From NCBI RefSeq assembly GCF_000406145.1, contig NZ_CM001976.1, positions 4,425,175 to 4,457,174 of the forward strand: a DNA stretch of 32,000 bases. Direction: 5' to 3'. Below are positions 1 through 32,000 of this stretch, piece after piece. Source of the DNA: Dickeya dadantii NCPPB 898. GTDB taxonomy: Bacteria; Pseudomonadota; Gammaproteobacteria; Enterobacterales; Enterobacteriaceae. The first letter of the stretch is position 1; every line of letters starts with the position of its first letter. The notes under the pieces were generated by a model. The model was not told the DNA's origin and ran no database searches. It saw nothing but the letters and a program-made list of their open reading frames with translations. Position numbers and translations under genes: made by a program.

Positions 1-160
1 ACCGCGACAGCCCGCAGGGTGGCGGCCAGGGATGGCACGCCACAAAAAATTTCCGGGAGAAATTTTTGATGTCGCACCGCGACGGCCCGTAGGGTGGCGG
101 CCAGGGATGGCACGCCACAAAAAATTTCCGGGAGAAATTTTTGATGTCGCACCGCGACAA
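1..160. repeat. Tandem direct repeat: two complete 75-bp units (1-75, 76-150) plus the first ~10 nt of a third. The array may continue upstream of the window.
   Basis: Units differ at only 2 positions. Each unit holds nested inverted repeats: gcgaca/tgtcgc at the unit ends, gtggcg/cgccac, and aaaaatttcc/gg(a)gaaattttt. Confidence 0.9.
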
Positions 161-195
161 ACAAATAGGAAACCAGATTCCTAAAAATTCAGGAT

Positions 196-316
196 AAAAA
201 AAAGCCAGCACCCGAGCTGGCTAAGTAATACTGGAAGCAATGTGAGCAATGTCGTGCCTTCACAGCAAAACCGCGATGAGTCACAAGGATGGATTCATTT
301 GGCTTTCCCGGAACGC
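196..316 (-). ncRNA. ryhB: RyhB small RNA (Fur-repressed, iron-sparing)
   Basis: The minus strand reads GCACGACATTGCTCACATTGCTTCCAGTATTACTTAGCCAGCTCGGGTGCTGGCTTTTTTTT. This matches the E. coli RyhB core and terminator as I remember them, apart from one loop base. The terminator stem is gccagc/gctggc (204-221) followed by a T8 run (196-203). The 5' end at ~316 is inferred from the promoter position. Confidence 0.9.
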
Positions 317-318
317 AT

Positions 319-351
319 GGCAATAATAATCATTATCATTTGCATCTGTAA
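319..351 (-). promoter_or_regulatory. ryhB promoter with overlapping Fur box
   Basis: 319-337 (ggcaataataatcattatc) matches the 19-bp Fur consensus GATAATGATAATCATTATC at 16/19 positions. On the minus strand, -35 TTACAG (351..346), a 17-bp spacer and -10 TATTAT (328..323). Confidence 0.8.
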
Positions 352-488
352 AGCGTTTTTTTGCTCAATACAAAGAAAAATCCCCCCTGAGATCGCCGGC
401 CTGCCTGACATTTCGATGATCCTGCCGTTACCATGAAGGATTATTTTTTCAGAATCAATTGGTTAACAATTAACCATACGCGGCGCGA

Positions 489-532
489 GGGAATAAAAAT
501 AAACGCCCTCTCCGCGTCAACATTGAGAGGGC
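489..532 (-). terminator. Rho-independent terminator downstream of glpC
   Basis: 8-bp stem gccctctc/gagagggc (505-532) followed on the minus strand by gtttatttttatt. It lies 30 nt after the glpC stop. Confidence 0.75.
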
Positions 533-561
533 GGCCGTGCATCGAAGCCCGCGCCAACCGT

Positions 562-1767
562 TTACTCCGCAGGCAGCGCTTTAGCCAGTAAGCTGAAGGG
601 ATGTTCGCAGGGTTTCCCCGTCGACATTTCAATCTGCCATTTGCAGGTTTCGCAATCGGTGATCACCAAATCGGCGCCGCTTGCGTCAATCTGCCGGAAC
701 AAGGGCGCGCCAATTCCTTGCGCGGTGTCGTAGTTTTCCTTCTTGAAACCATAGGTTCCGGCGATGCCGCAACACTGGGAATCCAGCACCTGCAACTCCA
801 GCCCCGGAATCCGCCGCAGCAGTTCCAGCGTATAGGCGGTCCACCCCATGCGTTCCAGATGGCAGGGCGTGTGATACACCACCCGCAGCGGCAAGGGCTG
901 CAACGGCAGCGTCCGGCCCTGCTCCAGCAAACGATAAAGATGGCGAGTCGCCAGTTCGATGCCGTCGCGCACGTGGTGATTGTCCAGCCCCAGCAGATGG
1001 GGATATTCATCGCGCAGCGTAAAGGTGCAACTGGACGAGGTGGCGATGACCGGCAAGCCCCGGCTGTTGATGGCGTCATCCAGCGAGGCCAGATTGAAAC
1101 GCGCCTGTTTGCGCGCTTTATCGAGGAAACGGTTGGCGATTAGCGCCACGCCGCAGCATTTCTCTTTGGTCAGCAACTGCACCCCGACCCCCATCGCGTT
1201 AAACACGCGGATCAGGTCGCGCCCCAGCTGTGGGTGGTTGTAGTTGACGTAACAGCCGTGGAAATAAGCCACCTGTTCGGCAAATTGCCGTTGATGCGCC
1301 GCCTGCTGGCGATACCAGTTGCGGAAGGTGCCGTGGGAATAACGCGGCAGCTGGCGGCGATGGTCGATTTTCAACGCTTTATCCAGCAGCTGGCGCATCG
1401 GTTTCAGCCCGGTGAGGGTGTTCACCAGCGGCGCAAACGGCGTGGCGACCGTCCCCATCAGGTCAGTGTGGCTGAGAATGGCGTCGCGCAGCGTCGGGCG
1501 GTGCTGGCTATGGCTGGCTTTGGCGCGCTGGATGATGTCGCCGATTTTGACATCCGATGGGCAAGCCACCTCGCACCGCTTGCAGTTGGTGCAATACTTC
1601 AGCGCTTCGTCAAACAACGCCGGGTCTTTGCGCCGCAGCCGTTCGCCATCCGGCCCCGCCTGTTTCGGCCCCGGATAGAGCGGATTGACGCGCGCCACCG
1701 GGCAGGCTGTGGTGCAGACGGTGCATTTGATGCAGTTTTCGAAACTGGTGTCAGGCCGGTTCATCAT
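562..1767 (-). CDS. glpC: Anaerobic glycerol-3-phosphate dehydrogenase subunit C (Fe-S)
   Basis: ORF 562..1833 trimmed to ATG 1767, which overlaps the glpB stop (ATGA). The N-terminus MMNRPDTSFENCIKCTVCTTACPV parallels E. coli GlpC MNDTSFENCIKCTVCTTACPV. A second ferredoxin-type motif CTNCKRCEVACP is present. Confidence 0.95.
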   Translation of the reverse strand: MMNRPDTSFENCIKCTVCTTACPVARVNPLYPGPKQAGPDGERLRRKDPALFDEALKYCTNCKRCEVACPSDVKIGDIIQRAKASHSQHRPTLRDAILSHTDLMGTVATPFAPLVNTLTGLKPMRQLLDKALKIDHRRQLPRYSHGTFRNWYRQQAAHQRQFAEQVAYFHGCYVNYNHPQLGRDLIRVFNAMGVGVQLLTKEKCCGVALIANRFLDKARKQARFNLASLDDAINSRGLPVIATSSSCTFTLRDEYPHLLGLDNHHVRDGIELATRHLYRLLEQGRTLPLQPLPLRVVYHTPCHLERMGWTAYTLELLRRIPGLELQVLDSQCCGIAGTYGFKKENYDTAQGIGAPLFRQIDASGADLVITDCETCKWQIEMSTGKPCEHPFSLLAKALPAE

Positions 1768-3014
1768 GGGTTCTCTCTTATGATCATCTCGGCGGCGTAC
1801 AACGCGGTCAGCAGCGATACCCCACCACCGCATCCCTGTCGCAACGGGTCATATCCCCGCAATACCGAGCCAATCGCATACAAACGGTGCTGAGTATGAC
1901 CGCCGATAGCCGGATGCAACTGCGCATCCGCCACCACCCCGAATTGCAGGTAGGGCTGAGCGGCGAACAGATTCGGCTTACTCCAGTCTTCATGAGCAGG
2001 CAGGAAATCGACGTCCAGCCCGAACACCGGTTCCACCACCCGATCGCGCTCGGCCACCAGACCATTGCTGAAAAAGCTGCCGCTCGCCAATACCACATGA
2101 TCGGCGCGCAGCGGTATCTCGCCGTGGCTGCGGGTATACAGCGCCACACCGTCTTCCCGCGGCTGCGCCGACAACACCCGATCTCCCGGCATCAGCGTTC
2201 CGCCGATCTGACGAAAGCGATTCAGCAGCGCCTGATGCATGCGCATGCCTGGCAACGACGGCGGCAGCGTCGCCAATAACCCCACCGGTTTACCCAGCGC
2301 CGCATTCAGCCGCGCCTGCGCCTCCAGACCGATGCAGGCAGGCAGGATCACGGCGTCATTGCCGTTCGCCCGCGTCAGCAGTTCTTCGGCCAGCGCCGCC
2401 GTCCCCGCCGGGGTATCCAGCAACCGGGCAATCGCCAGCGAGCGAAACTCGCTGGCGTTTTGCCGTAAAGCATCCAATAGCGGCAGACGCAGGTCATCGG
2501 CGCGGGCGGCGATCCCCTCCGCCTGCAACGCGCCGGCAACCAGCCGGGATTGAAAATCCATAAAGCCGTCGATACCGGCGACCAGCGGTTGCCGCCACGC
2601 CGGCGACCCCGGCAAGCCGCGCGTCACGCTGTCCGACGGGCTTAACCAGCACGGATGCCACTTGCCCAACGGGGTAAGGCGCTGATGATTACTCCCGCTT
2701 CCCCCTCGCAGCCACAGCCCGCAGCGCGCCAGCAGCGCTTCGGCGTCCGACGCCAGTTGGCTGACGCGCGCCTTGCCCATCAGGGTGTAAGGATGATGCG
2801 GCGCCTGGGCGGCCAACGCATCCAACGCCGTCAACGGCTGGTCGACCGCCGTGCCGTCCGGCAGCGTCGCCAGCAGGTCCAGCGCGCCGGACGCAAAGGT
2901 CAGCGCGCTTTGCCCGACGCTGACCACGGCGCAGCGTTTACCCTGCTCTTGCAAGCGAATGCCGCAGGCTAACCCGGCCAGCCCGCCGCCAATGATCACC
3001 ACGTCATAACGCAT
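1764..3014 (-). CDS. glpB: Anaerobic glycerol-3-phosphate dehydrogenase subunit B
   Basis: 416 aa. MRYDVVIIGGGLAGLACGIRLQ resembles E. coli GlpB MRFDTVIMGGGLAGL. Operon position is between glpA and glpC, with translationally coupled overlaps at both ends. Confidence 0.95.
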   Translation of the reverse strand: MRYDVVIIGGGLAGLACGIRLQEQGKRCAVVSVGQSALTFASGALDLLATLPDGTAVDQPLTALDALAAQAPHHPYTLMGKARVSQLASDAEALLARCGLWLRGGSGSNHQRLTPLGKWHPCWLSPSDSVTRGLPGSPAWRQPLVAGIDGFMDFQSRLVAGALQAEGIAARADDLRLPLLDALRQNASEFRSLAIARLLDTPAGTAALAEELLTRANGNDAVILPACIGLEAQARLNAALGKPVGLLATLPPSLPGMRMHQALLNRFRQIGGTLMPGDRVLSAQPREDGVALYTRSHGEIPLRADHVVLASGSFFSNGLVAERDRVVEPVFGLDVDFLPAHEDWSKPNLFAAQPYLQFGVVADAQLHPAIGGHTQHRLYAIGSVLRGYDPLRQGCGGGVSLLTALYAAEMIIRENP

Positions 3015-4647
3015 CGCTGTTCTCCTGCTCCCGGTTTTCGGTCAGCCCGCACAGCCCCTGATAAATCCAACTGGTAAATTCGCTTTCCCGCAACGTATGC
3101 CCCCAGGCGATGGGACGCATACCTTTCCAGCGCTCATTGAGAAACTGGCTCAGTTGCGACACCGCCTGTTGCGGCGTGGACTGCCCCAGCCGACACAACA
3201 GACCGGCCGCGCGGCAGGCGCACAGCTCCCCCTGACAGGTGCCCATGCCGACGCGGGTACGGCGGCGCAGGTCGGTCAGGTTGTTGACCTGCAGCGACTC
3301 CACCGCATAACGCACCTCGCCCGCCGTCACCGCTTCGCATTCGCACACCAGACTGCTGTCCACCCGCTGGCCGGAAACCAGCGGCGCGGCGCGATGTCCG
3401 TGGCGATAAATCGCCGAGCCGCGCAACGGCGCCGACAGCGGCGACGCGGCCTGCGGCCTGTCTGGATCAGAGACTTCCGACCCCGGCAGCGGCCGTGACG
3501 CGGTGGCGCATTCGGCTCGATGGCCGAGCTTCTCGCATACCTTGTCCGTCACCCATTCCGCCATCAGCCGATAGGTCATCAGCTTGCCGCCGGTAATGGT
3601 GACAAACCCTTCCAGCCCGTCCCGGCTGGCGTGGTCCAACAGCACAATGCCGCGGCTGACGCTGCGCCCGGACGGGTCGTTATCGCTCGCCACCAGCGGT
3701 CGCACCCCGGCGTAGGCGCGCAGAATGCGGGTTTGCGCCAGTTGCGGCGCCAGCAGGCTGCCTTCGCGGATCAGGGTATCGACTTCCTCTGGGGTAACGG
3801 TCATGCGGTCGATCTGGTCGTAGTCGATGCGGGTCGAGGTGGTGCCGATCAGCGAAATGGTGTCGCCCGGCACCAGAATGTCGGCGTCCGCCGGCTTACG
3901 GCAGCGGTTGATCACCCGGTTGTTGATACGGTGGCCCAGAATCAGCAGCGCGCCCTTGGCCGGGAACATGCGCACGGTGAGGTCGGCGTATTCAGCGATA
4001 CGCTGCCCCCAGATGCCGCCCGCGTTCACCACCACCTGCGCATAAATCTCGCAGGCCAGGTGGCGTTTGTGGTCGAAAACGCGCACGCCGATGACGCGGT
4101 CACCCTGGCGAATCAACCCGATGACTTCGTGGTAGGTCAGCACTTCCGCGCCATGCTCGCAGGCGTCGATCATGTTGGCGGCGGTCAACCGGAACGGGTC
4201 CACGGTACCGTCCGGCACCCTTACCGCGCCGATCAACGCCGGATTGGCGGCCGGCTCCAGTCGCAACGCCTCTTGCGGATCGATCGCCTGCGCCGGGATC
4301 CCCGCCTGCCGACAGGCGGCGACAAACCGCGCCTGATAGTCGAGGTCATCCTGCGGCAACGTCAGAAACAGGCCGTCGGTCGGTTCAATACAGTGGCGGG
4401 CAATACGGCGCAGAATCTGATTTTCTTCAATGCATTCGCGGGCGGATTCGGCATCGGTAACCGCATAACGCGCCCCGCTGTGCAACAGCCCATGATTACG
4501 ACCGGTAGCGCCGGTGGCGATGTCGTGCCGTTCCAGCAACAGGCACCGCAAACCGCGCAATGCGCAGTCGCGAGCGGTCCCCGCGCCGGTGGCGCCGCCG
4601 CCGATAATCACCACATCCGTTTCACGCCGCAAACCATCGTTCGCCAT
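3004..4647 (-). CDS. glpA: Anaerobic glycerol-3-phosphate dehydrogenase subunit A (FAD)
   Basis: 547 aa. DVVIIGGGATGAGTARDCALRGL...ERHDIATGATGRNHGLLHSGARYAVTD is near-identical to remembered E. coli GlpA. RBS GAGGTGG lies upstream of the ATG. Confidence 0.96.
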   Translation of the reverse strand: MANDGLRRETDVVIIGGGATGAGTARDCALRGLRCLLLERHDIATGATGRNHGLLHSGARYAVTDAESARECIEENQILRRIARHCIEPTDGLFLTLPQDDLDYQARFVAACRQAGIPAQAIDPQEALRLEPAANPALIGAVRVPDGTVDPFRLTAANMIDACEHGAEVLTYHEVIGLIRQGDRVIGVRVFDHKRHLACEIYAQVVVNAGGIWGQRIAEYADLTVRMFPAKGALLILGHRINNRVINRCRKPADADILVPGDTISLIGTTSTRIDYDQIDRMTVTPEEVDTLIREGSLLAPQLAQTRILRAYAGVRPLVASDNDPSGRSVSRGIVLLDHASRDGLEGFVTITGGKLMTYRLMAEWVTDKVCEKLGHRAECATASRPLPGSEVSDPDRPQAASPLSAPLRGSAIYRHGHRAAPLVSGQRVDSSLVCECEAVTAGEVRYAVESLQVNNLTDLRRRTRVGMGTCQGELCACRAAGLLCRLGQSTPQQAVSQLSQFLNERWKGMRPIAWGHTLRESEFTSWIYQGLCGLTENREQENSDAL

Positions 4648-4767
4648 TACCGTCCCACCTCAATTCGGATCGTCTTTGTATGTAGTGGGACATAAATCAC
4701 CGCAAAAATGATTGATAAAGAACAAAAACACTCAAAAAACGAAAACCGAACGACGGTAAGACCACGA

Positions 4768-4789
4768 ATATGTGACTCAAATCACTCAG
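4768..4789. promoter_or_regulatory. Putative CRP binding site in the divergent glpA/glpT control region
   Basis: TGTGA (4771-4775), N6, TCACT (4782-4786) matches TGTGA-N6-TCACA at 9/10 core positions. The glp regulon is known to be cAMP-CRP dependent. Confidence 0.55.
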
Positions 4790-4947
4790 AAATGAAAAAT
4801 GGTTATTTCATTTGTGTTATTCACAGCTCAAAATGGCCTCCCTCGTCATAAAAGTGTAACAATTGCGCGTTTACTCACACTGAAAAGCACGCGCATTCGC
4901 TACGCTGGCGAGCGTTATAGAACATAACTATCGGGGATCGTTTATTT

Positions 4948-6297
4948 ATGCTGAGTATTTTCAAGCCTGCGGCACATCGTCCGCGCGTAGAGGAACATCG
5001 GGTGGATCCGCTCTACCGCCGTCTGCGCTGGCAAATTTTTCTGGGGATCTTTTTCGGCTACGCCGCCTACTATCTGGTCAGGAAGAACTTCGCGCTGGCG
5101 ATGCCTTATCTGGTCGAACAGGGCTTCTCCAAAGGCGATCTGGGCTTCGCGTTGTCCGGTATTTCGATTGCCTACGGGTTTTCTAAATTCATCATGGGCT
5201 CGGTGTCCGACCGCTCCAACCCGCGCGTATTCCTGCCCGCCGGTTTGATTCTGGCGGCGGCGGTGATGTTGTTTATGGGCTTCGTGCCGTGGGCGACCTC
5301 CAGCATCATGGTCATGTTCGTGCTGCTGTTCATCTGCGGCTGGTTCCAGGGCATGGGCTGGCCGCCGTGCGGCCGCACCATGGTGCACTGGTGGTCGCAG
5401 AAAGAACGCGGCGGCATCGTGTCGGTGTGGAACTGCGCCCACAACGTGGGCGGCGGCATTCCGCCGCTGCTGTTCCTGCTGGGGATGGCCTGGTTCCACG
5501 ACTGGAAAGCCGCGCTCTATATGCCGGCGTTCGCCGCGATTCTGGTGGCGCTGTTCGCCTTCGCTATAATGCGCGACACGCCGCAGTCCTGTGGCCTGCC
5601 GCCGATCGAAGAATACAAAAACGATTATCCGGCGGATTACAGCGAAAAAGACGAACAGGAGCTGACGGCCAAAGAAATCTTCATGCAGTATGTGTTTCCC
5701 AACAAACTGTTGTGGTACATCGCCTTTGCCAACGTGTTCGTCTACCTGCTGCGTTACGGCATTCTCGACTGGTCGCCCACCTACCTCAAAGAGGTGAAGC
5801 ACTTCGCGCTGGATAAGTCGTCGCTGGCTTACTTCCTGTACGAATACGCCGGTATTCCGGGCACGCTGCTGTGCGGCTGGATGTCCGACAAAGTGTTCAA
5901 AGGCAACCGCGGCGCCACCGGCGTGTTCTTCATGAGCCTGGTGACCATCGCCACCGTGGTGTACTGGCTGAACCCGGCGGGCAACCCCACCGTGGACATG
6001 CTCTGCATGATCGTTATCGGCTTTCTGATCTACGGCCCGGTGATGTTGATCGGCCTGCATGCGCTGGAACTGGCGCCGAAGAAAGCCGCCGGCACCGCCG
6101 CTGGCTTCACCGGCCTGTTCGGCTATCTGGGCGGTTCTGTGGCGGCCAGCGCTATCGTCGGTTACACCGTGGACTTCTTCGGCTGGGACGGCGGTTTCCT
6201 GGTGATGATCGGTGGTAGCGTACTGGCGGTGCTGCTGTTGATCCTGACCATGATCAACGAGAAGAAACACAAGGAAGCGCTGGCGCAACGCGCCTGA
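4948..6297 (+). CDS. glpT: Glycerol-3-phosphate:phosphate antiporter (MFS)
   Basis: 449 aa. MLSIFKPA...[39 protein letters not shown] is almost identical to E. coli GlpT. Confidence 0.97.
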
Positions 6298-6441
6298 TTC
6301 TGTCATCCAGTCATGGTTTACTGACGACGAAACCATACGCTTTATCCCCGCCGGACTGGCGGGGAGTTATCAACGATACTTTCATTTTAAACGCATCGAC
6401 TCACCCAGCTTTTCTTTCTCCCACTGAAAAAGGACGCTGAC

Positions 6442-7524
6442 ATGAATCCTCTGTTCAAACCGTTACTGGCCGGCATGACGCTGGCGATGTCTCTCTCCGC
6501 GCTGGCGCAGACCGGCGATAAAATCGTGATTGCCCACCGCGGCGCCAGCGGCTACCTGCCGGAGCACACCCTGCCCGCCAAGGCGATGGCCTACGCGCAG
6601 GGCGCGGACTATCTGGAGCAGGACCTGGTGATGACCAAAGATAACGCGCTGGTGGTGCTGCACGATCACTACCTTGATCGCGTGACCGACGTTGCCAGCC
6701 GTTTTCCCGGCCGGGCGCGGGCTGACGGCCGTTACTACGCCATCGACTTTACGCTGGCGGAAATCCGTTCGCTTAAATTCACCGAAGGGTTTGACCTGAA
6801 AGACGGCAAGCCGGTGCAGAGCTACCCGAATCGTTTCCCGATGGGCAAATCGGACTTTCGCGTTCACACCTTTCAGGATGAAATCGAATTTATTCAGGGG
6901 CTGAACCACTCGACCGGCAAAAATATCGGCATCTATCCGGAAATCAAAGCGCCGTGGTTCCATCGTCAGGAAGGCAAAGATATTTCACGCGCGGTGCTGG
7001 AGGTGCTGAAACAGTACGGCTACAGCCAAAAAAGCGACCGGGTTTACCTGCAATGCTTCGACGCCAACGAGCTACAGCGCATCAAAACCGAACTGGAGCC
7101 GGCGCTGGGCATGAACCTGAAGCTGGTACAACTGATCGCCGAAACCCGCTGGCAGGAAACCCAGCAGCAACAGCCGGACGGCCGCTGGGTCAACTATGAC
7201 TACGACTGGATGCTCAAGCCGGGCGCGATGCAGAAAATCGCCCGCTACGCCGATGGCGTCGGCCCCGACTATCACATGCTGCTCAGCGGCGAAGCGGGCA
7301 AGGTCGCCATCAGTCCGCTGGTGAAAGAGGCGCACGCCAGCGGCATGGTGGTGCACCCTTACACGGTGCGGGCGGACCGGCTGCCGAAATACGTCAACGA
7401 CGTGAACGCGCTCTATGCGCTGCTCTACCGGCAAGCCGATGTGGACGGCCTGTTCACGGATTTCCCCGACAAGGCCGTCGCGTTCCTGCATTCACCGCCG
7501 GATGCCCGGCCGTCTCAGAAATAA
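6442..7524 (+). CDS. glpQ: Periplasmic glycerophosphodiester phosphodiesterase
   Basis: 360 aa. Signal peptide (MNPLFKPLLAGMTLAMSLSALA), then KIVIAHRGASGYLPEHTLPAKAMAYAQGADYLEQDLVMTKD as in E. coli GlpQ. Confidence 0.96.
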   Translation: MNPLFKPLLAGMTLAMSLSALAQTGDKIVIAHRGASGYLPEHTLPAKAMAYAQGADYLEQDLVMTKDNALVVLHDHYLDRVTDVASRFPGRARADGRYYAIDFTLAEIRSLKFTEGFDLKDGKPVQSYPNRFPMGKSDFRVHTFQDEIEFIQGLNHSTGKNIGIYPEIKAPWFHRQEGKDISRAVLEVLKQYGYSQKSDRVYLQCFDANELQRIKTELEPALGMNLKLVQLIAETRWQETQQQQPDGRWVNYDYDWMLKPGAMQKIARYADGVGPDYHMLLSGEAGKVAISPLVKEAHASGMVVHPYTVRADRLPKYVNDVNALYALLYRQADVDGLFTDFPDKAVAFLHSPPDARPSQK

Positions 7525-8312
7525 AGACGACGCAGGTATTGTGGCACCGCCTGATCGATGTTGGTGCCAATCACCTCGTTGTCCGGCAGCATATCCTTCA
7601 GTCGCTGGTGGGCATTGCTCATGATGCAGCCTTTGCCCGCCATCGACAGCATTTCATAGTCGTTCATGCCGTCGCCGAAGGCGATACAGTCTTTGATAGT
7701 GTGACCGAGGATTTTGGCGACCTGCTCCAGCGCGTGGCCTTTGGATACGCCGCCCGCCATCACCTCCAGGCAACTCAGGGTGGAAAAGCTGACGTTCACC
7801 CGGTCGCCCCAGCGCGCGTTAAGCGCTTCTTCCAGCGGCAGCAGTTTGTCGTGATCCTCACAGGTGAAAAACACCTTGCCGACGCCGTCGGTACCCAGCG
7901 TTTCCGGGTCGAACAGTTTGTAGCGGAACACCGTCTCGGTAAAAAAGCGCTCTTCCTCGGGGCGGGAGCGACACAGGAACCACTCGTCGCCGCGATAAAC
8001 GTGGGTCATGATTTCCGGATGGTGATACACCATGCCGAACAGATCGTGGGCGATATCGCGGTCCAGATTGTGGCTGAAAATCAGCTCGCCTTCGGTGTTA
8101 TGCACCCGCGCGCCGTTAGACGTAATCATGTAGGCGCTGATCGCCAGATTATCGCGGATTTGCGCCACATCCATATGGTGACGTCCGGTGGCGAACACAA
8201 AATGGACGCCCTGTTCCGTCATCAGGCGCAGGGTTTCTTTGGCATAGGGTGACAGGGTGTGATCGGGTGACAGCAAGGTGCCATCCAGATCGGAAGCAAC
8301 AATCGGGTACAT
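7515..8312 (-). CDS. yigL: HAD-family sugar-phosphate / pyridoxal-phosphate phosphatase YigL
   Basis: ORF 7515..8483 trimmed to ATG 8312. MYPIVASDLDGTLLSPDHTLSPYAKETL parallels E. coli YigL MYQVVASDLDGTLLSPDHTLSPYAKETL. 265 aa versus 266 aa in E. coli. Confidence 0.93.
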   Translation of the reverse strand: MYPIVASDLDGTLLSPDHTLSPYAKETLRLMTEQGVHFVFATGRHHMDVAQIRDNLAISAYMITSNGARVHNTEGELIFSHNLDRDIAHDLFGMVYHHPEIMTHVYRGDEWFLCRSRPEEERFFTETVFRYKLFDPETLGTDGVGKVFFTCEDHDKLLPLEEALNARWGDRVNVSFSTLSCLEVMAGGVSKGHALEQVAKILGHTIKDCIAFGDGMNDYEMLSMAGKGCIMSNAHQRLKDMLPDNEVIGTNIDQAVPQYLRRLYF

Positions 8313-8364
8313 ACGTTGAAATCCAACCTCCGCTGGTGCCGGGCGGACTGGCCGCACAGACGTA

Positions 8365-9357
8365 TTAATGATAATCGTTGAAGTGTTGCAAAATCCGCCC
8401 GAAGGCGTCGGCCCGCATCGCATCCTTTTCCGACAGGATGTCGTGACGAGCGCCGCGAATGACGTAAGGTCGGCCATCCGCACACGGGTGGCCGGCTGCC
8501 GCCAGCGCCTGACAAAAGGCGTCCTGACAGCGGTTATCCACCACCCGCTCCTCTTCCGCCTGCAACAGCAGCAGAGGCGTTATAATCACCGCCGCCTGTT
8601 GTAACAGTTGCGTTTCCACTTGCAGCGCTTCCCGCACCCAGTGATAAGTCGGGCCGCCGATGCGCAAATCCGGGTCATCGGCATAAAAACGCACATGGCG
8701 ACGATAGCGCGCATGGCTGTGGGTCAGCACATTCGCCATAAATGGCAACGGGCGCCACGGGCTGGTGCCGATGGCATAGTAGTCCCGTATCGCCGGGTAA
8801 CGCTCGGCCCAGTCGAGAATGCGCCAGACCAGCCAGCGCGGCATCGGCAACAGGATGCCGCACATCGGCGCGCAAAGCGCCACCGCATCGAACGCCTGCG
8901 GCTGACGCGCCAGAAACTGCGCCAGAATCGCGCCGCCCATTGAATGCGCAAGCGCGAACCGTTTGGTATAGCGCCCCGGCGCCACCTGCTGTTGCCACAG
9001 TGTCGCCACATCGTCCACATAATCGCTAAAGCGCTTAACATGACCGCGATGACGGTCTTTCAGCAACCGGCCGGAACGCCCCTGACCACGGTGGTCCATC
9101 ATCAACACGTCGTAACCGCACTGGAACAGGTCGTAGGCCGCCTCGGCATATTTCACGTAACTGTCGGTGCGGCCAGGCAACACCACTACCAGATGCTGAT
9201 GCAACGGCGAGGTAAAACGCACGAAACGGATCGGCACGTCATCCACGCCGATGAACATCCCTTCCTGACGCTGTCGCCAGAAATCCAGCAATGATCCGTT
9301 AACAAATGCAGCGTACTGCCATTCCCTGGTCAGCAGGCACTCTGGATACGGATTCAT
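8365..9357 (-). CDS. pldB: Lysophospholipase L2
   Basis: 330 aa. DFWRQR...VRFVRF...DHRGQGRSGRLL...AHSMGGAI...LLLQAEEERVVDN matches E. coli PldB, including the alpha/beta-hydrolase GxSxG motif. It lies immediately upstream of yigL, as in E. coli. Confidence 0.94.
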   Translation of the reverse strand: MNPYPECLLTREWQYAAFVNGSLLDFWRQRQEGMFIGVDDVPIRFVRFTSPLHQHLVVVLPGRTDSYVKYAEAAYDLFQCGYDVLMMDHRGQGRSGRLLKDRHRGHVKRFSDYVDDVATLWQQQVAPGRYTKRFALAHSMGGAILAQFLARQPQAFDAVALCAPMCGILLPMPRWLVWRILDWAERYPAIRDYYAIGTSPWRPLPFMANVLTHSHARYRRHVRFYADDPDLRIGGPTYHWVREALQVETQLLQQAAVIITPLLLLQAEEERVVDNRCQDAFCQALAAAGHPCADGRPYVIRGARHDILSEKDAMRADAFGRILQHFNDYH

Positions 9358-9470
9358 CAGGCTCTCCCGAGGTCAATCATGCCGAACGGATTGATTTTTG
9401 TGAGCTATAGCACAAAGACGGGCATTGGCGTATTGTGACACAAAAAACCGCAATCAGGGAGCATTCGGCC

Positions 9471-10091
9471 ATGACCCAGGACTGGTGGTTAACCTACCTC
9501 GTCACCACATTAATTCTCAGCCTGTCGCCCGGCTCCGGCGCCATCAACACCATGAGCACCAGCATCAGCCACGGTTACCGCGGCGCGATAGCCTCCATCG
9601 CCGGGCTGCAGCTGGGCCTGACTATTCACATCGTGCTGGTGGGGATCGGCCTGGGGGCGTTGCTGTCTCAATCGGTGCTGGCCTTCGACATGCTGAAATG
9701 GCTCGGCGCCGCTTACCTGATCTGGCTCGGCATCCAGCAATGGCGCAGCGCCGGCTCGCTGGACCTGCAGACGCTGGCTAACAGTATGCCGCGCCGCCGT
9801 TTATTCAAACGGGCGATTCTGGTCAACCTGACCAACCCGAAAAGCATCGTGTTTCTGGCCGCGCTGTTCCCGCAGTTTATTATCCCGCATCAGCCCCAGG
9901 CGATGCAGTATCTGGTGCTGGGCGTCACCACCGTGGTGGTCGACATCATCGTGATGATTGGCTACGCCACGCTGGCGCAGCGCATCGCGCTGTGGCTAAA
10001 AGGCCCGCGTCAGCTCAAACAGCTGAACCGGACCTTTGGTTCGCTGTTCATACTGGTCGGCGCGCTGCTGGCGACGGCCCGCAAAGCCTGA
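9471..10091 (+). CDS. rhtB: Homoserine/homoserine-lactone efflux protein (LysE/RhtB family)
   Basis: ORF 9435..10091 trimmed to ATG 9471. [39 protein letters not shown] parallels E. coli Rht[29 protein letters not shown]. 206 aa, as in E. coli. Confidence 0.93.
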
Positions 10092-10248
10092 ATCCCGATG
10101 AGCTTACTCAGGTAAGTGATTCGGGTGAACGACAACTCTGCCGGGAGCAGATTTGAACGCAGCGTGCTGCGACCCTGAAAGGGCGAGGCCCAAGCATGGG
10201 CCGAGTAATAAAGTCAACGCACCTGCAACGTGAAGTATGACGGGTATA
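10088..10248. repeat. ERIC (enterobacterial repetitive intergenic consensus / IRU) element, long variant
   Basis: ctgaatcccgatgagcttactc matches the reverse complement of the ERIC1R primer (GTGAATCCCCAGGAGCTTACAT) at 17/22. aggtaagtgattcgggtgaacg matches ERIC2 (AAGTAAGTGACTGGGGTGAGCG) at 18/22. The right end cgcacctgcaacgtgaagtatgacgggtata matches the remembered ERIC right arm. The element overlaps the rhtB stop codon and ends exactly at the stop of the orphan gene. Confidence 0.85.
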
Positions 10249-11139
10249 TCATAAGAATATCACTTTATTATCTTTTGATGGTGGAAACCAGAAAACATCG
10301 GAAAATACGATAAAGTCTCCACCTGAATTATTTCTCTCCTGCCAACGTCTAAAATCCGAATTCCATATCGGATAAAATCCCGGATATTTATTTTCCAGTA
10401 AACCAGATAGCCCCGCAATATAATATGAAAAATAGACTACTGTCTCCACCTTATTCAAAATACGGTCTTTACTCCACACCCCTAATAATTCCGGCCTTAT
10501 AATATCAATACTATTCATTACTCTTTCATCAACAAAGTCATACGCATCTTTGAGATATACACCGATTGATTCAAGAGAAAAAATAGATTTATTTTCATGT
10601 ACAGATGTATAGCCACGCACTGCAAGTTTAAGATTTGCTTTCCCGATTGCGCCATACCAATCATTAATCGTATCCAGAATGCCGCCAACGTCAACACCAC
10701 TTACCTGTGCTGAGGCATCCAGTACTCTGGCGCTATCACTGTACCCTAGCTTCACTAATCCACCTGGAGTATATCCTTCAGATACCAGCCTTTCTTTCAG
10801 GAGTGCAATAGCGTTGTGATTGTCCCAACTTTCTTGTAATTGGTGAAATCTTTCTATTACTTGTGGGTATTTCAATGCCCAATCCATTTTTACGATGGTG
10901 TCGTTATACTCATTTTCCTTTAATGTTCTGGCATCAGTATTAAATAAGGTGTTCTTGCTTTCTATTGTCCATTTTACCGCCGGGCTGATACTAAACCAGT
11001 GTTTCATCAACTGAGGAGCAACTTTCCAGCCCATTTTCTCCATAGCGATGATAATTTGAACAAGAGGAAATGCCTTAGCGCCAGCTTTCTCCTCGTCAGT
11101 ATTGGATGCTGAAGAGGCTTTGGGGTTTTCAACCGCCAT
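10249..11139 (-). CDS. Hypothetical protein, 296 aa, in an AT-rich insertion. Function and family unassigned.
   Basis: It is the only long ORF in 10.1-11.5 kb (track ORF 10249..11259). I prefer ATG 11139 because AAGGA lies 7 nt upstream, whereas ATG 11259 has no RBS and sits upstream of the candidate promoter. No signal peptide or hydrophobic helix. Notable motifs: MEKMGWKVAPQLMKHWF, VKMDWALKYP, NSDFRRWQERNNSGGDFIVFSDVFWF. Confidence 0.75.
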   Translation of the reverse strand: MAVENPKASSASNTDEEKAGAKAFPLVQIIIAMEKMGWKVAPQLMKHWFSISPAVKWTIESKNTLFNTDARTLKENEYNDTIVKMDWALKYPQVIERFHQLQESWDNHNAIALLKERLVSEGYTPGGLVKLGYSDSARVLDASAQVSGVDVGGILDTINDWYGAIGKANLKLAVRGYTSVHENKSIFSLESIGVYLKDAYDFVDERVMNSIDIIRPELLGVWSKDRILNKVETVVYFSYYIAGLSGLLENKYPGFYPIWNSDFRRWQERNNSGGDFIVFSDVFWFPPSKDNKVIFL

Positions 11140-11188
11140 GATCGAATCCTTACCTGTTCTGGAAAACAGAATTTGACGATACTTTCTT

Positions 11189-11217
11189 TTAATATGTGAT
11201 TGTACAAATTTGTGTAA
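11189..11217 (-). promoter_or_regulatory. Candidate sigma70 promoter for the orphan gene
   Basis: Minus strand: -35 TTACAC (11217..11212), 17-nt spacer, -10 TATTAA (11194..11189). This predicts a 5' UTR of roughly 40 nt before ATG 11139. Based on pattern match only. Confidence 0.35.
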
Positions 11218-11438
11218 GCAAACCCTCAGCAATACCCGTTGAGCGTTCGCAACCGTCATTCCAGAGGAAAAATATTCAAGGTGCGTTCATTCGCTTGGTT
11301 TATCAGGCAAAAATTGCATCAGGCGCTCCGGTCAGCGATACCCCCCGGAGAGTGCCATCAACAAATATACCGCCCCGAACCAATGAGTTATTCAGGAGCC
11401 GATGCGATCAATGAGGAGAAAGCGCTAATTAGAGAGGA

Positions 11439-11468
11439 CTGGTTTCCGGTACGACTATCGGAAACCAG
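11439..11468 (-). terminator. Perfect 10-bp stem-loop downstream of rhtC (possible terminator or RNA-stability element)
   Basis: ctggtttccg (11439-11448) and cggaaaccag (11459-11468) with a 10-nt loop, 36 nt after the rhtC stop. The minus-strand tail tcctctctaatt is only moderately T-rich. Confidence 0.4.
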
Positions 11469-11503
11469 CGAATAATATCTGTAAATAAAAAAGCGGGTGG
11501 AAT

Positions 11504-12127
11504 TTAACGCGAAATAATCAGGTGGATGCCGAACCCGGTAAACAGCACGCCTGCCAGACCGTCCACCCATTTCGCCAGCCGCTGATACCCGCGGCGCATC
11601 ACCGGCAACGCAAACACCAGCGCCACCAGGCTGAACCACAGCAAGGTTTCCAGTGAAATCAGCGCGAACAGTCCCCAGCGCGCCGCCGCCCCCACGTCAT
11701 CGCCGACAAACAGCGAGAACACGCTGCCGAAATAGATCAGCGCCTTGGGGTTGGACAGGTTAGTCAGGAAACCACGCATGAAGGTTTTACCCTGCTGCGG
11801 CAACGCCACTTCGACAGTTTCCTCTCCCTGATGAGCTCGCTTACGCAGAGCCGAACGCAGCATCTGCCAGCCCATCCAGCACAAATACAGACCGCCGCCG
11901 ATCGTGACCAGACGATGCAGCCACGCCATGCGCTCCAGCAGCAGATGCAGCCCCATCAACGCGATGGCGGCCCATACCAGCACGCCCAGCGTAATCCCCA
12001 GCACGCCCATCAACGCTTCGCGGCGGGAGCGGCTGATCGCCGTCTGGGAAACAAAGAAGAAATCCGGCCCCGGACTCATCAGCGCAATCAGATGCACCAG
12101 CGCTACCGTGAGAAACAGCATCAACAT
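11504..12127 (-). CDS. rhtC: Threonine efflux protein (LysE/RhtB family)
   Basis: ORF 11504..12184 trimmed to ATG 12127, with AAGGA 6 nt upstream. MLMLFLTVALVHLIALMSPGPDFFFVSQTA parallels E. coli RhtC MLMLFLTVAMVHIVALMSPGPDFFFVSQTA. The C-terminus GFGIHLIISR is identical. Confidence 0.93.
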   Translation of the reverse strand: MLMLFLTVALVHLIALMSPGPDFFFVSQTAISRSRREALMGVLGITLGVLVWAAIALMGLHLLLERMAWLHRLVTIGGGLYLCWMGWQMLRSALRKRAHQGEETVEVALPQQGKTFMRGFLTNLSNPKALIYFGSVFSLFVGDDVGAAARWGLFALISLETLLWFSLVALVFALPVMRRGYQRLAKWVDGLAGVLFTGFGIHLIISR

Positions 12128-12187
12128 ATTCATTCCTTTTTTACGTTCCAGAGAAGGCGAAGACCCGGCCGGTAGACTAAGCACGCC

Positions 12188-14032
12188 TCAGTCATCACCG
12201 CTATCCAAATGATCGCGGATCAACGTCATAAAGGGGGTGCCAAATCGCTCCAGTTTTCGCTGGCCGACACCATTGACCGCCAGCAGCTCGCTGGCGGTGA
12301 CCGGCAGCAGTTCGGCCATTTCCAGCAGCGTAGCGTCGCTGAACACCACGTACGGCGGAATGTTGTCTTCATCCGCAATGGATTTACGCAGTTTGCGCAG
12401 TTTGGCGAACAGTTTGCGGTCGTAATTACCGCCGTAGGTTTTCTGGCTGGCGCGCGGCTTGCTCAGGCTGATAACGCGCGGCACCGCCAGTTGCAACGGC
12501 ACTTCGCCGCGCAGCACCGGCCGGGCCGATTCGGTCAGTTGCAGCGCGGAATGATGGGCGATGTTCTGCGCCAGCAACCCGAGGTGGATCAACTGACGCA
12601 AAATGCTGACCCACTGTTCCTGCGTTTTATCCTTACCCAGGCCGTACACCGGCAGTTTGTCGTGACCGAATTCGCGGATGCGCTGATTATTGGCGCCGCG
12701 CAGCACTTCGGCGATATAACCGATGCCGAACCGTTGCCCGACGCGGTAAACGCAGGACAGCGCTTTCTGCGCGTCCACCAGTCCGTCATAGCGCCGGGGC
12801 GGGTCGAGACAGACGTCGCAGTTGCCGCACGCTTGCTGGCGGTTTTCGCCGAAATAGTTGAGCAACACCAGACGGCGGCAAGTCTGCGCTTCAGCAAACG
12901 CCCCCATCGCATTCAGTTTGTGCCGCTCGATATCCAACTGCACACCGGCCGGTTTTTCTTCCAGGCAGCGGCGCAGCCAGGCCATGTCCGCCGGGTCGTA
13001 GAACAGCGCCGCCTCGGCGGGCAGGCCATCGCGCCCGGCGCGGCCGGTTTCCTGATAGTAGGATTCGATATTACGCGGGATGTCGAAATGCACCACGAAG
13101 CGCACGTTAGGTTTGTTGATGCCCATGCCGAACGCCACGGTGGCGACCACCACCTGCAGGTCGTCGCGCAGAAACGCCTCCTGCACCTGAGAGCGACGGT
13201 CGTTGTCCAGCCCGGCATGATAGGCGCCGACGCTCAGCCCGCGGTTCTGCAACCGGGCGCACAGGTCTTCCACCTTGGCCCGGCTGTTGCAATACACGAT
13301 GCCGCTCTTACCGCGCTGCCCTTGTACAAACAGCCACAGTTGGTCGAGCGGTTTGAATTTTTCCACCAGCGTGTAACGGATATTGGGACGGTCGAAACTG
13401 CTGATATTGATCAGCGGGTCGCGCAAATCCAGCAGACGGGCGATATCCTGACGGGTAGTTTCATCGGCGGTTGCGGTCAGCGCCACAATCGGCAGGGTGG
13501 GAAACTGCTGTTTAATCTGCCCCAGCGCGCGGTATTCCGGGCGAAAATCGTGCCCCCACTGGGAAATGCAGTGCGCTTCGTCGATAGCGATAAGCGTCGT
13601 GTTCCAGTGCGTCAGTTGCTCCAGAAACCCGTCGGTGGTGAGACGCTCCGGCGCGATGTACAGCAGTTTCAGTTCACCGCGACGACAAGCGCTGAACACC
13701 GCCTGCTGCTGTTCACGGGTTTGGGTGGAATTGAGGCAAGCCGCCGCCACGCCGTAAGCCTGCAACTGGTCGACCTGATCCTTCATCAGGGAGATCAGCG
13801 GCGACACTACCAGCGTCAGCCCTTCCAGCACCAGCGCCGGAATCTGATAACACAGGGACTTTCCCCCGCCGGTCGGCATGATCACCAGGCAGTCGCGCCC
13901 GCTGACGGCGGCATTGATAATGGCCTGCTGACCCGGCCGGAATTGCTGGTAGCCAAAGGTTTCACGCAGCACCTGCATCGCCAGCGTTTCTTTATTCAAT
14001 ACGTCCGCATTCAATACATCTGCCGTAGACAC
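12188..14032 (-). CDS. recQ: ATP-dependent DNA helicase RecQ
   Basis: 614 aa. [43 protein letters not shown], a zinc-binding CGNCDVC and a C-terminal HRDC region all match E. coli RecQ. The start is a GTG with a poorly spaced RBS, so the exact start is uncertain. Confidence 0.93.
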
Positions 14033-14184
14033 GCCTTCACCGATTTCACGTTATTCACTGCCCTGAAAAAGTTATTCACCGCTTTTGAAAAAAGCAAACA
14101 AGCGCTATTTTCAGCGCCGCTCGCCAAAACTGCAACGTCTGTTGCCGGGTTTTCTGCGGCGGCCCGCAGTCTCGCCGGTCAGGG

Positions 14185-15054
14185 CTAGAACATATCGTTG
14201 AGCGTCACGCCAATGCCGTAGCGGGTCTGGCGGTGATTGTAGTCAATCAACGACTCGCCGTAACCGCTGAATACCTTGGTGTAAAAACGGACATGATCGC
14301 TGATCGGGTAGCTCCATCCCAGCTCGCCGCCGCCGTAACCGGTATTCCAGTTATAACGTCCTTCGGCGCTGAAAATGCTGTCCCCCCAATGGTAGCCGAC
14401 CCGCACCCGATAATGGCCCATGTACCGGATGATGTCCGGGTTGTCGTCTTCGCTGTCATGCAGGCGCAGCCAAGGTTTCACTTCCACCTGCCAGTTGCCG
14501 TTCTGCGCCATCAGACGGGCATAGACCCGGTTCCAGCTGCGCGAGGTCGGATCGGCGCGCCCGTTGGACTGATGATTGAACCCCATCTCTACGTCGCGCA
14601 GCGTCCAGCCGGCAAAACGGTAATCGGTCGCCCAGCCAAGAAAGACCTGCGGTTCGTAGTTGGTTTCACGAAACGGCGTGGACTCGCTCTTGTTGGACAT
14701 CTGCCACCAGGAGCGCTGGGTATAAGACGCGCCCAACAGCGAGTTTTCCCCGGCAATGCCGCGCCACAGCGGAAAACCGAGGCTTAACTGGAAATTCACC
14801 TCGTCTTTGCGAGCGTGGTCGGCCCAGCTGTAGCTGTCAATCGCCTGTTTATTGATGTTGCTGGTGTAGGTGTAAAGCAGGTAGTTGCTTTCATAAGGGT
14901 AAAGTATGAACGGCGTGTCGTGCTTCTGCAGCAGCCCGGCGATAATACTGCCCGGTACGGCCGGCGCATCATGGATTTCCTGAACGCGGGCTTCCTGCGC
15001 CTGGGCGGTCGCCGCCAACATCAGCGCAACAGCTATCCCACCTGATTTATACAT
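14185..15054 (-). CDS. pldA: Outer-membrane phospholipase A
   Basis: ORF trimmed to ATG 15054, giving 289 aa as in E. coli. Signal peptide ends AQAQEA. YEPQVFLGWATDYRFAGWTLRDVEMGFNHQSNGR and the C-terminal LNDMF match E. coli PldA. Confidence 0.94.
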   Translation of the reverse strand: MYKSGGIAVALMLAATAQAQEARVQEIHDAPAVPGSIIAGLLQKHDTPFILYPYESNYLLYTYTSNINKQAIDSYSWADHARKDEVNFQLSLGFPLWRGIAGENSLLGASYTQRSWWQMSNKSESTPFRETNYEPQVFLGWATDYRFAGWTLRDVEMGFNHQSNGRADPTSRSWNRVYARLMAQNGNWQVEVKPWLRLHDSEDDNPDIIRYMGHYRVRVGYHWGDSIFSAEGRYNWNTGYGGGELGWSYPISDHVRFYTKVFSGYGESLIDYNHRQTRYGIGVTLNDMF

Positions 15055-15278
15055 GTGCGTACTCTCCCAAAGGATCAAGATAGTAATGTGAATTGGATAA
15101 CGAACTGAAAATAATGGCGGATAGTGTACACAGGTCGCCCGGTTCGCGCAGTTTTCCTGTTGTTATATCGACCAGCGGTAGCAAGAAAGCATTACGGCGC
15201 CTAAAATAACAATTCATTAACCCATAAATACATAAAAATTAACCACCTCACCCTGCAGGCGCGACAAGAGGCTCACAC

Positions 15279-15749
15279 ATGCTTACTACACCGCTCACCC
15301 AGGACACGCTACGTCAGCGCGTCAGCGATATTTTTATTTATCAGATGCCATTCAATCAGGAGCTGGGGCTCACGCTGGAGGCATTCTCGCCGGATGCGGT
15401 TACGCTGAGTTTCCATCACCAGAACAAGCTGGTGGGCAATGCGTTGCAACAGATCCTGCACGGCGGCGTGATCGCCGCCGGTCTGGACGTGGCGGCCGGG
15501 CTGGTGTGCGTGGGCAGCGCGCTGCTGCGACATGACACCTTGAGCGAGCAGGAACTTCACCAGCGGCTGTCGCGTATGGGCACCATCGACCTGCGGGTGG
15601 ATTACCTGCGCCCCGGCCGCGGTGAGCACTTTATCCTGACCAGCCAGCTGTTGCGCGGCGGCAATAAAATCGCCGTGGCGCGAGCCGAATTACATAATGA
15701 AAAACAGTCGCATATCGCCAGCGCCATCGCCACCTACATCGTTGGCTAA
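15279..15749 (+). CDS. yigI: Hotdog-fold acyl-CoA thioesterase YigI
   Basis: 156 aa. [22 protein letters not shown]...[20 protein letters not shown]...[10 protein letters not shown] matches E. coli YigI. RBS AAGAGG. Confidence 0.92.
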
Positions 15750-15849
15750 GGGCGTGTCGAACAGATATTTATCGGCACGCGGCGGCAAGACACCCACGCC
15801 GTGCTCCGGTACACTGGATGCTTATTGCGGTTTATCTGGTTTCTTATCA

Positions 15850-16770
15850 ATGAGTATGCCACAACACCGTCAGGGGATGCTGTTTGCCCTCGGCGCTTAT
15901 ATCATCTGGGGGATCGCCCCGGTTTACTTCAAACAGCTCACGCAAGTGCCGGCTGATGAAATTCTCAGCCACCGGATTATCTGGTCGTTCTTTTTCATGC
16001 TGTTGCTGCTGAGCCTCAGCCGTAAATGGGGAGTGGTGCGCAACGCCTGCCGTCGGCCGCGCCAGTTATTGCTGCTGGCGATCACCGCCATGCTGGTGGC
16101 CTGCAACTGGCTGATTTACATCTGGGCGGTTAACCATAACCATATGCTGGAAGCCAGCCTGGGCTACTTCATCAACCCGCTGGTCAGCGTGCTGCTGGGG
16201 ATGCTGTTTCTCGGGGAGCGCTTCCGCCCAACGCAATGGCTGGCGATGATGCTAGCGATGTGCGGCGTACTGGTGCAGTTGTGGACGCTCGGCTCGCTGC
16301 CGGTGATTGCGCTCGCTCTGGCCTTTAGTTTCGGTATTTACGGCCTGCTGCGCAAAAAGATCGCTATCGACGGCCAGACCGGCATGTTATTCGAAACCCT
16401 GTGGCTGCTGCCCGCCGCGCTGGTCTATCTGGAATGGCTGGCCGACTCGCCCACCAGCCATCTCAGTCAAAACCCGACATCGCTCAATCTGTTGCTGATG
16501 GCGGCCGGCATCGTCACAACCGTGCCGCTGCTGTTGTTTACCTCGGCCGCCATGCGTCTGCGGCTGTCGACGCTGGGCTTCTTTCAGTATCTGGCGCCGA
16601 CGCTGACCTTCCTGCTAGCGGTGCTGGTCTACGGCGAAACCATCACACCGGACCGGCTGGTCACCTTTGCGTTCATCTGGCTGGCGCTGGCCGTCTTCAC
16701 GCTTGACGCGCTCTATACTCAGCGGCGATTACGCCGCGCTAACCACAGCGTGACGCGAGATGTAACGTGA
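15850..16770 (+). CDS. rarD: EamA/DMT-family transporter RarD
   Basis: ORF 15697..16770 trimmed to ATG 15850 (MSMPQHRQGMLFALGAYIIWGIAPVYFK, versus E. coli RarD ...RQGVLLALAAYFIWGIAPAYFK). HMLEASLGYFINPLV and STLGFFQY are conserved. ATG 15856 is an alternative start. Confidence 0.88.
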   Translation: MSMPQHRQGMLFALGAYIIWGIAPVYFKQLTQVPADEILSHRIIWSFFFMLLLLSLSRKWGVVRNACRRPRQLLLLAITAMLVACNWLIYIWAVNHNHMLEASLGYFINPLVSVLLGMLFLGERFRPTQWLAMMLAMCGVLVQLWTLGSLPVIALALAFSFGIYGLLRKKIAIDGQTGMLFETLWLLPAALVYLEWLADSPTSHLSQNPTSLNLLLMAAGIVTTVPLLLFTSAAMRLRLSTLGFFQYLAPTLTFLLAVLVYGETITPDRLVTFAFIWLALAVFTLDALYTQRRLRRANHSVTRDVT

Positions 16771-17787
16771 CAGAATAGGGCTGAAAATCAGGGTGGAGAA
16801 CAAGCGCAGCGTCTGCATGGCGATAACGAACGCGATATCCACCCGGCTGCCGGCGGCGATAATGGCAATGGAGTCCAGCCCGCCGGGGCTGGTCGCCAGA
16901 TAGGCGGTCAGGATATCTACCGACAACAAATGCGTTATCATCAGCGCCATCCCGCCGCACAGTAGCATCAGCGTGACAATCGACATCATCATTTTCGGCA
17001 GGGTGCGCAGCGCCAGTAGGAAAACAGGGCGGGTAAACGCCAGCCCGACGCTCCAGCCAATAAACGCATAGGCCAGCGCCAGCAGCCATTCCGGCGTCTG
17101 TAATGTCAGCGTGCCGGTGGAATGCAACATGGAGCCGATAATCATCGGCCCCAGCAGTTGGCCGGAAGGAATGCGCAGCCGCCGCCCAATCCAGGCGCCG
17201 CTAAACGCCACCGCCAGCGTGGCAGGGAAACGCCAGTCCAACGCGGGGAACCAGACCATCAGCGCGCTATTGGCTTGGGCGTCTTGCCCGAGGCTGGCGC
17301 GCGCCACAAACGCCGCCGCCGCGGTCACCATCAGTACCCGCAGATACTGCATGAACGCCACCAGCCGCACATCGGCGCCGAAGTCCCCCGCCATCGCCAC
17401 CATCGCCGACGCGCCGCCCGGAGAGGCACCCCAGGTGCCGGTGGTGCCCGGCAGCTCGCTGTAGCGCATCAGCAACCAGCCCGACAGCCCGCTGGCAACC
17501 AGCGTCGACAACAGGATAAACAGGACTAATGGCCACTCTTTCACCAGCGGCGTCAGGATGGACAGGGAGAGACTTTGCGCCACCAGACAGCCCAGCACGG
17601 CATTACTGGCGAAAAACAGCGGACGGGGAATACGGATAGTGGCGCCGTTCAGGCCCATCACTACCCCTACCAGCATCGGCCCCAGCAACAGCGCCGCCGG
17701 AACATGATAAACCTGCAGACCAAACCCCAACACCAACGAAACCGACAGCAGCATGAACCATTGTGTCGACGCGGGAAACCTCTCCAT
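16729..17787 (-). CDS. AbrB-family (AidB-regulator / putative ammonia-monooxygenase-like) polytopic membrane protein
   Basis: About 352 aa and highly hydrophobic. The internal two-fold repeat typical of the family is present (PAALLLGPMLVGVVMGL near the N-terminus and SGQLLGPMIIGSMLHS in the second half). It resembles E. coli AbrB as remembered. The start is chosen at ATG 17787, and GTG 17796 is also possible. Confidence 0.75.
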   Translation of the reverse strand: MERFPASTQWFMLLSVSLVLGFGLQVYHVPAALLLGPMLVGVVMGLNGATIRIPRPLFFASNAVLGCLVAQSLSLSILTPLVKEWPLVLFILLSTLVASGLSGWLLMRYSELPGTTGTWGASPGGASAMVAMAGDFGADVRLVAFMQYLRVLMVTAAAAFVARASLGQDAQANSALMVWFPALDWRFPATLAVAFSGAWIGRRLRIPSGQLLGPMIIGSMLHSTGTLTLQTPEWLLALAYAFIGWSVGLAFTRPVFLLALRTLPKMMMSIVTLMLLCGGMALMITHLLSVDILTAYLATSPGGLDSIAIIAAGSRVDIAFVIAMQTLRLFSTLIFSPILSRYISRHAVVSAA

Positions 17788-17963
17788 GCACAGCACCTGT
17801 TACAACATCAAAGCAGAGAGGCGATTCTACCGCGGAAGCCCGTCAGACGGGCATCTATCCGTGCGAAATCTGTCCGTTATCAAAAATTGTCGGAGGAAGT
17901 CGGGCCAGGGACTCGTCGACCTTGCGGGCAACGAGTCGCCTGTCAGAGAAAAGGGCGTTGGCG

Positions 17964-18914
17964 TTACAGCCAGTTGCGGCGTTTGAAATACAGGTACGGC
18001 GCCAGACCGGCCAGCAGCATCAACAGCATCGCGCCCGGATAGCCGTAGGCCCATTTCAGCTCCGGCATGAATTCGAAGTTCATGCCGTAGCTGGACGCCA
18101 CCAGCGTCGGTGGCAGGAACACCACCGATACCACCGAGAAGATTTTGATGATGCGGTTCTGTTCGATGTTGATAAAACCCATCGCCGCCTGCATCAGGAA
18201 GTTGACCTTCTGGAACAGCGATTCGTTATGCGGCAGCAGAGACTCGATGTCGCGCAGGATCTCGCGCGCCTGCTCCAGTTGGCTGCTCGGCAGACGGGCA
18301 CGGCGCACCAGGAAGTTGAGCGCGCGCTGGGTATCCATCAGACACAGGCGTACTTTCCAGCCGATATCCTCCTGCTCCGCCAGCGTCGATAGCGCGTCGT
18401 CATATTCGTCGCCCTGACGGCCGTCCATGATCACCCGGCTTAAGGATTCCAGATCGCTGTAGATGTTTTCGATTTCGTCCGCCAGCTGTTCAATCTTGGT
18501 TTCGAACAGGTCAAGCAGCAGTTCGTAGGCGTTGCCGTCCACCAGCGTCTGAGCGCGGGCGCGCATGCGGTAGAGGCGGAAGGCCGGCAGTTCGCGCTCG
18601 CGCAGCGTATACAAACGGCCATCGCGGATGGTGAACGCCACCGTGGAGTTGCCGGCGTGGTCGTCCGCGTCTTCATAAAAGAAAAAGGAGTGAATGTGCA
18701 GGCCGTCTTCATCTTCGAAGAAACGGGCCGATGCCTCGATGTCTTCCAGCTCCGGTCGGGTCGCCAGGCTTTGCCCCAGCTGATTCTGCACCAAATCTCG
18801 CTCTTCGACGTCCGGTTCGACCAAATCCACCCATAGCGACGTGGTCAGGTCGTTGCTTTCATCCAGTTCCAGGCGAGTTAAACGGCAGTTATCGAGTTTG
18901 AATGCGCTCAGCAT
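17964..18914 (-). CDS. corA: Magnesium/cobalt transporter CorA
   Basis: ORF trimmed to ATG 18914, giving 316 aa as in E. coli. [16 protein letters not shown]..., the [11 protein letters not shown] signature and the C-terminal YFKRRNWL match. Confidence 0.96.
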
Positions 18915-19168
18915 AAGCCATGCTCCCAAAATGTAACAAAGAGGGACAAAACGCGATTGAAACACAGAAACAGGGTGGAAAAGTCACCATCAGGTTTCAG
19001 GCCATGAGACGGTGCTGACTCGATGCGACAAACAATATCGCTGACAACCTCGAAGGCTATCAGCACAGGGAAGATAGCCTTAGAAGTGGTACCTAATCAG
19101 TAGGTTATTGAGCCAGTATCGACTGGGTGTGTCCAAGGCGTGGGTCCTCCGGGCATAATGATGCGCGC

Positions 19169-19198
19169 ATGTTACGCCGAGATGAAAAAGGCTGTCAA
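19169..19198 (-). promoter_or_regulatory. Candidate corA promoter
   Basis: Minus strand: consensus -35 TTGACA (19198..19193), 18-nt spacer, -10 TAACAT (19174..19169). This predicts a leader of about 245 nt before the corA ATG. Confidence 0.5.
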
Positions 19199-19283
19199 CA
19201 GACAAACAGATGATTAGTCTGTGTCCAACCGTAACATCCAGTGAACTCAGACTGAACACCGCCGCCGTCACGGCACAATCACG

Positions 19284-21446
19284 CTATACCGTATCCAGAC
19301 GAGCATACGCGGCCACCAGCCATTTGATGCCCTGACCGGCAAACGCCACCTGGATCCGACAGTGATCGCCGCTGCCTTCCACATTCACAATGGTGCCTTC
19401 GCCGAATTTGGCGTGACGCACCCGTTGCCCCAGCTTATACCCGGTATCGCTCTGGCTGATTGGCGTTCCCAGCCGCTGATGATTAACCGGACGCGAGATG
19501 CTGGCGCGCAGTCGCACCTCTTCCACGCACTCCGGCGGCAGTTCGCCGATAAAACGCGACGGGCGGTGATAGGTTTCCTTACCGTACAGACGGCGGCTTT
19601 CGGCGTAGGTGAGCGTTAGTTTCTGCATAGCGCGCGTCACGCCGACGTAGGCCAGCCGGCGCTCTTCTTCCAGACGGCCCCCTTCATCCAGCGACATCTG
19701 GCTGGGAAACATTCCTTCTTCCATGCCGACGACAAACACCTGCGGGAATTCCAGACCTTTGGCGGAGTGCAGCGTCATCAGTTGCACCGCGTCCTGATAG
19801 GCGTCCGCCTGCCCTTCGCCGGCCTCCAGCGCGGCGTGAGACAAAAACGCCTGCAGCGGCAGCAAGCCCTGATCTTCGTCCTGATAACTGAACTGGCGGG
19901 TCGCCGTCACCAGTTCTTCCAGGTTTTCCACCCGCGCCTGACCCTTCTCGCCTTTTTCCTGCTCGTACATGCTCCACAACCCGGAATCGCGAATCACCCG
20001 GTCGGTCTGCACATGCAGCGGTAAATCGGCGGTATCGCTGGCGAGCGCATCCACCAGTTCCAGAAAACGTTGCAGCGCGGCGGCGGCGCGCCCGGCCAGC
20101 ACTTTTTCCTGCAACAACGCGCGCGTGGACTGCCACAGTGTCAACTGGCGGTCGCGCGCAGTCTGGCGCACCACGTCCAACGTGCGATCGCCGATGCCGC
20201 GCGTCGGCGTGTTGACCACTCGCTCAAAAGCGGCGTCATCGTTACGGTTGGTCATCAGGCGCAGATAAGACAACGCGTCCTTGATTTCCTGACGTTCGAA
20301 GAAGCGCATACCGCCATAAATCCGGTACGGCAGGCTTTGCTGCAACAGCGCCTCTTCCAGCACGCGCGACTGGGCGTTGCTGCGATAAAGAATGGCGCAT
20401 TCGCTGAGCGCCCCGCCCGCTTCCTGCCATACCTTGATGCGGCTGACCACGAACCGCGCCTCGTCCAGTTCGTTAAAGGCGCAATACAACGAAATCGGTT
20501 CGCCCTCGATGCCATCGGTCCACAGGTTTTTGCCCAGTCGGTCACCGTTGTGAGCAATCAGCGCGTTGGCGGCATTGAGGATATTGGCGGTGGAACGGTA
20601 ATTCTGTTCCAGACGGATGGTGGTTACGTCGCTGAAATCCCGCAGGAAGTGTTGGATATTCTCCACCTGTGCGCCGCGCCAGCCGTAGATCGACTGGTCG
20701 TCGTCGCCCACGATCATCACTTTGGCGCTGTCGCCGGCCAGCAGGCGAATCCAGGCGTACTGAATACGGTTGGTATCCTGGAATTCGTCCACCAGAATAT
20801 TGCTAAAACGGTCGCGGTAATGCTGCAGGATATGCGGTTTGTTGAGCCACAGTTCGTGGGCGCGCAGCAGTAATTCGGCGAAATCCACCAGCCCGGCGCG
20901 ATCGCACGCTTCCTGATAAGCCTGATAGATGCGTAGCCAGGTTTGCTCCACCGGGTTGCCGTAGCTGTCGATATGCTGTGGCCGCAGCCCTTCGTCTTTC
21001 TTGCCGTTGATGTACCACATCGCCTGACGGGGCGGCCACTGCTTCTCATCCAGATTCAGCGCCTTGACCAGACGTTTGAGCAGCCGTAACTGATCTTCGC
21101 TGTCCAGAATCTGGAAATCCTGTGGCAAGCCGGCATCCAGATGGTGCGCGCGCAGCAGGCGGTGCGCCAGCCCGTGGAACGTGCCGATCCACATCCCGCC
21201 CTGACTGGTGCCGAGCAGTTGATCGATACGGTGACGCATTTCCGCCGCCGCCTTGTTGGTAAAGGTCACTGCCATGATCGAATAGGGCGAGCAGTTCTCC
21301 ACCGTCAGCAACCAGGCGATGCGATGCACCAGCACGCGGGTTTTACCACTGCCTGCGCCAGCCAGCACCAGCATGTTGCTGCGCGTCGCCGCCACGGCGT
21401 CACGCTGTTTATCATTCAGACTGTCGAGCAGGTCAGATACGTCCAT
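19284..21446 (-). CDS. uvrD: DNA helicase II UvrD
   Basis: 720 aa, the same length as E. coli UvrD. MDVSDLLDSLNDKQRDAVAA...LVLAGAGSGKTRVLVHRIAWL and the C-terminal KWLVAAYARLDTV match. Confidence 0.97.
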   Translation of the reverse strand: MDVSDLLDSLNDKQRDAVAATRSNMLVLAGAGSGKTRVLVHRIAWLLTVENCSPYSIMAVTFTNKAAAEMRHRIDQLLGTSQGGMWIGTFHGLAHRLLRAHHLDAGLPQDFQILDSEDQLRLLKRLVKALNLDEKQWPPRQAMWYINGKKDEGLRPQHIDSYGNPVEQTWLRIYQAYQEACDRAGLVDFAELLLRAHELWLNKPHILQHYRDRFSNILVDEFQDTNRIQYAWIRLLAGDSAKVMIVGDDDQSIYGWRGAQVENIQHFLRDFSDVTTIRLEQNYRSTANILNAANALIAHNGDRLGKNLWTDGIEGEPISLYCAFNELDEARFVVSRIKVWQEAGGALSECAILYRSNAQSRVLEEALLQQSLPYRIYGGMRFFERQEIKDALSYLRLMTNRNDDAAFERVVNTPTRGIGDRTLDVVRQTARDRQLTLWQSTRALLQEKVLAGRAAAALQRFLELVDALASDTADLPLHVQTDRVIRDSGLWSMYEQEKGEKGQARVENLEELVTATRQFSYQDEDQGLLPLQAFLSHAALEAGEGQADAYQDAVQLMTLHSAKGLEFPQVFVVGMEEGMFPSQMSLDEGGRLEEERRLAYVGVTRAMQKLTLTYAESRRLYGKETYHRPSRFIGELPPECVEEVRLRASISRPVNHQRLGTPISQSDTGYKLGQRVRHAKFGEGTIVNVEGSGDHCRIQVAFAGQGIKWLVAAYARLDTV

Positions 21447-21500
21447 AGGCGTCGGTTATCCGTCAAAGGGGAACCCGGCCTCCGGATCGGAGACAAATTC

Positions 21501-21520
21501 CACTGGTTATCTATACAGTA
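21501..21520. promoter_or_regulatory. LexA (SOS) box upstream of uvrD
   Basis: caCTGgttatctataCAGta fits taCTG-N10-CAGta, about 55-75 nt upstream of the uvrD ATG. uvrD is a known SOS gene in E. coli. Confidence 0.75.
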
Positions 21521-21532
21521 AAAATAGCAGAA

Positions 21533-22249
21533 TTATAGCAACGTGGTGAGCGATGCCAAGCTGAAAATTTCTACATGCGGCAGCAGCCGGGAATCGTGAA
21601 TCTGCATCAGGTTGCCGTCACGCAGGTTAATCCAGCAGGATTGTACGCCGCTGCGAATCGCGCCGGCCACGTCGGTGGTCAGATCATCCCCCACATGCAG
21701 CAGGTTGTGCAACGGTAAATTCAGCCGTTCGGCGGCCAGCTGATACATATCATCACAAGGCTTTGAGCGGCCATCCGGGCCGGCACGCAGAATAAACTGA
21801 AAATATTCGCCAAGACCGCAGGCGTGCGGATCGGCATTGCCGTTGGTGATCGCCACCAGCGGCCAACGCTGCCCCAGCGCACGCAATGTGTCGTGGGTTT
21901 CCTGCGGCACGGCGATGCGGCTGCGCCAGCGGGCGAATTCCGCCATTACAGCGTCCGCGCCGGCGGCCGCGTCGTCCGGCGACATCCCCACCCGGCTCAT
22001 CGCCAGATGTACGGAGCGCCAGCGCCAGTGCGTGACGTCGTGATAAATCTCCGGCTCTTGCGCCAGCAACTCCTGCCGCAGCTGACGCAGGCCTTCGCTG
22101 GTGAACGCCCGCAACCCAGGGTGATAGTTCTGCAAAAACCGTAACGACTCCTGCTCCGTTCGCCGGATAACTTCATAGTTATCGTACAGGGTATCGTCCA
22201 AATCGAACGTGATGGCCTCAATCCGACCAAGTGGGCGATAAAAATACAT
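21533..22249 (-). CDS. yigB: HAD-family 5-amino-6-(5-phospho-D-ribitylamino)uracil phosphatase YigB
   Basis: 238 aa, as in E. coli. [24 protein letters not shown]...[11 protein letters not shown]...[11 protein letters not shown] matches YigB. Confidence 0.93.
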
Positions 22250-23157
22250 CAGGATTTACCTCGTCTGGCGCGTGGGTGCGCGGCATCGTACACCGATGCC
22301 AGATGTTGAAAGTCCAGATGGGTATAGATCTGGGTGGTGGAGAGGTTAGCATGACCCAGTAGTTCCTGCACGGCGCGCAGGTCGCCGCTGGACTCCAGCA
22401 TGTGGGTGGCAAACGAGTGCCGCAGCTTGTGCGGGTGAACATGGCTGTTCACGCCCTGCTTGACGCCCCATTCGGCAAAGCGCTTTTGTACGTTGCGCAT
22501 GGAAATACGCTTACCGAGGCTAGAGATAAAGATCGCGTCGTCTTCCGGCGCGTAAATATCCCGTATCGCCAGCCAGTTACGCAGCCAGGTGACGGCGGTC
22601 GCGCCGATCGGCAGTTTGCGCTCTTTACTGCCTTTCCCCATCACCCAGACTTCGCCGCTGTCCAGATCGACGTGACCACAGTCCAGCCCGACCAGTTCCG
22701 CCAGACGCAACCCAGCGCCGTACATCACTTCCAGCATGGCGCGATCGCGCACCGCCAGCGGATCGCTGAGATCGATCTCCAACAGGCGGCTCATTTCATC
22801 CACATCCATGTTTTTGGGCAGATGCCGACCCGCTTTCGGCGCCGGCACACTGCGTGCAGGATTAGCATTGAGTTCACCGCGACCAACCAGCCAGTCAAGA
22901 AAGCTGCGCAATGCCGACAAACGCTGCGCCAGACTGGCGGCGTTCAGCCCATCGCGCTTGCCGCGCGCCACCACCGCTCGCACGCCGGCGGCATCCAGCG
23001 CTTGCCAGTCGGCAATGCCGGACGCCGACAACAGGTCGATAATTACCTGTAACTGATGGGCATAGCTGCTTTGCGTCAGCGGACTCAGTTGCCGCTCAAC
23101 CCGCAGATAACGCAGAAAGGCTTCGGCTGGCGCCGTTAGGGGGGAATCGGGGTTCAT
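22249..23157 (-). CDS. xerC: Tyrosine recombinase XerC
   Basis: 302 aa. [19 protein letters not shown] at the N-terminus and the catalytic region [40 protein letters not shown] are present. Conserved dapF-yigA-xerC-yigB context. Confidence 0.95.
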
Positions 23158-23855
23158 AAGCGTTCAATCCATCGCTCCAGCAATACCGGGATAATCGTCG
23201 CCAGATGTTGCAGCAGATCGGTGCCCATGCCGTCCTGATAGTGGTGGCTGTCGCGGCTGCTGAAAATCAACAATCCCAGATCGCCGTTTTTTCCCATCAG
23301 CGACAGCGCCACCGAGCCGACCTGGCGCGCCTGCGGCAACAGCAGCAACAGTTCGGGGCCGTTCAGCGTACCAAGATAATGATGCCGCTCGCCCAGCCGC
23401 TGGATACGCAGCGGTTCAAACATCGTACGGTTAAGCGCCAGATGGGTAAAATCGGAAGGCGCGCCGATGCGCCAGCGATCGGCAAACAGGCGGATAGCCG
23501 CACCCGACAGCCCCAGTTTGCGTGCCCAGCGGTGCAGCCGGTCGAGCAGCTCCTGTAACGACACGGCGGTAGAGAGCGTCATCTGCAATTGCAACAACTG
23601 GCTGAACAGTTCCTCATTGCGGGTAGCCTGTTCCGTCAGCAAGGCGATCTCTTCTTCCAGATACTGAATGCGGTTGCGCTGGCGGGCGAGCTGCCACTCC
23701 ACCAACGACACGCTGCCACGCACCGGATGCGGAATACGCATGGTCTCAGTCTGGTGGGAATGACGAATGAAAAAGTCAGGATGCTGGCGCAGGTACTGCA
23801 ACACCAGATCGTCAGTCAACTCCTGACGTTCAGCCTGCTCTTCCATGTTCTTCAT
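23154..23855 (-). CDS. yigA: DUF484-family protein YigA
   Basis: 233 aa, sitting between dapF and xerC with 4-nt overlaps at both ends, as in E. coli. The N-terminus contains [12 protein letters not shown]. Confidence 0.85.
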
Positions 23856-24676
23856 AGATGCATAAACCCATCATAAACATGCGTAGCCGGGCCGGTCATA
23901 AACAGCGGGTGACCGGGGCCGTCCCAGTGAATCTCAAGTTCGCCGCCCGGCAGTTGCACTTTGACATCCGCCGCCAGCAGCCCCTGCTGAATCCCCACCG
24001 CCACCGCGCCGCAGGCGCCGCTGCCGCAGGCCTGAGTTTCGCCCGCGCCGCGCTCGAACACGCGCAACCGGATCAGGCCGGAGTTAACCACCTGCATAAA
24101 ACCGACGTTGGCGCGTTCCGGAAAACGTTCGTGGCTTTCCAGCAACGGCCCGAGCGTCTCTACCGGCGCAGTATCCACATTGTCCACCTGAATCACACAA
24201 TGCGGGTTGCCCATCGACACCGCACCGCACAGCACCGTGTGCTCGGCGGCGCGCATAATATAGGTTTTTTCCGGCTTGGCGGCGCGGAACGGTACCTGCT
24301 GCGGTTCGAAGTTGGGTTCGCCCATGTTCACCCGCACCAGCTCGTCTTCCGTCACCGACAACACCATGCGGCCGTTATGCGTACTGACATTAATATCGCG
24401 CTTGTTGGTCAACCCTTTCAGGCGTACGAAACGGGCAAAGCAGCGAGCGCCGTTGCCACACTGCGCCACTTCACTGCCGTCCGCATTGAAAATTCGGTAA
24501 TGAAAATCCAGTTCGGGATCGTAGGGCGGCTCAACGATTAATAACTGATCGAACCCCACCCCGCAATGCCGGTCCGACAGGCGACGGATCAGCTCCGGTG
24601 AAAAGTAGACATTCTGCGTCACGGCATCGACAACCATGAAATCATTGCCCAGACCGTGCATTTTCGAGAACTGCAT
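23852..24676 (-). CDS. dapF: Diaminopimelate epimerase
   Basis: 274 aa. [33 protein letters not shown] is near-identical to E. coli DapF. The catalytic-Cys motifs CGNGARC and CGSGAC are present. Confidence 0.97.
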
Positions 24677-24764
24677 TTCCTGACCCCGCTGCGTTAAACG
24701 GGTGCGGCAGAGACCCTGTCGCGACCCGCGAGACTACCCTCAATCACCCTGCGTACCACGGCGG

Positions 24765-24929
24765 CTACTGCCGGGCGGACGATGCTTGCGGAGCCTGGGT
24801 ATTTTGCTGCTGCGTTTTTTTAGCCGGAGCCGGTTGCTCTGGCGGAAAATAAAGCGGGCCTTTCAAACCACAACCAGCCAGTGACAACACCAACAATGCC
24901 AGCGCGCCCTGACGAAAAAGAGTTTTCAT
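24765..24929 (-). CDS. lptM: Small lipoprotein LptM (YifL)
   Basis: ORF trimmed to MKTLFRQGALALLVLSLAGCGLKGPLYFPP. The lipobox LAGC and GLKGPLYFPP are identical to E. coli YifL. It lies upstream of dapF. Confidence 0.88.
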   Translation of the reverse strand: MKTLFRQGALALLVLSLAGCGLKGPLYFPPEQPAPAKKTQQQNTQAPQASSARQ

Positions 24930-25006
24930 TTCGTTAAAACCTGTCATTCAGATACCTATGCTCTCTATAATCGCAGGTGGATCATGAAAATCAATAGGAA
25001 TCGAAT

Positions 25007-25327
25007 ATGAACGATAGCGAGTTTCATCAATTGGCCGACACGCTGATGCTAAAGGTGGAGGAAACGCTGGATCAATTTGATGGCGATGCGGATATCGATT
25101 ACGAAACTAACGGCGGCGTGATGACGCTGAGTTTTGAGAACGGCAGCAAAATCGTGATTAACCGGCAGGAACCGATGCATCAGGTGTGGCTGGCGACCAA
25201 AGGCGGCGGCTATCACTTCGACTATCAGCATGGCCGCTGGATTTGCGACCGCAGCGGCAGCGATTTCATGGCGCTGCTGGCGCAAGCCTGCACGGAACAG
25301 AGCGGCGAAGAGATTCATTTCGACTAA
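25007..25327 (+). CDS. cyaY: Frataxin homologue CyaY
   Basis: 106 aa. [11 protein letters not shown]...[24 protein letters not shown] matches E. coli CyaY. Confidence 0.95.
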
Positions 25328-25331
25328 AGCA

Positions 25332-25355
25332 AATTGGGGCACACTCGCCCCAATT
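25332..25355. terminator. Shared stem-loop between convergent cyaY and cyaA
   Basis: 9-bp stem aattggggc/gccccaatt with a 6-nt loop, between the two stop codons (25327 and 25385). Neither strand has a strong T-tract, so function as an intrinsic terminator is tentative. Confidence 0.45.
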
Positions 25356-25384
25356 GCCATTCACCCCGGATTTCCCGCTCTGAA

Positions 25385-27943
25385 TCAGAGCATCTGCAAG
25401 CGCTGGCTCAGCACCAGATTCTTTTTGTCTTCAGACGATGGCGTGACGCACAGATGAGACAGCGCGCTGCTGCGGAACGGGATCACCTGCGTGCGGCCGT
25501 CCAACTGCACAATCTGATAGAACTGCGGCAGATTGAAATTGATGAAGCTGGAGCCGTAGGTAAAGCGATCGTGCGATGAGGAGTAGAAACGGCTGACATC
25601 GCGCACCAGCTCTTCCTTACTGCCTTCGCAATGATGATAGACTTCCACCCGGTTCGACTCATCCAGAATATAGATATTGAACCCCTGATTATCATGTTGA
25701 TCTTCAAAGAAGAACTGGATAATCCCTTCGCTGGCGACACCATCCACCACCGGCGGCAGATGGATGTGATTGGTTTCCACCTGAACCGGCAGCCCTTGCA
25801 ATTTGTTGTTGGAAATCGCGCCGTAGAACTCCACCGCATTTTCCAGTTTCTGGGCCGACACGCTCAGGCGTTCGAAGAATAATCCCCAGGTCTCGCCCGC
25901 GACTTTCACCGCTTTGAAGCGACCGGGCTCCTGACGGGTGCTGGACAGACGCAGTTCAATACATTCGGACACCAGTTGCTGCACCCGAGTCCGAATCAGC
26001 CCGCGCAAATGCTGGCTGTAACAGAACACTTCCAGCGACTCCGGCAGCGCGGCGTCCTGATGCATTTTGCCAAGAATGGTTTTCAGCGCTTCCAGCATCG
26101 CCTGCTCGCCGCTGAAATGCAGGGTGCGCACTTCATTCCAGGAATTGCGGTACAACAAATCGATACTGCCGACCAGACACTGCTGCTGCTGACCAAAGCT
26201 AAAGACGTCCAACTGACGGAAATCAAAATGCACCACCTGATTGCGGAACGCCGCCGTCGGGTCATGCTCCAGGTTGACGATGATCGCCAGATGACGGATT
26301 TCGCACGGGCTGTACAGCGCTTTCGGGGTGGGAGCCGCCACACGCAGCGGGAAGTGGCTGGACACATCCGATACCAGTTCCTGCAGCCGGGCGATATCGC
26401 ACAGTTCGTGCCCTTTGATATGCAAACGGGTGGATGACGTCAGCAGGCCGTTGAAATACGCCCAGGCCACCAGTTTGTTGAGATAGCGGTTATATTCCAG
26501 CGGCTGATGGCTGATGATGGCGTCCATCGACGGCGCCTGATTGTACAGGTACCAGCCGGAACGGTTGGCGCGCCCCGCCGGAACGTAGATAAAGGTCAGA
26601 TTCGTTTCCGACAGGTCGGGCGAAATCTGCGGGTTCACCAGCGTCACCTTGCCCGGCAACGCCTCGAAAGCGGCATACAGCTTGCGGGTCAGCACCCCGA
26701 TATCCTGCGGGCTGGCGCTGACGCTCAAATTATTGCGGCGGGCGAAACGAATCAGGTTGCGATAGCTCTGCATCATCGCATCCAGCAGTTCGTTGTGTGC
26801 TTCGCGCACCTGCCCGATTTTCCAGTTGGCGCGGTTATCCAGCATTACCAACCGCTCGTCGCTCCATCCCCATGCCTGCACCATTTGCGTCAGGATCTGG
26901 CGGCGCCAGGCGGTGCAGGCGCGCTCGCGGGAAAGCTTCTCGCACACTTTGAGGTAGAAACAGCGACGCACCAGATCCAGCCGGGTCTGGTCATTGATCG
27001 CGTCCAGATACTGGGTCACGCGCTCCAGCATCATGCAGTAGGGATCCAGCCCGAAGGAAACGATCTCGCCTTTATGCAGGCGTGCTTTGATCTCGCTCGA
27101 CAACAGGCGGGTATTGGGGTATTCCCAGGAGTAGGCTTCCAGCAGCAGGGTTTTCAGCACCGCCTTGTAGGGCGAGTCGATACTTTTATACAACTGCCAC
27201 AGGCTGGCGCCAAAGTACTCTTCCGCCGACAGCGCGCTCAGCCCGCCCAAATCCAGCCATTCGTTCGGCGCCAACGCGCCGCGGGCATACAGGGAAAGCA
27301 CGAATTCATCATAGTGGGCTTCCTCTTCCACCGGCACCATGTTCCACAGAATGCGCTTGCCCGCCATGCGTACCGCGGTACGGTAAAATTCGTCCAGCAA
27401 CAGGATATGCTGGGTGGAGCCGCAATCCTCGCCGCCGAGGCTGCCGCTCTCGTTATGGCGGAAGCGGTTTTCATCCATCAGGAAGAAACTGACGTCTACG
27501 CCTTGCCCGGCTGCCCATTTTTCCAGCAGCGAGCACTTCTGCTGCAGCCGCTGACGCTCTTCGTTATCCAACCATGATTGGTGGCAGACCCAGATGTCGA
27601 GATCGGAACTGCAGCTCTGCCCGATGGACGAGGTGCTGCCCATGGAATAGACGCCGGTGATCGGCAGTTCGCCCTTGCGATCCGGCGCAGACAGCTCACC
27701 CCAGCGCAACTCCACGCTGTCGAGATAGTGCTGTTGTTTTTCATCGGGGGAGAAAAGACAAATGCCGTGCGGAACCTTGCCTTCCAGATAGCCAGGCATC
27801 AGCGGGTGATGATGATGTAATAAAACTGGCAAAAGACTGTAAACCTGCTGAAAAGCGGGTTTCATTGCTTCCAGAGCACGATCCACACGCAGTTGGTTGA
27901 TCGCATCCAGTCTTTGCTTCAGTGTCTCGATGTAGAAGTACAA
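25385..27943 (-). CDS. cyaA: Class I adenylate cyclase
   Basis: The protein matches E. coli CyaA throughout ([21 protein letters not shown]..., [20 protein letters not shown]). E. coli cyaA is known to start at a TTG encoding LYLYIETLKQ. The equivalent TTG here (TTG TAC TTC TAC ATC GAG) is at 27943. The track ORF start at 27994 is another in-frame TTG that I consider less likely. Confidence 0.9.
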
Positions 27944-28268
27944 GACGTTTCGCCTGCTTATCCCAGTGCCTATAAAGAAGCCGTTGTTTCCCAACCTGCC
28001 CAGAATAGATATTGGAAGAATGACGGGCAGATTATTGCTGGAAACGTGATCAATTTAACACCTTGCTGAAAGGGCGTAAAGAAACTAAAGAAAGTCGGAT
28101 TTGTTTATTGATGCTTCAGCGTTGAACATATTATCGCCACTTTTGCCGCTCCCGGCTATCCCCCGCCGGGGTTTTGTCGTTCCCTTCCCTCATCACGACG
28201 GCCGGGCAACTGACACCGGCTCGCCTTCAATGGTACGATGGAAAGAAAGGATCAAAACGGTATCAAGC

Positions 28269-29210
28269 ATGGTAGACACTATTCTAAGAATTGCGACCCG
28301 ACAAAGCCCGCTTGCGCTGTGGCAGGCCCATTTTGTTCAGCAGCGGCTGGAAGCCTGCCACCCCGGTTTACGGGTGGAACTGGTACCGATGGTCACCCGC
28401 GGCGACGTGCTGCTGGATACGCCGCTGGCCAAAGTGGGCGGCAAAGGATTGTTTGTCAAAGAACTGGAACTGGCGCTGTTGGAAAACCGTGCCGATATCG
28501 CGGTGCATTCAATGAAGGATGTGCCGGTCGAATTCCCCGAGGGTCTGGGATTGGTCACCATCTGCGAACGTGACGACCCGCGCGATGCTTTTGTTTCCAA
28601 CCATTACGATTCACTGGACGATCTGCCTGTCGGCGCCTGCGTCGGCACCTCCAGCCTGCGTCGCCAGTGCCAGTTACGCGCCCACCGTCCGGACCTGACG
28701 GTCCGCGATCTGCGCGGCAACGTCGGCACCCGTCTGTCCAAACTGGATAACGGCGACTACGACGCCATCATTCTGGCGGTCGCCGGGCTAAAACGCCTGG
28801 GTCTGGAAGACCGTATCCGTACCGCGCTCAGTCCGGAACAATCGCTGCCGGCGGTCGGCCAGGGCGCCGTCGGCGTGGAGTGCCGGCTGGACGACGCCCG
28901 AACTCGCGCGCTGCTGGCGCCGCTTAACCATGATGATACCGCGACGCGCGTACTGGCCGAGCGCGCCATGAATACCCGGCTGGAAGGCGGTTGTCAGGTT
29001 CCTATCGGCAGCTACGCCGAACTGCAGGACGGCGATACGCTGTGGCTGCGGGCGCTGGTGGGCGCGCCGGACGGCAGCCGCATTATTTACGCGGAACGCC
29101 GTGGTCTGCGTCAGGATGCGGAGCAGCTCGGCATCGCCCTGGCGGACGAACTGCTCGAACGCGGCGCCCGCGATATTCTGCAATCCGTTTACGGAGAAGC
29201 CTCGTCATGA
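28269..29210 (+). CDS. hemC: Porphobilinogen deaminase (hydroxymethylbilane synthase)
   Basis: ORF 28101..29210 trimmed to ATG 28269, giving 313 aa as in E. coli. [23 protein letters not shown] parallels [23 protein letters not shown]. Confidence 0.94.
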
Positions 29211-29948
29211 CGATTCTGGTTACCCGTCCCTCCCCTGCGGGTGAGCAGTTGGTAGCCCGTCTCAGAATGGCAGGCCAGCAGGCCTACCACAGTCCATTAA
29301 TCGAATTTTCCCCGGGCGGCGAATTACCGCAGTTGCCCGCCATGCTACAAGCGCTGCGCCCCGGCGATCTGGTATTCGCCCTGTCGCAACAGGTTGTGGA
29401 ATACGCGGACCCGGTGCTATCGCGCGCCGGAACCGGTTGGCCTAAAGCGCTCACCTATTTTGCGGTGGGGCGCTCCACCGGGCTGGCGCTGCATACCGTC
29501 AGCGGTTTGCCGGTGCACTACCCGCCGGAGCGCGCGACCAGCGAAACATTATTGCAGTCGCCGGCGCTACAGCAGGTAACCGGCAAGCAGGCGTTGTTAT
29601 TACGCGGCAACGGCGGCCGGGAACTGCTGGGCGATACGTTGCAGCAGCGCGGCGCACAGGTACGTTATTGCGAATGCTATCAACGCAATCCAGTGGTTTA
29701 CGACGGCGCGGAACAGTGCCAGCGCTGGCAACGTCTCGGCATCGATACGCTGGTGATCACCAGCGGAGAAAATGCTGCAACAGTTCTATACTTTAGTGCC
29801 TGATTATTATCGAACTGCCTGGCTACCGGGTTGCCGGGTCGTCGTCGTCAGCGAGCGTCTGGCCGACATGGCCCGCGAGTTGGGCTGGAGTGATATTCGG
29901 ATCGCCGATAATGCGGATAACGATGCGCTGATGCGGGCGCTGCAGTGA
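29207..29948 (+). pseudogene. hemD: Uroporphyrinogen-III synthase hemD, interrupted by a 1-nt insertion (frameshift) as the sequence stands
   Basis: ATG 29207 overlaps the hemC stop (ATGA). [20 protein letters not shown] matches E. coli HemD up to ...VITSGE. The frame then reads NAATVLYFSA and stops at 29801-29803. Shifting +1 at the A4 run 29769-29772 gives MLQQFYTLVPDYYRTAWLPGCRVVVVSERLADMARELGWSDIRIADNADNDALMRALQ* (stop 29946-29948). That aligns with the E. coli C-terminus EMLQQLWSLIPQWYREHWLLHCRLLVVSERLAKLARELGWQDIKVADNADNDALLRALQ. The span is 742 nt, which is 246 codons plus stop plus 1 extra nt. Confidence 0.9.
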
Positions 29949-30049
29949 CGCAGCTAGTGTCGCTACATAGCTAATGTCGTCACCGTGACACAACTAACCA
30001 GATAGTAACCCGGACAATTACCATTACCCTGATCATAGGATGTACTCAT

Positions 30050-31177
30050 ATGACGGAACACATTACCTCCTCAACGCCCTCCGAAGAGGTGGTCGAACGG
30101 GCTGAATCCACTCCTCCGCAAAAATCGCCGCCCGCCTCCGGTGCGCCGCGCCACGGTATTGTGCTGGGCGCCATCGCTATTGTGGTTTCGCTGGCGCTGA
30201 GCGGCGGCGTCTACTATTACGCCCACCAGCAGATGACGCGTCAGAGTACCGCACTGACCCAATTGCAGGATCAGTTGACTGCGCTGCAAAAGCAGCAATC
30301 ACAGGCGCAGCAGCAGTGGCAACAGACTCTGGATCAGCAGGCCAAAGCCCTGAGCGCCGATGAGCAGCGATTGGCGACCCTGACCCGGCAGGCCGGTGAA
30401 ATGCAGGAAAAACTGGCCACTCTCGCTAACAGCGACTCCAAAACCTGGCTGCTGGCGCAGGCTGATTTTCTGGTCAAACAGGCCGGACGCAAGCTGTGGA
30501 GCGATAAAGACGTCACCACCGCCGGTGCCCTGCTCAAAAGCGCCGATGCCAGCCTGGCGGACATGAACGACCCCAGCCTGATCGACGTGCGCCGGGCCAT
30601 CACCCATGATATCGGCATGCTGGCAGGCGTCAGTCAGATCGACTTCGACGGCATCATCCTTAAAGTGAATCAGTTGGCGGATCAGGTGGACAACCTGCGG
30701 CTGGCCGATACCGACTCCGACGAAGCGCCGATGGAAGAAAACGACTCGACGCTGTCGGCTTCGCTGAGCGAATGGCGGCAGAACCTGAGCAAGAGCTGGC
30801 ATAACTTCCTGTCGGACTTCATCACCATCCGTCGCCGCGACGACAGCGCCGAACCGCTGCTGGCGCCGAATCAGGATGTGTATCTGCGTGAAAACATCCG
30901 TTCACGCCTGCTGGTCGCCGCGCAAGCGGTGCCGCGCCACCAGAACGAAACGTACCGGCAATCGCTGGAAACGGCGGCGACCTGGATACGCGCCTACTTT
31001 GACGAAAGCGATCCGACCACCAAAGCGTTTCTGGACCAGTTGGACGCGCTGAGCCAGCAGTCGGTGGCGATGGATGTACCGAATGAACTGCAAAGCCAGC
31101 CGCTGCTGGACAAACTGATGCAAACCCGGGTCCGCAACCTGCTGGCGCAGCCGTCCGCCAAACCACAGGAGGGCTGA
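30050..31177 (+). CDS. hemX: HemX (uroporphyrinogen-III C-methyltransferase-like inner-membrane protein)
   Basis: 375 aa. N-terminal anchor helix ([22 protein letters not shown]), a Q-rich coiled-coil and a conserved position between hemD and hemY. Confidence 0.9.
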
Positions 31178-31179
31178 AC

Positions 31180-32000
31180 ATGCTGAAGGTATTTCTGCTG
31201 TTTGTGGTGCTGATCGCCGGTATCGTAGTGGGGCCGATGCTGGCAGGCCATCAGGGTTACGTGCTGATCCAGACCGACAATTACAACATTGAAACCAGCG
31301 TCACCGGGCTGGTTATCATGCTGGTGCTGTTTCTGCTGGCGTTTCTGGCGGTGGAATGGCTGCTGCGGCGGGTGTTCCGCACCGGCGCCCGCACCCGCGG
31401 CTGGTTCATCGGCCGTAAGCGCACCCGGGCGCGTCAGCAAACCAAAGCGGCGCTGTTGAAACTGACCGAAGGCGACTATCTGCAGGTGGAAAAACTGCTG
31501 ACCCGCAATGCCGATCACGCAGAGCAGCCGGTGGTGAACTACCTGTTGGCGGCGGAAGCCGCCCAGCAGCGCGGCGACGAGTTCCGTACCCGACAATATC
31601 TGGAGCGGGCGGCGGAAATCGCCGACACGAATCAGTTGCCGGTGGATATCACCCGCGTTCGCATTCAACTGGCCCGTAACGAAGACCACGCCGCTCGTCA
31701 CGGCGTAGACCGTTTGCTGGAAGTGGCGCCGCGCCACCCGGAAGTCTTGCGGCTGGCGGAACAGGCGTTCCTGCGTACCCACGCCTACAGCGCTTTGCTG
31801 GATATCCTGCCCGCCATGCGTAAAACCCGGCTGCATGACGAATCCCAGCTGGATGAATTGCAGCAGCGCGCCACCATCGGTTTGATGGATCAGGCGATGG
31901 CGGAAGGCGGCAGCGAAGGGTTGAAACAGTGGTGGAAAAATCAGCCGCGTAAAGTTCGCCAGGCGCTGCCAATGCAGGTGGCCATGGCTGAACGGCTGAT
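31180..32000 (+). CDS. hemY: HemY (TPR-containing inner-membrane protein), 5' partial; continues past the window end
   Basis: The ATG is 2 nt after the hemX stop. MLKVFLLFVVLIAGIVVGPMLAGHQGYVLIQTDNYNIETSVTG is near-identical to E. coli HemY. The frame stays open to position 32000. Confidence 0.92.
   Translation, partial: MLKVFLLFVVLIAGIVVGPMLAGHQGYVLIQTDNYNIETSVTGLVIMLVLFLLAFLAVEWLLRRVFRTGARTRGWFIGRKRTRARQQTKAALLKLTEGDYLQVEKLLTRNADHAEQPVVNYLLAAEAAQQRGDEFRTRQYLERAAEIADTNQLPVDITRVRIQLARNEDHAARHGVDRLLEVAPRHPEVLRLAEQAFLRTHAYSALLDILPAMRKTRLHDESQLDELQQRATIGLMDQAMAEGGSEGLKQWWKNQPRKVRQALPMQVAMAERL

Follow-up and report, generated by a model that had tools for sequence, protein, structure and literature searches.

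The stretch analysed here, referred to as the window, is a 32,000-nucleotide segment of the Dickeya dadantii NCPPB 898 genome, in which rhtB (stop at 10091) and rhtC (stop at 11504) lie 1412 bp apart, with a gene of the DUF6402 family inside this gap (Table 1). An earlier note, made from the sequence alone, had reported a 296-aa minus-strand ORF at this place and stated that rhtB and rhtC are immediate neighbours in E. coli. Both statements were borne out: the two E. coli genes form one matching place of ~1303 bp and stand ~60 bp apart in 5426 of 5426 complete genomes. The DNA between rhtB and rhtC is foreign, as the note had held from hand counts of single 60-nt lines. Our recounts returned exactly the same G+C values, namely 21/60 (10261–10320) and 17/60 (10501–10560) against 41/60 in rhtB (9601–9660), and the DUF6402 gene (GC 39.4%) has a GC3 of 35% compared to 75–83% in rhtB, rhtC and recQ, with the whole window at 58.4% GC. 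Neither an integrase nor a partner gene is present at the locus, again as noted previously, and no gene called in the 10 kb to the left or right of the orphan belongs to a type VI secretion system (T6SS).

Table 1. Features at the rhtB–rhtC gap (positions are those of the window; a dot marks features without strand)
Feature	Position	Strand	Basis and remarks
rhtB, LysE-family exporter, conserved left flank	9471..10091	+	206-aa ORF; identical gene in related strains has Pfam LysE; its E. coli counterpart is annotated rhtB
Long-form ERIC-type repeat, dispersed and intergenic	10089..10249	.	E. coli matches; fold
Whole swapped cassette	10095..11503	.	1409 bp, 42.3% GC; ends set by comparison with D. 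dadantii L026/L027
Orphan DUF6402 gene, intact	10249..11139	-	296 aa; ATG at 11139; PF19940
Vestigial ATG of lost DUF6201 (predicted immunity) gene	10250..10252	-	TTATGA stop/start overlap kept; frame then enters ERIC
Pseudogene remnant, 3' end of PAAR carrier gene (putative effector-recruiting C-terminal extension)	11140..11320	-	~180 nt; stop codons, frameshifts
Shine–Dalgarno-like TAAGGA, 7 nt 5' of ATG	11147..11152	-	Sequence; alignment with PAAR gene 3' ends
Remaining cassette part	11321..11503	.	0–1 differences between strains and between species
rhtC, LysE-family exporter, conserved right flank	11504..12127	-	Same strand as orphan gene, upstream of it

The attribution of a plausible promoter to the gene was not confirmed, as a sigma-70 scan found no site upstream of it and the total for the region was not above the shuffled expectation. 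With rhtC lying upstream on the same strand and no clear terminator in between, read-through transcription from rhtC into the DUF6402 gene is possible: no terminator-like site was called between the two genes, and an 11-bp perfect-stem hairpin downstream of rhtC (about 11437–11468) is not followed by a U-run.

The family itself had been correctly suggested as DUF6402. The Pfam profile search matched the protein to PF19940 (E = 9.5e-85; 284.6 bits, cut-off 26.4), residues 24–294 covering profile positions 1–277 of 278, i.e., a full-length member, and it clusters at 90% identity or more with Dda3937_00311 of D. dadantii 3937. A longer call of 336 aa from an ATG at 11259 appears in the ORF listing and some GenBank annotations; in the alignment, the start of the 296-aa version is common to all homologues. 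The protein lacks cysteine, a signal peptide and, as the note had stated, any transmembrane segment (maximum Kyte–Doolittle 19-residue mean 1.05), and its AlphaFold2 model has a pLDDT of 86.9. All the polar residues conserved across the family (D198, Y200, D201, N260, D275, S280 and D281) are kept, as are F202, L219, G220, W222 and G273, which are conserved in the wider family. The N-terminal segment has diverged, with an 89%-conserved proline at position 30 replaced by isoleucine. The ORF is intact in 8 of the 8 orphan copies read, which come from two species. The lineage of the window protein is accelerated, with a mean identity of 44.6% to 34 outgroup members versus 49–51% for module-borne relatives, and it is off consensus at six conserved columns, versus one or two in those relatives.

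The gene-neighbourhood comparison suggested in the note yielded a recurrent PAAR/Hcp/VgrG–DUF6402–DUF6201 module. In relatives, the DUF6402 gene directly follows a PAAR, Hcp or VgrG gene and precedes one to six DUF6201 genes, a pattern seen in Dickeya, Pectobacterium, Enterobacter, Aeromonas, Snodgrassella, Pseudomonas and Photorhabdus/Xenorhabdus-like elements. The full order hcp–vgrG–PAAR–DUF6402–DUF6201 is found in D. chrysanthemi Ech1591 and Pectobacterium parmentieri. Enterobacter cloacae has vgrG–DUF6402–DUF6201 within its core T6SS cluster with extra DUF6402 fragments downstream, Snodgrassella alvi has PAAR–DUF6402 with arrays of as many as six DUF6201 genes behind it, and the Pseudomonas order is tssA/B/C/E–PAAR–DUF6402–small membrane proteins–tssF. 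In one protein (P0209) a PAAR motif and DUF6402 are fused. A scripted neighbourhood pass covered 21 loci with the effector ORF; in 19 of these a carrier ORF ends at the effector start (PAAR-sized in 10, extended Hcp in 8 and VgrG in 1), and in 17 of these 19 the carrier terminates in a shared C-terminal motif. This motif closes an extension of ~65 aa, ending in (D/E)Y(V/L/I)FQ(T/I)(K/R)xGI(R), that is common to the PAAR, Hcp and VgrG carriers and probably recruits the toxin. Likewise, a small ORF adjoins or overlaps the downstream end of the effector in 19 of the 21 loci (called from an upstream GTG in two Pseudomonas loci), and 17 of these 19 ORFs have a hydrophobic segment (17-residue mean of at least 1.9) within the first 60 residues. 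The DUF6201 gene that so follows the effector in 19 of the 21 loci codes for a small protein anchored in the membrane at its N-terminus; its structural model has a pLDDT of only 59, rendering its Foldseek matches meaningless.

From the carrier–DUF6402–DUF6201 gene order, together with the PAAR fusion, we infer that DUF6402 is a T6SS cargo toxin, with DUF6201 likely being its periplasm-facing immunity protein. The supplement of PMC11148199 includes DUF6402 among its T6SS effectors as cluster 170, with no function given. The text of the searched literature makes no mention of DUF6402, DUF6201, PF19940, PF19703 or Dda3937_00311 and holds no experimental report of T6SS-dependent secretion, toxicity or immunity for any DUF6402 or DUF6201 protein; the supplements of three recent T6SS pan-genome papers have no relevant entry. 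No record in the phage collection carries a relative, and the plasmid collection has only distant members from Burkholderia, Caballeronia and Ralstonia. Looking up the window's RhtC protein by exact sequence gave no match.

Linkage to or fusion with vgrG, PAAR or hcp, the mark of a T6SS cargo effector, is thus displayed by the family but not by the window locus, where remnants of the missing partners flank the gene on either side. Upstream, tblastx homology continues beyond the DUF6402 ATG into a remnant whose nucleotide sequence is homologous to, and collinear with, the final ~190 nt of the PAAR genes in D. chrysanthemi (46/66, z = 8.8 versus shuffles) and in P. parmentieri (109/167, z = 5.3). 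Its translation, NFCL..Q.N ... KFCFPEQVRIR, corresponds to HFCLADQEN ... LDYVFQTRAGIR in the PAAR proteins, and the former carrier gene's final codons (..VGIR) gave rise to the TAAGGA preceding the DUF6402 gene. The support for this remnant lies at the nucleotide level only, as a carrier-extension HMM gave a non-significant E-value of 0.28 for the region upstream of the orphan. A tblastn search detected no PAAR in the 32-kb window. Downstream, where in intact modules the DUF6201 ORF begins 3 nt before the DUF6402 end, the stop/start overlap survives, whereas the window holds no trace of DUF6201 itself (tblastn, best E 0.24) and an ERIC element occupies the place of the adjacent cognate immunity gene.

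This element, which touches the DUF6402 stop codon and overlaps that of rhtB, had been recognised in the note, and its identity is corroborated by E. coli, where 5259 of 5426 genomes match it at one to four intergenic places without annotation, 685 of them with 78–80% identity over ~160 bp. It folds at −52.9 kcal/mol (z = −1.95) into a structured imperfect palindrome. It thus shares the defining features of ERIC repeats, i.e., dispersed, intergenic, ~127 bp or longer and an imperfect palindrome common to enterobacteria, and the 161-bp copy, the single one in this window, resembles the dispersed intergenic copies of E. coli. Since strain L026 is homologous only as far as 10094, the element is part of the variable segment. 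Its position is suggestive of a role in deleting the immunity gene.

The rhtB–rhtC gap is a variable spot in D. dadantii and D. dianthicola. The presence/absence polymorphism that the note had considered at this junction is real: in D. dadantii L026/L027, the sequence is homologous up to 10094 and again from 11504 on, and the interval is filled by a 1292-bp HPP + TetR segment with 55.6% GC. Between strains, the cassette differs at 0–5 of 1412 positions, versus 1.1–3.2% in rhtC, and the dS between D. dadantii and D. dianthicola is 0.022 for the DUF6402 gene versus 0.17–0.36 for rhtB, rhtC and pldB. The low-divergence tract common to the two species reaches 160 bp into rhtC. The cassette has diverged ~10-fold less than its flanks, a sign that it spread recently. 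Within species, the DUF6402 gene shows 5 non-synonymous changes and 1 synonymous change; the between-species omega of ~0.39 hints at some constraint, although it is based on 10 changes, too few to separate it from 1. Since the 364 non-coding bases 5' of the gene are equally unchanged, with zero differences between D. dadantii and D. dianthicola, the youth of the cassette alone explains the intact frame, which would accordingly reflect recency rather than demonstrated selection.

Taken together, the locus is probably a stranded fragment of a T6SS effector–immunity module with an intact toxin gene, a PAAR stub and no immunity gene, i.e., a young and idle relic. Of the roles that the earlier note had entertained, those of an orphan toxin and an island remnant are borne out by the evidence. 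An intact module would consist of a PAAR, Hcp or VgrG protein, part of the spike or tube, that bears the ~65-aa extension, followed by DUF6402 and then at least one DUF6201. The toxin would travel as cargo on the carrier extension and be delivered to the periplasm of Gram-negative neighbours, where it would act on an envelope target via its conserved acidic site (D198, Y200, D/E201, N260, D275, S280, D281). DUF6201, with an N-terminal helix in the inner membrane and a body predicted to be periplasmic, would neutralise it in kin. The fragment would have entered the rhtB–rhtC gap and spread recently by homologous recombination. The D. dadantii orphan protein is most likely not loaded onto a T6SS, because no cognate carrier or immunity gene was detected; lacking a signal peptide, it would remain in the cytoplasm, where a toxin acting in the periplasm would be harmless.

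The main competing possibility, which we consider rather unlikely, is that the orphan is still a working weapon that is expressed, loaded onto a PAAR, VgrG or Hcp protein encoded elsewhere and fired at competitors, with self-protection afforded by an unlinked or cross-reacting immunity protein or by the absence of the target in kin. The intact ORF, with every conserved polar residue kept in eight copies from two species, makes activity of the protein possible, and the omega of ~0.39, the retained Shine–Dalgarno-like site and the potential read-through from rhtC point the same way, as does the precedent in the literature of orphan T6SS effectors situated off the main clusters. Further, the D. 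dianthicola genome CP051429 has a complete PAAR–DUF6402–DUF6201 module besides the orphan, which could serve as a carrier source for it. Against this, the PAAR carrier cluster has no D. dadantii member, and the matches of a word-based DUF6201 search, of limited reach for divergent copies, came from D. dianthicola, D. fangzhongdai, Pectobacterium and Xenorhabdus with none in D. dadantii, in whose genomes a divergent carrier or immunity gene may possibly reside elsewhere. The diverged N-terminal segment, including the loss of proline 30, and the accelerated lineage also speak against deployment, the youth of the cassette suffices for the intact frame, and a periplasmic toxin fired without immunity would poison siblings.

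Much less probable is the proposal that DUF6402 is an adaptor or chaperone for another effector, such as the carrier C-terminal extension, with DUF6201 not being an immunity protein. Genes for the T6SS adaptors DUF4123, DUF1795 and DUF2169 do hold the same place directly after vgrG or PAAR genes, and no enzymatic fold is recognised for DUF6402. However, the carrier extension is just ~65 aa long and common to PAAR, Hcp and VgrG, up to six DUF6201 copies after a single DUF6402 are a hallmark of immunity-gene accumulation, and displaced DUF6402 fragments lie downstream of the Enterobacter pair, as with swapped toxin ends. Moreover, the PAAR–DUF6402 fusion puts DUF6402 in the toxin position, and its strictly conserved set of acidic and polar residues suggests catalysis. 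Least credible of all is a domestication for a new cytoplasmic role in defence, regulation or virulence outside the T6SS, for although the gene is kept at one site in two species and has a diverged N-terminus, PADLOC gave only noise-level Cas7f matches and PHROGs none, there is no partner gene, recency explains the retention, some strains have a different cassette at the same site, and the homologues reside in T6SS modules and not in defence islands, which likewise counts against the stand-alone defence or virulence gene that the note had listed as an option.

As regards the biochemical activity of DUF6402 as a putative toxin, one weak pointer is to the colicin M family (ColM, pectocins M1 and M2, syringacin M and PaeM), whose members are lipid II phosphoesterases that cut the link between undecaprenyl and pyrophospho-MurNAc. 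Searches with the window protein against NCBIfam, PADLOC and PHROGs returned nothing meaningful, nor did PDB sequences (phmmer and a 39-sequence profile), and a Foldseek search of the PDB gave no match at an E-value of 0.001 or better. Weak signals for Cas7f/Csy3 that recurred at residues 130–207 (Pfam E 0.014–0.14, PADLOC E 0.007, PDB 9irf E 0.099, Foldseek 7wwu E 1.5) are far below thresholds and were read as a local β-hairpin resemblance, not homology. The top PDB match by Foldseek is syringacin M (4fzn), with an E-value of 0.45, a probability of 0.15 and a TM-score of 0.14–0.15 over 102 columns. In 39 DUF6402 members, Pfam Colicin_M (PF14859) had no match at E-values up to 10, and hhalign gave probabilities of 0.2% against ColM alone (the ColM sequence used being identical to 2xmx) and 1.7% over 9 columns against a 7-sequence ColM profile, the top segment being only the 9-column DxYDF motif. 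This D-x-Y-D-F motif is nearly invariant in DUF6402 (D198-x-Y200-D201-F202), where it follows a long β-hairpin, and resembles D226-K-Y-D-F of ColM. In contrast to the D-x-Y-D-x5-H-R motif of colicin M, however, its consensus is DTYDFxDD with no conserved His-Arg pair thereafter, and the similarity, by profile or by fold, is not significant. The colicin M-like motif is a weak lead.

Two further parallels concern the site of action and the immunity protein. The ColM immunity protein Cmi is N-terminally membrane-anchored, as is DUF6201, and such an anchor implies a periplasmic site of action, which is known for colicin M and predicted for DUF6402. The carrier–effector–small immunity gene order with overlapping frames is also shared with T6SS cargo pairs, including DUF3289/DUF943, a proposed colicin M-like effector–immunity pair (PMC11148199). 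Membrane-anchored immunity proteins, immunity arrays, AT-rich foreign DNA and PAAR fusions in some members are additional likenesses to these pairs, whereas DUF6402 has no detectable relation to DUF3289, colicin M or other characterised toxins, and the window locus lacks the carrier and immunity genes. A bolder proposal, which we regard as distinctly doubtful, is that DUF6402 constitutes a novel enzyme class among T6SS toxins that act in the periplasm, with a fold lacking a solved relative. Its acidic site (D198, Y200, D201, N260, D275, S280 and D281) would have converged on, or remotely descended from, the colicin M DxYDF centre, and the substrate cleaved would be lipid II or a different envelope precursor linked to undecaprenyl, with recruitment to PAAR, Hcp or VgrG via the shared ~65-aa C-terminal adaptor extension. 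If so, Dda3937_00311, which lacks an immunity gene, would provide a natural example of a toxin that is active and rendered harmless only through loss of its carrier.

For the D. dadantii genome itself, an accessory islet carrying the wreck of a toxin module is an ordinary result, and it explains a hypothetical gene of a model plant pathogen (the cluster of Dda3937_00311). DUF6402 is already catalogued as an uncharacterised T6SS effector family, and the window locus is most likely an undeployed relic of it. At the level of the families, genomic context suggests roles for two Pfam DUFs, with DUF6402 as a cargo toxin and DUF6201 as a membrane-anchored immunity protein; these roles, and the extension shared by PAAR, Hcp and VgrG, are absent from the text of the searched literature. 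Like orphan vgrG modules and rhs orphan C-terminal ends, the window locus is a T6SS-derived gene situated off-cluster, bounded by a repeat and variable between strains. Whereas the described T6SS orphans usually keep the immunity gene, often as the sole survivor, here it is the toxin that has survived and the immunity gene that is missing, a rarer outcome of module decay that would fit a toxin that is harmless unless exported.

The rhtB and rhtC genes of the window are convergent and separated by a gap of 1412 bp, which confirms the separation of about 1.4 kb given in the earlier note; the pair forms a single match place of ~1303 bp in each of the 5426 complete E. coli genomes, with the two genes ~60 bp apart. 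The gap is filled by an ERIC-type repeat, one ORF and 364 bp of non-coding DNA. GC3 in this orphan gene is 35% against 75–83% in the neighboring genes, and the G+C counts that the earlier note gave for individual lines proved exact on recount. Its proposal of a dedicated promoter did not hold up, with no promoter-like site being found upstream of the gene. The start codon giving 296 aa is backed by all homologs and by a TAAGGA 7 nt upstream; the 336-aa annotation in some records was rejected as an upstream extension, since the homologs all start at the 296-aa position.

Coordinates of the features at the rhtB–rhtC locus and in the compared loci (L-handles; window positions where no handle is given)
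Feature	Location	Strand	Remarks
rhtB	9471-10091	plus	
ERIC-type repeat	10089-10249		1-4 intergenic match places in 5259/5426 E. coli genomes
DUF6402 ORF	10249-11139	minus	296 aa
rhtC	11504-12127	minus	
Alternative cassette	L026 4625-5916, and L027		HPP-family membrane protein (158 aa) and TetR regulator (185 aa), divergent transcription; corresponds to window 10095-11503
Carrier extension (~65 aa), PAAR	L009 7807-8001, L011, L018, L032		
Carrier extension (~65 aa), Hcp	L033-L040		Hcp of 244-257 aa
Carrier extension (~65 aa), VgrG	L015 about 7800-8001		

The orphan protein is a full-length member of the DUF6402 family (PF19940, E = 9.5e-85), a large assemblage of 1120 clusters (50% identity) with E of 0.001 or better. 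Neither DUF6402 nor DUF6201 is named in any text of the searchable literature; in the supplement of PMC11148199, DUF6402 appears among the T6SS effectors as Foldseek cluster 170, without an assigned function. In D. chrysanthemi Ech1591 and Pectobacterium parmentieri, the family occurs in the order hcp–vgrG–PAAR (174 aa)–DUF6402–DUF6201 (141 aa), and the reading frames overlap. The core cluster of Enterobacter cloacae features, between tssJ on one side and tssE on the other, vgrG (825 aa)–DUF6402–DUF6201, with additional DUF6402 fragments downstream. Snodgrassella alvi has as many as six DUF6201 genes behind PAAR–DUF6402, and Pseudomonas retamae codes for tssA, tssB, tssC, tssE–PAAR–DUF6402–small membrane proteins–tssF, while the protein P0209 is a PAAR_motif–DUF6402 fusion. 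Kosakonia sacchari SP1 (L005 10001–10904) has a homolog spread over three reading frames in tblastx, which looks like a frameshifted pseudogene.

A scripted survey of gene order covered 21 loci, each with an effector ORF. A carrier-sized ORF ends at the effector start in 19 of these, with 17 of the 19 showing the terminal motif (D/E)Y(V/L/I)FQ(T/I)(K/R)xGI(R); a small ORF likewise lies directly downstream of the effector in 19 of the 21, with a hydrophobic segment within its first 60 residues in 17 of those 19. The carriers share an extension of ~65 aa that is alignable across PAAR, Hcp and VgrG; we found no earlier description of this extension, whose probable role is that of an adaptor domain dedicated to recruiting the effector. 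DUF6201 begins with a basic stretch followed by a single hydrophobic helix, which, by the positive-inside rule, would place the body of the protein on the periplasmic side. Taken jointly, the gene order, immunity-type arrays, displaced fragments and PAAR fusion lead us to infer that DUF6402 is a periplasm-acting cargo toxin of the T6SS, with DUF6201 as its immunity protein. In IMG/VR loci, a C-terminally extended Hcp (about 244 aa) precedes DUF6402–DUF6201 beside P4-like primase and capsid genes; at L034, L035 and L038, the module is flanked by the primase (about 808 aa) and by capsid, protease and portal genes. These modules look like cargo carried by phage-satellite-like elements, a possible route of module mobility.

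In the window itself, tblastn recovered neither a PAAR nor a DUF6201 gene across the whole 32 kb, and the genes called up to 10 kb either side of the orphan are housekeeping genes. The 181 nt upstream of its ATG (11140–11320) align collinearly with the final ~190 nt of PAAR genes, matching that of D. chrysanthemi at 46/66 positions (z = 8.8 against shuffles) and that of P. parmentieri at 109/167 (z = 5.3). This stub now contains stop codons and frameshifts, and the Shine–Dalgarno-like site of the orphan derives from what were once the PAAR ..VGIR codons. At the 3′ end, the stop/start overlap with the immunity gene (TTATGA) is retained and the ERIC repeat immediately follows. Thus, the cassette comprises a PAAR stub, the DUF6402 gene, the ATG of the immunity gene and the ERIC element. 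The module is present in the window as a stranded fragment, in agreement with the options of an orphan toxin or a remnant of a larger island raised in the earlier note.

The window is D. dadantii DNA: the best protein match (P0001) is 99% identical, and seven D. dadantii contigs show ~99% nucleotide identity at the locus; the cluster of the orphan (≥90% identity) takes in Dda3937_00311 of strain 3937 and D. dianthicola copies. Eight contigs from strains whose RhtB protein is identical extend past rhtB; six of them carry the DUF6402 cassette and two an HPP + TetR segment (1292 bp, 55.6% GC), with homology between the two types stopping exactly at 10094 and 11504. Thus, what occupies the rhtB–rhtC gap varies, with at least two alternatives. 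D. dianthicola CP051429 has an orphan copy at the same site and also a complete PAAR–DUF6402–DUF6201 module elsewhere in its genome. The cassette differs between D. dadantii strains at 0–5 of 1412 positions, as against 1.1–3.2% in rhtC; between D. dadantii and D. dianthicola, dS is 0.022 for the orphan gene versus 0.17 for rhtB, 0.20 for rhtC and 0.36 for pldB, with zero differences in the 364 non-coding bases upstream. Being much less diverged than its flanks, the cassette is of recent age, and homologous recombination has carried it from lineage to lineage. The tract of low divergence extends from ~10077 to 11662, and its end, 160 bp inside rhtC, marks a recombination crossover.

The rhtC gene is a mosaic: over its last 160 bp (11504–11662), the window does not differ from D. 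dianthicola, the remainder being ~7% different, and a cluster of eight linked differences at 11540–11609 splits the D. dadantii strains into two haplotypes; both are recombination footprints beside the cassette. The rhtC–recQ spacer (12128–12187) is an empty site in the window. Other Dickeya strains (L021 6658–6931, also L017 and L043) have here a 214–216-bp insertion with a CTAAG duplication at both sides and terminal inverted repeats (AGCCTATCCCAGTAGG ... CCCTAATGGGATGGGCT), which looks like a MITE and is unrelated to the ERIC element.

The orphan is more likely an undeployed relic than a weapon that is still fired, though not decisively so. Activity would fit the ORF being intact in all eight copies read and the retention of every polar residue conserved across the family. 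Against selection, within-species changes comprise five non-synonymous and one synonymous, and the between-species omega is about 0.39, from 10 changes only. Further, the lineage is accelerated, with a mean identity to outgroups of 44.6% versus 49–51% for module-borne relatives, and departs at six conserved columns versus their one or two. One of the six is position 30 of the N-terminal segment, where a proline conserved to 89% is replaced. For D. dadantii, the non-exhaustive searches made gave neither a DUF6201 nor a matching PAAR. A periplasm-acting toxin lacking both a signal peptide and a carrier would be harmless in the cytoplasm, which would explain its persistence without immunity.

The AlphaFold2 model of the orphan is confident (pLDDT 86.9); it has a helical N-terminal domain (residues 28–143) and a β-rich C-terminal domain, and matches no PDB structure at E of 0.001 or better. 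The sole significant structural relative found is in the viral structure library (BFVD A0A8S5UBA3; E = 9.5e-11, TMq 0.55, 322 columns), a "tail protein" of 668 aa encoded on a metagenomic Caudovirales contig. This protein may belong to a phage tail, or may be T6SS spike-like and carry the DUF6402 domain. The polar set conserved over 96 diverse members (D198, Y200, D/E201, N260, D275, S280, D281), together with the lack of cysteine in the window protein, suggests that DUF6402 could be an acid-based, possibly metal-dependent, hydrolase. Its D198-x-Y-D-F after a long hairpin resembles the D226-K-Y-D-F of colicin M, but it lacks the His-Arg that belongs to the colicin M motif. The motif ranks first among the hhalign segments against colicin M, and the best PDB match of the model is syringacin M, neither result being significant. 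Lipid II cleavage by DUF6402 is kept as a low-probability lead. Residues 130–207 (about 10519–10752) show a recurrent sub-threshold likeness to Cas7f/Csy3 in four independent libraries (Pfam, PADLOC, PDB sequences and Foldseek), probably reflecting a common long β-hairpin. Separately, the proteins P0263 and P0264, retrieved by the colicin M search, bear colicin M catalytic domains as C-terminal toxin ends behind an Rhs-type ..YSPEQGRWLSRDP..NLY..GN.P motif; polymorphic Rhs toxins are therefore another form in which the lipid II-cleaving domain is delivered.

The window feature is a decayed new case of a T6SS effector–immunity module from an already catalogued family. Of somewhat more interest than the locus itself are the family-level assignments, namely DUF6402 as the likely toxin, DUF6201 as its likely immunity protein and the extension shared by their carriers.
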